64,000 nucleotides of DNA from a virus (IMGVR_UViG_3300017917_005124:31438-95437), one strand, 5' to 3'. Positions 1-64,000 are shown, counted from the stretch's first letter. Made by a program: numbers and translations. The notes: generated by a model not told the origin, from the sequence alone.

Positions 1-150
1 AAATCATTGTTATTACCAACTTCAAGTCAACCAGTTAAATCAAAAAAAGTAAAAAAAAATACACAACCTGCAGCGGTTAACAGACTTAATATACCTGAGT
101 CAATAAATTTATTGGAGTCTATTAAAGATATTTTGTCAAAAAAAATGTAA
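1..150 (+). CDS. 3' end of an upstream gene (partial)
   Basis: Frame 1 is open from base 1 to TAA at 148-150 (...PESINLLESIKDILSKKM*). Confidence 0.6.
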   Translation, partial: KSLLLPTSSQPVKSKKVKKNTQPAAVNRLNIPESINLLESIKDILSKKM

Positions 151-173
151 CATTTTTAAATATATTGCGTATA
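146..173 (+). promoter_or_regulatory. ECF-type promoter TGTAAC-N16-CGTATA
   Basis: One of six copies with an identical 16-nt spacer; lies upstream of ORF 202. Confidence 0.65.
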
Positions 174-201
174 ATAAAAAAGAACCAATAAAAAAAATGT
201 T

Positions 202-699
202 ATGAACTCAGTTATTAAATTATTTCTTATCATATTAAAAGTTTTAAACTTTTTACTTTTTGTAATGCCAAGTAGATTTTCTCTCTTGGTTTTGTTTGGC
301 TACAATTTTGCTATTTACTTATACTTTGGAGCTTGGAGTATAGAGACAGTTCAACAAACTCTGGGATATGATTCTATTGCCTATAAGCTATTTCTTTTGT
401 TTGTAGAATTTCCAATTTTCTGGTCATTTATATGTTGTTTCGCAGACGCAAAGATGGCCTCAAGTCACAGAGCTGGGACAATAAGTTCAGCGCTTGATAG
501 TGCAATTGCATATAGAAACGGTCAAATGAGTAATAAAACTCCGCAGAAGGCTTTTGATATTTTAAGAAAAACTTCTAATTTAGACGTTATGAAGGCAAAT
601 GAAAATAACCCAACATTTGAACAGGCTATAATGGGTTTTAATGCAAAGTACGGCAATTCAAGTCCTACAAAAGTCTTTAATGAGTTTACAAAAAAATAA
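202..699 (+). CDS. hypothetical membrane protein
   Basis: 165 aa with a hydrophobic N-terminal half; has its own promoter and terminator. Confidence 0.75.
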   Translation: MNSVIKLFLIILKVLNFLLFVMPSRFSLLVLFGYNFAIYLYFGAWSIETVQQTLGYDSIAYKLFLLFVEFPIFWSFICCFADAKMASSHRAGTISSALDSAIAYRNGQMSNKTPQKAFDILRKTSNLDVMKANENNPTFEQAIMGFNAKYGNSSPTKVFNEFTKK

Positions 700-718
700 A
701 AATAATAATATATAAGTT

Positions 719-752
719 AAAAGTCACCTTTAATTTGGGTGGCTTTTTTTTT
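719..752 (+). terminator. intrinsic terminator
   Basis: AAAAGTCACC...GGTGGCTTTT stem followed by a long T tract. Confidence 0.75.
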
Positions 753-781
753 ATTCTTTATTTATTAATAAAGAATAAAAT

Positions 782-3700
782 ATGGCTGATAATATGGATG
801 AAAACATCAAGAAGGCAAAAGCCTATAAAGATAGTCTTGATGCAATTAATAAATCAATAGAGACTCAGACAAGTAGATTTGGAACATTGGCTAACGAGGT
901 GGGTATTGCATTCGGTGCATGGAATTCTCAAACAAAAAAAACTCAAGCTGATAGACTTGAAGAGATTAGATTAACAGAAGAAGCTACAAAATCAGTAAAA
1001 AGTCAGTCAGATGTAGTTCAAGGTCTGATTAATGCTGAGCTTAAATTAGGTGATGCTTTTAAGAAAAATAAGACAAGTGCTGAAATGTTTTCAGATGTAT
1101 TATCTTCTCTTAATGCTGGAGACTTAGCTGGTCAATATTCTAATATAAACGACATTCAAAAAAAGATTTATGAGCTTGAAAAGGATAAAAAAGATTTAAG
1201 TTCTGAACAGTTAGATGAGTTAGAAAAGTTAAGTGGTATATCTAAAAAATATAGAGAAGAGACAGAAGATTTTAATAAAAAAAATGAAAAGAATTTTGAA
1301 GAATGGCTTGAGACAAATGAAAAGATACAAGACATTTTTGAAAACCTACCAGATAAATTAAATTCAACTGCTGAAAAAATGGAGTTCATCAAAAACCTTC
1401 AAGAAAGAGGTGCTGATGAGGCCGAGAGACTTGTAGCAGCAGGTATAATAACAAACGAAGCTGCTCAAAAACTATTGGGTGAAACTCAGAAATTAGTAGA
1501 ATATAGAGAGACTTTGTCTGATTTACAAGCGGAGTCAGCGAATCAATTAAAGACTGAAACTAGTTTACTTAAAAGAATAGGTAATGTGGCTAAGGATAAT
1601 TCTGAAAACGCATTTAAGGGTATTTATGATAGCATGAAGGAAACTAATCAAGCTATTAAAGATGCACAAAGAGATTTTGGTACTTCATTTGATGGCATGA
1701 GTGTTCAGATGGCTGGATTAACAAGTGAGGCTGCAAGATTTGGTATGTCAACAAAAGACACTGTACAAATGATGGGTCAACTTGGTGATGAACTTAAGAC
1801 AACTGATACAAAATATTTAGCATCAGCAACTGAACATTTTGTCGCAATTCAGAAGGCAACTGGTATTTCTTCAGAAGAAGTTACAACAATTGCTGGAGAG
1901 ATGATGCGTGCTGGTAAGTCTGCTGAACAAGTTGAAGGATTTATGGATGAATCTAATAAGATTGCAAAGAAATTTGGCGTAAACACCAAGAAAGTGCTAC
2001 AAGGTGTTTCTAGGAACGTTGATAAGATGCGTCAAATGGGCTTTCAAGGAGGAGAAGAATCATTAGCAAGAATGGCTGCAAGAGCAGAGAGGCTTAATAT
2101 GGATATGGATGAAATGTTCGATGTTGCTAAAAAGGCCAGAAACATAGAGGGTGCTATGGAAATGGCATCTGAACTTCAACTTGCAGGAGGTTCTTTTGCT
2201 AACATAAATCCTATGGACTTATTATCTGCGGCAAGAAAAGGTCCTGAAGAACTTCAAAAGATACTAACTCAGATGGGTGGAGATATCGGTAATTTCAATA
2301 AAGAGACTGGGGAACTTGAGTTTGATGCTGTTGATTCAGATAGGCTTCAGATGGTCGCTGATGCCACTGGTCAAACAGTTGACTCAATACAAAAAGGCCT
2401 TCAAAAGGCAGCTGCAGATAATGCTAAGCTTGATGTTCTTGGTCTTGACTCATCTATTGGTGAAGACGCTAAGAATTTCTTAACAGACATGACAACAATG
2501 AAAGATGGTCAATTGGAGGTTAGTCCTGAATTGTCAGATTTAGCATCTGGTGCTGGTATAGATATCTCAAATGTTGATGACCTTAAGAATTTGAGTGAAG
2601 AAGATACAAAGAAATTAATGGCAGCTAAGGCTGATAAAGAAAAGTCAATTGAGGAGCAAGCTTTGGCAAATCAGTCTTTTGAAGAAAGTATGAAAGCTTT
2701 TAAAGATTCAGTTATGAGTTTGTTTACTGTATTTCAGCCATTTTTAGATGGAATAACTGGGTTTATTCAAGGTTTAACAAAATTTGGACCTGTAGGTCAA
2801 ATTTTGGGGGCTGCAATTGTTGGGCTTGTTGCATTTGGTCCGAAAATAATAGGAGGATTTCAAACGTTTAGAGATTCAGCTAGTTCTGTTGTTGATGGGT
2901 TTAAAGGATTTGCATCTGGATTAAAAAATGGAGAAGGGTTTTTAGGAAAAGTAAAAGGTGGATTAAGTGGTGCTTTTGGTAAAAAAGAAGCTCTTCCAGG
3001 CGCAGATAGTAAGGATGCTACTCCTGGGAAAAGTGGAGGAGGTCTTCAATCTCTTGCTGAGGGCCTTAAGGCTATGGGTGACCCTAAAGTATTTGCTGGT
3101 ATTGGTGCTGTTGCACTTGCTGCTCCAGCACTTGTATTAATGCTTGCAGGAATTCCAACTCTCCTTCTTATGGCGGGAGTTGGAGCATTAGGTAAGCTTG
3201 TTGAGGCTGGATTCAAGGCAACGGCAAGTGGTATATCAGCAATGGGAGAAGCTAAGGGTGTTCTTAAGGGGGCACTCGCAATGGTTATTGTTGGAGCATC
3301 ACTAATTCCATTTGCACTTGCGCTCCAGATGATGGCATCAGTTGAGTGGTCTACGATAGGTATGATGGTAGTTGGTATTGTTGCTCTTGCTGGAATAACT
3401 GCTTTACTAGGGTTTATTGCACCACTAATGCTTATGGGGGCACTTGCTCTAGCGGCATCTAGTGTTGGTTTATTGGTTTTTAGTGCAGCAATAATGGTAT
3501 TTGCAACTGCATCTCAGATGATGCAAGGAATATCTTTTGATTGGCTTGGAGACCTGGGATGGAATCTACTTGTTGCATCTCCTGGATTGTTGCTAGGAGG
3601 TCTTGCACTTATGGTTGCTGCCCCAGCTCTTATTTTAGGTTCACTTGGATTAATGGCACTTGGAGTTGCAGCACAGGCCCTTTCTGGAATTGATTGGACT

Positions 3701-4171
3701 ACATTTTCAGGTATAGGACCAGCACTATCAAGTCTATCATTGGGTCTTATTGCATTTTCTCTTGCTGGACTTGTTTTTGCAAATCCTATAACTCTACTTG
3801 GGATGCTTTTAATGATTGGAAATCTTGGAATGCTTGCTGCAATAATGGCTCCACTTTCTTTATCCTTAAATTCTGGAGCAGATGGTCTTGAGAGATTTTC
3901 TGATGGATTAACAAAGCTTCAAGCTGCAGCAAATAGTCTTGATTTTGAAAGACTTGAGGCACTTAAGGAGTTGTCTGTTGGTATGGCTTCTGGAAGTGGT
4001 GGAGGCATAGGTGGAGAAATACAGAAGATAGCTGAAGCCCTCGCTGCATTGACAAACAATTCTGGAGGAAATGGAAAAGGTGGCGGAAATAAGAAGATTG
4101 AGATTGATTTAAAGTTGAACGGGAGGAGAGTGCAAGAAATTTTGATTGATGACACATCAATCGTGTCATAA
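782..4171 (+). CDS. tail tape measure protein
   Basis: 1129 aa, helical, with an Ala/Gly/Leu-rich hydrophobic C-terminal third ending IEIDLKLNGR; next to baseplate genes. Confidence 0.85.
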   Translation: MADNMDENIKKAKAYKDSLDAINKSIETQTSRFGTLANEVGIAFGAWNSQTKKTQADRLEEIRLTEEATKSVKSQSDVVQGLINAELKLGDAFKKNKTSAEMFSDVLSSLNAGDLAGQYSNINDIQKKIYELEKDKKDLSSEQLDELEKLSGISKKYREETEDFNKKNEKNFEEWLETNEKIQDIFENLPDKLNSTAEKMEFIKNLQERGADEAERLVAAGIITNEAAQKLLGETQKLVEYRETLSDLQAESANQLKTETSLLKRIGNVAKDNSENAFKGIYDSMKETNQAIKDAQRDFGTSFDGMSVQMAGLTSEAARFGMSTKDTVQMMGQLGDELKTTDTKYLASATEHFVAIQKATGISSEEVTTIAGEMMRAGKSAEQVEGFMDESNKIAKKFGVNTKKVLQGVSRNVDKMRQMGFQGGEESLARMAARAERLNMDMDEMFDVAKKARNIEGAMEMASELQLAGGSFANINPMDLLSAARKGPEELQKILTQMGGDIGNFNKETGELEFDAVDSDRLQMVADATGQTVDSIQKGLQKAAADNAKLDVLGLDSSIGEDAKNFLTDMTTMKDGQLEVSPELSDLASGAGIDISNVDDLKNLSEEDTKKLMAAKADKEKSIEEQALANQSFEESMKAFKDSVMSLFTVFQPFLDGITGFIQGLTKFGPVGQILGAAIVGLVAFGPKIIGGFQTFRDSASSVVDGFKGFASGLKNGEGFLGKVKGGLSGAFGKKEALPGADSKDATPGKSGGGLQSLAEGLKAMGDPKVFAGIGAVALAAPALVLMLAGIPTLLLMAGVGALGKLVEAGFKATASGISAMGEAKGVLKGALAMVIVGASLIPFALALQMMASVEWSTIGMMVVGIVALAGITALLGFIAPLMLMGALALAASSVGLLVFSAAIMVFATASQMMQGISFDWLGDLGWNLLVASPGLLLGGLALMVAAPALILGSLGLMALGVAAQALSGIDWTTFSGIGPALSSLSLGLIAFSLAGLVFANPITLLGMLLMIGNLGMLAAIMAPLSLSLNSGADGLERFSDGLTKLQAAANSLDFERLEALKELSVGMASGSGGGIGGEIQKIAEALAALTNNSGGNGKGGGNKKIEIDLKLNGRRVQEILIDDTSIVS

Positions 4172-4344
4172 AAATTATTTTAATTTTTATTGATAAATAA
4201 TGTATAATTTAGGAGCTATTACTTCTATTGCATGATTATATAATTTTTCAACCAACTCTTTGTTTATGCAAAATGTTAAATTTTTTAAAATATAATTTTG
4301 TTTATATTTTTTTTTATATTATTATTTATAATAAACTATAATTA

Positions 4345-7300
4345 ATGGAAGATAGGTTCCCACTTTTTGACCCAAATGATGATGCCGCAAGACAGGAAGA
4401 AAAACTTAGGTCATATTACGAAGAATTTTCTGCAAACGCAAGAAAAAGACTTATTTCTAAGACAATAATTAGACCAACAACTGTTTATGATATTTTATAT
4501 CCTCAAACAAGAAACGAATTATTGTCTAAGAATATTCCATTTAATACAAATCTTGAGGAAGATTCTAAGTTAATAAGAGATAGACAGATTTCTAAGTTAA
4601 TAGAAGGTCAAAGAGATGTTGATAAGCAAGCTGATGATTTTAGAAAATCATTGCTTGCTAGAAATAAGATTCATGAAGATAATGAAAAATTATTGAGAGA
4701 TTCAGAATCTTTTAGGGAAAATTTATTATCAAAAAATAACCCAATAAGCTCAAATGTAGAAAAAGATTCTGAATTTATTAGAAATAATAACCTTTCTAAA
4801 AATAGAATTAACTTATCTTCTAGTGATGATATGAGTGAGAAAAGTTCTTCATATAGAGCAAAAAACTCATCAAGAAATGTAGATAAAGAACAAGATTTGC
4901 TTAAGTACAGTGAAGAAATAAGAAATCAATTTAGAAAAAATGATATTCACAAAAATGTTTCTAGTGAATATAAAATTGAAAAAGAGTCAGAGGTATTTAG
5001 GAGAAATAATTTAAATAAAAATTCAAGTATCAAATTAAATAATATTGATAAGTTATCGAGTGATAAAAGACAGCAGGAGCTATCAAAAAATGCTACAAAA
5101 AAAATAAATCTTGAAGAGTTTTCTAAGGATTTTAGGAGCTCAGATATCTCAAAAAATAATGGTATTGAATTTGATTTACTTAAATATTCTGAAGATATAA
5201 GAAATCAGTTTAGAAAAAATGATATAAATAAAAATTCATATAAAAAAAATGATTTAGAAAAAGAAAGTAATTTTTTTAGAAAAAATAACACATCTAAAAA
5301 TGTCAATGACAATAGTGACTTAGAAAAAGATTCTGAAATTTATAGAAATAGTAATTTATCAAAAAATACAAATGATTCTAATAATTTAAACATAGAAGAT
5401 ATAGCTTCCGAGAGAAGGGGTGATAATTTATCTAAAAATAAAAATAAGAAGATAGATTTAGAAAATTACTCCATAAACTTTAGAAAGGAGGATATGTCTC
5501 TTAATACTTCGAAAATAAGCGACATAGAGAGTGAATCTAAATTATATAGAAGTGATGAACTTTCAAAGAATAAAACTAAATCTGGAAATTTAGAGATAGA
5601 CTCTATTCCATTTAGAGAATCTGACCTTTCATTTAATAAATTTAAAAAAACTAATCTAGAAGAGGACTCAAAAGATTTTAGAAATGAAGATTTGTCTAAA
5701 AATAAAAATAAGAAGATAGACCTTGATGTATATTCTGTTGATTTTAGAAAAGAAGATTTGTCGCTAAATAAGCCGAAATTCAGCGACCTAGAAAAAGACT
5801 CTACTCCATTTAGAAATAGCGACCTTTCATTTAATAAGCCGAAATTCAGCGACCTAGAAAAAGACTCTGTGTCATTTAGAAATAGCGACCTTTCATTTAA
5901 TAAGCCGAAATTCAGCGACCTAGAAAAAGACTCTGTGTCATTCAGGGAAGATGACCTTTCATTTAATAAGCCGAAGCTAAGTAATTTGGAAGTTGACTCA
6001 GTTCCATTCAGGGAAGGTGACCTTTCATTTAATAAGCCGAAGTTAAGTAATTTGGAAGTTGACTCAGTTCCATTCAGGGAAGGTGACCTTTTATTTAATA
6101 AGCCGAAATTTAGCGACCTAGAAAAGGATTCAACGCCTTATTTGTATAATAATTTATCATCAAATGTTCCTAAGTTTAGCGACTTAGAAAAAGATTCTGT
6201 TCCATTTAGAGAAGATGACTTATCATCAAATGTTCCAAGTTATTTGGATTTATTTGTTTACTCAAATGATTTTAGGAATGATAATTTATCATCAAATGTT
6301 CCTACTACTGGTGATTTATTAACAGACTCAGTTCCGTTTAGAAATAGTGACTTAGCAAATAATACTCCAAGTGTATCAAATATAGCTTCTGATTCAGTTG
6401 ATTTTAGAAAAGATTTACTTTCTAAAAATAAACCTTTTATAACTGACCTACTTTCTGACTCTTCTTCATTTAGGGATGATGCTAAATCCAAAAACAATGG
6501 CTTTGGATTGCTTGGTGTAAATATTCAAGGAGCTGGAACAAAAGCATTTCTAGGTATTTCTAGAGTTTTTACTCAAGGTATTTTAGTTAGGCAATTACTT
6601 TTTTCAAAGAATAAATCAAAAAATCAAAACTTATTGCTTGATTCAGAGATTCCAAGAAGTAATAATATAAGAGTTAATAGATGGAATTTAAATGGTAATG
6701 CATATGACTCAACTTCAGAAAATTATGTACTTGCAGATATTATGCAAGGACCATTTAATGGTAAGATAGTTGATTATTCTAGAATTAGCAACACTAATTC
6801 ACCGACAGCAAATGCTATTTTTGCGAATGATAATTATATTATAAATGTTGGTGCAAATTTGCAATTACTTTATGGTACTTCTAATTCTATCGGCACTCCT
6901 TTACCTGGAACAAACAATAAAATGGACTTTCCAAGAGGTAGAAAAGATAGAAAAATAAATAATGGTGTTTTTTCTGTTGACTCTTTAAATCCAAAGGGTG
7001 GCTGGTTCGGCCCTTCTACATATAATAGAAATACTTGGATTGATTTTTTACAAGGAGGTGTAACCAGTGATATAAGAGCTTATAACCAACAAAGAAATGC
7101 TTTTAATTTATACGGATATCAACCTGGAAACCCTAATACTATACAAAAACTTAAGAGTTATACACAAGATGGATTTCAAGATTTAATAAGTTTAACTATA
7201 GGTGATTTTAGTGCAGACTTCCAATCAAGAACTTTAACAACTCCTAATTCTGTAATACAAAGCAATAAGGGAGCTTATTATGATGGTGGAAATTCTGATA

Positions 7301-8706
7301 TTGATATATTAAGGCCAACAGCTTCTGGTGTAGAAATCGGTTCTGCCGAATCTATGATGGCCAAGACTGTGATAGGAAACCCGTTTCAAGATAAAGATTT
7401 CTTAGAGGGAAGAAGAGGGGTTAGGCATATAGTTGATACAATTAAAAAGAGCGACATTCCTCTTGCTAAAAACTATGACCCACAAAATAACAGAGCCTAT
7501 ATAACTGGGTTAAATAAAGATGGTTCTGCAAAGATATCAAGACAAAGATTTACTATTGCAAATCCATATGCTCCTGGTAATTCTGGTAAATTAATATTTT
7601 TTATAAAAAATTATTCTAGTGGGGACCAGTTTTATTTCCCTCCATATATTAAGAGTATCTCAAATACGGAGAGTGCTAATTGGAATTCTACAAATTTTCT
7701 AGGAAGACCAGAGGCTATGTATACATATAATAATTCAAGTAGAGAAGCGTCTATTTCTTTTTATGTATTAACTGATTATACTCAAAGGGTTGATATAGGA
7801 AGGGATTGGGAATCTGAGTCTATGAATAAATTGTCAGTTAACATTAGTGGTCATTTTACTACAACTGATGTTTCTGAAAATAAAAAAAGAAAACTAAAAG
7901 AACAGGAGCTTAATAAATTAAAGCAGGAACAAACAAAAAATATATCTGAATCTAAAAAAAAGCTAGAAGAAAATTCTAATCAAATAGATAATATAAAATC
8001 GAAAACAAAAGAAATAGATGGTAATGGAAATGTTAACGAACAAGTAAAAGAAGAAAAAAATAAAGAAAAACAAGAAGAGCGTCAAGAAAAATTAAATAAG
8101 TTAGAGACAGAAACAGCTGCCTTAAGTGAACAAATAAAAAATCAACAAAAAGAATTAAGTAGTGTAAGTGAAAAAATAGGGACAACAACGGGAAATTTTA
8201 ATAGATTAACAAATTACTCCACATCAAATAATGTTGGTAAAAATGTTTATGGTTTAAATATAAATGATTTACAACGAAATGGAAGTGAAATAGTAAGTAA
8301 GCCAGAAGAAACGGTAAAACGTATAAATACTATGAAATCTAATTTAATGTTTCAACCTGCTTATTTTTCTGGTGACAAGATTGATTTTGTTAGAAAAATA
8401 GAATTTTTATCAAAACTCACAAGACCTTCAGCAAATGATGATGGTTCAAATACTGGTTTCTCATTTATAAAACCACCAATTTGTCACATACATCTTGGTG
8501 ATTGGTGGAATCATGACATAGTTGTTAATAGTGTCAGTTATGATTATGCAGATGCTCCATGGACTTTGGATGAGGGTAGAGTGCAGCCAATGTGGGCTCT
8601 TGTTACTATAAGTTTTAATGTCATTGGACCATTTAAGGCACATAATTCTAGACCACCACTCTCAACTGACCCTGGAGGAATGTTTAGTCCTATTAATGGA
8701 CTTTAA
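4345..8706 (+). CDS. repeat-rich virion protein with a C-terminal tail-tube-initiator/baseplate-like domain
   Basis: About 22-aa repeats over the N-terminal half. C-terminal ANWNSTNFLGRPEAMYTYNNSSREASISF...PPICHIHLGDW...VNSVSYDY resembles contractile-tail tube-initiator proteins. Sits between the tape measure and baseplate genes. Confidence 0.65.
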   Translation: MEDRFPLFDPNDDAARQEEKLRSYYEEFSANARKRLISKTIIRPTTVYDILYPQTRNELLSKNIPFNTNLEEDSKLIRDRQISKLIEGQRDVDKQADDFRKSLLARNKIHEDNEKLLRDSESFRENLLSKNNPISSNVEKDSEFIRNNNLSKNRINLSSSDDMSEKSSSYRAKNSSRNVDKEQDLLKYSEEIRNQFRKNDIHKNVSSEYKIEKESEVFRRNNLNKNSSIKLNNIDKLSSDKRQQELSKNATKKINLEEFSKDFRSSDISKNNGIEFDLLKYSEDIRNQFRKNDINKNSYKKNDLEKESNFFRKNNTSKNVNDNSDLEKDSEIYRNSNLSKNTNDSNNLNIEDIASERRGDNLSKNKNKKIDLENYSINFRKEDMSLNTSKISDIESESKLYRSDELSKNKTKSGNLEIDSIPFRESDLSFNKFKKTNLEEDSKDFRNEDLSKNKNKKIDLDVYSVDFRKEDLSLNKPKFSDLEKDSTPFRNSDLSFNKPKFSDLEKDSVSFRNSDLSFNKPKFSDLEKDSVSFREDDLSFNKPKLSNLEVDSVPFREGDLSFNKPKLSNLEVDSVPFREGDLLFNKPKFSDLEKDSTPYLYNNLSSNVPKFSDLEKDSVPFREDDLSSNVPSYLDLFVYSNDFRNDNLSSNVPTTGDLLTDSVPFRNSDLANNTPSVSNIASDSVDFRKDLLSKNKPFITDLLSDSSSFRDDAKSKNNGFGLLGVNIQGAGTKAFLGISRVFTQGILVRQLLFSKNKSKNQNLLLDSEIPRSNNIRVNRWNLNGNAYDSTSENYVLADIMQGPFNGKIVDYSRISNTNSPTANAIFANDNYIINVGANLQLLYGTSNSIGTPLPGTNNKMDFPRGRKDRKINNGVFSVDSLNPKGGWFGPSTYNRNTWIDFLQGGVTSDIRAYNQQRNAFNLYGYQPGNPNTIQKLKSYTQDGFQDLISLTIGDFSADFQSRTLTTPNSVIQSNKGAYYDGGNSDIDILRPTASGVEIGSAESMMAKTVIGNPFQDKDFLEGRRGVRHIVDTIKKSDIPLAKNYDPQNNRAYITGLNKDGSAKISRQRFTIANPYAPGNSGKLIFFIKNYSSGDQFYFPPYIKSISNTESANWNSTNFLGRPEAMYTYNNSSREASISFYVLTDYTQRVDIGRDWESESMNKLSVNISGHFTTTDVSENKKRKLKEQELNKLKQEQTKNISESKKKLEENSNQIDNIKSKTKEIDGNGNVNEQVKEEKNKEKQEERQEKLNKLETETAALSEQIKNQQKELSSVSEKIGTTTGNFNRLTNYSTSNNVGKNVYGLNINDLQRNGSEIVSKPEETVKRINTMKSNLMFQPAYFSGDKIDFVRKIEFLSKLTRPSANDDGSNTGFSFIKPPICHIHLGDWWNHDIVVNSVSYDYADAPWTLDEGRVQPMWALVTISFNVIGPFKAHNSRPPLSTDPGGMFSPINGL
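5767..6162 (+). repeat. 66-bp coding tandem repeat (six best-conserved units)
   Basis: AATAAGCCGAA starts at 5767, 5833, 5899, 5965, 6031 and 6097; unit is NKPKFSDLEKDSVxFRxxDLSF. Confidence 0.95.
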
Positions 8707-8768
8707 ATTCTTTAATTATTTGTATTTAACATTTTTAATTCTTATTATTTATATTAAAACATAATAAT

Positions 8769-9074
8769 ATGCCTTATAACTTTTATAATCTACTAAAGAC
8801 TGATGACTATCTTAAGGATATGCCAGTAATTTCTATAAAAAAAAGAACTACTGATAAATCAGTGTTATATAATAAGCAAATAAATAGATTAGATACAATT
8901 GCTGGTAATATTTATAAGGATGAAACGCTTTGGAGATTAATACTATGGGCTAATCAGGAATATTTTTTAGAATTCGACATTCCAGATAATACAGTAATAA
9001 GGGTTCCATATCCATTACAAGATGTTATGAATGAGGTTCAAACAAAAATAATATCTAAATCAGATAGAGCATAA
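8769..9074 (+). CDS. baseplate LysM/tail-X-like protein
   Basis: RLDTIAGNIYKDETLWRLILWAN...IPDNTVIRVP pattern; 101 aa; tail context. Confidence 0.75.
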   Translation: MPYNFYNLLKTDDYLKDMPVISIKKRTTDKSVLYNKQINRLDTIAGNIYKDETLWRLILWANQEYFLEFDIPDNTVIRVPYPLQDVMNEVQTKIISKSDRA

Positions 9075-12000
9075 TGGGAAGAGAATATCCGCAACCTTTT
9101 AGTATGAAAGATTTGTTCATTGATGTAAAGCTTGAGGCTTATGTCAAGGGAACTACTTTTGATTTTCTTGGTAGAAAGTTGTTTAGTACTCAATTCTTGA
9201 GAGAAGGAATTGGATTTGGTATAACAAATATTGAAATTGAGGTAAATACATCGCTACAGCCTATTGTTACAGTTACTATGAAAGATATGTATGGTTTAAC
9301 TGTGTTTGGAGGTCAAAGTAGAAATGATGATTACGACAATCAATCTTATGACTATAGTGTTTTGTTTGATTGGCCTCCTCCTAAGTTTTTGTTCTCATTT
9401 AAAGGATATTTGGGAAAACCAGTTAGTTGGCTTTTAAATCTAAAGAGGACAACAACAAACTTTAACTCAAGTGATGGTAGTTATGAAATTAAGTGTGAAT
9501 TTGTGCCAAATCAGTGGGGTTTCTTTGCGGATTTGCCAATGCTTTTTTTATTGGCAGCAAAGGCAATGAGGAGAGATAGAGTTGGAAATTCACCTGCAAA
9601 TCCAGCATATGTAACAAGTGTGTTTGATTTAATTAAAATAGGTAAACAAGTAGAGGTAAAAACGAAAGATACTACCAAGGAGTTTGATGAATTAATTAAA
9701 CAACTGGGGTCATTAAAATCAAATATAGCTGGAACTCTAGTTAGTTCTAAGGTTGTGGGTTTTGGTGATGAAATAACAGGAGTTGTTAATAATATTCCAA
9801 TTAAGGGTTTTAAAAAAATAACTATACCAAAACTTGAAGACTTTGATAGTTCAGTTAATACTGAAGAGAAAGTGAATCTTAAGATATCAGACCCAACTTC
9901 TTTATCGAAGGTAAACACCTATATGCTTCTTCACTTGAAGATTGATGGTAAATATTATCATAATTTTTCTATTCCTAGTTATAGTAGTCTCCAGCCTAAT
10001 GAATCAAATACATCAATTGCTAAAAATCAAACAATAGAAGGTATTAATAAAAATATAAGGCTTATTGAAGATGAAATAAAAAGAAGAGTATATAATTCTT
10101 CAAAAAGCAAGTTAAAAAAAATAACTATTGGAGAGATTTTCTCTCAACTTGCTAAGGATGCTGCTTTTATTATTGGAAATATAATAGAATCTGGATTAAA
10201 GGGTTATAATAATAATGTTGACTCAAGAAGTCAAAATGAAAAAAATTTAATAGGTCAATCATTTCCGCTAATGATAAAAGATAATGGAGAAGAAGTTCCA
10301 GCTACTACTGAGAACTTTGGAGACGACCTTGGAGTGGATAAATATGAAATGGATTTTGTTAGAAAATTCATAAATGCTATTAGTGAGGGGATTGCAAAGG
10401 ATTTGATTGATGATAATGATTCTAATCTGTCTGATGATAGTACTTTAAAGAATAGGATTAATAATATGGAAATAATTAAAGGCAATCCATATAAGCCATT
10501 CTATAGAGATATAGCAACAAATATTTTAGTCAGAGGAGGTATAGCTGGTTTTGTAACTAGAAGTAATGACCCTAATAAGCCAGGTGATTATGCTAATGAT
10601 TTTGTTGACTTTTATTTTGATAGAGAAGGTGCTGATGATTTAATTGCACTAGCTGAGTTAGATTCTAAAAATATAACTGATGGTATATTATCTCAAATGT
10701 CGGATGTTGATATACTTTCTTTGAAAAGATTTTGTAAGTTTTTCGGTAGGTTTTATCAAGAAAATGGAGAATATTTAATTGAAAGAGATAAAGATGGAAA
10801 TACTTCTAAGGGAGCTGAGATAACAAGTGCTGACCAAGCCTCGACATATAAAGTAATAATGGAGGATTCTCCTGAAGTGACTTTAACGTTTGAGCAATTG
10901 TTTAAAGAGTTAAAAAAGGGTAATATAGACTTTAGCTCAAATAAAACAGGTGGATTGGTTTTACCTGCAGAAGAGTTGGAAGAGGATTCTGAGTTTTCCA
11001 CATCTCAAGTACCTAGTTCAATAGACCCTATTCAATTTATTGATGATGAAGAATATACAGCAAAAAAAATAATAAATAACGGAATAGCATATACAAAACC
11101 TTTAAATAATAGTGATAGATATTGGTATGTAGTTTTTGAGGGAAATGATAACGTTAAGGCGCAAGAAGCAAACTCATCTCCATCGGATTCTGAAAGCAAA
11201 GGTTCAGAAAGGGATGAGAGTCAAGATGAGCCAGTGGGATATTTGCCAATAAACGCAGTAAAAGATTCTGAACAAAAAGAGTTAGGGTATTATAAACTTT
11301 TTAATGATAGACAGAGTCAGTTTTTACTTGTATCTTATGATAAATTAAAAAACCCAGAATCTTCTTTTTATGATAAAGATGAAAGTTCTGGATTTCAAAA
11401 TTATTTATTTACAAAAAAAATATATGAAAGTAAGGAAGAAGCTATTTATGAAGGTAAAAAACCTGGTGAATACGCTATTGCTGGAGAAATAGGTATGACT
11501 GTTTTTTCTAATTTTGATGGTGATACATTTGGGGAAGATGGTCTTGTTTTCGACATGTTTTCAAATACAAGACAAAGTATAAGTCAAAGAGTTTTTATTA
11601 AGCATATTTGTAAATTAATATTGCAAAATATAAATAAACTTGAAGAAGAGAGAAATCAGGTTATAGGCTCAGTTTTAGGTAAAGCAGCAGAACAGGAAGT
11701 TGCATTATATAAGCAAATGCATACTTTGTTTCATCAGTGGGAAGTTTTGTCATACGCATCAAATAAAAAAAGTGATTCACAAAAAGTTGACGGATTAATT
11801 GATGAATTAGAAGAAAAATATGGAGGTTCACATAATGATATAACTTCATCTGAGGATGTAAATGGATTGCCAGATGGTGCCTTTGTATATGAATTTCCTC
11901 TTCAGAGGATAAATGGAGTTAAAGGAGGTAAGCCTATACAGGTTAGAAATTCTTTAATAAATCTTGAGCCATTATATAAATTAAATGGAGACACTTCTGT

Positions 12001-13447
12001 TTTAAATATAATACAACAAATTTGCACGAAGAATAATTTCTTATTTATTCCAATACCTGGAAATGCATCTTATATGAATGTGTCAGATTTATATTCTCCA
12101 AGTCAAATGCACGCTAGTATAGATGTTAGAAATTTCTTTCATGTATTATTTACTCCAACACCAGAATCTAGAGCTAAGACTAAAAATAATGGAGCACCTT
12201 TAGCGTTAAGTGAGAATCATAAAAATTATGATACAAATTCTTTTGCTATAAAATATGGACATCCAGACAATCAAATTGTAAGTAATATACAAGTTGGCAC
12301 TGATGATAACAAAGTTACTGCAGAGAGTATTGTAAATTTGCAAAGATTAGCGGATAATGAAAATCAAAATAAAGTTGTAACTACTGATTGTTCCACATTA
12401 CCAGTTCTTGAAGGTCGTTCATATAAAGCTACTATTGATATGATTGGTAATGCTCAAGTGTATCCTATGCAATTCTTTTTTCTTGAGAATTCACCTTTAT
12501 TTGGAGGTCTTTATCAGGTTATGGATGTAAAGCATTCAATTACGCCTAATGATATGAAAACATCAGTTGGAGGTATGAGAATGAGATTTGTTGATAGTGG
12601 CTATGGTTCAATAAAACCAGTCACACTTGAGACTTTAGAAGGTTTAGGTAAATTAGAAGAACCTGTTGCGTTTTCTAAGGATGAAAAAGAGAAAATTAGA
12701 GAGATTAACGACTCAACATCAACAACAGGTTTTATGAATAATAAATCTACAAAATTATCAAAATCAGCAGCAAAAATAATAAAAAAATCATCAACAGAAG
12801 AAGATGCAACTGAGGCTATAATTAAATTTTTAGAAGGAGGATACTTCCATCCAGCTCATGCTTGGGATTCTAAAAAAAATAAAATTAAAAGAGGATATAC
12901 TATTATGCGCAATAGTAGTGAAACTCTTTTTGGTATAGATAGAAAAAAAGGTGAGTGGATTAAATCTTCAAAAGGAAGGGCTTTTTGGGAAAAAATAGAT
13001 ACTATATCTGGTTATGGCTCTTATTCAGATACAAATTGGTTAAAAACAACTAGACAATGGGATATTAAAAATAAACCATTAAAAAACAGCGCTTGGGGTT
13101 ATAACCACTTTCCAGATAAATCAGAAATATCTTCTCTATTAACAGAAGCTAAAAATATGATAAAAGAAAGATTTGATAAATATATTAAATTAAACTTTTC
13201 AAATCATCCTTTAAAAAAAATAATTTTAGAAGATGGTAGGCTTATTTTTATGTTCTATAGGGCTACGTGGAATGGGAGTGGGTTTTTTGCTAAATACGCA
13301 TCAAATATCAAGAGAGTATATGATAGTGGAGAAAGAAATGTTGATAAATTAATAGAAGCTGATTTAGATTATAGATATAAGACTAAAAAGGGGGAATTTA
13401 AGCAAGGTGTTATTGATATGAAGTATATGATAGATTATAATCCTTGA
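9074..13447 (+). CDS. large baseplate hub-like protein with a C-terminal lysozyme-like domain
   Basis: Hub-like YKATIDMIGNAQVYPMQFFFL...GLYQVMDVKHSI. C-terminal LEGGYFHP...ETLFGID resembles the GH108 EGGY...ETxxGI motif. Confidence 0.65.
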   Translation: MGREYPQPFSMKDLFIDVKLEAYVKGTTFDFLGRKLFSTQFLREGIGFGITNIEIEVNTSLQPIVTVTMKDMYGLTVFGGQSRNDDYDNQSYDYSVLFDWPPPKFLFSFKGYLGKPVSWLLNLKRTTTNFNSSDGSYEIKCEFVPNQWGFFADLPMLFLLAAKAMRRDRVGNSPANPAYVTSVFDLIKIGKQVEVKTKDTTKEFDELIKQLGSLKSNIAGTLVSSKVVGFGDEITGVVNNIPIKGFKKITIPKLEDFDSSVNTEEKVNLKISDPTSLSKVNTYMLLHLKIDGKYYHNFSIPSYSSLQPNESNTSIAKNQTIEGINKNIRLIEDEIKRRVYNSSKSKLKKITIGEIFSQLAKDAAFIIGNIIESGLKGYNNNVDSRSQNEKNLIGQSFPLMIKDNGEEVPATTENFGDDLGVDKYEMDFVRKFINAISEGIAKDLIDDNDSNLSDDSTLKNRINNMEIIKGNPYKPFYRDIATNILVRGGIAGFVTRSNDPNKPGDYANDFVDFYFDREGADDLIALAELDSKNITDGILSQMSDVDILSLKRFCKFFGRFYQENGEYLIERDKDGNTSKGAEITSADQASTYKVIMEDSPEVTLTFEQLFKELKKGNIDFSSNKTGGLVLPAEELEEDSEFSTSQVPSSIDPIQFIDDEEYTAKKIINNGIAYTKPLNNSDRYWYVVFEGNDNVKAQEANSSPSDSESKGSERDESQDEPVGYLPINAVKDSEQKELGYYKLFNDRQSQFLLVSYDKLKNPESSFYDKDESSGFQNYLFTKKIYESKEEAIYEGKKPGEYAIAGEIGMTVFSNFDGDTFGEDGLVFDMFSNTRQSISQRVFIKHICKLILQNINKLEEERNQVIGSVLGKAAEQEVALYKQMHTLFHQWEVLSYASNKKSDSQKVDGLIDELEEKYGGSHNDITSSEDVNGLPDGAFVYEFPLQRINGVKGGKPIQVRNSLINLEPLYKLNGDTSVLNIIQQICTKNNFLFIPIPGNASYMNVSDLYSPSQMHASIDVRNFFHVLFTPTPESRAKTKNNGAPLALSENHKNYDTNSFAIKYGHPDNQIVSNIQVGTDDNKVTAESIVNLQRLADNENQNKVVTTDCSTLPVLEGRSYKATIDMIGNAQVYPMQFFFLENSPLFGGLYQVMDVKHSITPNDMKTSVGGMRMRFVDSGYGSIKPVTLETLEGLGKLEEPVAFSKDEKEKIREINDSTSTTGFMNNKSTKLSKSAAKIIKKSSTEEDATEAIIKFLEGGYFHPAHAWDSKKNKIKRGYTIMRNSSETLFGIDRKKGEWIKSSKGRAFWEKIDTISGYGSYSDTNWLKTTRQWDIKNKPLKNSAWGYNHFPDKSEISSLLTEAKNMIKERFDKYIKLNFSNHPLKKIILEDGRLIFMFYRATWNGSGFFAKYASNIKRVYDSGERNVDKLIEADLDYRYKTKKGEFKQGVIDMKYMIDYNP

Positions 13448-13493
13448 TATATTTTAGTAGCTTAATTAATTTTTTTTATTATATTTGCAATAT

Positions 13494-15116
13494 ATGTTTA
13501 TAGTTTGCAAAATAATAGTTGATAATAAGGAGTTAGAATCTAATTTAAAAGGTTTTCTAAGAGGTTATCCAGTTGATATAAGTTGCAACTCATCAATAGA
13601 TGAACATTTAAATATGCCAATATTATTTGTAGGGTGGGATTTGGTTAAGAGAATATTCCCACTTCAAAAAATACATGATAATAAGGTTAATGAAAATATT
13701 GAATGGACATATAATGAATCTGAGTGTAATGAAATAGATAAAGAAGGGTTTTATAGTAATATAGAAGAATTTGTTAATAGAAATTTGAAATCTTGGCTCC
13801 CATCTAATTTTATATTATACGATTATATAATTCATGGAGAATTAATTAAATTTATAGAAGCAAATATAAATAATGAAATAAAGACTTATGTTCATTATAA
13901 TAATGGTGCTATTTACATGAGAAATGGAGATAATGATTACATTATTAATACCAAGAGTTTGTGGATGTTTGATGATGACTATAGAAACACAATAACAAAT
14001 GTTTTAAATAGTACTAATTGTATGGTGTATTCATATAATGGGATTGAGGATTATGTAAATCTTGACACATTAGGGAATTTAGTTTCATTAGACATTTTAA
14101 GATGGATTAAATTTGGAGTAGAGACACCTATAAAGTATTTTCAAATAATACCAAATATTGATATAAGTAAATATATACCATTCTTGATGAGTAAGATTGT
14201 AATGAATTCTCTTGAATTAAATAATCAAGAGTTGATATATTTCAATAGAATGTGTCAGAGAGATAAGATAACTAGGTGGATGTCTAGTAGATATTTATCA
14301 TTTTCTTATGATTTTAAAAAGAATTTAAACTTTATATTTAGAGAAAATGCTAAGCTAGCAAAAATAAACTATTCAAGTAAGAGGACTATAACAGGTAGAA
14401 TAACATCAATTGATAAGTATAATCCACAGAATCTATCTAAGACTAATGAAGATAGGTCTATGATAATTTCTAGATTTACAGGGGGAAAAGTATATCAATT
14501 TGATTATACTTCATTTGAAGCAAGGATATCTTTGTATTTGAGTGAAGATGAAGAATTTATAGAGAATTATTATGATAAAGACCTTCACTTAGAGACTGCT
14601 ATGTTAATATTCGATGTCTTTGAACCAACAGAAGAGCAGAGGGAAATAGCAAAATTAGTAAATCACTCTGTGTTATATGGAGCAGGCGAAGCTACTATAC
14701 TAAGTAAGCTACAATCTTTACCAAATCCTATTGAAAAAATGATAATTGTTAAAGAGTTTTTAGCTCCTATATTTAAAAAATCTAAGGAGTTAATGGAATT
14801 ATCAGAAAAATATGGATATATAATAAATAAATGGGGTTCAATAATAAAGCCAGAAAAATCATACGCTGGATTTAATAATTATATACAATCAACAGCTTCT
14901 GAAATAATTGTAGATAAAGTTATTGAAATAAAGGAATTATTAATAAACTGCAGAAGTCAATTTATGTTTCAAGTGCATGATTCATTAGTTTTTGACATTC
15001 ATCCAGAAGAAAATTATCTTATTGAAAAAATATATAAAATAATGTCTTATCATAGAAATATGATTTTTTCTGTAGATTATAAGTCAGGTTCTAATTTTAA
15101 AGACCTACATTATTAG
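13494..15116 (+). CDS. polA: family A DNA polymerase (polymerase domain)
   Basis: TGRITS..NPQNL, motif A FDYTSFEARI, motif B KLVNHSVLYG, NNYIQSTAS, motif C QVHDSL. ATG 13494 follows TATATTTG. Confidence 0.85.
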   Translation: MFIVCKIIVDNKELESNLKGFLRGYPVDISCNSSIDEHLNMPILFVGWDLVKRIFPLQKIHDNKVNENIEWTYNESECNEIDKEGFYSNIEEFVNRNLKSWLPSNFILYDYIIHGELIKFIEANINNEIKTYVHYNNGAIYMRNGDNDYIINTKSLWMFDDDYRNTITNVLNSTNCMVYSYNGIEDYVNLDTLGNLVSLDILRWIKFGVETPIKYFQIIPNIDISKYIPFLMSKIVMNSLELNNQELIYFNRMCQRDKITRWMSSRYLSFSYDFKKNLNFIFRENAKLAKINYSSKRTITGRITSIDKYNPQNLSKTNEDRSMIISRFTGGKVYQFDYTSFEARISLYLSEDEEFIENYYDKDLHLETAMLIFDVFEPTEEQREIAKLVNHSVLYGAGEATILSKLQSLPNPIEKMIIVKEFLAPIFKKSKELMELSEKYGYIINKWGSIIKPEKSYAGFNNYIQSTASEIIVDKVIEIKELLINCRSQFMFQVHDSLVFDIHPEENYLIEKIYKIMSYHRNMIFSVDYKSGSNFKDLHY

Positions 15117-15242
15117 TTAAATAATTTATAATTAAAAAAAATTTTAAAAATTTTCATTTTTTTTTATTTTTTACTTGATTTTAGAAATCAAATTTCTTAT
15201 TATTAAATATAATAATTTTAAAAAAAATAAATAAAAACAATT

Positions 15243-15653
15243 ATGGGAAATTTTAAAATGAAAATTGAGAAAAAGGTAGGTAAAAGAACTTACGAATTTA
15301 CTGTAGAGGGTGAGAATCTTCATGAGGCAGTTATGGAATCTAAAAAACTTTCTTTCTATGATGTTAATAGTTGTGGGTGTTGCGGTAGTCATGATTTAAT
15401 TCTTGATGCTCATATAGCTAAAAATAAGTTTAAATATACAACTGTTAAGTGTAATAATTGTAGAGCTTCTGTAAATTTCGGACAACAACAGGAAGATAAA
15501 GATATTTTTTATCTAAAAATGAGAGATAAGGTTGGTGGTACTGGAAAAGAGGTGGATTGGAATCCAGCTCCAGTTGATGTGAATGCTCCTGCACAACAAG
15601 TTGCACAACAACAAGTTAATAATTATGCACAACAAGCACAACAAAGACAATAA
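15243..15653 (+). CDS. hypothetical Zn-ribbon protein
   Basis: CGCC...CNNC motifs; Gln-rich tail. Confidence 0.75.
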   Translation: MGNFKMKIEKKVGKRTYEFTVEGENLHEAVMESKKLSFYDVNSCGCCGSHDLILDAHIAKNKFKYTTVKCNNCRASVNFGQQQEDKDIFYLKMRDKVGGTGKEVDWNPAPVDVNAPAQQVAQQQVNNYAQQAQQRQ

Positions 15654-15678
15654 TTAAAAATCATTTAATCTTATAACT

Positions 15679-16797
15679 ATGGCAAAAAAGAAAGTAAATC
15701 TACCAGAAGGGTTTGAGGAAGTGGGTGGTAAAATCATTCGCTCCGTATCTGGAGAAGAATATATTAAAGAAGGTAGCGATTTAGTATGTACTTCAACAGG
15801 AGAGGTTTTTGAAGAATCAAAGGATGATTCCAATATAGAAACTCCTAAAATAAAGAAAAAATTTACTAAGCTTGGTGATTACAAGGCTAAAATTAACTTT
15901 AAGGATGTGAAATATAAACCACAAGAGTGGATTAATATGTCACAGGCCTTTAAAGAGGTGACAAGACTTCCAGGAATTCCGATTTGTGGAGTGATACAGG
16001 CGATAGGTAAGTCTAACTCAGGTAAAACAACATTAGCTTTAGAAGCGGCAGCTAACGCACAAAAACAAGGCACACTTCCAGTTTTTATTATTACCGAAAA
16101 TAAATTTAGCTTTGAAAGAGCTGAAGCTATGGGTATTGATTTTGAAGAAGCTATTGTATATAATGGTGTTTCTACAATCGAGGAAGGGTGTAATCTAGTT
16201 AGAGAAACGATTGAGTCTCAAGAAAAAGGAGAATTACCTTATGATTTATTATTTATCTGGGATTCTATCGGAGCAACACCATCTAAGGCTGAGTTGTCTA
16301 AAAAAGAAGATGGAGGTTCAGGTGGTGGTATGATGGTTACAGCCAGAGTATTAAGGGAGGAAATTACAAGATATATTGGTCCTAAAATAAACTCAACCAG
16401 ACTAGAAAGTTACCCTTATAATTCAACCCTTATAATTGTTAATCATGCTTATGTGTCTCCTCCAGCTCATCCAATGGGTCAACCAACTTTAGAGCCATAT
16501 GGTGGAGATGCTATTTATTTAGCGTCTTCTTTAGTGTTTAGAATGGGTGGGATTAAAACTAGACCATCAATGGTAACAGCTGTTAAAGATAAAGTTGAAG
16601 TTGCATTTGCCTCAAAAACATCTATTGTTGTTGAAAAAAATCACGTAACAAATATATCCTCTAAAGGTAAGATACTTTGTACGGACCAAGGTTTTATAAT
16701 GGATGACAAAAAATCTATTGATAGCTATAAAGATGAGTATAAAACTGGGTGGGACCTGAAATTTGATAAATATTGGGATTCAGTTAGTGATGAATAA
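15679..16797 (+). CDS. recA: RecA/UvsX-like recombinase
   Basis: Walker A GKSNSGKTT, Walker B FIWDSIG, PYGGDAI motif. Confidence 0.9.
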   Translation: MAKKKVNLPEGFEEVGGKIIRSVSGEEYIKEGSDLVCTSTGEVFEESKDDSNIETPKIKKKFTKLGDYKAKINFKDVKYKPQEWINMSQAFKEVTRLPGIPICGVIQAIGKSNSGKTTLALEAAANAQKQGTLPVFIITENKFSFERAEAMGIDFEEAIVYNGVSTIEEGCNLVRETIESQEKGELPYDLLFIWDSIGATPSKAELSKKEDGGSGGGMMVTARVLREEITRYIGPKINSTRLESYPYNSTLIIVNHAYVSPPAHPMGQPTLEPYGGDAIYLASSLVFRMGGIKTRPSMVTAVKDKVEVAFASKTSIVVEKNHVTNISSKGKILCTDQGFIMDDKKSIDSYKDEYKTGWDLKFDKYWDSVSDE

Positions 16798-16802
16798 ATT
16801 TT

Positions 16803-16832
16803 AAAACCCACATTTAATGTGGGTTTTTTTTT
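16803..16832 (+). terminator. intrinsic terminator
   Basis: AAAACCCACATT/AATGTGGGTTTT inverted repeat plus T tract. Confidence 0.8.
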
Positions 16833-16904
16833 GTCTCATTAAAATTTTATTTGAATGTTTTGATGCTGGAATTATTTTTTTTAAAATATTTATAAATAAA
16901 AGTT

Positions 16905-18035
16905 ATGGAAAAAAAATTTAATAGAAATTGTCCTCAATGTAAAAGTGAGCTAATTTATACGAATATAAAAAATAGAAATCAAGCTGAAAAGCATCAAAAA
17001 AAATGTAAAAAATGCATCAATTCAAAAAATATTGAAAAAAATAGAATTAAAATGCAGTCTAAATATTTAATATTTGATGATATAAGAAATAAAGAAATTA
17101 TTGATATTTTTAATGAAATTGGTAGTAATTGGAAAGTTTTTAGAAAGGAGGTAATTCCTGTTTTTAATAAATTTAAAAAAGAAACTAAAACAATAATACT
17201 TTGTAGAAATTGTCCTGAATGTAATATAGAATTATTTTATTCTGATGAAATAAGTGTTAAAAATGCAAATAAAAAAAAATCTTTATGTAAACCTTGCAGC
17301 AAAAAAGGAGAAAAAAACTCTTTTTTTGGAAAAAAACATACACAAGAATCTTTAATAAAAAGGTCTAATTCTTTAGAAACTTCTGATTCTTGGAAAAAAT
17401 TTATTGAATATAAAAAAAGCGAAGAGTATAGAGGTAATTTGTCAAAATCTATGTCTGGAGAAAATAATCCAGCATTTAATAGAGGGAAGTTGATAGATAT
17501 ATGGGCAAAAAAATATGGAATAGAAGAGGCGGAAATAAGACATAAAAATTGGATAGATAAGTTATCTAATTCATTTACAGGTGAAAAAAATCATATGTAT
17601 GGAAAGCCTTCTCCTGTTGGTTCTGGCAATGGCTGGTCTGGTTGGTATAATGGGTGGTACTTCAGAAGTTTAAGAGAACTTTCTTATATGATTACTGAAA
17701 TTGAAGATAAAAACTTAAAATGGGAAAATGGGGAATTAAAAAAATATAAAATATCTTATATTGATTGGGATGGTAAAAACAGAAATTATTTCCCTGATTT
17801 TGTAGTTGAAAATAAATACATGATTGAATGTAAGCCTAATAATTTAATCAATTCAAAGTCAGTAATCTGCAAAAAAGAAGCGGCAGAAAAATTTTGTAAT
17901 ACTAATAATTTAGAATATATAATTGTGGAGCCAAAAATATTGTCTAAAGAAGAAATAGAGAATTTGTATTATTCAGGAAAAATTAAATTTTTACCAAAAT
18001 ATGAAGAAAAGTTTTTAAAGTATATTGAAAAATAG
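16905..18035 (+). CDS. free-standing homing endonuclease (Zn ribbons, NUMOD3-like repeats, TnsA-like PD-(D/E)XK domain)
   Basis: RNCPQC/RNCPEC, GEKNSFFGKKHT, GEKNHMYGK, YFPDFVVENKYMIECKP. Confidence 0.8.
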   Translation: MEKKFNRNCPQCKSELIYTNIKNRNQAEKHQKKCKKCINSKNIEKNRIKMQSKYLIFDDIRNKEIIDIFNEIGSNWKVFRKEVIPVFNKFKKETKTIILCRNCPECNIELFYSDEISVKNANKKKSLCKPCSKKGEKNSFFGKKHTQESLIKRSNSLETSDSWKKFIEYKKSEEYRGNLSKSMSGENNPAFNRGKLIDIWAKKYGIEEAEIRHKNWIDKLSNSFTGEKNHMYGKPSPVGSGNGWSGWYNGWYFRSLRELSYMITEIEDKNLKWENGELKKYKISYIDWDGKNRNYFPDFVVENKYMIECKPNNLINSKSVICKKEAAEKFCNTNNLEYIIVEPKILSKEEIENLYYSGKIKFLPKYEEKFLKYIEK

Positions 18036-18101
18036 TATTTTTGTTGTTAAATAATATAACATCATTATTTTTTTTTATAAAATAAAATAAAATAAATTAG
18101 A

Positions 18102-19175
18102 ATGAAAACTATAGAAAAAAATAAAACATTTCGAACAATAATTATTGATGGGAATTGGAATCTTAAGAGGAACTATCTTCCTCCTCACAGAAAGGTTTTA
18201 ACAGGTAACAATGGAAAACTATGCGGAGGCACATATGGATTCTTGGATAGCACAAAAGCAGTAATAAATAAGATAATTCCAGACAGAGTCGTTGTTGCTT
18301 GGGATGGTTTTCATGCTGGAAAAATGAGATACAATCTCTATAAGGGATATAAGGCAAAGAGAGAAAAGGATTGGGAGAGTGAGACTAGAGTTTTAGCTAC
18401 AGATGGAATAGGTAGTCAGGAAGATAATGAGAAATTTCAATTATTAGTTCAAAAAATAGAGGTTCAAACATATTTGGAGGAACTTTTTATTAGACAGATG
18501 GAAGCTGACTATGTTGAGGCTGATGATTTAATTGCCTATTATATAATGGAGAGTAAAAATCCAAATGAGCACATCTATATATTTAGTAGAGACCAAGACT
18601 TCTATCAGTTAATATCAGAAAAAGTCTCAATTATAAGCCCAGACAGTTTTGAGATAATGACGATACATAACTTTAAGGAAAAAATGGGTTTTTGTGTTGA
18701 TAACGCTCTCTTAGTGAAGTGTATTGAGGGTGATGATAGCGATGAAATTACTGGGATAGGAGGAGTTAAGAGAGCAACTTTATTAGAGCATTTTCCAGCT
18801 TTTGCTGATGAGAAATATACATATAGAAGACTTATTGATGAAGCTTGCGCAATTCAAGATGCAAGAATTGGTGGAAAGCCAAAGAAAAAAAGACTCTCAA
18901 AGCTTGATACTATAATAGAATCAGAAACTATTGTATATAGAAATGCTGTGCTTATGAATCTCAAAAAGCCATTTTTAAACCAAGAAGCAATAGACCTTGT
19001 TAAATCGGTAATTGTTCAACCTCTTGACTCAGATAGAAGTATAGAAACAGCGATGGAAATGTTTATGAAGGACGGTTTTAATAGATTTATTGGAGATAAT
19101 TATATTAGTCATTTTTTTGGGCCATTTTATAATTTAAAAGCTAAAGAAAAGGAATATGAAAATAGTTTATTTTAA
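18102..19175 (+). CDS. 5'-3' exonuclease / flap endonuclease (T4 RNase H-like)
   Basis: IIDGN, VVAWDG, YKAKR, EADDLIA, SRDQDFYQL, GDDSDEITGIGG motifs. Confidence 0.9.
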   Translation: MKTIEKNKTFRTIIIDGNWNLKRNYLPPHRKVLTGNNGKLCGGTYGFLDSTKAVINKIIPDRVVVAWDGFHAGKMRYNLYKGYKAKREKDWESETRVLATDGIGSQEDNEKFQLLVQKIEVQTYLEELFIRQMEADYVEADDLIAYYIMESKNPNEHIYIFSRDQDFYQLISEKVSIISPDSFEIMTIHNFKEKMGFCVDNALLVKCIEGDDSDEITGIGGVKRATLLEHFPAFADEKYTYRRLIDEACAIQDARIGGKPKKKRLSKLDTIIESETIVYRNAVLMNLKKPFLNQEAIDLVKSVIVQPLDSDRSIETAMEMFMKDGFNRFIGDNYISHFFGPFYNLKAKEKEYENSLF

Positions 19176-19244
19176 AAAAAAATAAAAAAAAATTTTTCTT
19201 ATTTAAGTTTTAATTTTACATTTGCACTATAACTAAAAATAAAC

Positions 19245-20630
19245 ATGGCAGATTTTAATAACAGTACATTTAATTCTTTTTTGCAGGAGGATGAGGATGA
19301 TAGAGAATTGGGTGTACATTATCAAAATAAGTTAATTAATGTATTTTGTAATGATAGGTCTGGATTTTCTGAGCAAATAATAGATGTTCTTAAGAGTGAT
19401 TATTTTGATGCATACCAAAAAATTCTTATTGAGCACGCTTTAAAGTATTATAAAGATAGAAGTACTATTATAAGGTTTGATACCCTTAGGGATAGAGTTT
19501 GTTTTAATGAGAAAGGTATAGTTAAGGAACATCTACTTGGTTTAATTGACAAAATTGAAGAAATAAAAGTTGAAGATAAAGCTGAGGTTCAGGAAACATC
19601 TACAGAATTTTTTGTTAAGAGAAATATGCGTGAGGCTATTCTTAGAGCAGCATCAAATTGGAAGAAAAATAAGTGGGATAGTATTTTGAAGGATTTTGAA
19701 GATGCTCTTAAAGCTGGGCAACCTAAAGATACTGGTCATGATTATTTTAGAGATGTAAATAAAAGACTCTCAAAAGATTTTAGGATACCAATACCTTGTA
19801 TGAATGGTCTTGATGAGTTAATTAGTGGTGGTCTATCTCCAGGTGAACTTGGAGTTGTGATTGCTCCACCTGGAGGAGGAAAATCAATGGCTCTTGTTAA
19901 ATTCGCATCAACTGCATTACTTGCAGGAAAGAAAGTTGTATACTACACCCTTGAGTTATCAGAAGAAGTTGTAGGACAAAGATTCGATGCCTGTATAAAT
20001 GATATAGGACTTAAGCATGTATGGGATTATCCAGAATATATATCAGAAAAGCTTGCAGACCTTGCAGAATTGGGTGGTGGATTAAAAATTAAAGAGTTTC
20101 TTGAGGGTAGTGTAACTGTTAATACTATAAAGGCGCATTTAAAAACTCTTGAAATAGAAGGTTTTATTCCTGATGTAATATTTGTTGACTACCTTGGGCT
20201 TATGAAGCCTCTTGGTTCATATGCAGAAAAGAGACATGCTTTAACAGATGTAGCTGAGGGGCTTAGGAATATTGCAAATAACATGAGGGTACCAATTTGG
20301 TCTGCTCATCAGACAAACAGAACAGCTATTCAAGAAGAGAAAATTAATACTTCACATATTGGAGAATCTCTTGGTATTATAGCAACTGTTGACCTTGCTC
20401 TTGGAATTGGTAGGCCAGATGAGATGAAGGATGAAAATCAAGCTATGCTTGGAATAATAAAAAATAGGCTTGGGCAAGATGGTATTTATAGGCTTATGAT
20501 ATTTGACACAAGAAGAGTTTTTCTTGAATTTGCAAATGAAAACGAAAATGGGATAGCTCAAACTTCTTCTTCGTATGTTGAGCCAGATTTGAATGAAATA
20601 AGTCTTTTTTTAGAACATAAAAATAATTAA
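19245..20630 (+). CDS. dnaB: DnaB-like replicative helicase
   Basis: APPGGGKS, YYTLELSE, IFVDYLGL, SAHQTNR, IIKNRLG. Confidence 0.92.
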   Translation: MADFNNSTFNSFLQEDEDDRELGVHYQNKLINVFCNDRSGFSEQIIDVLKSDYFDAYQKILIEHALKYYKDRSTIIRFDTLRDRVCFNEKGIVKEHLLGLIDKIEEIKVEDKAEVQETSTEFFVKRNMREAILRAASNWKKNKWDSILKDFEDALKAGQPKDTGHDYFRDVNKRLSKDFRIPIPCMNGLDELISGGLSPGELGVVIAPPGGGKSMALVKFASTALLAGKKVVYYTLELSEEVVGQRFDACINDIGLKHVWDYPEYISEKLADLAELGGGLKIKEFLEGSVTVNTIKAHLKTLEIEGFIPDVIFVDYLGLMKPLGSYAEKRHALTDVAEGLRNIANNMRVPIWSAHQTNRTAIQEEKINTSHIGESLGIIATVDLALGIGRPDEMKDENQAMLGIIKNRLGQDGIYRLMIFDTRRVFLEFANENENGIAQTSSSYVEPDLNEISLFLEHKNN

Positions 20631-20730
20631 ATTTGCCTAAATTTTAATAGTATAGGTGTTATTGAAAAATAATTTAAAAATTTTCATGAATTATAAAATT
20701 TGTTATTTATTTATTAAAAAGAAAAAAAAT

Positions 20731-20850
20731 ATGAATGAATTGATACAAGAAAATAAGAATATGATTTTATTAAAAAATAATCTTGAATCATTTCCACACA
20801 TCTATTCATATTTTAATAATTTGTATTTAAAAAAAGAAAAAGAGACATAG
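20731..20850 (+). CDS. small hypothetical protein
   Basis: ATG 20731 follows a TATTTAT box and an A-rich tract; 39 aa. Confidence 0.4.
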   Translation: MNELIQENKNMILLKNNLESFPHIYSYFNNLYLKKEKET

Positions 20851-20957
20851 TTAAGTATGTTATTTTTAAATTTAATTTGGTATAATTTTATACTGAAATA
20901 GGATTTGTCGTCTAAAAAATTTTAAAAAGTAAAATAAAAAAGTAAAATAAAAATAAA

Positions 20958-21962
20958 ATGAATGTAGAAAAAAAAGAAGTAAATTTTATTGAACCGATTC
21001 TTAAGCCTAATGATAATAGGTTTGTATTATTCCCAATCCAACATGATGACATTTGGCAATTCTATAAGAAATCGGAGGCTAGCTTTTGGACTGCTGAGGA
21101 AATAGACCTCCTTCAAGACCTTAAGGATTGGGAAAATCTTAATGAAAATGAGAGATATTTTATAAAAAATGTTTTAGCTTTTTTTGCGGCATCAGATGGT
21201 ATAGTAAATGAAAATTTAGCAGAAAATTTTGTAAGCGAAGTTCAATATACTGAAGCGAAGTTTTTTTATGGTTTTCAGATTATGATGGAAAATATACACT
21301 CTGAGACTTACTCTTTATTAATTGACACTTATGTTGCAAAGGATAAAGATGAGAAGGATAGGTTGTTTAATGCAATAGAGACAATACCCGCTGTTAAGAA
21401 GAAGGCTGAGTGGGCTCTTAATTGGATTGAATCAGATAGTTTTGCTGAAAGGCTTATTGCATTTGCAGCAGTTGAGGGTATTTTCTTTTCTGGCTCATTT
21501 TGTTCTATTTTTTGGCTTAAGAAAAGGGGTTTGATGCCAGGACTTAGCTTTTCTAATGAGCTTATATCAAGAGATGAGGGGTTACATTGTGATTTTGCTG
21601 TTCACTTACACAATAATCACCTTGTTAATAAGGTGCCAGAATCAAGAATTAGAGAGATAATAGAATCTGCTCTTGAGATTGAGAAAGAATTTATCACAGA
21701 ATCTTTACCAGTAAGTCTTATTGGAATGAATTCTAAGTTGATGTCAGATTATCTTGAATATGTTGCTGATAGACTTATGATTGATTTGAAGTGTGCTCCT
21801 ATATATAAAACTGAAAATCCTTTTGATTTTATGTCAAATATTGCTCTTGAAAATAAGACGAACTTTTTCGAGAAAAGAGTTGCTGAGTATGCTAAGTCTG
21901 GAGTGGGAAGAAGCGTTGAAGATAATAAGCTATCTTTTGATGGTGATGATGATGATTTTTAA
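20958..21962 (+). CDS. nrdB: ribonucleotide reductase class Ia beta subunit
   Basis: [47 protein letters not shown]. Confidence 0.97.
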
Positions 21963-21985
21963 ACAAACAATACAAACAATATAAA

Positions 21986-24900
21986 ATGAAAGTAATTAAG
22001 AGAGATGGCTCAGAAGAGGGTGTGAAATTTGATAAAATTTCAGCGAGAATAAAAAAACAAACTTACGGATTAGATTCTGAATTTATAGATTATCTTGAGG
22101 TATCTAAGAAGGTTATTTCTGGTGTATATGATGGTGTTACATCTAAGGAACTTGATAACCTTGCGGCAGAGACAGCGGCTGCAATGACAAGGATTCACCC
22201 AGACTATTCAATACTTGCAGCAAGAATTGCAATATCCTCACTAAAGAAAGAAACAAAGAAAAGCTTCAAGGAGACTATAGAAGATTTGTATAATCACATT
22301 AGCAAAGAAACAAATCAACATGCTCCAATGGTGTCAGAGGAATTATATAATCTAGTTCAAAATCATCACAAGAAAATAGAATCAATGATTGTTCATGATA
22401 GAGATTTTGATTTTGAGTATTTTGGGTATAAGACTCTTGAAAGGTCTTACTTATTGAAAATAGATAATAAGATAGTAGAAACACCACAACACTTGTATTT
22501 AAGAGTTGCTCTTGGGATATGGGGAGATAATTTTGAACAAGCTCAAAAGACTTATGAGCTTTTATCAACTGGAGAATTTACTCATGCTACACCAACATTG
22601 TTCAACTCAGGAACTCAGAAACCACAGTTATCTTCATGTTTTCTTGTTGGAAACAAAGGTGATGATATTGATGGGTTATTTGATACATTAAAGGATGTTG
22701 CTAAGATTTCTAAGTGGGCTGGAGGAATTGGTCTACATGTTCATGATGTAAGGGCTAGAGGTTCTTATATTAAGGGCACAGGAGGTAAGTCAGATGGTCT
22801 TTTGCCTATGATGAAAACTTATAACGAAGTTGCAAAGTGGATAAATCAATGTTTTGCTCCAGAAACACTTATTTATACAAATGATGGAGTCAAGAGAATT
22901 GAGGACTTAAAAGAAGGAGAGCTTGTTTTAACTAAGGATGGAAAATATTGTGAAGTTGGAGAGGTTATGAGTTATAATCAAGTTGGAGGTATGCTTGAAA
23001 TTGAAACAAAATCAACGTTAAAACCCCTTAGACTAACTGATGAGCACCCTTTATTCGCATTTAAAAATACATACAATAGAATTGGACGCTCAAATGATGA
23101 GTACATAAATCAATTAGAAAAAGGAATAATATCTCCTAGCTGGATTGACAGTGGTGAATTAAAAGTTGGAGATTTTATTGGAAAAGCAATACCTAAAGAA
23201 GTTATTGATGTGGAATTTTTTTCTGAGGAAGATGCATTTATTTATGGTTTATTACTTGGAGATGGTCATATAAGCGGATATGAAGTAGGTATATCTTTTA
23301 ATGAAATAACTAATTCTGATAGTTTATTTATTGTAAGAAATTACTTAGTTGATAGAGATATTAAATTTTGGGAAGCAAAAAGTGAATCTGAATTTTATTT
23401 ACAAATTAGATTTTCTTTGAGTAATTTACCTTGGTTAAATGAAGATTTGCTATATGATGAACAAGGAAATAAAAGGTTACATAATTCTTTATCTCACTTA
23501 CCTCTAAATAAGAGTTTGCAAATAATTAATGGATTAATTAAATCAGATGGGGGTGTGTATAGAAGAAATGAAATTCATTTTTATAATACCTCAGAAGTTT
23601 TGGTAGAAAATTTATCTTATCAAATTTTGAGATTTAAAGTTCCGACCTATGGTTCTTGGGTTGAGCGAGAAAATAATAGTAAATACATTTTAGAACATGG
23701 ATGTAAAAAAGAGCTCACATTATCTTGCGACCTTAGAATCCCTGCCTTCAAAGAATTATCTGAAATACTTAATATAGAACAGGTTGAGCGTAAAAATTGG
23801 ATTGTTTGGGATGGTATTTTATATACAAGAATAACATCAGTTAAAATGATTGAGGATTATAATGGGAGAGTTTATGATTTAAAAATAAAAGAAAATTTTG
23901 AAGACCCATCCTATACATTATCTTCCGCATTGGTTCACAATGGAGGAAAGCGAAAAGGTTCTTTTGCGGTATATCTTGAGCCATGGCACCTGGATGTAGA
24001 GGAGTTTATAGATTTGCGAAAAAACCACGGTAAAGAAGAAGTTAGGGCGAGGGATTTGTTTTTAGCTCTTTGGATTCCTGATTTATTTATGAAAAGAGTT
24101 CAAGATGACTTAGAGTGGACATTAATGTGTCCTAATGAGTGTCCAGGCCTTTCTGATGTGTATGATATTTATCCAGAATATGATGAGGAAGGTGAAATAA
24201 CAAATTCTGAAGAAGTAAATTTAGCATTTACTGAATTGTATGAAAAGTATGAGCTAGAGAATAAAGGTAGAAAAACTATTAAGGCAAGAGAACTTTGGGC
24301 CAAGATACTTGATGCTCAGATTGAAACTGGAACCCCATATGTTTTATACAAAGATGCTGCAAATAAAAAGAGCAATCAAAAAAATATAGGAACCATCAAG
24401 TCTTCGAATTTATGTACAGAAATAATGGAAGTTTCAACTCCAGAAGAACAAGCTGTATGTAACTTAGCTTCTATAGCTCTTCCTAAGATGGTTGTTATTC
24501 CTCAAGGAAAAGTTAAATCTAAAGACAAATCCTTGAGAGGATATGATTTCCAAAGGCTATATGAAGTTGCATATCAAACAGCAGTCAATCTTAATAGAGT
24601 AATTGATATTAACTGGTATCCAACAGAAGAGACAAGAAGGTCAAATATGAGACACAGACCTATTGGGATAGGTGTTCAGGGCTTAGCTGATACATTTGCT
24701 ATGCTTGGGTTACCTTTTGAATCTGATGCAGCCAAAAAGCTTAATAAGGATATTTTTGAGACAATCTACTTTGCAGCTATGACAGCTTCAAATGATATGT
24801 CCAAGAAATCATATAGAGCCGAATCAGCTTCTACTGAAGATGTTAGCTTCACAATTGGGGCGTACTCAACTTTTGTTGGCTCTCCATTGTCTGAAGGAAA

Positions 24901-25660
24901 ATTCCAATTTGATATGTGGGGAATTGATGAGTCAATGCTTTCTGGTCTTTGGGATTGGTCTAAGCTTAGAAAATCAGTGGTTAAGTATGGTGTGAAAAAC
25001 TCATTATTGCTTGCTCCAATGCCAACAGCATCTACAGCTCAAATTCTTGGAAACAATGAGTGCTTCGAGCCATATACAAATAACATTTATAAGAGAAATA
25101 CTCTTTCTGGGGAATTTGTTGTTGTAAATAGGCACTTGGTTGAAGATTTAATAAACATTGACCTTTGGAATGATGAGATAAGAATAAAAATCATTCAAAA
25201 CAATGGTTCAATTCAAACTATTGCAGAAATTCCTGCAGAAATACGTGAGGCCTACAAGACGGTTTGGGAGATGAAGGCAAGTAACTTAATTGATATGGCT
25301 GCAGATAGAGGGGCATTTATTTGTCAATCTCAGTCTATGAATTTATTTATTAGAGATGCAAATGTAGCTAAGTTAAATAAAGCATTATTCTACGCTTGGT
25401 CTAAGGGTCTTAAAACTGGAATGTATTACCTTAGAAGTAATGCTCAATCTGAGGCTAAGAAGTCTCTTGGAGAAAACATATCATCAGAAGTGTCTGAGTC
25501 AATTACAACTGAATCAGTAGCGCCTGCGATGATTCAAGCAATGGTTTCTAATATTATTGAGACACCTTCAGTAGAACTATCAGATGCTGAGTCTGAGGCG
25601 ATGAGAGGTTTGACTTGTAGTTTGGATTCTCCTGAAAATTGTGATTCCTGCGGTGCGTAG
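21986..25660 (+). CDS. nrdA: ribonucleotide reductase class Ia alpha subunit with intein
   Basis: ATP cone VIKRDG, ATPTLFN, LSSCF, SSNLCTEI, CNLAS, MPTAST, KTGMYYLR, C-terminal CDSC. Confidence 0.97.
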   Translation: MKVIKRDGSEEGVKFDKISARIKKQTYGLDSEFIDYLEVSKKVISGVYDGVTSKELDNLAAETAAAMTRIHPDYSILAARIAISSLKKETKKSFKETIEDLYNHISKETNQHAPMVSEELYNLVQNHHKKIESMIVHDRDFDFEYFGYKTLERSYLLKIDNKIVETPQHLYLRVALGIWGDNFEQAQKTYELLSTGEFTHATPTLFNSGTQKPQLSSCFLVGNKGDDIDGLFDTLKDVAKISKWAGGIGLHVHDVRARGSYIKGTGGKSDGLLPMMKTYNEVAKWINQCFAPETLIYTNDGVKRIEDLKEGELVLTKDGKYCEVGEVMSYNQVGGMLEIETKSTLKPLRLTDEHPLFAFKNTYNRIGRSNDEYINQLEKGIISPSWIDSGELKVGDFIGKAIPKEVIDVEFFSEEDAFIYGLLLGDGHISGYEVGISFNEITNSDSLFIVRNYLVDRDIKFWEAKSESEFYLQIRFSLSNLPWLNEDLLYDEQGNKRLHNSLSHLPLNKSLQIINGLIKSDGGVYRRNEIHFYNTSEVLVENLSYQILRFKVPTYGSWVERENNSKYILEHGCKKELTLSCDLRIPAFKELSEILNIEQVERKNWIVWDGILYTRITSVKMIEDYNGRVYDLKIKENFEDPSYTLSSALVHNGGKRKGSFAVYLEPWHLDVEEFIDLRKNHGKEEVRARDLFLALWIPDLFMKRVQDDLEWTLMCPNECPGLSDVYDIYPEYDEEGEITNSEEVNLAFTELYEKYELENKGRKTIKARELWAKILDAQIETGTPYVLYKDAANKKSNQKNIGTIKSSNLCTEIMEVSTPEEQAVCNLASIALPKMVVIPQGKVKSKDKSLRGYDFQRLYEVAYQTAVNLNRVIDINWYPTEETRRSNMRHRPIGIGVQGLADTFAMLGLPFESDAAKKLNKDIFETIYFAAMTASNDMSKKSYRAESASTEDVSFTIGAYSTFVGSPLSEGKFQFDMWGIDESMLSGLWDWSKLRKSVVKYGVKNSLLLAPMPTASTAQILGNNECFEPYTNNIYKRNTLSGEFVVVNRHLVEDLINIDLWNDEIRIKIIQNNGSIQTIAEIPAEIREAYKTVWEMKASNLIDMAADRGAFICQSQSMNLFIRDANVAKLNKALFYAWSKGLKTGMYYLRSNAQSEAKKSLGENISSEVSESITTESVAPAMIQAMVSNIIETPSVELSDAESEAMRGLTCSLDSPENCDSCGA
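22850..23941 (+). mobile_element. cis intein with LAGLIDADG endonuclease (364 aa)
   Basis: Starts CFAPETLIYT; block B LTDEHP; YGLLLGDGH and NGLIKSDG; VYDL; ends LVHN. The flanks rejoin as WINQ|GGKRKG. Confidence 0.93.
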
Positions 25661-26019
25661 CTTATAGATTATATCTTGATTGTTGTTTAATCTGTGGTTT
25701 TTAAAAATTCCATACTTTTATAATAAAATATAAAGGTATGGAATTTTTTTATGTACTTAAAAGTAAAAAAATAAAGGATTAGACATGCTTAAATTATAAG
25801 GAGAAACTAAGGAGAAAATTCCAGATTCAATAAAAGGAAAAGCTTTCTATTTATAAATTAAGAAAGAAAGGTCATCAAACAGTTGAATAGAGATTTAGAA
25901 AACTTATATAAAATTACGTAAGTTTTTTGAACGGTTGGGATAAATATATAAATTTATTTTAATGTTATTTATTTGATTTATAAAAAACATTTTCTTATAT
26001 TTTTATAAAATTAGAAATC

Positions 26020-26211
26020 ATGAAAAAACCAAAAAGCAAAGAAAAGCAAATAGCAGCAAATAAGAGAGGCGCTAAGAGAAGTGAAAGACTTAGGGATTCT
26101 AGAAAAAAGGTAGCCAAAAAAAGAGAAGAGCTGATAAATAAAAGAAAGGCAGAGAAAGAAAAGTTTCTTAAATTTATGATGAAATTAGAAGAGGCTAGAA
26201 ATAGGGCTTAG
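26020..26211 (+). CDS. small basic hypothetical protein
   Basis: 63 aa, Lys/Arg-rich; followed by a terminator at about 26220-26258. Confidence 0.7.
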   Translation: MKKPKSKEKQIAANKRGAKRSERLRDSRKKVAKKREELINKRKAEKEKFLKFMMKLEEARNRA

Positions 26212-26285
26212 TATGTTTTAAAAAAAGGTATTTGATGTATTCAAATACCTTTTTTTTTACTATTTATAATAAAGTATTTTCTAAA

Positions 26286-26597
26286 ATGAAAGAATTAAGA
26301 GAAGAAATATTGTGTGTCTTAAAAAATGCGCTTTTAAGTGAAGAAGTTTCTGTGCCACAAAATACTGAAACTCAAAATGTGAAACCAAAATCTCAAGCTA
26401 TAAGATTCAATCCTGGTCTTGAAAATGAATATATTGTTACATTTTCAGAAAGAGGATTTTTGATTGATAATACAAGAATGAGTTTTGAGGAAATAGAAAA
26501 TGCCTTATCTAAGGAGTATTTTATAACACTAAAAGGCGGAACTGTTTTAGACTTAGTTAAAATGCAACAGATTTTAAAATATAAAGATAGGTATTGA
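26286..26597 (+). CDS. hypothetical protein (MKELREEI N-terminus)
   Basis: ATG 26286 follows TATTTATA at 26261; the longer start in the ORF track lies inside a terminator. Confidence 0.75.
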   Translation: MKELREEILCVLKNALLSEEVSVPQNTETQNVKPKSQAIRFNPGLENEYIVTFSERGFLIDNTRMSFEEIENALSKEYFITLKGGTVLDLVKMQQILKYKDRY

Positions 26598-26598
26598 G

Positions 26599-27246
26599 AT
26601 GGATATAAGAGATGAGATAAGAAGTATATTAAAAGAGGTTTTTTCAGAAGCAGCTCCTACAAAGCATTATAAAGATAGAGTTGAGGGTAGATTAAAAAGT
26701 ACTGAATACACGAGACCAACATTCAATTATAATGAAGTTGAAAATCAAATTAATATTCTTAAGAATACGAATTTTGACCCCCAAGAGTCATTTGCAATTT
26801 TTTTAAAATCATTCCCAGTCACTTATGCTTCTAAGGACCCATATGATGATAAAATATCAGTTGGAGATGAGCTTTGGGCTGTAGTAAGAAGTAATGAGAT
26901 TACCACTATTTTCTTCAGAAACTCAAGTCAAAGAAATGTACCAGTAAAGGGGGTTGATAATACATTGGAAATAAAGACTCTATATAAAAATTATGTAGAA
27001 AAAGAAAAGAATCAAGATGGGACTGTAGACTTTTCTATTTATTCAAAAAATCAATCAAATAGAAGAGGTCCTGGTAGAAAAAAAATAGAAATTGACTTAC
27101 CTATTGTAGATATTGATGGTTCTAAGTGGTATATTGACCAAGAAAATGAGAAGATAATATTTGTAAAAAATACAAAAAAAGAGATATCTTTTGATAATCT
27201 AAAGGAAGAGTATTTAGAAAAGATAATAGACGCTGTGACTTCATAA
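26599..27246 (+). CDS. hypothetical protein (IRxILKE N-terminal motif)
   Basis: 215-aa ORF coupled to the previous gene. Confidence 0.8.
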   Translation: MDIRDEIRSILKEVFSEAAPTKHYKDRVEGRLKSTEYTRPTFNYNEVENQINILKNTNFDPQESFAIFLKSFPVTYASKDPYDDKISVGDELWAVVRSNEITTIFFRNSSQRNVPVKGVDNTLEIKTLYKNYVEKEKNQDGTVDFSIYSKNQSNRRGPGRKKIEIDLPIVDIDGSKWYIDQENEKIIFVKNTKKEISFDNLKEEYLEKIIDAVTS

Positions 27247-27342
27247 AAAAATAAATTTATTTTTTTTTTAAAAAATAGACTCTTTAATTTGTTTAAGAGT
27301 CTATTTTTGTTTATATTTGCATATAACATAAAATATGTAGTA

Positions 27343-27708
27343 ATGGATAGTGAATTGAAAGAAGATAGTGGTTTTAAAGGGGTTTTTCCTGGTACAGCAA
27401 ATAATCAAAAAGATAGTAATTTGAGTGCATTAGAATCTGTAGAGTCTAAACAAAATAGCGGTGTGACTAACGATTCTAAGACTTATATTAAGTTAGAGAC
27501 AAAAAATTCCCAAGGTCAATTATCAGGTGTTCTTGAAATTGATTTAATTAGTTTTAGAGAAAAAGGGCAAGAGAGCAGATATCTTTCTATAAATACATTA
27601 GGTTCAGATTCTATTGGCGAATCTAGCAATACTATTATATCAATAGACAACGAATTGGATTTTAATAGATTTAAAAAATTCATTTCAGAATTAAATTGGA
27701 ATGATTAA
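27343..27708 (+). CDS. hypothetical protein
   Basis: ATG 27343 lies downstream of TATATTTG at 27312. Confidence 0.7.
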   Translation: MDSELKEDSGFKGVFPGTANNQKDSNLSALESVESKQNSGVTNDSKTYIKLETKNSQGQLSGVLEIDLISFREKGQESRYLSINTLGSDSIGESSNTIISIDNELDFNRFKKFISELNWND

Positions 27709-27717
27709 TTTTGTATC

Positions 27718-28608
27718 ATGAAGTTGGAAGAAAATTTAAATAAAGATAGCATTTCTTTAAAGAATTATTTTAAAGAAGTAAGAAAACTAGAGTTATTAGG
27801 TGCTAAAGAACAAATAGAGCTTGCTACACAGGCTAAAAATGGTGATAGCATAGCTATGAAAAAGCTAATAGAAAGTAATTTAAGGTTTGTATTAAGGGTT
27901 GCAAAAGAGTATTCTTACACAGGAATCCCATTAGAAGACTTAATCCAAGAGGGTAATTTTGGAATTATAAAGGCAGTAGAAAAGTTTGACGAGAGTAAGG
28001 GGTTAAATTTTATTTCTTATGCGGTATGGTGGATTAGACAATCTATAATGCAATCTGCGTATGACAATGGGAATGCTGTAAGGTTGCCTGTTAATAGAAT
28101 TAATATTATAAACAAAGTATCTAAGGCTAATGAGATTTTATCCAAAGAGCTTGGTAGAGAACCATCTCCAAGTGAGATTATTGATTTTTATAAAAAGGAA
28201 GAAAATGGAGAATTTCAAATAACTGAGAAAGATATTAGAAGTTCGTATTCAGATGGTAATTATAGTGTTTCATTAAATTCGACTATAACAGAGGAATCAG
28301 GCTCAATAGAGTTACATGAATTAATTGAAGGTGATGGTTTTAGTGAATTAGAGAATGATGTTAATAAAGATTCTCTTAAGTTTGAAATTGATGAAGTTCT
28401 TGATGGGTTATCTAAGAGAGAATCAGATATTCTTAAAATGTATTTTGGAATAGGTGATAAAAAGGAAATGACTTTAGCTGAGATTGGTGAAGAGATAGGT
28501 ATAACAAATGAGAGGGTTAGGCAAATTAAGGAGTTTGCTTTAAAAAAATTAAGAACATACAATAATAGTTGTAAATTAAAAGAGTTTTTAAGTTGTCAAA
28601 TAAAATGA
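27718..28608 (+). CDS. sigma70-family factor (RpoD/RpoS-like, no region 1.1)
   Basis: SNLRFV, DLIQEGNFG, FISYAVWWIRQSI, VRLP, TLAEIG...TNERVRQI. Confidence 0.95.
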   Translation: MKLEENLNKDSISLKNYFKEVRKLELLGAKEQIELATQAKNGDSIAMKKLIESNLRFVLRVAKEYSYTGIPLEDLIQEGNFGIIKAVEKFDESKGLNFISYAVWWIRQSIMQSAYDNGNAVRLPVNRINIINKVSKANEILSKELGREPSPSEIIDFYKKEENGEFQITEKDIRSSYSDGNYSVSLNSTITEESGSIELHELIEGDGFSELENDVNKDSLKFEIDEVLDGLSKRESDILKMYFGIGDKKEMTLAEIGEEIGITNERVRQIKEFALKKLRTYNNSCKLKEFLSCQIK

Positions 28609-28868
28609 AAGATATTAAGGTTGAATATTACAAAATGGTTTGCGATAAGAAATTGGGAGATAACAGTATTATACCAAAAAATCAAAATTTAATTTTAATA
28701 AAAGAAGATAATGATGGAATGTTTTTTTTTGAAACATACATTGATGAGTATAAAAAGTTGTTTTGGGCAAATAAAAATGAAGTAGTATTTATGGAATCTA
28801 TAATTGAAAAATGGGAAGATGAAAAAATAAATAAAATAAATAAATATATTAATGGTGAGTTTTTATAA
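28605..28868 (+). CDS. hypothetical protein
   Basis: ATG overlaps the end of the sigma gene. Confidence 0.65.
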   Translation: MKDIKVEYYKMVCDKKLGDNSIIPKNQNLILIKEDNDGMFFFETYIDEYKKLFWANKNEVVFMESIIEKWEDEKINKINKYINGEFL

Positions 28869-28912
28869 AAATTTATTATCTTTGTTGGTGTTTAAAAAAT
28901 AAAAATAAAAAT

Positions 28913-29737
28913 ATGAATTTAAATTTGAATCTGAATCTTAAGAAGCCGTTAGTATTCTTAAAAGTAGCCACCACTGGTAATGAGCCAGTTGATAAAAAAC
29001 AAACAAAAAGAGATAGGATTATTGAATTATCTATTACAAGAATTGAGGCTGATAGGCAAACTGTAAAAACTGGAACAAGGCTTATAAATCCTGGATTTCC
29101 TATACCTATTGAATCAACTATGATTAATGGAATTAAAGATGAAGATGTTGTTAATATGCCTAAGTTTGAGGATATTGCACAAAATATTTATTCATTTATT
29201 GGCGATGCTGATTTTGCTGGGTTTGGAATAATAAATTTTGATTTAAAATTTTTAACTGAAGAATTCAATAAAGCTGGAATAGATTTTAATATTTATGGTA
29301 GAAAAATTATAGATTTAAGTGAGATATTCTATAAAATGGAAAAGAGAGATTTTAGAGCAGCAGCATCAATTTTTGCAAATAAAGACTTTGATAGTTCGCC
29401 AATTTCTTCTCAAACAGCAAATTTAGCGTCTATAGAAATTTTTAATGGAATGGTGTCTAAATATTCACACATTGAAGCTTTCTCAAATGCAAATCCTGAC
29501 ATCTTGGATGATGAGTTTAATAAAATAAAAAAGGCTTTGGATGTGCAAAATCTTATAGTTCTTAATAGTGATAAGAGGCCAGTGTTTAATTTTGGAAAAT
29601 ACAAAAATTTATTAGTTGCAGATATGATGATTAGTGACCCAGAATATTATGATTGGTTTGTAAATGTTTCTGATTTACCTTCAGATACTAAAAAAATAGT
29701 CAAAAAGATAGTTGAAAAAGCTAAATCACTAAATTAA
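28913..29737 (+). CDS. DnaQ/DEDDh exonuclease homolog with a degenerate active site
   Basis: LVFLKVATTG, DRIIEL, INPGFPIP, NFDLKFL, FNFGKYK. The ExoI DxE reads KxA. Confidence 0.85.
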   Translation: MNLNLNLNLKKPLVFLKVATTGNEPVDKKQTKRDRIIELSITRIEADRQTVKTGTRLINPGFPIPIESTMINGIKDEDVVNMPKFEDIAQNIYSFIGDADFAGFGIINFDLKFLTEEFNKAGIDFNIYGRKIIDLSEIFYKMEKRDFRAAASIFANKDFDSSPISSQTANLASIEIFNGMVSKYSHIEAFSNANPDILDDEFNKIKKALDVQNLIVLNSDKRPVFNFGKYKNLLVADMMISDPEYYDWFVNVSDLPSDTKKIVKKIVEKAKSLN

Positions 29738-29740
29738 TTT

Positions 29741-31246
29741 ATGTCAAAAAAGAAATTAGACCAATCTGTTACTGGGCAACTTGATATGTTGGAAGCTTTG
29801 GGGCAATCTAAATCTGTTAGTTATACAGAGGAGCAAGAGAAGTTTATTTGTTATGATGGCCAAGATTCAATTGTATTGGCTGCAACTGCTGGAAGTGGTA
29901 AATCATTTAGTTGTGTTCAAAGATTAAAGACTCTTGTGGAGAGAGGGGTAGACCCAAACAAGATAATTTTCTTTAGTTTCACAAAGGCTGCTACTGATGA
30001 GTTAAGAGAAAGAGTTGAATCAGCTGGTATTTTAGTTAGAGATAAGGTTTATAAAGGAGAAGGTGTAACTATAACAACTATTCATGCATTTACAAATAGC
30101 TTGCTTTTAAAAATGGGTAAGTTTAAAGAGACTGCTACTTTTGGTGATTTTATTAATTGGTTTAAAGTTGAGTATAAGCCAAGTAATCATGCGACAAGAG
30201 AGGCTAAGGAGGCATATTACGATTTAATTTCAAATATGTACGAAGATTCTGATAGAATATCCTCAGAAATCAGCTCCTTCAAACTTCAATCTGCTGAAAA
30301 TATAAAAGCTCCAGTTCCTGAATTTTATAGTGACTATAGGAAATTTTTAAAAGAAAAGAGAAAGAGGGATTTTTCTGACATGTTAATTGAGGTTCGTGAT
30401 TTGCTTCTTGAAAATATTTGGATTAAGAGATTTAGAGGTCAATATGATTATATATTTATTGACGAGTATCAAGATACTAGTACGATACAACTTCAAATAC
30501 TACTGTCTTTAAATGCTAAATTTTATTACATGATTGGAGACAGAAATCAAAGTATATATGGATATAGTGGAGCAAATTGTAATAAACTTGAAGAGATGTT
30601 AAAGAAAAGGAGACAAGTTAAAGAAATGACTTTATCCGTAAATTTCAGAAGCGATGAGTCTATTGTTGAAAATTCTAATAAATACTCTTCTTTGAAAGCA
30701 ATTTCAAGTAGCAAAGATTATGGTTCTGTTAATAAGCATATCATGATTAGGTTAGATGATTTAATTGAATTACTTAAGCAACCAGGTGAGATTGTGGTTC
30801 TAGTCAGAACAAATGAAATAATTAAAAAAATGGAAAAGGAATTGTTGAAAAGAAAAGTTCCTATGAGATATTTTAATTTTATAAATAAAGAGGATATTAG
30901 TGATTTTAAAAATGGTAATATCAATACTCACTTAAGAGGTAAATTAAATAATTTCAAGGCTTACTTTGAAAATGATGCTCAGACAATTGCTTTCATAGAA
31001 AGATTTAAAAATTCGCCTAAGTTTATAACAACTATTCACAAGAGTAAGGGTCGTGAATTTGATGAATGTGTAGTTGTTAATTCTATATCTCCAGAAGTCC
31101 TTCAAGAATGTGGTATATATGATAAGCTTGGAAAGAAAAGGCTCGAAAGAGTTTCTTTTACAGATAAGGATGAAGAATCAAGAAATATTCATTATGTAGC
31201 CGTCTCAAGGAGTAAACATAAGTTGCATTTTATGATTTATGAATAA
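29741..31246 (+). CDS. UvrD/Rep SF1 helicase
   Basis: ATAGSGKS, IDEYQD, GDRNQSIYG, NFRS, TIHKSKGREF, YVAVSR. Confidence 0.93.
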   Translation: MSKKKLDQSVTGQLDMLEALGQSKSVSYTEEQEKFICYDGQDSIVLAATAGSGKSFSCVQRLKTLVERGVDPNKIIFFSFTKAATDELRERVESAGILVRDKVYKGEGVTITTIHAFTNSLLLKMGKFKETATFGDFINWFKVEYKPSNHATREAKEAYYDLISNMYEDSDRISSEISSFKLQSAENIKAPVPEFYSDYRKFLKEKRKRDFSDMLIEVRDLLLENIWIKRFRGQYDYIFIDEYQDTSTIQLQILLSLNAKFYYMIGDRNQSIYGYSGANCNKLEEMLKKRRQVKEMTLSVNFRSDESIVENSNKYSSLKAISSSKDYGSVNKHIMIRLDDLIELLKQPGEIVVLVRTNEIIKKMEKELLKRKVPMRYFNFINKEDISDFKNGNINTHLRGKLNNFKAYFENDAQTIAFIERFKNSPKFITTIHKSKGREFDECVVVNSISPEVLQECGIYDKLGKKRLERVSFTDKDEESRNIHYVAVSRSKHKLHFMIYE

Positions 31247-32675
31247 AAAAAATATTATGAATTATGAAAAAAATATAAATGAAATTATTCATAAAGTATC
31301 TTTAGAGGAAGGTTTTAATGTTTGTTTGGATAATAAAGAAATTGATGAAAAAATTTTCATTATAAAAAATGAGTTATCAAAAAAGTATAACATACTAAAT
31401 TTTGACAAAGAAAATTCTTTTGACATAAATTTAGATTATAAAATTTCTACAATAAAAGAATTAACTAATAATAAAAATTTTCAAAATAAGTCATTTGGAG
31501 AGGTTATGAGTCCGTTGGATTCACTTATAACTCCAATGATGAATACGTTGCCAAAAGAAGTCTGGAGCAATCCTAATCTTAAGTGGCTTGATTCATGTGC
31601 TGGTATAGGAAATTTTCAATCTATTATAATAAGTAGGTTAATGGATGGGCTAGTTAATTGGGAGCCAGACCAAGAAAAAAGGTATAATCATATTATAGGC
31701 AATATGATTTATCTAGGAGAGCTTCAAGCTAAAAATTCATTTATTAATTTTATTTTATTTAGTAGAAATGAAAGTATTGTTAATATGTATAATGATGATT
31801 TTTTGGATAAAAAATTTGAAAAGCATATGCATGATGAGTGGGGGGTTGATGGTTTTGATATAATTATAGGAAATCCACCTTTTAATAGTGCTTCGGTTGG
31901 AGCTTTTGGAAAAAGGGATTTGTGGGATAAATTTGTAATTAAAAGCATTGATTTATTAAATAAAAATGGATTTTTAGTTTTGGTCCATCCACCTAAGTGG
32001 AGAATGCCAGAACATAAATTATTTGATATTTTTAAGAAAAATAATTTAATATACTTAGAAATACACTCAAAATTTGATGGTGATAAAATTTTTAAGGCTA
32101 CCACAAGATATGATTTTTATTGTTTGCAAAAATGTTCTTATAATGGGAAAACAAAAGTTGTAGATGAACTAGGAGTTTGTTCATATATAGATATAACAAA
32201 ATGGGATTGGTTGCCTAATTATGAATTTGAAAGTATTAGTAGCATAATCACCAAAGAGTTCAATAATAATTGTGAAATTATATATGACCGCTCTAAGTAT
32301 GGAAATGAAAAGGAGTGGATGTCTAAAAAAAAGGATGAAAATCATATGCTACCTTGTGTATATGGTATGTATAAAGATAGAACCTGTTCATATTTGTATT
32401 CATCAGAGGATAAAGGTCATTTTGGACAATCAAAATTAATTCTTGGTATTGGAGAGGTATTATATCCACTTATTGACTATAAGGGTGAATTCGGGCTGAC
32501 AAATAATACATTTGCTATAGTTAGTGATGATTTAATTGTTTTAGAAAATATGAAACAAGCAATAGAGTCGGAGGGGTTTAAAAAAATAATAAAAGCAACA
32601 AAGTGGAATAATTTTCAGACTAGCCAAAAAATGTTTAAATCTTTTAAGAAAGATTTTTGGAAAAATTTTATATAA
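31239..32675 (+). CDS. N6-adenine DNA methyltransferase (Eco57I/TaqI-like gamma class)
   Basis: FGEVMSP, WLDSCAGIGNF, FDIIIGNPPF. Confidence 0.88.
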   Translation: MNKKNIMNYEKNINEIIHKVSLEEGFNVCLDNKEIDEKIFIIKNELSKKYNILNFDKENSFDINLDYKISTIKELTNNKNFQNKSFGEVMSPLDSLITPMMNTLPKEVWSNPNLKWLDSCAGIGNFQSIIISRLMDGLVNWEPDQEKRYNHIIGNMIYLGELQAKNSFINFILFSRNESIVNMYNDDFLDKKFEKHMHDEWGVDGFDIIIGNPPFNSASVGAFGKRDLWDKFVIKSIDLLNKNGFLVLVHPPKWRMPEHKLFDIFKKNNLIYLEIHSKFDGDKIFKATTRYDFYCLQKCSYNGKTKVVDELGVCSYIDITKWDWLPNYEFESISSIITKEFNNNCEIIYDRSKYGNEKEWMSKKKDENHMLPCVYGMYKDRTCSYLYSSEDKGHFGQSKLILGIGEVLYPLIDYKGEFGLTNNTFAIVSDDLIVLENMKQAIESEGFKKIIKATKWNNFQTSQKMFKSFKKDFWKNFI

Positions 32676-32896
32676 TGGATGATAAAGAATTTCATGATAA
32701 GGTAGATAATATGTTTGAGTCAAGACTTAGGAGGTATATTATTAGGATTAAAGATTTGGCAGATGACAAAATTTTGACAGAAAAGGATATGAATTATGAA
32801 AAAGTTCTGTTCGATTCTAATCTTAATATATATAAAGTAATTGATGGAGTTCCAACTCTGGTTGAGAACAAAAACTTTAAGGCCTTATTATTATAA
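32675..32896 (+). CDS. small hypothetical protein
   Basis: ATG overlaps the methyltransferase stop codon. Confidence 0.65.
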   Translation: MDDKEFHDKVDNMFESRLRRYIIRIKDLADDKILTEKDMNYEKVLFDSNLNIYKVIDGVPTLVENKNFKALLL

Positions 32897-32899
32897 AAC

Positions 32900-32928
32900 A
32901 AAAAAAGAGGCTAAATTAGCCTCTTTTT
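32900..32928. terminator. bidirectional terminator
   Basis: AAAAAAAGAGGCTA/TAGCCTCTTTTT between convergent genes. Confidence 0.8.
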
Positions 32929-32941
32929 AAAATTATATTAT

Positions 32942-34291
32942 TTATTTTAATCTTTTTAAAACTCTTTGCATAAGCAAATCTATATCAATACCCTCGAACA
33001 TTCCTGCAGATTTCTCTTCTTCTGGAGATGAAGGCAACACAGGTTCAATTTGTTGATATTTTCCGTGAGACTTAGCTTTTTCTGTAACTTTCTCTAATTC
33101 ATCATCAGCATTAAGTATAGCCTCTAATTCATCTTTCATGCCTTTAGATTTAAGGTCAGAAATAACTTGTACTTTATTCTTTGCGCTGCTGAATTGAGGT
33201 AATTTAAGTCCTACTACAGCAAGGGCATCTGAAAGTTCTTTTTGAGCAGCTTCCATTTCTGGGGTTGCTTGTCTTATCATCTTAGAAAATCCTCCAAACT
33301 CAGGCTTCATAGCAGACGTTTGTTTAAGTTTTTTAGGGTCAATATTAGATAAATTAAAATCAACTCCATATATATGAGAAATCATATCACTAATTTCTTG
33401 AGCTTCAGAGCTATTTACAAGTCTTGAAAATTCTTGAGTAACAAGTCGTGGTTCTTTGAAATACTCTGGATAATCATTAGCTATATCTTCTGGAGAATCT
33501 CCAGCTAAAATGCCTTTAAAAGCTGCCATTCTTCTCTTTCCCATTTCATTACCATCAGCTTCAAATTTGTTATCAAGCCATTGTGTTACATCTTTTAGTA
33601 TCTGCCATTTTTTTGAATTTTCTTTCTCTTGAGAATAACCCCTTTCCATAGCAGTCTCAGGATTGATAGTCATTGAGGCTATTTTATCTCCAAACGTAGT
33701 CCCGCCTTCATCTCCAATTGGTTCATCAAATCTACTAGCTTTTAATTCTCCGCCTACAGCATCTAAAGAGCTACCACCATCTCCTGTTCCTCTATAGCCT
33801 TTTACAAGATAGTTGTATACCTTGTTTTTCATATCTTGCACAAATATTGCACCAAGATTTGTTCCACTCTTGTAGTTATCTAATATTTTATCAAAATTAT
33901 TTAAGACTACTTGTTCATATGCTGAAGCAACTGCATCATCTAAATCTTGATTTTTATAAAATTTACTTCCACCAATTGCATGCTTAATTTCAGAGCCAGG
34001 GTAAGGGTACATAGAGGCTTGAATAGCTTTTTTTGTTTTTGGACTTTTAGTTTTTTTATAATCAGCAATAAGTATATTGATTATTTTATCAAAATTCTTC
34101 TTACTATTCATATCCTGAGCCTCAAAGTCATAGTCAATAGGAGTCCCACGCTCAATAGCATTTTTAACAAGTTTAGGAACATCTTCATCTCTTATACCTC
34201 TTACTTTTAATGCTTCAGGAGCCTCATTTATCATCTCTTTATACAACTCTTCAAATGCCTCAGATATAAGGCTTCTAATGTCTTTATTCAT
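32942..34291 (-). CDS. divergent sigma70/ECF-like protein with an IRxLISE N-terminal motif
   Basis: Region-2-like DLDDAVASAY...LGAIFVQDMKNKVYNYL, region-3.2-like SRFDEPIGDEGGTTFGDKI, HTH-like GDSPEDIA. Confidence 0.5.
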   Translation of the reverse strand: MNKDIRSLISEAFEELYKEMINEAPEALKVRGIRDEDVPKLVKNAIERGTPIDYDFEAQDMNSKKNFDKIINILIADYKKTKSPKTKKAIQASMYPYPGSEIKHAIGGSKFYKNQDLDDAVASAYEQVVLNNFDKILDNYKSGTNLGAIFVQDMKNKVYNYLVKGYRGTGDGGSSLDAVGGELKASRFDEPIGDEGGTTFGDKIASMTINPETAMERGYSQEKENSKKWQILKDVTQWLDNKFEADGNEMGKRRMAAFKGILAGDSPEDIANDYPEYFKEPRLVTQEFSRLVNSSEAQEISDMISHIYGVDFNLSNIDPKKLKQTSAMKPEFGGFSKMIRQATPEMEAAQKELSDALAVVGLKLPQFSSAKNKVQVISDLKSKGMKDELEAILNADDELEKVTEKAKSHGKYQQIEPVLPSSPEEEKSAGMFEGIDIDLLMQRVLKRLK

Positions 34292-34419
34292 TTTTTTTAA
34301 ATTATTAATTGTTTGTTTCTAATAAATATTAAAAAAAAACTTAAATAAAATTTGTATAATAATCATAATATTTATATATTTGCTTTAATTAACTATTAAG
34401 TAACAAAAATTATTAAAAA

Positions 34420-34920
34420 ATGAGTGGGTACAATAAAGTTATCTTGAAGGGCACATTAGGTGCTGATGCGGATGTTAAATTGCTTGATAATGGCAATAGC
34501 GTTGCAAGTGTTTCAATCGCAGTAAATGAATCTTATATTGATAAGAGTACTGGGGAGAGAAAAAATAAGGTTGAATGGTTTAAGATTGAGGCTTGGAGGG
34601 GCTTAGCTACATTCCTTGGTCAATATGGTAAAAAAGGGACTGAATTTTTAGTTGAGGGTAAGCTTAAAAATGAATCTTGGGAAAAAGAAGGTCAAACACA
34701 TCGTTCAGTTAAAGTAGTTGCTGACCAAGTTATTTTCACAAATTCCAAGGCCAACTCAACAGCACCAGTAGCTCAAGCAGCACCAGTAGCTCAAGCAGCA
34801 CCAGTAGCTCAAGCAGCACCTGTAGCTCAAGCAGCACCTGTAGCTCAAGCAGCACCTGTAGTTTCTAGTTCAGAATTTATTGTCGGAATGCAAAATGCAG
34901 ACGATGATTTTCCTTTTTAA
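34420..34920 (+). CDS. ssb: single-stranded DNA-binding protein
   Basis: NKVILKGTLGAD, VEWFKIEAW, VEGKL, acidic tail DDDFPF. Confidence 0.95.
   Translation: MSGYNKVILKGTLGADADVKLLDNGNSVASVSIAVNESYIDKSTGERKNKVEWFKIEAWRGLATFLGQYGKKGTEFLVEGKLKNESWEKEGQTHRSVKVVADQVIFTNSKANSTAPVAQAAPVAQAAPVAQAAPVAQAAPVAQAAPVVSSSEFIVGMQNADDDFPF
34762..34860 (+). repeat. 18-bp tandem repeat (APVAQA x5.5) in the SSB linker
   Basis: GCACC(A/T)GTAGCTCAAGCA repeated. Confidence 0.95.
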
Positions 34921-34930
34921 AAACAAAAAT

Positions 34931-34963
34931 AAAAAAGGCCAGAATTAAATTCTGGCCTTTTTT
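34931..34963. terminator. bidirectional terminator
   Basis: AAAAAAGGCCAGAATT/AATTCTGGCCTTTTTT. Confidence 0.85.
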
Positions 34964-35006
34964 ATTTTTTAAAGAAATCACTACCACTAAATGTATGATA
35001 GGTATT

Positions 35007-35435
35007 TTATTTTTCTCCTGGTGCTAAATCGCTATGTGAATTATCGCCTATATTATGTTTTAATTTAAAGTTGGAAATTAATTTTATAAGAAAAGAAGTG
35101 GGTCTACCCTGAGTTTCGTTGTTTGGTCTAAGGCTATCTAAGTGTTTCATGGTCCATTTATTTGGTTTGCCACTTGGAAGTATATATTGTTCATTGTTGT
35201 GATACCACCTATCTTTATACCAAACATAAAGAGGGTGTTGTTCTCCATACGAGTACGCTGCATACATTTCGCCAAGGTCACCTAAATCTTCGCCATAAGT
35301 ATGTGAACCAACAAAATTTCTTTTATTTCTAACTTCTTCTGCTGCATCTTTGTTTGAAATTCTTTCTTCTTGAAAAATTTCTTCTTGAAAAATTCGAAGA
35401 AATTCTTCTCTTATGATATTTCTAATTTCATTCAT
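35007..35435 (-). CDS. hypothetical protein (IRNIIREE N-terminal motif)
   Basis: 142 aa; TATTTATA box upstream on the minus strand. Confidence 0.8.
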   Translation of the reverse strand: MNEIRNIIREEFLRIFQEEIFQEERISNKDAAEEVRNKRNFVGSHTYGEDLGDLGEMYAAYSYGEQHPLYVWYKDRWYHNNEQYILPSGKPNKWTMKHLDSLRPNNETQGRPTSFLIKLISNFKLKHNIGDNSHSDLAPGEK

Positions 35436-35511
35436 AGATAAATATTTTTTATAAATAGTTTATAAAAAGGAAATGTAAATACATTTTTTTTTAAATTTAA
35501 TATAAATATAA

Positions 35512-35539
35512 TGAAACTTTTTTTTAATTAAATCGTATA
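35512..35539 (+). promoter_or_regulatory. ECF-type promoter TGAAAC-N16-CGTATA
   Basis: Exact motif ending 7 nt before ATG 35547. Confidence 0.7.
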
Positions 35540-35546
35540 TTAAAAC

Positions 35547-35930
35547 ATGAATATATTTTACAGAATTAAGAGGTTAAGAGTTAAGATTAGAAACTCAAGT
35601 AAGAAAAAATTAGAGCTAGACGAAGTTCAGCAAAAAGCTTATGATATTTTTATTAAAATGATAAGTGAAAAAGGTAGTGATTTAGATTATGACACTTTAG
35701 GTCGTAGAACTATTGAAAATGGAAATAATTATGTGTCAATAAAAAAAAATCACATATTTATTGTTAGTGATTCTCTTACTGATAATGTTTTTGTTGATGA
35801 TATTACAATGGGTAATATAATTGAAAAGTTTGATGCAAAAATTATTAGAAAAATAGATAATCGTGAAAAAATAGCTCTGTCAAAAGTAAAGAAGAATTTA
35901 GATTTTATATTAAATTCAATTTCTAAATAA
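35547..35930 (+). CDS. hypothetical protein
   Basis: 127 aa with its own promoter and a terminator at about 35931-35972. Confidence 0.75.
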   Translation: MNIFYRIKRLRVKIRNSSKKKLELDEVQQKAYDIFIKMISEKGSDLDYDTLGRRTIENGNNYVSIKKNHIFIVSDSLTDNVFVDDITMGNIIEKFDAKIIRKIDNREKIALSKVKKNLDFILNSISK

Positions 35931-36088
35931 AAAAATAAAACACCAAGCTTTATAGTTTGGTGTTTTATTTTTGTGTAAAAATGTATAATATATAATTGTT
36001 TTTTTTTGTATTTTTACATATATTTATGATAAAATTAGATATATTCGCATAATTAAGTTAATTTGTGATTTAATTTATTAAAAAAATT

Positions 36089-37444
36089 ATGAAAAAATTA
36101 TTTAAAAAATATTTCTGGACTTACATAATAGTATTTGCAGCATTGGGACTTTCTGGTTCTGCTGCATATTTTTCAATTAGTGGTCTATCTAAATTGTTTG
36201 CAGGAGCCTCAACTCAAATTATAATAATGGCATCTTTTATTGAGTTAGCTAAGATAATAACAACAGCTGCTCTTCATAGATATTGGGATAGTGTTGACAG
36301 AATTTTAAAATGGGTCCTTTCTATTATGGTAGTTGTAGTTATGCTTATTACTAGTTCTGGTATATATGGCTTCTTGGCTGATGCATATACAAAGACGTCT
36401 ACTGAAATGGATAAAATAGATGGGGAAATTTCTCTTATAGAAAACAAAAAGGAACAAAAGAAGTCTCAAATATTAAGTCTTGAGAGTGTAAAGAATTCTA
36501 AAGACAAGAGGATTAGCTCCTTGATAAGTATAAGAGGTCAACAAGAATCTAGAATTGATGCTCTATATGAAAAAAATAGAGGAATTAAGGGCGCACAATC
36601 AATGATTCAGCAATCTAATTCTGAAATAAAAACTCTACAAACTGAAATAGATACTTTAGTGGCGAAAATTGAAAGAATTAATTCTGAAATAGGCCAAATG
36701 GATATAGAAATTTTAGATTTAAAAAATTCAGATGTAGCTTCAGAAATAGGACCTCTTAAATATATGTCAAATGTTGTTGGAAAACCAATGGAGAGTATAA
36801 TAAATTGGTTTATTATGATGATTATTTTCGTTTTCGACCCTTTGGCTATATTGTTGATTATAATGGCAAATAATGTATATGACAAAGCTTCTATTAAGGA
36901 GAGTGGCGAGGATAATTCGAGTAAAGTAGATAATACAAATTTGGTTGTTGATGATAATATGGAAATTGAAGAACTTTTTTTAGGTGATGTTGACGTTAAT
37001 TCTAATAAGAGTGATGATTCAGAACTTCAAAATAAACCTTCAATTGATGACATTGAGTTATATGAAGAACACCCCTCAAAAGAAAAAAAAGCAGAGGTGG
37101 TTGAATATATAGAGGGTGAAGATGGTAGCTTCAAAAGAAGTATTGAAAATAAGGAAGATATGTCTTCTGTTATAAGGGGAATAGATTCAAATCCATTATA
37201 TTTAAAATTATTAGATATTTTCTTTTTAGATGGACAAAGAAAAGTGGGAGATGTAATACCTCCTTATGATGTTTTTTTAAAAGACGTTAGAAATAGTGGC
37301 GTTGATTGTCAAGAAAAGATAATAAAAAATTTTTTAACAATCTCTAATTTGTTAGGAATTGTTAATATGACAGATAAGAATAGTGTTAAGATAATTAAAG
37401 ATTACGAATCATCTAAGCAAATTATATCACTTGTTTCTAAGTGA
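36089..37444 (+). CDS. membrane protein with a long coiled coil
   Basis: Three N-terminal TM segments, coiled coil, EIGPLKY, TM IFVFDPLAI, acidic tail. Confidence 0.8.
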   Translation: MKKLFKKYFWTYIIVFAALGLSGSAAYFSISGLSKLFAGASTQIIIMASFIELAKIITTAALHRYWDSVDRILKWVLSIMVVVVMLITSSGIYGFLADAYTKTSTEMDKIDGEISLIENKKEQKKSQILSLESVKNSKDKRISSLISIRGQQESRIDALYEKNRGIKGAQSMIQQSNSEIKTLQTEIDTLVAKIERINSEIGQMDIEILDLKNSDVASEIGPLKYMSNVVGKPMESIINWFIMMIIFVFDPLAILLIIMANNVYDKASIKESGEDNSSKVDNTNLVVDDNMEIEELFLGDVDVNSNKSDDSELQNKPSIDDIELYEEHPSKEKKAEVVEYIEGEDGSFKRSIENKEDMSSVIRGIDSNPLYLKLLDIFFLDGQRKVGDVIPPYDVFLKDVRNSGVDCQEKIIKNFLTISNLLGIVNMTDKNSVKIIKDYESSKQIISLVSK

Positions 37445-37556
37445 AAAAAAGACAAGCTATATAGCTTGTCTTTTTTTTATTAATATTTTTTTATTATATT
37501 GATTATAGCTATAATTTATATTTTTCTTTTAATTATTTATAATAAACACATAAGTC

Positions 37557-37760
37557 ATGAAATTGGTATCTAAAACAATAGAAAAAGTGGTTATAGAATT
37601 AACTACATATGAAATAGAGAATAATGGATTTGAGTACTGCTGGGATAAGATTAGAAGAACATATAAATCTGAGGATTATGATGTTGAATCTATTAGAGCT
37701 TCTAGTAGTAATAAAAATATAATTTTTATAGAATTAATATCTAATAAGACTAAAAAATAA
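37557..37760 (+). CDS. small hypothetical protein
   Basis: TATTTATA at 37534 precedes the ATG. Confidence 0.65.
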   Translation: MKLVSKTIEKVVIELTTYEIENNGFEYCWDKIRRTYKSEDYDVESIRASSSNKNIIFIELISNKTKK

Positions 37761-37843
37761 TTTTTCATTTAATATCTTTGTTTTCTTTTATTTTTAAAAT
37801 AAAATTATTAAATTTGTTTTAAACACAAATAAAAATAATTATA

Positions 37844-39190
37844 ATGGATAGAAGAGCGTTTGGGCCTGAAGATGAAGATGAATCAAGTATTGATAAAGTA
37901 AAGAAAAATAGCAAAAGCGAAACTCCAATTTTAGACCACTACGGAAAAGACTTAACTGAAATAGCAAAAAAAGGGGGTCTTGACCCAGTTGTGGGAAGGG
38001 ATTCAGAAATAGATAAGTTAATTCAAATTCTAAATAAGAGAAGGAAAAATAATCCTGTTCTTGTTGGAGAATCTGGTGTTGGTAAGACAGCAGTTGTAGA
38101 AGGGCTTGCTATTAGAATTGCAAACAAACAGGTTGACAGATGGCTCTTTAACAAGAGGGTTATTGAATTGAACTTTACTAGCATTGTTTCTGGGACAAAA
38201 TATAGAGGTGAGTTTGAACAGAGAATGGAGGATATTCTTAAGGAAGCTAAAAATAGTCCTAATGTTATAATTTTCATTGATGAGTTGCATAATGTGGTTG
38301 GAGCTGGTAGTGCATCAGGTTCAATGGATGCGTCAAATATTATTAAACCAGCTCTTGCAAGGGGTGAAATTAAAGTTATAGGGGCTACAACAGTTGATGA
38401 ATATAAGAAAATTATAGAGAGTGATAGCGCCCTTGAGAGAAGATTTCAAAAAATATATATAAATATACCATCTAAGGAGGATACTCTTTTGATACTTAAG
38501 CAATTAAGAGATAGATATGAGGATTATCATAATGTGGTATATAGTGATGAGGTTCTTGAAAAGTGTGTTGAATTTACTGATAGGTATATTAATTACAGAA
38601 ATTTCCCAGATAAGGCTATTGATGCAATGGATGAAGTTGGTTCTATAGTTAAGCTGAAAAATACAGTGGTCCCAGATAGTATTAAGAAATTAGAAAAGGA
38701 ATTAGGCAGTATTATCTCTAGCAAGAAAGATGCAGCTAAGAGTCAAAAATATGAAGATGCAGCTAAGTTTAGAGACAAAGAAAGGGAGATGAATAAAAAA
38801 ATTGAGGATGAAAGGGTTAAGTGGGAAGAAAAATTAAAAAAGAATAAAATAAATGTAACAACTCAGCATGTAGCTGAAGTGATATCTGGATATACTGGAA
38901 TTCCACTTATAAAGTTAACTGACGATGAAAATAAAAAGCTTGTTGGTATGCAAGAGTTTTTATCAAAAAAAGTTATAGGCCAAGAAGAGGCTGTGACTAA
39001 GGTGTGTGAGGCAATACAGCGCTCAAGACTTGGGCTTCAAGACCCAAATAAGCCAATTGCATCATTTTTATTGCTTGGCTCAACAGGTGTTGGTAAGTGT
39101 ATTTGTTCTGATACTCAAATAGTTATTAGAAATAAGGCAACTGGATTGACAGAAATTTTATCAATAGAAGAATTAAAAAAAAGAACTTAA
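37844..39190 (+). CDS. clpC: ClpC-like ATPase, N-terminal part, fused to a 30-aa split-intein N-fragment
   Basis: NBD1 GESGVGKT, FIDELH, ALERRFQ; UVR-like YEDAAKFRDKE; NBD2 Walker A GSTGVGK followed by CICSDTQIVIR...SIEEL then stop. Confidence 0.92.
   Translation: MDRRAFGPEDEDESSIDKVKKNSKSETPILDHYGKDLTEIAKKGGLDPVVGRDSEIDKLIQILNKRRKNNPVLVGESGVGKTAVVEGLAIRIANKQVDRWLFNKRVIELNFTSIVSGTKYRGEFEQRMEDILKEAKNSPNVIIFIDELHNVVGAGSASGSMDASNIIKPALARGEIKVIGATTVDEYKKIIESDSALERRFQKIYINIPSKEDTLLILKQLRDRYEDYHNVVYSDEVLEKCVEFTDRYINYRNFPDKAIDAMDEVGSIVKLKNTVVPDSIKKLEKELGSIISSKKDAAKSQKYEDAAKFRDKEREMNKKIEDERVKWEEKLKKNKINVTTQHVAEVISGYTGIPLIKLTDDENKKLVGMQEFLSKKVIGQEEAVTKVCEAIQRSRLGLQDPNKPIASFLLLGSTGVGKCICSDTQIVIRNKATGLTEILSIEELKKRT
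39098..39187 (+). mobile_element. split intein N-fragment (IntN, 30 aa)
   Basis: Block A-like CICSDTQIVIRN directly after the Walker A Lys. Confidence 0.88.
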
Positions 39191-39278
39191 TACTATTCCC
39201 AATTCCTTTGCTGCCTAAAATACCTTAACTACTTATTGGAAAAACATTTTTTAAAACTATTTGTAGTAGAATTAAAAA

Positions 39279-40853
39279 ATGTTTTTTATGATTATCATAT
39301 ATAATAGAAAGAGAGTTGAATTTATAGATTTGTTCCCTATGGTTAACTTGTTTGTTAATTATTTAAAAGAAAATTACTCTTCATTAAATTTTAGTAATAA
39401 AGAATTTTATAAAAAAATAATTAAAGCATATGATTTCTTTTCACAGGTAGATGACGTAGTTCAATATACTAGGTTGACTAGGTATCTGCATAAGGGTTTT
39501 AATTTTAGTTATAAAAATATTACCAAGAAAGAATTTTGGATTGAGAGGGGTTGGTCAGAGCAAGAATCTGCAGATATTATGCGAGAGGATAAATTAAAAA
39601 GAGTAAATAAACAAATTATTACACAACAAGAAAAAAATAAAAATAAGAATGAGTTAAAATTAGACAATACATTAAAAGAATTTAGATTTATATCTGGTAA
39701 ATTCTTTTCTTCAGAATATCCAAAGTGTAATCATTGTAAAAATGAATTATTATTAAAAAAAATTAATATAAATAATTTAGATGACAAATTTTATTATAAA
39801 ATTATAAAATGTTCAAATGAAGAGTGTAAGACTAATTATATGAATAAAAAAGATAAATACATGTCATTTTTGCCAATAGATATTGCAGAAGAAATTTTAA
39901 CAAAATTTTCAGAACAAGCTAAAGAAAGAAGTATATTATCTATTGAAAGTTGGATTAAAAAAGGTTTATCAAAAAAAGAGGCAAAGATTGAGGTTTTTAA
40001 TATACAATCAGAAAATTCTAAGAAAGTAAAAAATAGATTTGTAGCATCAAAGGAGAATTTAAAAAAACTTGGAAAAACTGAAGAAGAGATAATAAATATT
40101 TGTACGACTCCAACTCAAATTGATTTTTGGATTAAAAAAGGGTTATCTAAAGAAGAGTCAATAATTAAAATAAGAACCCTCCAAGAAGAAGCAAGTCGAA
40201 AGTTTGCTAAAAAGAGGGTAGATAATCCAGGATTATATTCTGCTGTAACTCAAACTCAAATTGGATATTGGTTGAATAAGGGTTTTTCAGAAGAAGAGGC
40301 AAGGGGCAGGTTGTCAGAAAGACAGTTAACTTTTAGTTTAGATATTTGTATAGAGAAATATGGGGAAGAAGAAGGTAGGAGAATATTTAATGAGAGGCAA
40401 AATAAGTGGAATAAGTCATTAAATGAAGGTGGAAATTTAAAAATAGGCTATTCCAAGTGTTCTCAGGATTTATTTAATTCTTTAATTGAGAGTTATAGTT
40501 TTGAAGAATTAGATGATGTTTTATTTGCTACAAAAGGTGGTGAATTTAAAATACAAAGAGAAGAAGGTGGGATTTGGATGTATGATTTCGTTGATTTGAA
40601 TAGAAAAAAAATAATTGAATATCATGGAGATATGTATCATGGAAATCCGAAAAAATATTCTGCTGGAGATTTCCCTCACCCTTTTAGAAAAAATATAACC
40701 GCACAAGAGATGTGGGATAAAGATGGGTTAAAAATAAAAAATGCTGAGGAACAAGGGTTTAAGGTGTTTATTGTTTGGGATTCAGAATATAGGTGGGGAA
40801 ATAAACAAAAAGTTATTGATAAGTGTCTTGATTTTTTGGATATTAACAAATAA
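39279..40853 (+). CDS. free-standing Vsr/DUF559-like homing endonuclease
   Basis: Repeated WxxKG(L/F)SxEEA helices. C-terminal YDFVDLNRKKIIEYHGDMYHGNP...GFKVFIVWDSE. Confidence 0.8.
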   Translation: MFFMIIIYNRKRVEFIDLFPMVNLFVNYLKENYSSLNFSNKEFYKKIIKAYDFFSQVDDVVQYTRLTRYLHKGFNFSYKNITKKEFWIERGWSEQESADIMREDKLKRVNKQIITQQEKNKNKNELKLDNTLKEFRFISGKFFSSEYPKCNHCKNELLLKKININNLDDKFYYKIIKCSNEECKTNYMNKKDKYMSFLPIDIAEEILTKFSEQAKERSILSIESWIKKGLSKKEAKIEVFNIQSENSKKVKNRFVASKENLKKLGKTEEEIINICTTPTQIDFWIKKGLSKEESIIKIRTLQEEASRKFAKKRVDNPGLYSAVTQTQIGYWLNKGFSEEEARGRLSERQLTFSLDICIEKYGEEEGRRIFNERQNKWNKSLNEGGNLKIGYSKCSQDLFNSLIESYSFEELDDVLFATKGGEFKIQREEGGIWMYDFVDLNRKKIIEYHGDMYHGNPKKYSAGDFPHPFRKNITAQEMWDKDGLKIKNAEEQGFKVFIVWDSEYRWGNKQKVIDKCLDFLDINK

Positions 40854-40870
40854 ATAAGTAAATTTGAAGT

Positions 40871-41299
40871 ATGAATAATAAAGAAGTAAGCGATAAGCCA
40901 CAATTATTCTTTTTTGATAAAAAAGAATTTGATGGATTTAAAAAGATAATTGAAACTAAAAAAATTAGTGATTATGAAGTATTAACAGATGATGGTTTTG
41001 TTGGAATTGAAAATTTGCATACAACAACCGAGTACCAAGTTTATGAGTTAAAGACAAAATCTGGTAAAACATTAAAATGTGCAGATAATCATATTGTTTT
41101 TGATTATAATATGAATGAAGTGTTTGTGATAAATCTATCTGTTGGAGATTTAATATTTTCAAAAAATGAAAATAATGAATTATCATTAGAAGAGGTAGAA
41201 CATGTTATTGATTTAGGATACAAGGAAGAGATGTATGATTTAGAATTAGACTCTGATTCTAATAGAAGGTATTTTACAAACGGAATTCTTTCTCATAAT
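40871..41299 (+). mobile_element. split intein C-fragment (IntC)
   Basis: Contains blocks B, F and G; ends HN with Thr+1 at 41300. Confidence 0.9.
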
Positions 41300-42064
41300 A
41301 CTCATCTTGCAAAACAACTATCAAGTTTTATGTTTCATAAGGAAGATGCGTTTATAAGGTTTGATATGAGTGAATATATGGAAAAATTCACTATTTCAAA
41401 ATTAATTGGTTCCCCTCCAGGTTATATAGGTTACGAAGAAAAGGGCATACTTACGGAGGCTGTTAAAAATAAACCATATTCAATATTATTGTTTGATGAA
41501 ATTGAAAAGGCGCACCCAGATATTTTTAATATATTTTTACAAATACTTGATGATGGTATTTTAACTGATTCATCGGGTAGAGAAATAAATTTCAAGAATT
41601 GTATAATCATTATGACATCGAATATTGGTACAGATAAAATAATGGGAAAGAAAACTCTTGGCTTTGGTGTTGCTAATGATGAGCATTCAGATATAACTTC
41701 TATTGTTGGTGATGAGCTTAAAAAATACTTAAGACCAGAGCTTATAAATAGAATTGATGAAAAAATAGTATTTAAACCTCTTACTCAAGATAATATATCT
41801 AAGATTGTGGATATTGAAATTGATAAGACAATTAAAAGAATATCTGAAAAAGGGTATGATATTATAATTTCTAAGAGCGTAAGGGATTATATAGTTGAGA
41901 TTGGGTATGACAAAGAGTATGGTGCAAGGCCTCTTAAAAGAGCTATTACTACGAATATAGAAAATGTAATCTCTCAATGTATACTTAAAAATGACATTAA
42001 AGATGGCGATAAGATTAAATTATCTTATGATAAAAAAAATAAAAAAGTCATAGCAAAAATATGA
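40871..42064 (+). CDS. clpC: split intein C-fragment (143 aa) fused to the ClpC C-terminal part
   Basis: YEVLTDDGF, CADNH, MYDL, GILSHN|THLAK, then RFDMSEY, GSPPGYIGY, LLFDEIEKAH, LGF loop, GARPLKR. Confidence 0.92.
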   Translation: MNNKEVSDKPQLFFFDKKEFDGFKKIIETKKISDYEVLTDDGFVGIENLHTTTEYQVYELKTKSGKTLKCADNHIVFDYNMNEVFVINLSVGDLIFSKNENNELSLEEVEHVIDLGYKEEMYDLELDSDSNRRYFTNGILSHNTHLAKQLSSFMFHKEDAFIRFDMSEYMEKFTISKLIGSPPGYIGYEEKGILTEAVKNKPYSILLFDEIEKAHPDIFNIFLQILDDGILTDSSGREINFKNCIIIMTSNIGTDKIMGKKTLGFGVANDEHSDITSIVGDELKKYLRPELINRIDEKIVFKPLTQDNISKIVDIEIDKTIKRISEKGYDIIISKSVRDYIVEIGYDKEYGARPLKRAITTNIENVISQCILKNDIKDGDKIKLSYDKKNKKVIAKI

Positions 42065-42618
42065 GAACCTTAAAGATAGATTTAGGTGGTAGAATTATTA
42101 TTGACAATTCTCCAGTTGATATAAACCAGCTGGAGAACAAGTCAGAATTTATATCTAGCATATTAACTTTAGATTTAGAGCTTGCAGATAATATTAGTGT
42201 TGCTGATATTATTCATTTTTTTTATGACGTAAGAGAGCTTATTAAGGATGTATTATCTGAAGAGTATGAATCAGTGAGAGCAATGGTTGTTTCATCTGTT
42301 TTACCTAGAAATTATAAAGCACTTAGAGTGTATAAGTCGTTTAAAATAGAAAAAGAAGGGAGTGATGATGAAGAGTTTATATACTTAATTCCAGAAATAG
42401 AAATAATTCCATGTGAATCAATGGAGGAAGGAGTTAGTAATATCGGAAATCTACCGATTATAATAGATGAAAATATAATTCTTATAAATGAAGATTTTAA
42501 CACAGGTAAAAATGTTACAATAAAATCTAAGTCAAAAATAAGTTTATTTGACCTTATGAGATGTATTTTTGATGAGCTCCCTGCTTTAATTAAAGATGGT
42601 ATGATATTTGCTTATTAA
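42061..42618 (+). CDS. hypothetical acidic protein
   Basis: 185 aa; ATGA overlap with the clpC C-part. Confidence 0.75.
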   Translation: MRTLKIDLGGRIIIDNSPVDINQLENKSEFISSILTLDLELADNISVADIIHFFYDVRELIKDVLSEEYESVRAMVVSSVLPRNYKALRVYKSFKIEKEGSDDEEFIYLIPEIEIIPCESMEEGVSNIGNLPIIIDENIILINEDFNTGKNVTIKSKSKISLFDLMRCIFDELPALIKDGMIFAY

Positions 42619-42620
42619 GT

Positions 42621-42926
42621 TTATTTTTGAAATTTATATATTTGAACCAAAAATGCTATTTTGATAGCATCATCAATTTCCTTGGGTATATTACATCTAG
42701 ATTTTGGTTCATGCTCGGTTCCAGATTTCCATTCATCACCCTCATCAAGACTAGGTTTTCCTGAAGCTTCATAATAATCGAGAATTGCGCCAGTTAAATA
42801 ACTTAGTTCTACTGCTGAGTTTGTTGAATTATCTTCTTCATGTTCTATGTTTTTTATTGAATCATTAAAGCCTTCTGTTTCATCGTAATTTTTAGATTTT
42901 TTACCTTTACCTGATTTTTTAGACAT
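42621..42926 (-). CDS. hypothetical protein
   Basis: Start MSKKSGK at 42926 follows the minus-strand TATTTATA at 42951-42958. Confidence 0.7.
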   Translation of the reverse strand: MSKKSGKGKKSKNYDETEGFNDSIKNIEHEEDNSTNSAVELSYLTGAILDYYEASGKPSLDEGDEWKSGTEHEPKSRCNIPKEIDDAIKIAFLVQIYKFQK

Positions 42927-43028
42927 ATTCTTAAGTATTATGTTTATATTTATAAATAGTAAGTATTTTTTTAATAATTTTAAAATATTTTTATTTATTT
43001 TTAAAAGCAAATTTTATAAATTTTTAAT

Positions 43029-43370
43029 ATGAAATTTATATATTTGTTTAATGTAGAAGGAACTAATGTTTATAAGATTGGTAACTCTGGAAATGTGAAC
43101 AAGAGAAGATTGGAAATTCAAACAGGTTGCCCATTTAAAGTTGTTGAGATAGTTAGGTTTAAGAGTAAATATCCAAATAAAGTTGAAAAAGCGCTTCATA
43201 ATAAATTCGGCCTTCAAAAAGAAGATGAAGATGGTAGGGAATTGCAGGGTGAATTTTTCGCCTTATCAAATGAAGATAAAAAAATGTTTATGGAGCATTG
43301 TCAAAAAATGGAAGATATGTTTCTGATTTTAGAAGAAAATACTTATTTGCAAAACAAAAAAAAGACTTGA
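43029..43370 (+). CDS. T5orf172/GIY-YIG-like domain protein
   Basis: FIYLF...YKIGNS...KRRLEIQTGCP...EKALH...GEFF. Confidence 0.8.
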   Translation: MKFIYLFNVEGTNVYKIGNSGNVNKRRLEIQTGCPFKVVEIVRFKSKYPNKVEKALHNKFGLQKEDEDGRELQGEFFALSNEDKKMFMEHCQKMEDMFLILEENTYLQNKKKT

Positions 43371-43435
43371 TTTCTCAAGTCTTTAATTTTATATGACACC
43401 TAGAAACCTAAACTTCTTTAGGTGATGGGAGGATA

Positions 43436-43837
43436 TCATCCAATTATTTCTTTGTCACCACTATCTTCTGCAGGAGTGTCTTCGCTTGGTGTTGTAGATA
43501 TATCTTTTGCATTTATTTGATTTAACGATTTCATTCTGTCTTGTATAGATTGCTCTATTTTTGTCTCAGAATTCTTATTAATACCAAGAAGTGCAAGGTG
43601 ATGAGCAAGTGTCATACCATAAAGTACTATATGATTTGTAGGAACTTCATAAAACCCTTTTTTGGAGATAGCTATTATAGCATTAGCAACGTCAATTCCT
43701 ATAAATACGCCAGCAGCCGTAAGTATTGCTCCAAGAATAAAATATGAAGAAAGGCGTCCAGAAGATACCTTTCCATTTTTATCTAAAACGGATAGATTAA
43801 TTAATTTAAATATTTCTTTAATTAAATTGGTTTTCAT
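43436..43837 (-). CDS. small two-TM membrane protein (holin-like, uncertain)
   Basis: DKNGKVSSGRL followed by two hydrophobic segments; TATTTATA upstream. Confidence 0.6.
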   Translation of the reverse strand: MKTNLIKEIFKLINLSVLDKNGKVSSGRLSSYFILGAILTAAGVFIGIDVANAIIAISKKGFYEVPTNHIVLYGMTLAHHLALLGINKNSETKIEQSIQDRMKSLNQINAKDISTTPSEDTPAEDSGDKEIIG

Positions 43838-43924
43838 TTTTTTATTTATAAATAGTTATTAAAAACAAATAGATATTTATTTTTAATAATAAAATGTTTA
43901 TTTTTAATATAAAAATATAAAATT

Positions 43925-44572
43925 ATGAAAAAAAGAAATTTTATTTTTGACTTATACAACAAGATATTTAATAAATCAAGTGAAAAAAAAACCGTAAGAA
44001 GATTGAGTCAAAACCCTAAAACTGGAGAGTTGTCTTGGAGCGAAGGTGAAAAGCCATTTAAGGATGATGATACTAATATAGAAATAAAAAAATTTCACCT
44101 CGAAGACTCAAATAAGACAAGAACGGCTCATCTTAAGGTTCCGACTTTTATAGCAATGGAGCCATTTTGGAAGAATAGATTTTATGTTGAATTCCCTGGT
44201 ATTGTAGGACAACACTTTAATGCATACAGCTATAACGGTAGAGATACATCAAGTGATTCAAAATTGTTGACCTCAAAAATGCCTACGTCAACATCAAGAA
44301 AAAATTATTATTCCACATTTAAGGTGTTACTTACAATGACTGATATTTGCGATAAACTATTACAACTTGAATCTGAATCATCAGTTGGAGATGTTAAGAT
44401 AAACATGCTTGACCCAACTGGCGTAATTGTTAAGACAATATTACTTCCAGATTGTGAGGTTGTTGAAGTTAAATATTTTGATGAATTATCTTATGGAGGA
44501 CCAGGAGAAAAATCTGATGCTATACTCTATGGAGAAATAATAGTCAAGCACAATAAGAGAAGGATAATATAA
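43925..44572 (+). CDS. tail-tube-like protein (divergent)
   Basis: EPFWKNRFYVEFP...MLDPTGVIVKTILL...FDELSY resembles the T4 gp19-like tube pattern. Confidence 0.55.
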   Translation: MKKRNFIFDLYNKIFNKSSEKKTVRRLSQNPKTGELSWSEGEKPFKDDDTNIEIKKFHLEDSNKTRTAHLKVPTFIAMEPFWKNRFYVEFPGIVGQHFNAYSYNGRDTSSDSKLLTSKMPTSTSRKNYYSTFKVLLTMTDICDKLLQLESESSVGDVKINMLDPTGVIVKTILLPDCEVVEVKYFDELSYGGPGEKSDAILYGEIIVKHNKRRII

Positions 44573-44604
44573 AAAATGAGAGAGCTAAGTTCTCTCATTT
44601 TTTT

Positions 44605-44763
44605 TTACTTTAGTTTTTTAATTTTTAACTGCGTTGATGTAATTGTTTTTTGATTTAATTTGTTATTATTAAATCCATATGCCTCGCAATGTGATTGTTT
44701 TTTTGATTTACATGAATTAATAAAAATTGATAATAAAATAAGAATTAAGATTAGTTTTTTCAT
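44605..44763 (-). CDS. small lipoprotein (52 aa, absent from the ORF track)
   Basis: MKKLILILILLSIFINS|CKSKKQSHCEAY lipobox; TATTTATA upstream. Confidence 0.65.
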   Translation of the reverse strand: MKKLILILILLSIFINSCKSKKQSHCEAYGFNNNKLNQKTITSTQLKIKKLK

Positions 44764-44884
44764 TTAGTTGTTTTTTTGTTTTTATAAATATAATTAATTT
44801 ATAGCAATGTACAAAAAAAAATAGTTTTTATGTATTTTTTTTATATATTTGATGCATAAAAAGCTTAATATAGCTGTTTTATAA

Positions 44885-46216
44885 TGACCTCAGAAAGAAA
44901 ACCAAGTCATCAGCTTGCTGTGGCTTGGATGAATTGCTCTTAAATCATTGTAAATATACAACAAATTTCTTTTAAATCAATTTTTTTCAGAAAAACTTTA
45001 ATTTCTGAAAATTTCTTTGTATTTATAAGTGATGCTTAAGTCATATAAATATAGAATATACCCAACAGAGGCTCAGCAGGAGCAACTTGCCAAGGCCTTC
45101 GGATGTGCTCGATTTGTTTACAACCTTGGTCTTGAGACCAAAATATCCGCCTGGACTTCTGCAAAGAAATATGTTGATGTTTTTGACTTATCCAATCAAA
45201 TGAGAGAACTCAAGAGCACAGAGGCGCCTTGGCTTAAGGATTGTCCATCTCAAGCACTTCAGATGTCCCTGAGAAACCTAGATAATGCATATACAAACTT
45301 CTTCAAGAGAGGCTCTGGTTTCCCGAAATTCAAGTCCAAGCACTCAAGACAAAGCATTCAGCTCCCGCAAGGAGTTCGAATTGCTGATGATGGCAAGCAA
45401 GTGTTTATTCCAAAGCTCAAATGGGTCGGCATTGACCTTCACAGAGCGTTACCAGATGGAGATGTCAAGACTGTGACAGTCTCAAGGACAACAACCAATA
45501 AATATTTCATCTCAATTTTGGTTGACACCAAAAGGGAAGTGCCAAGTAAGAAGCTAATAAATGAATCAACCTCAGTTGGCATTGATTTGGGCATCAAGGA
45601 TTTTGCAATAACAAGTGATGGCATGAAGTTCGAGAACAAAGACTTCATGAAATCTACACAAAAACAGCTTCGAGTTGCACAAAGGTCTCTTGCAAGAAGG
45701 GTCAAGGGAAGCGGTGGATATGAGCGACAAAAGAAGAGAGTTGCACTTTTGCATGAGAAAATTAGGAATCAAAGACAAGACTACTTACATAAGATTTCGA
45801 GCTACTTAGTCAAGACCTATGACACAATTTGCATTGAGGACCTCAGTGTCTCAGGCATGGTCAGGAACCACAATCTTGCAAGAGCCATATCAGACCAAGG
45901 ATGGAGAGAGTTTCGTTCAATGCTTGAGTACAAGGCTGAGTGGCAAGGGAAGAACATTCAGGTTATCGGGAGGTTTGACCCAAGCAGCAAGACTTGTTCT
46001 TGTTGTGGCAAGATGAATAAAGAGCTCAAGCTCTCTGATAGAAATTGGACTTGCAGAAGCTGCGAGACAACTCATGACCGAGATGTGAATTCAGCGAAGA
46101 ATATAAAGAATTTTGGGCTTCGGAACCAGCCCCGCATGTCGCAACGTGAGCCAATAGGCTGTGCGTGATATGACGAAGCCCATTCATCGAGCCTCGCTCG
46201 TGGATGGGTCGTTCAC
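44885..46216 (+). mobile_element. IS200/IS605-family TnpB-only element
   Basis: Left hairpin CCAAGTCA..TGGCTTGG; right hairpin CCCATTCA..TGGATGGG followed by TCAC at 46213-46216; higher GC than flanks. The left boundary is approximate. Confidence 0.8.
45032..46168 (+). CDS. tnpB: RNA-guided endonuclease TnpB
   Basis: YKYRIYPT, RuvC GIDLG / IEDL / HDRDVNSA, Zn finger CSCC..CRSC. Confidence 0.95.
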   Translation: MLKSYKYRIYPTEAQQEQLAKAFGCARFVYNLGLETKISAWTSAKKYVDVFDLSNQMRELKSTEAPWLKDCPSQALQMSLRNLDNAYTNFFKRGSGFPKFKSKHSRQSIQLPQGVRIADDGKQVFIPKLKWVGIDLHRALPDGDVKTVTVSRTTTNKYFISILVDTKREVPSKKLINESTSVGIDLGIKDFAITSDGMKFENKDFMKSTQKQLRVAQRSLARRVKGSGGYERQKKRVALLHEKIRNQRQDYLHKISSYLVKTYDTICIEDLSVSGMVRNHNLARAISDQGWREFRSMLEYKAEWQGKNIQVIGRFDPSSKTCSCCGKMNKELKLSDRNWTCRSCETTHDRDVNSAKNIKNFGLRNQPRMSQREPIGCA

Positions 46217-46227
46217 AAGAACAAATT

Positions 46228-46905
46228 ATGAAGGTATATGAAGTAGTTAGAACTGTTGGTCTTGGTGACCAAGGTGGTCCAAGACAAACATCTGAAAGAA
46301 CTGGGTTTATCTATATTGATAAAATGCTTGCTGATGAAAAGGCTAATGAGATGTGGCTATCAGAAACAACAGAAAAAGAAAGAGACTCTTGGTGCTCCAT
46401 TCATTTTAATGTACGTGAAGTTGAAGTTATTACCAAGAAGAGTAAGCCAACGGTATATGTAGACATGGACAATACAGCATGTGACTTTACGTCTCAGTTT
46501 AGATTATACAACAAGATGTATCCAAACTATCAATATCCACAGTCAGTCATTGGATTCTTCTCAAGTATGAAGCCTATGCCAGGATTCTTGGATGCTTGGA
46601 AAACTCTAAGTGAGCACTATGATATAAGATTTCTATCAAGACCTTCTCTTTATAATTTAGGCTCATATACAGAGAAGGCTGTTTGGGTTAGAGATAATAT
46701 GAGTGGAATAGAGTGTCTTGAAAAGCTTAATCTTAATCCAGATAAGTCAATTGTTGGAGAAGTGGGTGATTATCTTGTTGATGACTGGGATGCTAATGGT
46801 CAAACCGAGTTTAAGGGGGAGTTTATTCACTTCGGAAAACAAGAGGGTTGTAGAAATTGGGAAGAAGTGACAGATTATTTGCTAAAAAAAGCTGGAGTGA
46901 TATGA
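46228..46905 (+). CDS. 5'(3')-deoxyribonucleotidase (HAD) with an N-terminal extension
   Basis: VYVDMDNT, LSRP, EKAVWV, YLVDD. Confidence 0.85.
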   Translation: MKVYEVVRTVGLGDQGGPRQTSERTGFIYIDKMLADEKANEMWLSETTEKERDSWCSIHFNVREVEVITKKSKPTVYVDMDNTACDFTSQFRLYNKMYPNYQYPQSVIGFFSSMKPMPGFLDAWKTLSEHYDIRFLSRPSLYNLGSYTEKAVWVRDNMSGIECLEKLNLNPDKSIVGEVGDYLVDDWDANGQTEFKGEFIHFGKQEGCRNWEEVTDYLLKKAGVI

Positions 46906-47159
46906 GTGGAGTGATTGATAAGGTGCTTAAATTGACTATTAAGGCAAATTCTACTGAAGAAGCTAAGGCTAAGGCTAAGTCTCAACAAGGAGTCAAGAAT
47001 GTATTAAATTCCTAACTAACAACTCAAATTTTTGAGGTTACAGTAACTCAGGAATGGTATGGAAAGTATAATCTTGGGTATTGTAAGCGCTGTGGAACTG
47101 ACCTTTGCTGTAGAGCTGATTTTATATCAGAAACATGCGATGAATGCGAAAGAATGTGA
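46902..47159 (+). pseudogene. small Zn-finger gene with an in-frame TAA
   Basis: 85 codons in one frame with TAA at 47013-47015; the downstream part has CKRC...CDEC. Confidence 0.55.
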
Positions 47160-47177
47160 AATTTAAAAAATAAATTT

Positions 47178-47708
47178 ATGATTAAAAAATATATAAGTGA
47201 AGAGGTTAGGCTCGATATTATGCGTGCTCTAAAAGAAGCTTATAATGGAAAGGAGTGCATTTTTGTAGATATGGATGGTGTCGTTGCAGACTTTGAACCA
47301 AAGGCAATTGAGGAGGCTGAAAAGATGGGTTTAACATTTAAGCAATTTGCTGACCAAAAGCAATATAGGCACATTGAAGGGTTTTATAGAGACCTTCCAC
47401 TAATTCCAGGAGCCAAGGAAGCAATTCTTGAATTGGATGCTTGTGGTAAGTATGAGATTAATTTCTTGTCAGCTCCATCATGGGGAAATGAAAGCTGCTT
47501 CACTGACAAGAGAATATGGATTAGTGAAAACTTTGGAACAGACTTTGAAAAGAGAATGGACCTTTCATTTCATAAGGGTCATTATCTTGGTCACTACTTA
47601 ATTGATGATAGAACTAAGTATGGTGCTGGAGACTTTATTGGGCAGCATTTACAATATGGAAACGAAGAATATCCAAATTGGGACTCAATAATTAAATTAT
47701 TACTTTAA
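47178..47708 (+). CDS. 5'(3')-deoxyribonucleotidase (HAD)
   Basis: IFVDMDGVVADF, LSAPSW, DKRIWI, YLIDDR. Confidence 0.9.
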   Translation: MIKKYISEEVRLDIMRALKEAYNGKECIFVDMDGVVADFEPKAIEEAEKMGLTFKQFADQKQYRHIEGFYRDLPLIPGAKEAILELDACGKYEINFLSAPSWGNESCFTDKRIWISENFGTDFEKRMDLSFHKGHYLGHYLIDDRTKYGAGDFIGQHLQYGNEEYPNWDSIIKLLL

Positions 47709-47773
47709 TTAAATAATTGTTTTGTAAATTAGTTATAATTATATATATTTGCGTTAAACAACAAGTTATTGGT

Positions 47774-49876
47774 ATGAAAATTTCAAAAGAAGATAAGGAA
47801 GAGATATTTAGAAGAAAAGAGATATTAGAAGTTGCTAGAGTGGGTTTGAAGAAGGAGTTTATTGGTCTTGATGATATAATTAATGAGTTAATAGACTTGA
47901 TTGAATCTTGGTATTTATTTCCAAGTGGACAAATAAGGCCAACAATAATAAATTTATTTGGAATGACTGGGGTGGGTAAGACTTCTTTAATAAAGAGGCT
48001 TTTTGAGTTAATTGACTTAAAAGATAATTTATATAAATTTGACATTGGTGAGTATAATTCTCAAGAGAATTCTAAGCTTTCGTATGCATTTTCTGATAAT
48101 TTAAGAGGCAGGGAAAATAATCAGATAGGGATTATTTTTGACGAATTCCAACTTGGTAGAACTATAGATGAGGGTGGGGTTGAGATAGAGAAATCTGGTT
48201 TAAGAGCTATGTGGGAATTGTTAGATACTGGTAAGATTTCTATACTTCAATCATCTTTCTGTGGCTCAAAAATATATCAATTATCATTAAAACTTGAAGA
48301 TTGTGTTAATAACGGAAGTGTTGAGGCTAAAAATGGCTTAGTTACAAAAAATAAAGAATATCATCAAAAGTTTTTTAAAGAAGAATTGGTTGATGAGGAA
48401 TTCGCTCTAAAAGATGCAAAAAATAAAAAAAATAATGATGATGAAATTTTATTTATACCAGAAGAATTTAATTGGTATATAAATGAAATTTGGGAAAATA
48501 GATTTTTAACAGATAGAGAGTTGACTGAATTTTTAAAGTCATTGAACCATCAAACATCAGTTGAGTTTTTAAACCAAACAGTAAATAAAGCCTTAAAACC
48601 TGTTGAGTTTAATTATGCATCATCTTGTATATTTGTCATAGGAAATATTGATGAAGCATATAGGATGTCTAAAAACATAGACCCAGATGGTGATGCTGAT
48701 AGATTTTATGAGCACTCAAAAAAGATAACATTACCTCAGATTAAATCAGCGCTTCAAAGAAGATTCAGAGCTGAGCAGATTGCTAGACTTGGGAATAATC
48801 ATATTATATATCCAGCATTTAGTTCCAAGATGTATAGGGATTTAATTAATCTTGAGCTTAAAAGGTGTTCTAGTAAAGTTAAGGAAAAATTTGATATTGA
48901 TATTATATTTAAAAAGACAGTAGGCGAAATAATATATAAGGAAGGAGTTTTTCCAACTCAAGGCGCAAGACCTTTGTTTACAACTATAAATTATCTTATT
49001 GAGTCTTTTATTGGAAAAATAATTAGAGATATTTTTGAATTAGAAGATTCTATAAAATCTATTATTTGGAAATTTTATAAAAATAAGTATATAGTAAGTT
49101 TTTTAAATAAAGAAAATAAATTAGTAAAAAAAATATCATACCCAGTTAGGCTTAAGGTTGAAAATCTTAGGAAAAGTGAGGAAAGTGAATTACAAGCTCA
49201 AGTTGCTATACATGAGTCTGGACATGCGGTAGCTGCTATATACGCAGCCAATATCCTTCCGATTGAAGTTGTGAGTAGAAGTGCTAATATGTCTGAGGGT
49301 CACTGTGCTGTTGAAATACCGTCTACTGGACTACAAACTAGGGATGAGTTAGAAAAAGAAATTATAATATGTCTTGGTGGATATGTTGCTGAAAAACTTG
49401 TTTTTGGACAAAACAAAGTTGCTAATGGAACTAGTGGTGATTTTTATAGAGCGACTAATATAGCTCTTGAAATGGCTAAGTCATATGGTATGCTTGGAGC
49501 AGGTCCAATGCTTTATGGACATAAAAGTCCGAGTACAAATAGTGAATGGAGCTCTTATTCAGTTGATGAAATGGATAAGTTGGCTGAGAAAATAATTATT
49601 GATTCAGAGATTAAGTGTAAGAAGATTTTGAGTGATAATAAGCTTCTATTACTAAAGTTGGGTGAACACCTATCGAATAACTCCAGAATGGATTCGTCAG
49701 AAATCCAGGAGTTTGTTAATAATTATGGTAGTCCAGTTGAGATTAAAAGTAAAGATGACTACCATATGTTCAAATCAACAATTGCAAAAGAACTTGCTGA
49801 AGAAGAATTGAGTTTTAGGCCAAAGAAAAATTCTGTAAGTAGAGTGGAAGTTAAATTAAAACAAGACAAGATATGA
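47774..49876 (+). CDS. soluble AAA+ ATPase fused to an M41 (FtsH-type) peptidase
   Basis: GMTGVGKT, IFDEFQ, GARPL; HESGHAV, LGGYVAE, GTSGDF..AT; no TM segment. Confidence 0.85.
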   Translation: MKISKEDKEEIFRRKEILEVARVGLKKEFIGLDDIINELIDLIESWYLFPSGQIRPTIINLFGMTGVGKTSLIKRLFELIDLKDNLYKFDIGEYNSQENSKLSYAFSDNLRGRENNQIGIIFDEFQLGRTIDEGGVEIEKSGLRAMWELLDTGKISILQSSFCGSKIYQLSLKLEDCVNNGSVEAKNGLVTKNKEYHQKFFKEELVDEEFALKDAKNKKNNDDEILFIPEEFNWYINEIWENRFLTDRELTEFLKSLNHQTSVEFLNQTVNKALKPVEFNYASSCIFVIGNIDEAYRMSKNIDPDGDADRFYEHSKKITLPQIKSALQRRFRAEQIARLGNNHIIYPAFSSKMYRDLINLELKRCSSKVKEKFDIDIIFKKTVGEIIYKEGVFPTQGARPLFTTINYLIESFIGKIIRDIFELEDSIKSIIWKFYKNKYIVSFLNKENKLVKKISYPVRLKVENLRKSEESELQAQVAIHESGHAVAAIYAANILPIEVVSRSANMSEGHCAVEIPSTGLQTRDELEKEIIICLGGYVAEKLVFGQNKVANGTSGDFYRATNIALEMAKSYGMLGAGPMLYGHKSPSTNSEWSSYSVDEMDKLAEKIIIDSEIKCKKILSDNKLLLLKLGEHLSNNSRMDSSEIQEFVNNYGSPVEIKSKDDYHMFKSTIAKELAEEELSFRPKKNSVSRVEVKLKQDKI

Positions 49877-50130
49877 CAAAGATTGAGATATTTGACAAAG
49901 TGATGGAGATAGCTAGGAAAAATGGTTATTTAAGTAGTGACTATAGACAATATTATAGTTTTATAACTGAGGGACAAAATATTAGCTCATTAATGTTTGA
50001 TAACACATTCAACGTAACTTTATTTAAAGATGATGATGAGCGAGTATTATTTCTTAATAGACTATCACTATCTGATGATAAGTGGGAATTTATTGAATCA
50101 AATCTTAACCTATTCCATATATTTAATTAA
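49873..50130 (+). CDS. hypothetical protein
   Basis: ATGA overlap with the previous gene; 85 aa. Confidence 0.65.
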   Translation: MTKIEIFDKVMEIARKNGYLSSDYRQYYSFITEGQNISSLMFDNTFNVTLFKDDDERVLFLNRLSLSDDKWEFIESNLNLFHIFN

Positions 50131-50158
50131 AATTTATAGTTATTTATAATAAAAGAAA

Positions 50159-50503
50159 ATGGAAAGTATTGAGTTTACATATTGGCTCCAGGGAGCGCTT
50201 GAGATGAATCCAGAGATGCTTGAGAAGGGTATGTCACCACAGCAGGTTGAGACCATTCAGGACCATCTTAATTTAGTTTTTAATAAGATTACTCCAAATA
50301 GATTCGAAAATAATGTAATTGATTATAACTCATCTGGAAATCCGCCACCAGAGCACCCTGGTTCAACTTGTGTTGCTGACGTAACTGGGGAGTTATTTTG
50401 TCAGACAGTTAATTTAGTTGACACACCTAAAAAGCGTAAGAGTTTAATGACACTTTGCAGAGAAGAAGGTAGTAGTCCATCTACAGGCGGCAAAATTTGT
50501 TAA
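50159..50503 (+). CDS. hypothetical protein
   Basis: FTYWLQG...IQDHLNLVFNKITP; TATTTATA upstream. Confidence 0.75.
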   Translation: MESIEFTYWLQGALEMNPEMLEKGMSPQQVETIQDHLNLVFNKITPNRFENNVIDYNSSGNPPPEHPGSTCVADVTGELFCQTVNLVDTPKKRKSLMTLCREEGSSPSTGGKIC

Positions 50504-50506
50504 GTC

Positions 50507-50758
50507 ATGAGAATAAGAGGTAAATCAAATATTGAAGCTGAGGATATATTGTTTTACAATTGTGTTGCAAGTGTTGCTATGGATGCAAGTAAGAGAGTTG
50601 CTAATGAACTGACACCAACATTTATTATTCATGAGGCAATATCATACTTTTCAAGTATAGAGCAATATGAAGTATGTATTGTAATAAAGAAGTTTTATGA
50701 TGATAATCCTCAATTTTTTATAGAGACATCAAGAGAAGAGTGGTTTGATTTAAAATAA
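50507..50758 (+). CDS. hypothetical protein
   Basis: 83 aa, coupled to the previous gene. Confidence 0.65.
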   Translation: MRIRGKSNIEAEDILFYNCVASVAMDASKRVANELTPTFIIHEAISYFSSIEQYEVCIVIKKFYDDNPQFFIETSREEWFDLK

Positions 50759-50791
50759 ATTTAAAAAAAATAAAAAATATATTTTGTTTAT

Positions 50792-50819
50792 TGAAACATT
50801 TTTATTACATTTGCGTATA
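50792..50819 (+). promoter_or_regulatory. ECF-type promoter TGAAAC-N16-CGTATA (overlaps a TACATTTG box)
   Basis: Exact motif upstream of small ORF 50844. Confidence 0.7.
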
Positions 50820-50843
50820 AGTAAAAAAATAATAAGTATTAAT

Positions 50844-50933
50844 ATGGCAAAGTCAAGTACAAAACAAAAGTTAGAATGCCTTGAAGGGTGGATTAGACAA
50901 ACTAAATTTAATGAAAAAATAAAAAAATATTAA
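50844..50933 (+). CDS. small ORF (29 aa)
   Basis: MAKSSTKQKLECLEGWIRQTKFNEKIKKY; promoter and A-rich start. Confidence 0.5.
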   Translation: MAKSSTKQKLECLEGWIRQTKFNEKIKKY

Positions 50934-50963
50934 ATAAATAATTTTTTGCAATATTTATAATAA

Positions 50964-51047
50964 ATGAAAACAACTAGTACAAATATATGGTCGAGTAGAT
51001 GGTCGAGAAGTATTCTCGAAAGGGCCTTGGTTTGCATTAGTGTTTGA
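50964..51047 (+). CDS. putative attenuator leader peptide (27 aa)
   Basis: MKTTSTNIWSSRWSRSILERALVCISV; TATTTATA at 50952; followed by a terminator and the tRNA cluster. Confidence 0.65.
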   Translation: MKTTSTNIWSSRWSRSILERALVCISV

Positions 51048-51075
51048 TAGCAATAATAGTTATTAAATAATATTT

Positions 51076-51106
51076 AAACCCTGGCTAAATAGTCAGGGTT
51101 TTTTTT
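51076..51106 (+). terminator. intrinsic terminator (putative attenuator) directly ahead of the tRNA cluster
   Basis: AAACCCTGGCT-AAAT-AGTCAGGGTTT plus T tract. Confidence 0.85.
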
Positions 51107-51119
51107 GTTAATAAAAAAT

Positions 51120-51207
51120 GGAAGTGCAAGCAGAAAGTTGACGACTGCACCCGTCTTGAAAACGGACGAGCCGAAAGGCCTTGAGAGTTTGACCCTCTCC
51201 GCTTCCG
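51120..51207 (+). tRNA. tRNA-Ser(TGA), atypical T loop
   Basis: Acceptor GGAAGTG/CGCTTCC, anticodon loop CTTGAAA, long variable arm, T loop TTTGACC. Confidence 0.85.
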
Positions 51208-51220
51208 CAAGAAAATAAAA

Positions 51221-51427
51221 ATGAAAAAAGAAACAAATATTACTATTGAAGGAAAACTTGTTTTTTTGACTGATTTTTGTGAAAGAATGGGAATTAACTA
51301 TACAGTTGATAGAAACCCATCTCCAGAAAAAGTAGAAAAAATAAAGGCCTCTATTAAGAGAAAAGAGGAATTAGAAAAAATCTTTGTTGAGCGATACAAA
51401 GAAAAATGGAATAATAAGGAGTGTTGA
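51221..51427 (+). CDS. small hypothetical protein inside the tRNA cluster
   Basis: 68 aa with an A-rich start; the 3' end overlaps the next tRNA by 10 nt. Confidence 0.6.
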   Translation: MKKETNITIEGKLVFLTDFCERMGINYTVDRNPSPEKVEKIKASIKRKEELEKIFVERYKEKWNNKEC

Positions 51428-51504
51428 CCGAGTGGCTTATGGTGCTGGTCTTGAAAACCAGTGAACTCGAAAGGGTTCCGAGAGTTCGAATCTCTCATCC
51501 TCCT
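51418..51504 (+). tRNA. tRNA-Ser(TGA), second copy
   Basis: CTGGT-CTTGAAA-ACCAG, long variable arm, GTTCGAATC; one acceptor mismatch and a T discriminator. Confidence 0.85.
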
Positions 51505-51505
51505 C

Positions 51506-51583
51506 AAAGTAAGTTGATTCAAGTTCGGGAGCTTGAAGCTGGTCCCTATGGACTTACAGCTGTCAACGTTAGACACTTACTTT
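51506..51583 (+). ncRNA. unknown four-way-junction RNA
   Basis: AAAGTAAG/CTTACTTT closing stem with three internal hairpins. Confidence 0.5.
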
Positions 51584-51586
51584 TTT

Positions 51587-51669
51587 GGAGATATGGCCGA
51601 GTGGTAAGGCAGCGGTTTGCTAAACCGTAACATCGAAAGGTGTCGGGGGTTCGAGTCCCTCTATCTCCG
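51587..51669 (+). tRNA. tRNA-Ser(GCT)
   Basis: GGAGATA/TATCTCC, loop TTGCTAA, long variable arm, GTTCGAGTC. Confidence 0.92.
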
Positions 51670-51674
51670 CAACA

Positions 51675-51760
51675 CACCACTGGGGTCTCTCATGTAATAT
51701 TGAGTCGTGTCTAACCCAGAATCAGCGGAGCGAAGGCTAAGAAGTTGATGAGAAATGGTG
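51675..51760 (+). ncRNA. unknown structured RNA
   Basis: Nested stems CACCA/TGGTG, CTGGG/CCCAG, ATCAGC/GTTGAT; GC-rich in an AT-rich genome. Confidence 0.4.
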
Positions 51761-51767
51761 CTTATTT

Positions 51768-51856
51768 GGTGAAATGTCCGAGTGGCTTAAGGAGCATGCC
51801 TGGAAAGTATGTGTACTGGGAAACTGGTACCGATGGTTCGAATCCATCTTTCACCG
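51768..51856 (+). tRNA. tRNA-Ser(GGA)
   Basis: GGTGAAA/TTTCACC, loop CTGGAAA, long variable arm, GTTCGAATC. Confidence 0.93.
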
Positions 51857-51908
51857 CAAAAAATGCGGCAAATAAGCGGTTTAATCACCGCAAAAATGCG
51901 GCAAATAA
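51851..51908 (+). repeat. direct repeat of the tRNA 3' end plus trailer
   Basis: TCACCGCAAAAA(A)TGCGGCAAATAA at 51851 and 51885. Confidence 0.9.
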
Positions 51909-51911
51909 AAT

Positions 51912-51985
51912 GGCCCTGTGGCGCAACTGGATAGCGCAGCTCTTTCCTAAAGAGTCGGTTGGAAGTTCGAATCTTCTCAAGGTCA
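51912..51985 (+). tRNA. tRNA-Arg(CCT)
   Basis: GCGC D stem, GCTCT-TTCCTAA-AGAGT, GTTCGAATC. Confidence 0.88.
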
Positions 51986-51991
51986 CAAATA

Positions 51992-52066
51992 TACTTCGTA
52001 GCATAATGGTATGTACCAGGCCTCCAAAACCTTGGATGAATAGAGTTCGATTCTCTAACGAAGTGC
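51992..52066 (+). tRNA. tRNA-Trp(CCA), atypical
   Basis: Loop CTCCAAA, T arm TAGAG-TTCGATT-CTCTA, acceptor TACTTCG/CGAAGTG; imperfect anticodon stem and one extra base. Confidence 0.65.
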
Positions 52067-52129
52067 GAAACTTTTTATAGAAGTATCGAACTTTTAAGAT
52101 TTCTTTAGTATTTATTATTAAAGAATAAT

Positions 52130-52708
52130 ATGAAAGAAGATGTTTTAAGATTGAGAGCTGAGGGGAAGAGTTATAATGAAATACAAAAATTACTTGGATG
52201 CTCAAAAGGAACTATAGCTTATCATTGTGGTAGTGGCCAAAAGGATAAGACAAAAAAGAGGCAAAATAAAAGAAGACAAAATACTTTGCTAAATAAAACT
52301 GATAGGTTTAAATATAGAAATACAGACAATAGTATAGATAGATTAAAAGAATCTAAAAGTAAAAAAAACGTAGTTGAAGGAATTAGAAAATTTCAGAAGA
52401 GAGATAATAGCATAAGTAAGGGTATTAATAAGGATATTGATAAAACTTTTACATGGGAAGATGTGTTGGATAAATTTGGTGAAGATACATTTTGTTATTT
52501 ATCTGGTGAAAAATTGAATTTATTTGAAAATGAATATCAATTGGACCATATAAATCCAGCAAGTAGAGGTGGTGATAATACTTTTGATAATTTAGGAATA
52601 TTACATAGAACTGTAAATTTAATGAAGCACAATTTAACTCCAGAAGAATTAATTGATTGGTGTAAGAAAATTCTGATTTTTAATGGATATGAAGTAAATA
52701 AGAAATAA
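52130..52708 (+). CDS. HNH endonuclease with an N-terminal HTH
   Basis: GKSYNEIQKLLGCSKGTIAYH; CYLSG, LDHINPASRGGDN..NL..VNLMKH. Confidence 0.85.
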   Translation: MKEDVLRLRAEGKSYNEIQKLLGCSKGTIAYHCGSGQKDKTKKRQNKRRQNTLLNKTDRFKYRNTDNSIDRLKESKSKKNVVEGIRKFQKRDNSISKGINKDIDKTFTWEDVLDKFGEDTFCYLSGEKLNLFENEYQLDHINPASRGGDNTFDNLGILHRTVNLMKHNLTPEELIDWCKKILIFNGYEVNKK

Positions 52709-52711
52709 ATA

Positions 52712-52784
52712 CATAGGTGACAAGCTTGGTGTCGGTAAGGTTCGCAAAACCTCTACGAGTCGCCTCTATTGCGACCATCTATGC
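52712..52784 (+). ncRNA. tRNA-like element (Cys GCA-like, noncanonical)
   Basis: CATAGGTG/CATCTATG, GACA/TGTC, AGGT-TCGCAAA-ACCT, GTCGC-CTCTATT-GCGAC; followed by a terminator. Confidence 0.55.
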
Positions 52785-52821
52785 AAAAAAGTCTTTGATA
52801 GTTTATTATCAAGGACTTTTT
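52785..52821 (+). terminator. terminator closing the tRNA cluster
   Basis: AAAAAAGTCTTTGATAG/TTATCAAGGACTTTTT. Confidence 0.75.
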
Positions 52822-53020
52822 ATATTATAGAACTAATTATTGGAATAAAAAGTTTCCTGATTCTAAAAGAAATAAGTAAATTTAATCTATTTATAATAAA
52901 CCAAAAAAAACAAATTATTATGAGAGAGTTTATTATGACACCAAAGAGAATGCATAGACTACCTAGAAGATGTAAGAGCGGATGTTAGCTTTGCTTGAAT
53001 TTATATTTTAAAAAAATAAA

Positions 53021-53782
53021 ATGATAGAAGTTATCATATATAGTTTATCAGACCCATTTACAGGAAAAATTCGATATATTGGAAAATGTACAAATCCTTC
53101 AAAGAGACTTAAAGAGCATTTAAAAGAAAAATCTGATACCCATAAGTCACGTTGGATTAAAAGTCTTATTAAATTAGGACAAAATCCAATCATAGAAGAA
53201 TTAGATGTAATTCCAGAAAATGAATGGGAATTCTGGGAGAGATATTGGATTTCTCAGATAAAAGCATGGGGATTTTCATTAACCAATGCTACTGAAGGAG
53301 GAGAAGGGGGAGATATTATTGGAAAATTAGACAAAGAACAAAAGTTGCTGTTTTTAGAAAAAGTTTCTAAAGCAAGCAAAAAAAGGTGGGAAAATATGTC
53401 AGAAGCCGATAGAGAATTAGATAGTAAACAAAAGAGTGAACGAATGAGTAAAAACAATCCTATGAAAAATGTGGATGTTGCAAAAAAAGTATCAATTAAA
53501 TCTAAGCTTCACATTGGTGAATTAAATGGTTTTTTTGGAAAATCCCACTCCGATATATCAAAACAAAATATTTCAAAAACAAAAATAAAAAATTTAAAAT
53601 CAAACAAAAGTGCAAAAATAATATTAAAAATTGATTGTAAAACAGGAGGAGTACTTGATGAATACTATTCTTTAGGTGATGCAGCAAGAATAAATAAATT
53701 TAATAAGAGCAATATTAAAAATGCGATTTATAATAGAAAAGGCCAAAAAACAGCTAACGGATATATATGGAAGTACAAATAG
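53021..53782 (+). CDS. GIY-YIG homing endonuclease with NUMOD3/NUMOD1-like modules
   Basis: IIYSLSDP...IRYIGK..NPSKRLKEH, ERYWI, LTNATEGGEG, NGFFGKSHS, TANGYIWKY. Confidence 0.88.
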   Translation: MIEVIIYSLSDPFTGKIRYIGKCTNPSKRLKEHLKEKSDTHKSRWIKSLIKLGQNPIIEELDVIPENEWEFWERYWISQIKAWGFSLTNATEGGEGGDIIGKLDKEQKLLFLEKVSKASKKRWENMSEADRELDSKQKSERMSKNNPMKNVDVAKKVSIKSKLHIGELNGFFGKSHSDISKQNISKTKIKNLKSNKSAKIILKIDCKTGGVLDEYYSLGDAARINKFNKSNIKNAIYNRKGQKTANGYIWKYK

Positions 53783-54063
53783 TAGATTTTTTAGAAATAG
53801 TATTTTCAACAATTGGCATTGTGTTTATAATAACACAATCTAGTGGCTTTTTTGAAAAAATAAGAAATTTTTCAAAAAAGAAAAGTCCTAAATTTTTTGG
53901 AAAGCTATTAAGCTGCCCCCTTTGTTTAGGTACATATATGGGAATGTTGTCATATATTATTCATTATTATGGATTTTGTATTATAAACTATGGGTTTATT
54001 GGCAGTATATTTTCATACATGTTTTATCTTATACTATGTCCTCTTATGAAAAAGTACGATTAA
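53767..54063 (+). CDS. small membrane protein with CxxC (DUF1360-like)
   Basis: FEKIR...GKLLSCPLCLGTY; hydrophobic. Confidence 0.7.
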   Translation: MEVQIVDFLEIVFSTIGIVFIITQSSGFFEKIRNFSKKKSPKFFGKLLSCPLCLGTYMGMLSYIIHYYGFCIINYGFIGSIFSYMFYLILCPLMKKYD

Positions 54064-54100
54064 ATATTGATATAAATCAAATAAATTCATATTTTTTGTT

Positions 54101-54478
54101 ATGATTAAATTTAGAATTTATAGAAATCTACATAAAGGAAATTTTTCAATCCAATCTTATATCCAAGAAAAGAGTGGTTATCGTGTAACAGACAGAGTAA
54201 CTTCAGCGATTATTGAAGATTGTTCCTTCAGAGTTTATGAGTCTGGGAGACAAAAGGTTCTGCGAGAGAGGAAAAAGAATGTGCACGCATATGTGGAGTC
54301 AAAATCTTATAGACATATTCAAGGTGAGGTTGATGTCACAAATCTTAGAGAGATTTACTACAATCCATATAACCATGAGTATTTTATATATAAAGATACG
54401 GGCGAGGAAGTGAAAGAGGTTAGAAAAATTTTAACTTATAAAAATAAACTTTATGATGTTAGTAGAAATTTAGTATAG
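54101..54478 (+). CDS. hypothetical phage protein
   Basis: YRNLHK..FSI...GRQKVLRERKKNVHAYV...YYNPY. Confidence 0.8.
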   Translation: MIKFRIYRNLHKGNFSIQSYIQEKSGYRVTDRVTSAIIEDCSFRVYESGRQKVLRERKKNVHAYVESKSYRHIQGEVDVTNLREIYYNPYNHEYFIYKDTGEEVKEVRKILTYKNKLYDVSRNLV

Positions 54479-54514
54479 ATTTTTTTTGAGCCTATTTATT
54501 TATAAAGTTTATAT

Positions 54515-55144
54515 ATGGGAAATAAAAAAGAGCTTATGCATTCTTTTAGGGCAGCGGTTAGAATTGTTGAAAATACTCTTTTCGGAAAAACCCCGTTCAA
54601 GGTGGTTGAATTTTACGAAAATGGAGAACATGGTCCATATGCAAAAGTTGATATAGGCGGAGAAAGGTTTAAAGTTGCTCCAGATGTTACTGGAAATAAG
54701 ATTTGGGTTATAGAACTTCCAATTGAAAATACAACATTAACTGGATTAAGTTCTGGATTTGCGGGATTTCCCACTGAAGTTGCAGGCGCAATAGATAGAT
54801 ATTATTCAGAAAAACCAAAGGGCCCATTTCAAAAATTATCAGGTATTGGTACTATAAATTTGAATGAGATAATAAAGGAGGAGGTTGAAAAGGTTTTTGA
54901 TGAAAAAAGTGAATTATCATTAGAGGCTGAAATTTCTTCTGCTCTTGGATTTATTCAGGATATAAATTCTTCTCTAAAGAAGATAGAGTCCCAAAAAAAG
55001 TTAAACAACACTAGTTCAGAGGTTGATAAATTGTTGGGAGAAGCTATATTTAATTTGAATAAATCAATAAAAGCTTATTTTAAAGAAGTTCCAGAAGATT
55101 TAAAGTCTACAATTTTAAGTAGAATTGGTGAAGTTAAAATTTAA
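54515..55144 (+). CDS. hypothetical protein (internal LNEIIKEE motif)
   Basis: 209 aa; TATTTATA upstream. Confidence 0.8.
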   Translation: MGNKKELMHSFRAAVRIVENTLFGKTPFKVVEFYENGEHGPYAKVDIGGERFKVAPDVTGNKIWVIELPIENTTLTGLSSGFAGFPTEVAGAIDRYYSEKPKGPFQKLSGIGTINLNEIIKEEVEKVFDEKSELSLEAEISSALGFIQDINSSLKKIESQKKLNNTSSEVDKLLGEAIFNLNKSIKAYFKEVPEDLKSTILSRIGEVKI

Positions 55145-55149
55145 AAGTG

Positions 55150-55584
55150 ATGAATATTAGAAAAATTATAAAAGAAGAGTTAAATAGTGTATTTAATGAA
55201 GATAGTAATGGTATTGTAGGGTTGGATATACTTAATCATTTCCCTTTTTCTGAATTGCCAGAAAATAGATTAGATGGTGATTGGCAAAAAGGGGTTCCAG
55301 GATGGGGTAAAGTATTTATTCCAGGTTTAAATGCAGTTGATGCTGAGCAGCAAGTTGTTTCTAAAGATGATTTTACATATAGAGAAGTTGAAGGTCCGAA
55401 GATGGTTCATAAGTATGATGGATATATAGAAAACTTTAAGAAAATGTTTGGTGAAGAACCAGTTTTTTCAATTAATCCAAGTGCTGATTGGTATAATAAG
55501 GTTAAAATAATTAATCCTAAATTTAAACAATGGAGAGAAAGTGGGATTAAAAATAAATCAATATCTGGAGGTTTTGATGAATAA
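55150..55584 (+). CDS. hypothetical protein (IRKIIKEE N-terminal motif)
   Basis: ORF in the same operon as its neighbours. Confidence 0.8.
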   Translation: MNIRKIIKEELNSVFNEDSNGIVGLDILNHFPFSELPENRLDGDWQKGVPGWGKVFIPGLNAVDAEQQVVSKDDFTYREVEGPKMVHKYDGYIENFKKMFGEEPVFSINPSADWYNKVKIINPKFKQWRESGIKNKSISGGFDE

Positions 55585-55601
55585 AACTTTTAAATATAAA
55601 G

Positions 55602-56615
55602 ATGAATATAAGGCAGATAATAAGGGAAGAAATTTGCAACATTATACATAAATCAAATAATGTTAATGTTGGTATTATTAGTGAAAACCAAAAGCCTTTA
55701 CCAAGACAATTTGACCACTTAAAGTGGAAGTTGAGCAATAATCAAAAATATTATCTCCAGGACCTTTGTGAGGTTGACCCAGATTCTATTGTTGAATCAG
55801 ATTATAAGAATGCTGCAAATTTTCTTGGAATACCAGAAAAGAATATAAAGTCTATTATAAATACTTACAATGTTTATGATAAAGTGTCTGAATCTGTTTT
55901 TGAGCTATCTTCAGATTCTCCATTTATATTTGGAAATAAACCTATTACTGTTGGCGATGTGTTAAGTGCGGCTGAGGTAAATAGAGCTCCATCTAGAGTT
56001 GAGATAACAATCAAACCAGTTCAAGACATGGTTACTCCTGCATATAGAAAAACTATGAGCAATGCTCAGGAAAAGAATATGATTATTGATAGGGATGGTA
56101 AATATTCTGATAGGGAAAAATATTATGAAAACCTTAAAACATCATTGATGATGTATCTTTTTTGTGAGCTTAATCCAAAAGATATTTCTTTGAATCATAG
56201 GGGAAAAATAAAGATTGACCAAGAACCAATCATTGAAGAACATGAAACTTTTAATATGGAAAATCGCACATTCAGAAATATAAAGACGCTTCTCAAGAAT
56301 TTTAATAAAATGTTTGATTGTAATTTTAGGATTTCAGAGCACATTGACTTAAGTAAAGATAAGAAGTGTCATAGAACAATAATTGAGTTATTTGGTCTTG
56401 CCTCAGATAAGTGGTATTGGGATGGAGATAAATCTTGGGTAAAACCTGGTAATCCTAGATATAATGAATTTAAGGAAAAATATATTGAGAATGATGGGAT
56501 GACCCATCCAATGCCTGAAGTTCCAGTTGTAAATCACAAAGAACTCCTTAAAAAATATTTCAATGGCGATTTGATAAGTTATAATCCAAATTCAGATTGG
56601 ATATTAGATAAATAA
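55602..56615 (+). CDS. hypothetical protein (IRQIIREE N-terminal motif)
   Basis: 337-aa ORF. Confidence 0.8.
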   Translation: MNIRQIIREEICNIIHKSNNVNVGIISENQKPLPRQFDHLKWKLSNNQKYYLQDLCEVDPDSIVESDYKNAANFLGIPEKNIKSIINTYNVYDKVSESVFELSSDSPFIFGNKPITVGDVLSAAEVNRAPSRVEITIKPVQDMVTPAYRKTMSNAQEKNMIIDRDGKYSDREKYYENLKTSLMMYLFCELNPKDISLNHRGKIKIDQEPIIEEHETFNMENRTFRNIKTLLKNFNKMFDCNFRISEHIDLSKDKKCHRTIIELFGLASDKWYWDGDKSWVKPGNPRYNEFKEKYIENDGMTHPMPEVPVVNHKELLKKYFNGDLISYNPNSDWILDK

Positions 56616-56756
56616 TTAAAAATCAGTTACTTATATTTTTTTTATTAAAAATATTTTTATTAAAAAGCTTTCTTTTTTACCCTATTTTTGTTTTATTTTA
56701 CTATTTATAGATATATAATATTATAGAGTTCTTTGAAGATATTAAAATTTAAAATT

Positions 56757-57074
56757 ATGGAAAATTTAAAATTTATTAGACCTAAGGATTGTGATTTAGG
56801 TGATAATGTAGAGGATTATTTAATTCAAATTAGCAATATTAAAAAAGGGGAGACGATTTACGAGTGTAATTATGGTAGAAACGTGCAATTAAAGGCTTTA
56901 GAGGATGCTAAAAAAACAGAAGAAGGTTGGGTTTGTTGTGTTGAAACTTTGAGTGGAGAAATAGGGGAGTTGTTTTTGTCGGCTAGTACAGAATATGTTG
57001 GAATTAAGTTATTTAAAACTCCTCAATACTTAGAGTATGATGAAAAAAAAGGTTATATATACCCTATAATTTAA
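56757..57074 (+). CDS. hypothetical protein
   Basis: ATG 56757 (MENLKF); TATTTATA at 56702. Confidence 0.7.
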   Translation: MENLKFIRPKDCDLGDNVEDYLIQISNIKKGETIYECNYGRNVQLKALEDAKKTEEGWVCCVETLSGEIGELFLSASTEYVGIKLFKTPQYLEYDEKKGYIYPII

Positions 57075-57078
57075 AAAT

Positions 57079-57106
57079 TGAAACATTTTATTTTATAAAA
57101 CGTATA
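57079..57106 (+). promoter_or_regulatory. ECF-type promoter TGAAAC-N16-CGTATA
   Basis: Exact motif, immediately followed by a terminator-like hairpin. Confidence 0.65.
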
Positions 57107-57319
57107 AAAAAGGGAAATCATTAATTTGGTTTCCCTTTTTTTATTTTATATATTTGCGCTATGAATGTAATAAGGCTTTTGCTATTTTTATGGTTGCTGC
57201 ATCAATCGCTGCAACAACAACTATTTCTATACATGAGTATAGTAAATTTAAGGTCAAGGAAAAAGAGTTTCAGTTAAAAATTGAGCAAGAAAAAACAAAG
57301 CAACTAAAATACAAATCAG

Positions 57320-58090
57320 ATGTTAGGAAAAATTAAGCTATCAGACTTTGCGCTAAGACATTTCGACTCAGAATTTGGTGGAACAAAGATTTTGAGTATA
57401 GACCCAAAGGAATTTGAGGAAAGACTTAATAGTGAGATGGAAATATACAGCAATAGTTTAGACCCAGAGGGTGGAGATTCAATTGTTGTTAATATAATGA
57501 ATGGATATGCTCCATTCTGCAAGCTTCTTGCAATAGAAAACTTCACAGATGCAAAGACTGGAACACTACCAATCACAATTGAGAATCATCAATACCTTAG
57601 AAGTGGATATTCAGCGAGAAGAGAAGGTGAATTTGCTGTATTCTCTCAATGGCTTGAATTGCCAATGAAAAGCTTAATTCCAAAGGCTAAGTACTTAATC
57701 ATCATTCTATATGACAAGAATCAAATGAACAAGGAGTTGAAATCAGACTACCAAAAGAAGTTGGCAGATAATAGTATTGATTCAATTGGCATTGAAGCTC
57801 CTGAGCCATTCGAGGCTGACTGGGGTGTTGTCGCTATTCTTGGTCAAATGCAACCAAAGGAAGAGCCGATGAAGCCTATTACGATGATGAGAAACTATAT
57901 GGATATATCAATGGGTGGAAGTGGGATGAAAATGCCTATTCCTCCAATTAAGCCAGATGTACCAGAGATTAGTGAGCTAATGGCTGAGTACAATAAATCT
58001 GTTGCGCTTTATAATGATGAAATGCGAGAGATTAGAGATAAATATCAGAAGTCAATAGATTTTTGGAGCAAAAATGTAACGGTTAAATGA
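57320..58090 (+). CDS. DUF3228-like protein
   Basis: GYAPFCK, LRSGYSARRE.E..V..W, AKYL.IILY, WGVVAI, PMKPITMMRN..GGSG. Confidence 0.75.
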   Translation: MLGKIKLSDFALRHFDSEFGGTKILSIDPKEFEERLNSEMEIYSNSLDPEGGDSIVVNIMNGYAPFCKLLAIENFTDAKTGTLPITIENHQYLRSGYSARREGEFAVFSQWLELPMKSLIPKAKYLIIILYDKNQMNKELKSDYQKKLADNSIDSIGIEAPEPFEADWGVVAILGQMQPKEEPMKPITMMRNYMDISMGGSGMKMPIPPIKPDVPEISELMAEYNKSVALYNDEMREIRDKYQKSIDFWSKNVTVK

Positions 58091-58233
58091 TGGTATTTAG
58101 ATTAATTGCATCCTTAATTCTTAAGGCTATATCACTACCATTTATGATTATTGGATTATTTGGGCTTTGTATTTATGTGGTGTCAAATATTTTTTATAAA
58201 TTTTCAGACAATTATTTATATACTAAAAAATAA
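58087..58233 (+). CDS. small membrane peptide (48 aa)
   Basis: ATGA overlap; hydrophobic MMVFRLIASLILKAISLPFMIIGLFGLCIYVV. Confidence 0.5.
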   Translation: MMVFRLIASLILKAISLPFMIIGLFGLCIYVVSNIFYKFSDNYLYTKK

Positions 58234-58245
58234 TTATCAAATATT

Positions 58246-58273
58246 TGAAACATTTTATAATGCTTTGCGTATA
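58246..58273 (+). promoter_or_regulatory. ECF-type promoter TGAAAC-N16-CGTATA
   Basis: Exact motif upstream of the lipoprotein gene. Confidence 0.7.
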
Positions 58274-58301
58274 AGTAAGTATAATCAATAAAATTAGAAA
58301 T

Positions 58302-58772
58302 ATGAAAAGTTTATTTTTATTTATTGCAACTTTATTTGTCTTGACTTCTTGTGATGGAGTTAATGTGGGTCCTGGACCTGGACCACTTGAAGACGAAAAA
58401 GTTGAGGAAGAAAAAGTTGAGGAAGAAAAATTAGACTTTTCTAACCCTTCAGTATTTATGGGGTCAGACTTCGGAAACTTCTTTAAGATTCTTTATGCTC
58501 AAGGAAAATATGATGAGATGATTAAATTCACCTCTAAGACTTCTATTGACAAGTTCGGAAAGGATAAAGTTCTTGAATTCTATAAGAATGACCTTAAATT
58601 TGGCTACGAAATAGGTAAGCCTCACTCAAAGACTGTAAGTGGAGATACCATTACGCTTAACTATAATGCAAACATTGTTGCAACAAAAAAGGTTGTTAGA
58701 ATTAAAGTAATTGTTGAAAATGACTCTTGTAAAATTGTATTACCAGAAAAAATAAATAATTTTCCAAGCTAA
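58302..58772 (+). CDS. lipoprotein
   Basis: MKSLFLFIATLFVLTS|C lipobox; EKVEE duplicated. Confidence 0.8.
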   Translation: MKSLFLFIATLFVLTSCDGVNVGPGPGPLEDEKVEEEKVEEEKLDFSNPSVFMGSDFGNFFKILYAQGKYDEMIKFTSKTSIDKFGKDKVLEFYKNDLKFGYEIGKPHSKTVSGDTITLNYNANIVATKKVVRIKVIVENDSCKIVLPEKINNFPS

Positions 58773-58833
58773 AATTTGCATATGTTGTAAAATTTAGCTT
58801 TTTTTGTACTCAAAATCTAAATTAATAAATAAA

Positions 58834-59541
58834 ATGTCAGAAGAAAACGAACCAAAAAAGAAAAAAGGAAATTTTTTCACAAATCTCCTATTCACAGAAG
58901 AAGAGACTGCAGAATCTGCAAATTCTGTATCTGTTGAGGAAGTGCCAACTATTGCAAGTACACCAAGTGTATCGCTAACACAGAACTTTAATGTTCAAGT
59001 AACTGGAGATGGGGCATTTGATAAAACATTCAGTGACTCATTTCAGCAAATAATTGCAGATAACAATATTCAAGGTATTGACTACTTTGAATTTGCTCAA
59101 GCACTTAAGAGTATGGGTGGAATTGCTGGTCAGAGTGAGTCAGTAAACTTCCAATCAGTATTTAACATACTTAAAGTAAGTGATTCTACTTTAACAAAGG
59201 ATAAGTTGACTAAGGCTATTGAGCACTATGTTGGCGTATTAAAGGCAGAAGAAGCTGAGTTTAAGTCAGAAATGGAATCAAGTATTCAGAGGGAAGTAAC
59301 TTCTCGAAGAGAGAGGGCTGAGTCATTGACCGAGGAAAACAAGATGCTGGTTCAAAAGATTCAAGAAATAAATGACAATATACAAAAGAATAATGAAGAA
59401 GTATTGTCTTTAAATTCTGAGGCTGCTAGTGCAGAGGCTAAAATTGGTCAAACGCATAAGAACTTTATCACAACTCTTGCATATGTAATTTCAGGGCTTG
59501 AGACTGATAAGGAAAAAATCAATCAATTAATCAAAGAATAA
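58834..59541 (+). CDS. coiled-coil protein of the envelope module
   Basis: GIDYFEF motif and a C-terminal coiled coil. Confidence 0.8.
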   Translation: MSEENEPKKKKGNFFTNLLFTEEETAESANSVSVEEVPTIASTPSVSLTQNFNVQVTGDGAFDKTFSDSFQQIIADNNIQGIDYFEFAQALKSMGGIAGQSESVNFQSVFNILKVSDSTLTKDKLTKAIEHYVGVLKAEEAEFKSEMESSIQREVTSRRERAESLTEENKMLVQKIQEINDNIQKNNEEVLSLNSEAASAEAKIGQTHKNFITTLAYVISGLETDKEKINQLIKE

Positions 59542-59556
59542 TTAAACAAAAAAGAA

Positions 59557-60594
59557 ATGTCAGAAATTAATACGGAAAATACGAAAAGTTTTTGGAAGCG
59601 CCCAGAGGGAGTTCCAGGAGCAATATTATTGGCTGGAATTGTAGGGGGGCTAGGATATCTACTATACAAGTGGATGCCCACACTTATTTCACTTGCTGAA
59701 AACACTATATATTTAGGTCTAATGTGCGCTGGAATATTTGCTGTCGGATATATGCTTTTTGACAGCAGAGTTAGAACTCTTATATGGTATTTCTATAAGA
59801 GTATGATACGAAAGGCTACGGGTGTTTTCATTCAGCTTGACCCAGTTGCAATTATTGAAGGATTTCTTGATGATTTAAAAAGTAAGATGGTTACAATGGA
59901 GAGTCAAATTGGTTCTCTTAAGGGTCAGATTAGAAAAATCAAGATGAAAACTGATGAGAAGAATGAGAAAAAGGATTACTACATGGGGATGGCAAATGCT
60001 GCCGCCAAAATAGGTGATGAAGCAAATCGAAATCTTAACCTAAGAAAGGCAATGAGAGAAGAGGAGGCTGCAAAAAAATTCTTAATTCTTTCCGAGAAAA
60101 CAGAAAAGTTATATATCATCCTTGATAAGATGAAGAAGTATTCTGGAATCATGGTTGAAGACATTTCTCATGAAATTGAAATAAAGAAAGAAGAGCGTGA
60201 AGTTATCAGAACGAGCCATAGTATTATGAAATCTGCAGTCAATATCATCAACGGTAACTCAGATAGAAAAGTGTTGTTCGACCAGGCCATGGAAGTTATC
60301 GTGGATGATATTGGGATGAGAATTGGTGAAATGGAGCGATTCATGGATGTATCTGCCGACTTTATGAATAACATGGACCTTGAGAATGCTATGTACGAAG
60401 AAAAGGGTCTTAAGGCTCTGGATGAGTGGGCAAACAAGGTTGATGAGAAATTTGATGCCAAGAACTATCAGTCTCCAGTTAAGGCTTTTGAAAAAGGAAG
60501 TGTAACATTTAAGGAGAAAGAGAAAGTGTCAATGACTCAATCTTCTGTAAATAATAGTAGTGCTAATTCTGGAACAAAGAATAAGTATTTCTAA
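59557..60594 (+). CDS. membrane-anchored coiled-coil protein (PspA-like, tentative)
   Basis: SFWKRPEG, two TM segments, DPVAII followed by long helices. Confidence 0.7.
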   Translation: MSEINTENTKSFWKRPEGVPGAILLAGIVGGLGYLLYKWMPTLISLAENTIYLGLMCAGIFAVGYMLFDSRVRTLIWYFYKSMIRKATGVFIQLDPVAIIEGFLDDLKSKMVTMESQIGSLKGQIRKIKMKTDEKNEKKDYYMGMANAAAKIGDEANRNLNLRKAMREEEAAKKFLILSEKTEKLYIILDKMKKYSGIMVEDISHEIEIKKEEREVIRTSHSIMKSAVNIINGNSDRKVLFDQAMEVIVDDIGMRIGEMERFMDVSADFMNNMDLENAMYEEKGLKALDEWANKVDEKFDAKNYQSPVKAFEKGSVTFKEKEKVSMTQSSVNNSSANSGTKNKYF

Positions 60595-60609
60595 AAAATT
60601 ATACGATGT

Positions 60610-60637
60610 TGAAACATTTTTAAATAAATATCGTATA
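60610..60637 (+). promoter_or_regulatory. ECF-type promoter TGAAAC-N16-CGTATA
   Basis: Exact motif upstream of the OmpA-domain gene. Confidence 0.7.
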
Positions 60638-60674
60638 ATTAAATAAATCTAAATTAATAATTAAAAAAAAAAGA

Positions 60675-62480
60675 ATGACACAGATTAAAAGGAAAATGAA
60701 ACCAGCGGCAAAATTCACAATTATGTTGATTGTTGGATTGGCCCTATTCTTCGGCATCAAAGCATTTATGCCAGAGAAAACTGCTGAATCAAAAGAGCTT
60801 AAAGCTTTAGTTATTGACTCTGAGAGTATGGATAATAAGATTGAAGAAAAATTATTACCTCTACCAAGTTCTATAATTTCTACAGAATTAGAGTCAAGTA
60901 AGTTAATTAGAATTGCTGAGTATGCATGGAATGGTAACTCTGGGATGATTGTTGCAAATGGAGGTCCGAAGACAACACAAGGTTCTTTAATGGAAGCATC
61001 TGGGGTTAACTTGGAAATCGTAAGACAAGATATGGTTGGAGGATTACGTGACATGCAGGTTAAGTTTGTTGAAGAAATGAATAGAGGAGTTCAGTATCCA
61101 CGTTCTGATAAGTCAGCATTTGCTGTAAGTATCATGGGCGATGGTGTCCCGTTCTATATCACAACTTTACAAAAGGCATTGGATGAGAAATTCGGAAAAG
61201 ATAAATTTCATGCTCAGTGTATAGGCGCAATTGGACTTTCATATGGAGAAGATAAATTAATCGGACCACGAAATTGGAGAGATAATCCACAGACACTTAG
61301 AGGAGCGGTTGTTTCTTCTGTGCTTGGAGATGGTGACTGGGTTGTTGCATGTAACTATGCATTCGCAAACGGTATTCCAGTGAATCCAGACCCTACAACT
61401 TATGATGCAAATGCACTTAACTTCGTTGCATCTGAAAATGATGACTACATTAACTCTGTTAAAGAATTAATTAAGTCTCAAAATGCTGGATATACAGTTC
61501 CTCTTAAGGAAGTCATCAAGGGTAAATTAACAGGTAAGATAGTTAATCGAAAGATTGATGGAGCGACTACATGGACACCAGGCGACCAAATGGCTTTTGA
61601 TGCATTAGCTGGATTTACAGATGTAGCATCAACAAAGGATTTCGTAAACCAAATGGCAACTTCAATTGTTGTAATTAAGGAGTGGGCGATTGCGCATGAG
61701 AAAGAAGTTATTGGAATGCTTAAAGCTACATACATTGCTACAAATCAAATTAAGCAACATGACCAATGGGCTAGAAAGGCTGCTGAGTGTGTAGCTGAAG
61801 CTTATAATTTTGAGACAGCTAACTACTGGTACACAATGTTTAAGGGTAAGAAAGGTGTTAAGGCAGGTCTTGAGTATAATGTTGGTGGAACACGAGTATT
61901 TAACTATGCAGATGCTATGCAATACTATGGTATCTCTGATGGTAAGAATCGTTACAAGTCAGTTTATGACCAAGTATCATTCTACTTAACAGACCTTAAT
62001 CCATTTGGATTTAATGAGGCAAACCCTGATGGAGTTGTAGCTTATGATGACGCTGTTAACTTGTACTTCTTGAAGTCAATCACAGGATTGGATGTTACAA
62101 AGGTTCAAAAAATGAACTATGCTGAAACTAAGACTAAAGTAATGGCAGATGGTCAGTGGAATATAAACTTTAACACAGCAAGTACTACAATCTCAGGCTC
62201 TGAGAGAGAACTTGAAACAATCTATAACTTGTTAATTCAAGCAGAGGATACAAAGCTTCGAGTGATTGGGCACACAGATAACGTAGGTAATCCAGAGTCA
62301 AATTTAATTTTGTCTAAGGGTCGTGCTAATGCTGTTGTTGATTACTTGGTTGGACGTGGAATCTCAAGAAGTCGAATTCAAGAGGTTGATGGACGTGGAG
62401 ACACTGAGCCAGTTGCAAGCAACGCAACTGCAGCAGGTAAGGCCTCTAACCGAAGAGTTGATATTACATTGTTGAAATAA
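60675..62480 (+). CDS. substrate-binding-like protein fused to an OmpA C-terminal domain
   Basis: N-terminal TM; SYGEDK; C-terminal INFNT..GHTDNVGNPESNLILSKGRA...NRRVDI. Confidence 0.88.
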   Translation: MTQIKRKMKPAAKFTIMLIVGLALFFGIKAFMPEKTAESKELKALVIDSESMDNKIEEKLLPLPSSIISTELESSKLIRIAEYAWNGNSGMIVANGGPKTTQGSLMEASGVNLEIVRQDMVGGLRDMQVKFVEEMNRGVQYPRSDKSAFAVSIMGDGVPFYITTLQKALDEKFGKDKFHAQCIGAIGLSYGEDKLIGPRNWRDNPQTLRGAVVSSVLGDGDWVVACNYAFANGIPVNPDPTTYDANALNFVASENDDYINSVKELIKSQNAGYTVPLKEVIKGKLTGKIVNRKIDGATTWTPGDQMAFDALAGFTDVASTKDFVNQMATSIVVIKEWAIAHEKEVIGMLKATYIATNQIKQHDQWARKAAECVAEAYNFETANYWYTMFKGKKGVKAGLEYNVGGTRVFNYADAMQYYGISDGKNRYKSVYDQVSFYLTDLNPFGFNEANPDGVVAYDDAVNLYFLKSITGLDVTKVQKMNYAETKTKVMADGQWNINFNTASTTISGSERELETIYNLLIQAEDTKLRVIGHTDNVGNPESNLILSKGRANAVVDYLVGRGISRSRIQEVDGRGDTEPVASNATAAGKASNRRVDITLLK

Positions 62481-62487
62481 TAACAAT

Positions 62488-62517
62488 AAGGCCTCCAGAA
62501 TCTGGAGGCCTTTTTTT
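62488..62517 (+). terminator. terminator / RNA-stabilising hairpin
   Basis: AAGGCCTCCAGA/TCTGGAGGCCTT plus T tract. Confidence 0.8.
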
Positions 62518-62527
62518 AAAGAAGAAT

Positions 62528-63298
62528 ATGAAAAAATTATTTACACCATTTCAAGAAATAAGCAAAACAAAAGAGAGGTTTATTTTAACTTCCTGGCTAA
62601 TAATGCTAATTTCTTTTTGGGTTGTTTGCAGTGCTGGTGAAACGCATATGTTCCCAACTCCAAAGCAAGTACTTCAAGGATTTGTTAACATTTGGAATGA
62701 TGGCTTAATGAATCACTTGCAGAGTTCTGTTTCACTTTGCTTAATAGCAATATTATACTCAACAATCATATCTCTATTGATTGTCTATATATCAAATCTT
62801 CCATTTATTAAGCCGCTTGGAAAATGGGTGTCAATGTTAAGATACTTACCTCTTACGGGAATTTCATTTTACATAACAATTCTTGTGGATGATGCAAGAA
62901 CAATTCAGGTATGGGTTCTGGTAATGTTTATGTCAACATTCTTAACAACAAGTCTCCTTCAAATGGTTAAGGATATTCCAGAAGAAGAATTTCAACATGC
63001 TAAGACACTTGGGTGCAATCGTTGGGAGATTCTGTGGGAAATTTTAATCAAGGGTAGATTTGACTACGTTCTTGAGCTTATTCGCCAAAATCTTGCAATT
63101 GTTTGGATGATGCTTGTTAGCATTGAATCAATTCTTGTTGCCGCTGGAGGTCTTGGAGTTTTAATTAAGAATCACGATAGACTTGGTAAGAACGGAGATG
63201 TAATAGCGACTCAAATTCTAATCATTATAATTGGATTGGGTCTTGATTATATTTTGACAAGAACACGCAAGTTATTATTTAGGTATTCAAGTTTTTAA
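62528..63298 (+). CDS. ABC permease (NitT/TauT-like)
   Basis: FPTP, LRYLP, EAA-like AKTLGCNRW, WMMLVSIE..GGLG; multiple TM segments. Confidence 0.88.
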   Translation: MKKLFTPFQEISKTKERFILTSWLIMLISFWVVCSAGETHMFPTPKQVLQGFVNIWNDGLMNHLQSSVSLCLIAILYSTIISLLIVYISNLPFIKPLGKWVSMLRYLPLTGISFYITILVDDARTIQVWVLVMFMSTFLTTSLLQMVKDIPEEEFQHAKTLGCNRWEILWEILIKGRFDYVLELIRQNLAIVWMMLVSIESILVAAGGLGVLIKNHDRLGKNGDVIATQILIIIIGLGLDYILTRTRKLLFRYSSF

Positions 63299-63317
63299 AA
63301 TTTTAAAAAGGAAAGTA

Positions 63318-63974
63318 TTAATACTTTCCTTTTTTTATTTCTCTATTTACTTTACTACAAAGTGGTTGTAAATTTGTATAATGATTTAGTTTAATTAAAT
63401 CATTTTCTGATTTTGCTGAGCATAATGGTATAATGTGGTCAATGTCCCAGTTTTTATTAAATTCTAAAATTTTATCTTTAGGATTTCCTTTGTTATCCCA
63501 ATTCATCCATATCTCAAATTTAGATTCAAGATAAGTTTTTAATTCTTCAAACGTGCAACCAAGTATCTCAAAAGCTTTAGATTTTTTAGTATATCCTTTG
63601 TTTCTAAACGCATGATAAATAGATGACCGAATATCTTTTGTTAATTTATATAAAGGGTCTTTTAGCCTCCTTTCTTTTTGGTACTGTCTTTTTTTATCCA
63701 AATTATTATTATACCATATTTTATTTATTTTTTTATAATAATTTGGATTATTAATAATTAAATTTTTTTGATATTCTTTAGCCCTTTCCTTATTGTTTTC
63801 ACGATATTTTTTAGCCGTTTCCTTTGTTCTTTCTGAATTACTGTCTTTATTTTTTTTAGTCCTTTTATTATCACATTCTTTGCAAGAATTTCTATGATTT
63901 TTGCAATCATTTCTTTTATAAAAATTTTCTATTGTTTTTTCTAAAAAACAAGTTCTACATATTTTAGTTTCCAT
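63318..63974 (-). CDS. HNH-type endonuclease with an N-terminal Zn finger
   Basis: CRTC..CKEC; LGCTFEEL..MNWDN..WDIDHIIPL..NHYTNLQPL. Confidence 0.8.
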   Translation of the reverse strand: METKICRTCFLEKTIENFYKRNDCKNHRNSCKECDNKRTKKNKDSNSERTKETAKKYRENNKERAKEYQKNLIINNPNYYKKINKIWYNNNLDKKRQYQKERRLKDPLYKLTKDIRSSIYHAFRNKGYTKKSKAFEILGCTFEELKTYLESKFEIWMNWDNKGNPKDKILEFNKNWDIDHIIPLCSAKSENDLIKLNHYTNLQPLCSKVNREIKKGKY

Positions 63975-64000
63975 GATTATCTTTTTTGTTAAAATATTCA

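Follow-up and report, generated by a model that had tools for sequence, protein, structure and literature searches.

Three co-oriented genes in the window (the whole 64,000-nucleotide stretch of viral DNA that was analysed) together carry the parts of a ClpC-like protein, a split intein and an endonuclease (Table 1). The first, ORF1 (37844-39190, 448 aa), encodes a 418-residue N-terminal part of the ClpC-like protein that ends ...LLLGSTGVGK and runs on into a 30-residue IntN (CICSDTQIVIRNKATGLTEILSIEELKKRT) followed by a stop codon. The third, ORF3 (40871-42064, 397 aa), opens with a 143-residue IntC ending ...YFTNGILSHN, after which the remaining 254 residues of the host protein begin with THLAK, so that the summed exteins amount to 672 residues (418 + 254). 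The endonuclease gene, ORF2 (39279 or 39288 to 40853; 524 or 521 aa), separates the two. These coordinates and lengths agree to the residue with those given in an earlier note made from the DNA alone.

Table 1. Features of the fractured clpC locus, in window coordinates.
Feature	Position	Strand	Basis or reading
TAAATTTG box, 27 nt 5' of the ORF1 ATG	37809..37816	+	likely -7 promoter element of the clpC locus
ClpC N-extein, 418 aa: NBD1, middle (UVR) domain, start of NBD2 to GSTGVGK	37844..39097	+	Pfam, B. subtilis ClpC match
IntN, 30 aa: Cys1, two strands, first helix; then TAA	39098..39190	+	sequence, match to contiguous inteins
RNA hairpin at the endonuclease start	39239..39287	+	folding against shuffles, related loci, Dassa 2009
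Free-standing homing endonuclease (putative), 521 aa	39288..40853	+	PHROG 22677, profile, AF2/Foldseek, conserved residues
TAAATTTG box, 4 nt 5' of the ORF3 ATG	40859..40866	+	doubtful promoter
IntC, 143 aa: ~23-aa disordered leader, blocks B (CADNH), F (MYDLELD) and G (NGILSHN)	40871..41299	+	Pfam, AF2, Foldseek
ClpC C-extein, 254 aa: Thr+1 of Walker A, remainder of NBD2, LGF loop, D2-small	41300..42064	+	Pfam, ClpC match

The two exteins are complementary parts of one Clp protein. ORF1 matches the Pfam families AAA, AAA_lid_9 and UVR, while ORF3 matches AAA_2 (profile positions 16-165 of 166) and ClpB_D2-small, and the two AAA+ modules, the middle domain and the D2-small domain of ClpC are all present. 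When aligned with PHROG 4871 ('ATP-dependent protease'), ORF1 ends and ORF3 begins at profile position 510 (158-510 and 510-754, respectively), and in B. subtilis ClpC the corresponding matches cover residues 150-551 (E 5e-130, with GPTGVGK as the last residues) and 552-796/802 (E about 1e-71 to 1e-74). Because the matches meet both in PHROG 4871 and at ClpC 551|552, the halves abut exactly, without a gap. The Clp N-terminal repeat domain was not found: there is no Clp_N match, and the alignments begin only at ClpC residue 150 and PHROG position 158; the protein is therefore ClpC-like rather than a canonical ClpC. Like bacterial ClpC (B. subtilis 3j3s, S. aureus 6em8), it has two AAA+ modules, a middle/UVR domain and a D2-small domain, together with an LGF tripeptide where the ClpP-docking loop would lie, aligned with the IGL loop of ClpA (in a ClpB/ClpA chimera); unlike them, it lacks the Clp N-terminal domain and is encoded in two pieces. 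A search of the 95-kb genome record, which is 38% complete, found no ClpP gene. Judged by its sequence, the host gene is a clpC-like gene of a jumbo phage, encoding, in a large uncultured phage, a predicted class I Clp/Hsp100 unfoldase that lacks the N-domain.

The sequences at the break have the hallmarks of an atypically split intein in the Walker A motif of NBD2, as the earlier note had proposed. IntC alone matches the Pfam family Intein_splicing (PF14890) with a score of 36.4 bits, above the family cut-off of 35.8, while the same search with IntN alone gave no match. A profile of the intein family retrieved VidaL (E 5.8e-15) and CatC (E 1.2e-5) from the PDB, and the single IntC sequence matched CatC at E 0.002. 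The AlphaFold 2 (AF2) model of IntC (pLDDT 86.7, with residues 9-20 below 50) has VidaL (6vgv) as its top Foldseek match, with an rmsd of 1.8 A, and the best 50 of 54 matches at E <= 0.001 are all inteins or related Hint domains (BIL, Hedgehog). Moreover, IntN followed by IntC can be aligned over the whole length with eight contiguous inteins of 150-162 residues, with the break falling in their variable linker; compared with these relatives, IntC has a disordered leader of about 23 residues and 5 additional residues. By itself, IntN resembles the N-terminal segments of the family's contiguous inteins as well as the C-termini of 'middle pieces'. The residues of a class 1 intein are in place (Cys1, block B CADNH, block F MYDLELD, the terminal SHN and Thr+1), and across the family the columns for Cys1, the His of block B, the Asp of block F, the C-terminal HN and Thr+1 either do not vary or are conserved to at least 90%. 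Block B reads A-D-N-H in IntC, as is the norm for the family; its textbook form is T-x-x-H.

This family, to which VidaL and Cat belong, is large, with at least 748 related clusters, and its insertion site is GK|T/S in TerL, DnaB-like, Clp, ABC and clamp-loader genes. In atypically split inteins, a short IntN (15-37 aa; PMC13014065) carries block A only, and IntC carries blocks B, F and G; here, a 30-residue IntN is closed by a stop codon and a 143-residue IntC starts at its own ATG. The same combination of a short IntN and a long IntC is found in AceL-TerL, GOS-TerL, Cat (6dsl) and VidaL (6vgv); the IntN of Cat is likewise 30 residues long, and the TerL inteins share the S2 break site, after the first helix (PMC13014065). 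The clpC intein differs from these in its host, ClpC NBD2 with Thr+1 rather than TerL or UvrD, and in its longer IntC (143 aa) with a disordered leader, as seen in its sequence and model. The appeal for protein semisynthesis that the earlier note saw in a 30-residue IntN with Thr+1 is real but not special, as hundreds of family members have Thr or Ser at +1 and characterised relatives with an IntN of 15-30 residues already exist (PMC13014065).

Profile and structure searches support ORF2 as a Vsr-like free-standing endonuclease gene, again in line with the earlier note. It matches PHROG 22677, and its alignment profile matches I-Bth0305I (3r3p, E 4e-4) and Vsr (E 4e-3). For these matches the alignment profile was needed, since a PDB search with the single ORF2 sequence returned nothing useful; a Pfam search with the catalytic domain alone also gave no match. 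The AF2 model (pLDDT 87.5) has Vsr (1vsr/1cw0) and 3r3p as its top Foldseek matches, with a probability of 1.00 for Vsr, and D433, E444, G447 and H451 are invariant across 84 homologues. This Vsr/EDxHD catalytic domain occupies the C-terminus (about 40500-40850). The large remaining part, an N-terminal region of about 390 residues, contains a zinc-ribbon-like CxxC...CxxxC and four helical W-x-x-K/R-G-x-S-x-x-E repeats, and is probably the DNA-binding region. ORF2 resembles I-Bth0305I (PMC3239194) in its catalytic domain, by fold (TM 0.61, target-normalised) as well as by profile, and in the conserved Asp, Glu and His. The two differ in that I-Bth0305I sits in a recA group I intron whereas ORF2 is free-standing within a split intein, and in that the probable DNA-binding part of ORF2 is different and larger. 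ORF2 has no paralogues in the genome record.

The start of ORF2 is associated with an RNA hairpin. Following the homologues and a 521-aa database record, we placed the start at 39288, which is likely the true ATG, rather than at the upstream ATG at 39279. The hairpin has a folding energy of -15 kcal/mol (z -4.0; none of 200 shuffled versions folds equally well); its 3' arm, which includes the endonuclease frame's first ATG, stops at the ATG at 39288. Start-codon hairpins of a similar kind are found in four of five related loci, and hairpins were described in 15 of 16 endonuclease leaders of fractured genes (Dassa 2009, PMC2677866).

We also examined the signals that might govern expression of the locus. 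The box upstream of ORF1 has the sequence TAAATTTG, which we take to be a Bacteroidota-type -7 element, and is likely a promoter element of the clpC locus. The earlier note had singled out a box of this kind as belonging to the IntC gene. It is indeed present just before ORF3, but it is weak, unenriched and atypically spaced, which makes it a doubtful promoter. In the window as a whole, TAAATTTG occurs 15 times against 15.0 expected, so its presence by itself is no more than chance, and we rejected it as a distinctive signal. The degenerate form TAnnTTTG is only modestly enriched, ending 0-80 nt 5' of 10 of the 50 plus-strand gene starts as against 4.1 +/- 1.9 for random positions; its spacing is 20-63 nt at eight of these ten starts, compared with 4 nt at ORF3. 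The degenerate box lies 12-17 nt 5' of the IntC gene in three related loci (L086, L087 and L089) and is missing in nine others. No terminator-like sites were found within the clpC locus.

Taken as a whole, the locus is a "fractured gene" in the sense of Dassa et al. 2009, with a terminase-type break point: the halves are neighbours on one strand, only a free-standing endonuclease gene separates them, and splicing would restore the host protein exactly. As in the earlier study (PMC2677866), the enzyme halves are of phage origin, lie on the same strand and each carry half of a split intein, and the gene between them encodes a Vsr-like free-standing endonuclease with a hairpin at its start. The unusual break also has a counterpart there, in a single terminase locus with a 122-aa C part that holds all the N motifs except N1. 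The hosts in that study, by contrast, are eight enzymes of DNA synthesis, repair and packaging, with no Clp or other AAA+ unfoldase among them and Clp unmentioned (PMC2677866), and the N-terminal region of ORF2, at about 390 residues, is far larger. The type of element has thus been known since 2009, and only the ClpC host appears to be new to the literature.

Uninterrupted alleles of clpC, for which the earlier note had suggested a search, were found in the nearest relatives of the window: in four loci that are 80% identical to it (L005-L008), the K|T codons GGTAAA|ACA are contiguous. The split form is known from a further relative, L004, which is identical to the window at 66% of IntN, 69% of IntC, and 69% and 62% of the two exteins, so that the intein is as conserved as its exteins. 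Among 80 sampled phage clpC loci, eight (about 10%) have split alleles, some of them in three pieces, and, of the 90 intein clusters nearest to this one, Pfam places 8 in Clp genes. The earlier note's view of a Clp host as unusual therefore holds for the literature, where we know of no published case, but not for metagenomes, where such hosts are common. Our literature search for inteins in ClpC, ClpX or ClpB returned nothing relevant, although its incomplete coverage leaves their absence unproven. On a clpC tree built by a quick method, the window and an empty allele form a pair (support 99), and occupancy of the NBD2 site implies at least five gains or losses.

These observations make it likely, in our view, that clpC was invaded by a cassette consisting of a split mini-intein and a Vsr/EDxHD endonuclease gene, that trans-splicing yields an intact ClpC, and that the endonuclease drives homing. 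Its insertion point would be the junction of the Lys and Thr codons in the second Walker A motif. Transcribed probably as one unit from the box 5' of ORF1, the locus would give rise to three proteins, with the start codon of the endonuclease partly masked by the hairpin. The IntN tail of the ORF1 product and the IntC head of the ORF3 product would then associate to complete the HINT fold. Class 1 chemistry is expected: Cys1 would undergo an N-S acyl shift, trans-esterification to Thr+1 would follow, and Asn143 would cyclise. Excision of the intein halves would leave a 672-residue ClpC with an intact GSTGVGKT P-loop. During co-infection, the endonuclease would cut intein-less clpC, and repair would copy the cassette in, a prediction with which the patchy occupancy on the clpC tree is consistent.

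The same features could be read in other ways. It is unlikely that the element has decayed, such that the intein halves no longer splice and a dead or dying clpC is tolerated by the phage. The additional residues in IntC relative to contiguous inteins would fit such decay, as would the frequent dispensability of phage accessory genes, but both exteins are full length, free of stops and complete in every motif, and the catalytic residues of the intein are intact. Furthermore, the layout has been kept between the window and L004 with the intein as conserved as the exteins at 62-69% identity, which implies long purifying selection on all parts. Still less probable is a non-covalent enzyme, whose two ClpC parts function unligated and are held together by intein halves that serve for dimerisation alone. 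There is a precedent in Aeh1 NrdA, a phage enzyme split by an endonuclease gene and assembled via remnants of the mobile element (PMC3045599); here, however, a 173-residue HINT domain between the Lys and Thr of the P-loop should block ATP binding, and the splicing residues, unneeded for pure dimerisation, have all been kept.

We regard it as very improbable that the split is spurious, the product of assembly or sequencing errors or of the wrong genetic code in a contiguous intein that has an endonuclease domain nested inside it. Although the window comes from one metagenomic contig, the three-gene layout recurs across samples, in more than 10 independent contigs (with endonuclease gene contexts taken from IMG/VR), and IntC begins at about protein residue 2-20 in most of the 150 nearest family members. 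The endonuclease, moreover, is read in a different frame and has a start, a spacer and a hairpin to itself. A continuous frame, which the earlier note had listed as evidence against a split gene, is absent from the sequence: from the first codon of IntN to the last of IntC, the frame shared by ORF1 and ORF3 contains 84 stops of all three kinds, and therefore hides neither a continuous frame nor an alternative genetic code. The joining of the halves at the RNA level, with the intervening 2.2 kb acting as a group I or II intron, can practically be discounted, since an Rfam scan of 37400-42700 found no intron family even at E <= 1, which also bears on the earlier note's concern over an intron-type junction, and since RNA splicing would delete the coding sequence of intein halves on which selection clearly acts, even though Vsr-like endonucleases do occur in group I introns, as with I-Bth0305I in recA (PMC3239194).

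Within the preferred reading of an invading, trans-splicing cassette, it is possible, though we put it forward only tentatively, that the cassette is a P-loop generalist that homes into the GxxGxGK|T/S motif of unrelated ATPase genes and has invaded the NBD2 of clpC more than once. Its targets beyond its own allele may include TerL, DnaB-like, ClpC NBD1 and NBD2, ClpX-like, ABC, clamp-loader and SbcC-like genes. On the IntC tree, the inteins of the window and L004 cluster, with weak support, with an intein hosted by an ABC transporter, outside the main ClpC group, and the host labels change 36 times against a minimum of 10 on this poorly resolved tree of 119 columns.

These findings extend the fractured-gene layout from enzymes of DNA metabolism and packaging to a motor of protein quality control, and provide matched empty and occupied clpC alleles that could be used for a direct test of homing. 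A naturally split Cys1/Thr+1 intein with an N piece of 30 residues is, in addition, a further candidate for peptide-based protein ligation. The wider pattern may be more useful still: one intein family occupies the same GK|T/S position in many unrelated ATPases, and in some phages clpC lies in three pieces with two related inteins to join them. Together, these raise the questions of ectopic homing and of how two related split inteins within one protein avoid cross-reaction.

The earlier note described a clpC gene split in its second Walker A motif, and that description matches the ORF list and the raw sequence exactly. Pfam finds AAA, AAA_lid_9 and UVR in ORF1, and in ORF3 it finds AAA_2, starting at profile position 16, together with ClpB_D2-small and a below-threshold intein match. 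Because the two ORFs abut when aligned both to PHROG 4871 (profile positions 158-510 and 510-754) and to B. subtilis ClpC, where the N-extein covers residues 150-551, ending GPTGVGK, and the C-extein residues 552-796, they are the two parts of a single ClpC-like protein that is interrupted in its second Walker A motif, with Lys on one side of the cut and Thr on the other. Across the gap the extein frame contains 84 stops of all three types, so that a frameshift or a recoding artefact does not account for the break. Two small flanking ORFs are kept beside clpC in the related loci L004 and L020; the downstream one has no PHROG match, and the products of both might serve this N-domain-less ClpC as partners or adaptors.

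Coordinates of the clpC locus in the window, of related IMG/VR loci (L handles) and of further intein matches in the phage record (G000:C1)
Feature	Location	Length	Remarks
Terminator-like site	37440-37481		upstream of the clpC locus
Small ORF	37557-37760	67 aa	upstream of clpC
ORF1	37844-39190	448 aa	ClpC N-extein and IntN; ends ...SFLLLGSTGVGK, then CICSDTQIVIRNKATGLTEILSIEELKKRT and TAA
Spacer ORF1-ORF2		88 or 97 nt	by ORF2 start chosen
Hairpin	39239-39287		-15 kcal/mol, z -4.0
ORF2	39279 or 39288 to 40853		endonuclease gene
ORF2 residues 1-390	39288-40460		N-terminal region
Spacer ORF2-ORF3		17 nt	
ORF3	40871-42064	397 aa	IntC (first 143 residues, ending ...YFTNGILSHN), then THLAKQLSS...
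Small ORF	42061-42618	185 aa	downstream; ATG overlaps clpC stop
Intein_splicing match	23810-23899		inside the window
Intein_splicing matches	G000:C1:9894-10889, 19472-20574, 21233-23461		same record, upstream of the window
Three-piece clpC	L084:483-6508		
Three-piece clpC	L089:1031-6259		
clpC with a different split intein	L071:882-3758		NBD1
ATPase gene with short-N split intein	L090:2604-7024		~750 aa

IntC alone passes the Pfam Intein_splicing gathering score (36.4 against 35.8 bits), while the 30-aa IntN is too short and has no Pfam match. A HMMER search with IntC against 1.84 billion cluster representatives returned 748 clusters at E <= 0.001, of which 389 also reach E <= 1e-10. Most of the 150 matches listed span IntC residues 24-143 and begin near the N-terminus, around residue 2-20; these, too, are split forms. 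In the 99 members where a simple pattern locates it, block G reads (Y/F)-(T/S)-N-G-I-L-S-H-N or a close variant, followed at +1 by Thr (68), Ser (29) or Cys (2). Hosts of the nearest 90 clusters include T4-type TerL (29), DnaB-like helicases (13), Clp AAA_2 (8), ABC transporters (3) and a clamp loader, to which C-extein clustering adds ClpX-like and SMC/SbcC-like proteins; insertion was directly after the P-loop GK in all cases inspected. The earlier note had called a Clp host unusual, which is true of the literature searched, where no Clp/AAA+ unfoldase was found as a split-intein host, but not of metagenomes, where it is frequent.

The family profile matches VidaL (6vgv, E 5.8e-15) as well as CatC, the consensus atypical intein (6dsl, 1.2e-5), and its extein portion aligns with T4 gp17 from residue 167. 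In the AF2 model of IntC (pLDDT 86.7, below 50 at residues 9-20), regular structure begins no earlier than residue 26; the top fold match is VidaL (rmsd 1.8 A), and ranks 1-50 of the 54 matches at E <= 0.001 are all inteins or related Hint domains (BIL, Hedgehog). IntN matches N-terminal segments of contiguous family members and also the C-terminal tails of IntC-headed proteins, the middle pieces of three-part genes. When IntN and IntC are joined by script, the composite aligns over its full length with eight contiguous inteins of 150-162 aa from TerL, DnaB-like and AAA hosts, the break lying in a variable linker after the first helix of these relatives. AceL-TerL and GOS-TerL are split at this same position, their S2 site, and Cat's IntN likewise measures 30 aa (PMC13014065). 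The intein belongs to the characterised atypically split family of VidaL, Cat and the TerL inteins, in line with the atypically split intein described in the earlier note.

The full set of residues required for class 1 splicing is present, and we infer that the ORF1 and ORF3 products would be joined by trans-splicing. A dead clpC is unlikely, because both exteins are intact and the intein residues have been conserved between alleles whose exteins are 62-69% identical. An intron in place of the split intein is unsupported, Rfam giving no match at E <= 1. Non-covalent assembly of the ClpC halves would keep a 173-aa domain within the P-loop and is very improbable, and the same layout in many independent contigs contradicts the idea of an assembly artefact.

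ORF2 has no Pfam match and matches PHROG 22677. Its database relatives number at least 299 proteins, mostly of ~500 or ~410 aa and unannotated, one being labelled a very-short-patch-repair endonuclease by its source; homologues and the database record point to a start at 39288 and a predicted product of 521 aa. The proposal of a Vsr-like endonuclease gene between the halves is upheld by profile matches (four-sequence profile: I-Bth0305I, 3r3p, E 4e-4; Vsr, E 4e-3), by fold (AF2 pLDDT 87.5, with Vsr and I-Bth0305I the top matches of the C-terminal domain) and by D433, I443, E444, G447 and H451, invariant in 84 homologues, which match the Asp, the extra Glu and the His of the Vsr-like family of Dassa et al. 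2009 (PMC2677866). The N-terminal ~390 residues, modelled with high confidence, combine a zinc-ribbon-like CxxC...CxxxC with four W-x-x-K/R-G-x-S-x-x-E helical repeats and have no counterpart among the PDB fold matches listed for the whole model; this region is probably a modular DNA-binding array. Across IMG/VR, members of the ORF2 family are flanked by an IntN-tailed and an IntC-headed gene in clpC NBD2, the second ATPase module (L084-L089, L099), in clpC NBD1, the first (L084), and in a ~750-aa ATPase (L090-L093); at L094-L097 and L101, flanking intein halves were not detected. In this ATPase, which looks SbcC/Rad50-like, the short-N split intein sits in the P-loop (...ANQGGK/C..., slash marking the insertion) with a +1 Thr and the same endonuclease type.

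We take TAnnTTTG to be the Bacteroidota -7 promoter consensus. Of 50 plus-strand gene starts in the window, 10 have such a box ending no more than 80 nt upstream (4.1 +/- 1.9 expected), eight of them at a spacing of 20-63 nt. The enrichment would fit a Bacteroidota-type host promoter. The box stands 27 nt from ORF1 and 4 nt from ORF3; upstream of the IntC gene it recurs in three relatives (12-17 nt) but is absent in nine others. Within 37500-42700 there is no terminator-like site, the only one lying upstream, at 37440-37481. ORF3 is therefore more likely to be co-transcribed from the ORF1 box than to have a dedicated promoter; the box noted earlier before the IntC gene is real, its role as that gene's own promoter less likely. 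Of the two candidate ATGs of the endonuclease frame, the first is buried in the intergenic hairpin and the second marks its end; start-codon hairpins of differing sequence occur at L020, L084 and L085, with a weaker one at L089. This agrees with the fractured genes of Dassa et al. 2009 (PMC2677866), where 15 of 16 endonuclease leaders carry translational-control hairpins. With a Vsr-like endonuclease, a leader hairpin and an unusual break point (as in their terminase locus) in common, the clpC locus is a fractured gene in their sense.

The window, with ~30% G+C and five tRNA genes, belongs to a virus record of 95 kb (estimated 38% complete); the top DNA matches in the phage database are two uncultured phages of ~640 kb each. 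The record holds further Intein_splicing matches, and because some are broken by many stops, other genes of this phage may be fractured too.

An IMG/VR scan with ORF3 gave 271 relatives; 80 loci were retained, and the five parts were mapped onto these. The search for uninterrupted alleles suggested by the earlier note succeeded: in the nearest relatives, L005-L008 (exteins 80% and 79% identical), the final N-extein codon abuts the first C-extein codon (GGTAAA/ACA, GSTGVGK/THLAK). L004 (exteins 69% and 62% identical) has the same fracture, an endonuclease 49% identical and two additional small ORFs; in L009-L011 and L013, also fractured, the endonuclease is a 91-aa catalytic core alone. In L020 an intein of this family, with the same type of endonuclease, sits instead in the Walker A of NBD1, and L071 has a different short-N split intein in NBD1, one turn earlier in the P-loop (GEPG/CGKT), with +1 Cys, a 24-aa IntN and a 360-nt gap lacking an endonuclease gene. 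Six of the 80 loci are occupied in NBD2 (counting L019, cut by a contig end) and two in NBD1. A quick maximum-likelihood tree built from 61 distinct clpC exteins requires NBD2 occupancy to have been gained or lost at least five times on well-supported branches; on it, the window is sister to an empty allele (support 99), and occupied L010/L011 are nested within near-identical empty alleles. Such patchiness would be expected of an active homing element or of frequent precise loss.

Other arrangements were also seen. P0106, a 771-aa database protein, is a ClpC C-part headed by an IntC of the same family, and appears to hold a second, contiguous intein farther downstream (...KLHG/CFTPEMNVLMHDGS...). 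In L084 and L089, clpC is in three pieces, with same-family split inteins in both Walker A motifs and, in L089, no endonuclease gene in the first gap. The two IntC within one clpC are 54% identical in L084 and 67% in L089, and the two IntN of L089 merely 38%. With two related split inteins in one clpC, mis-pairing of their halves would have to be avoided.
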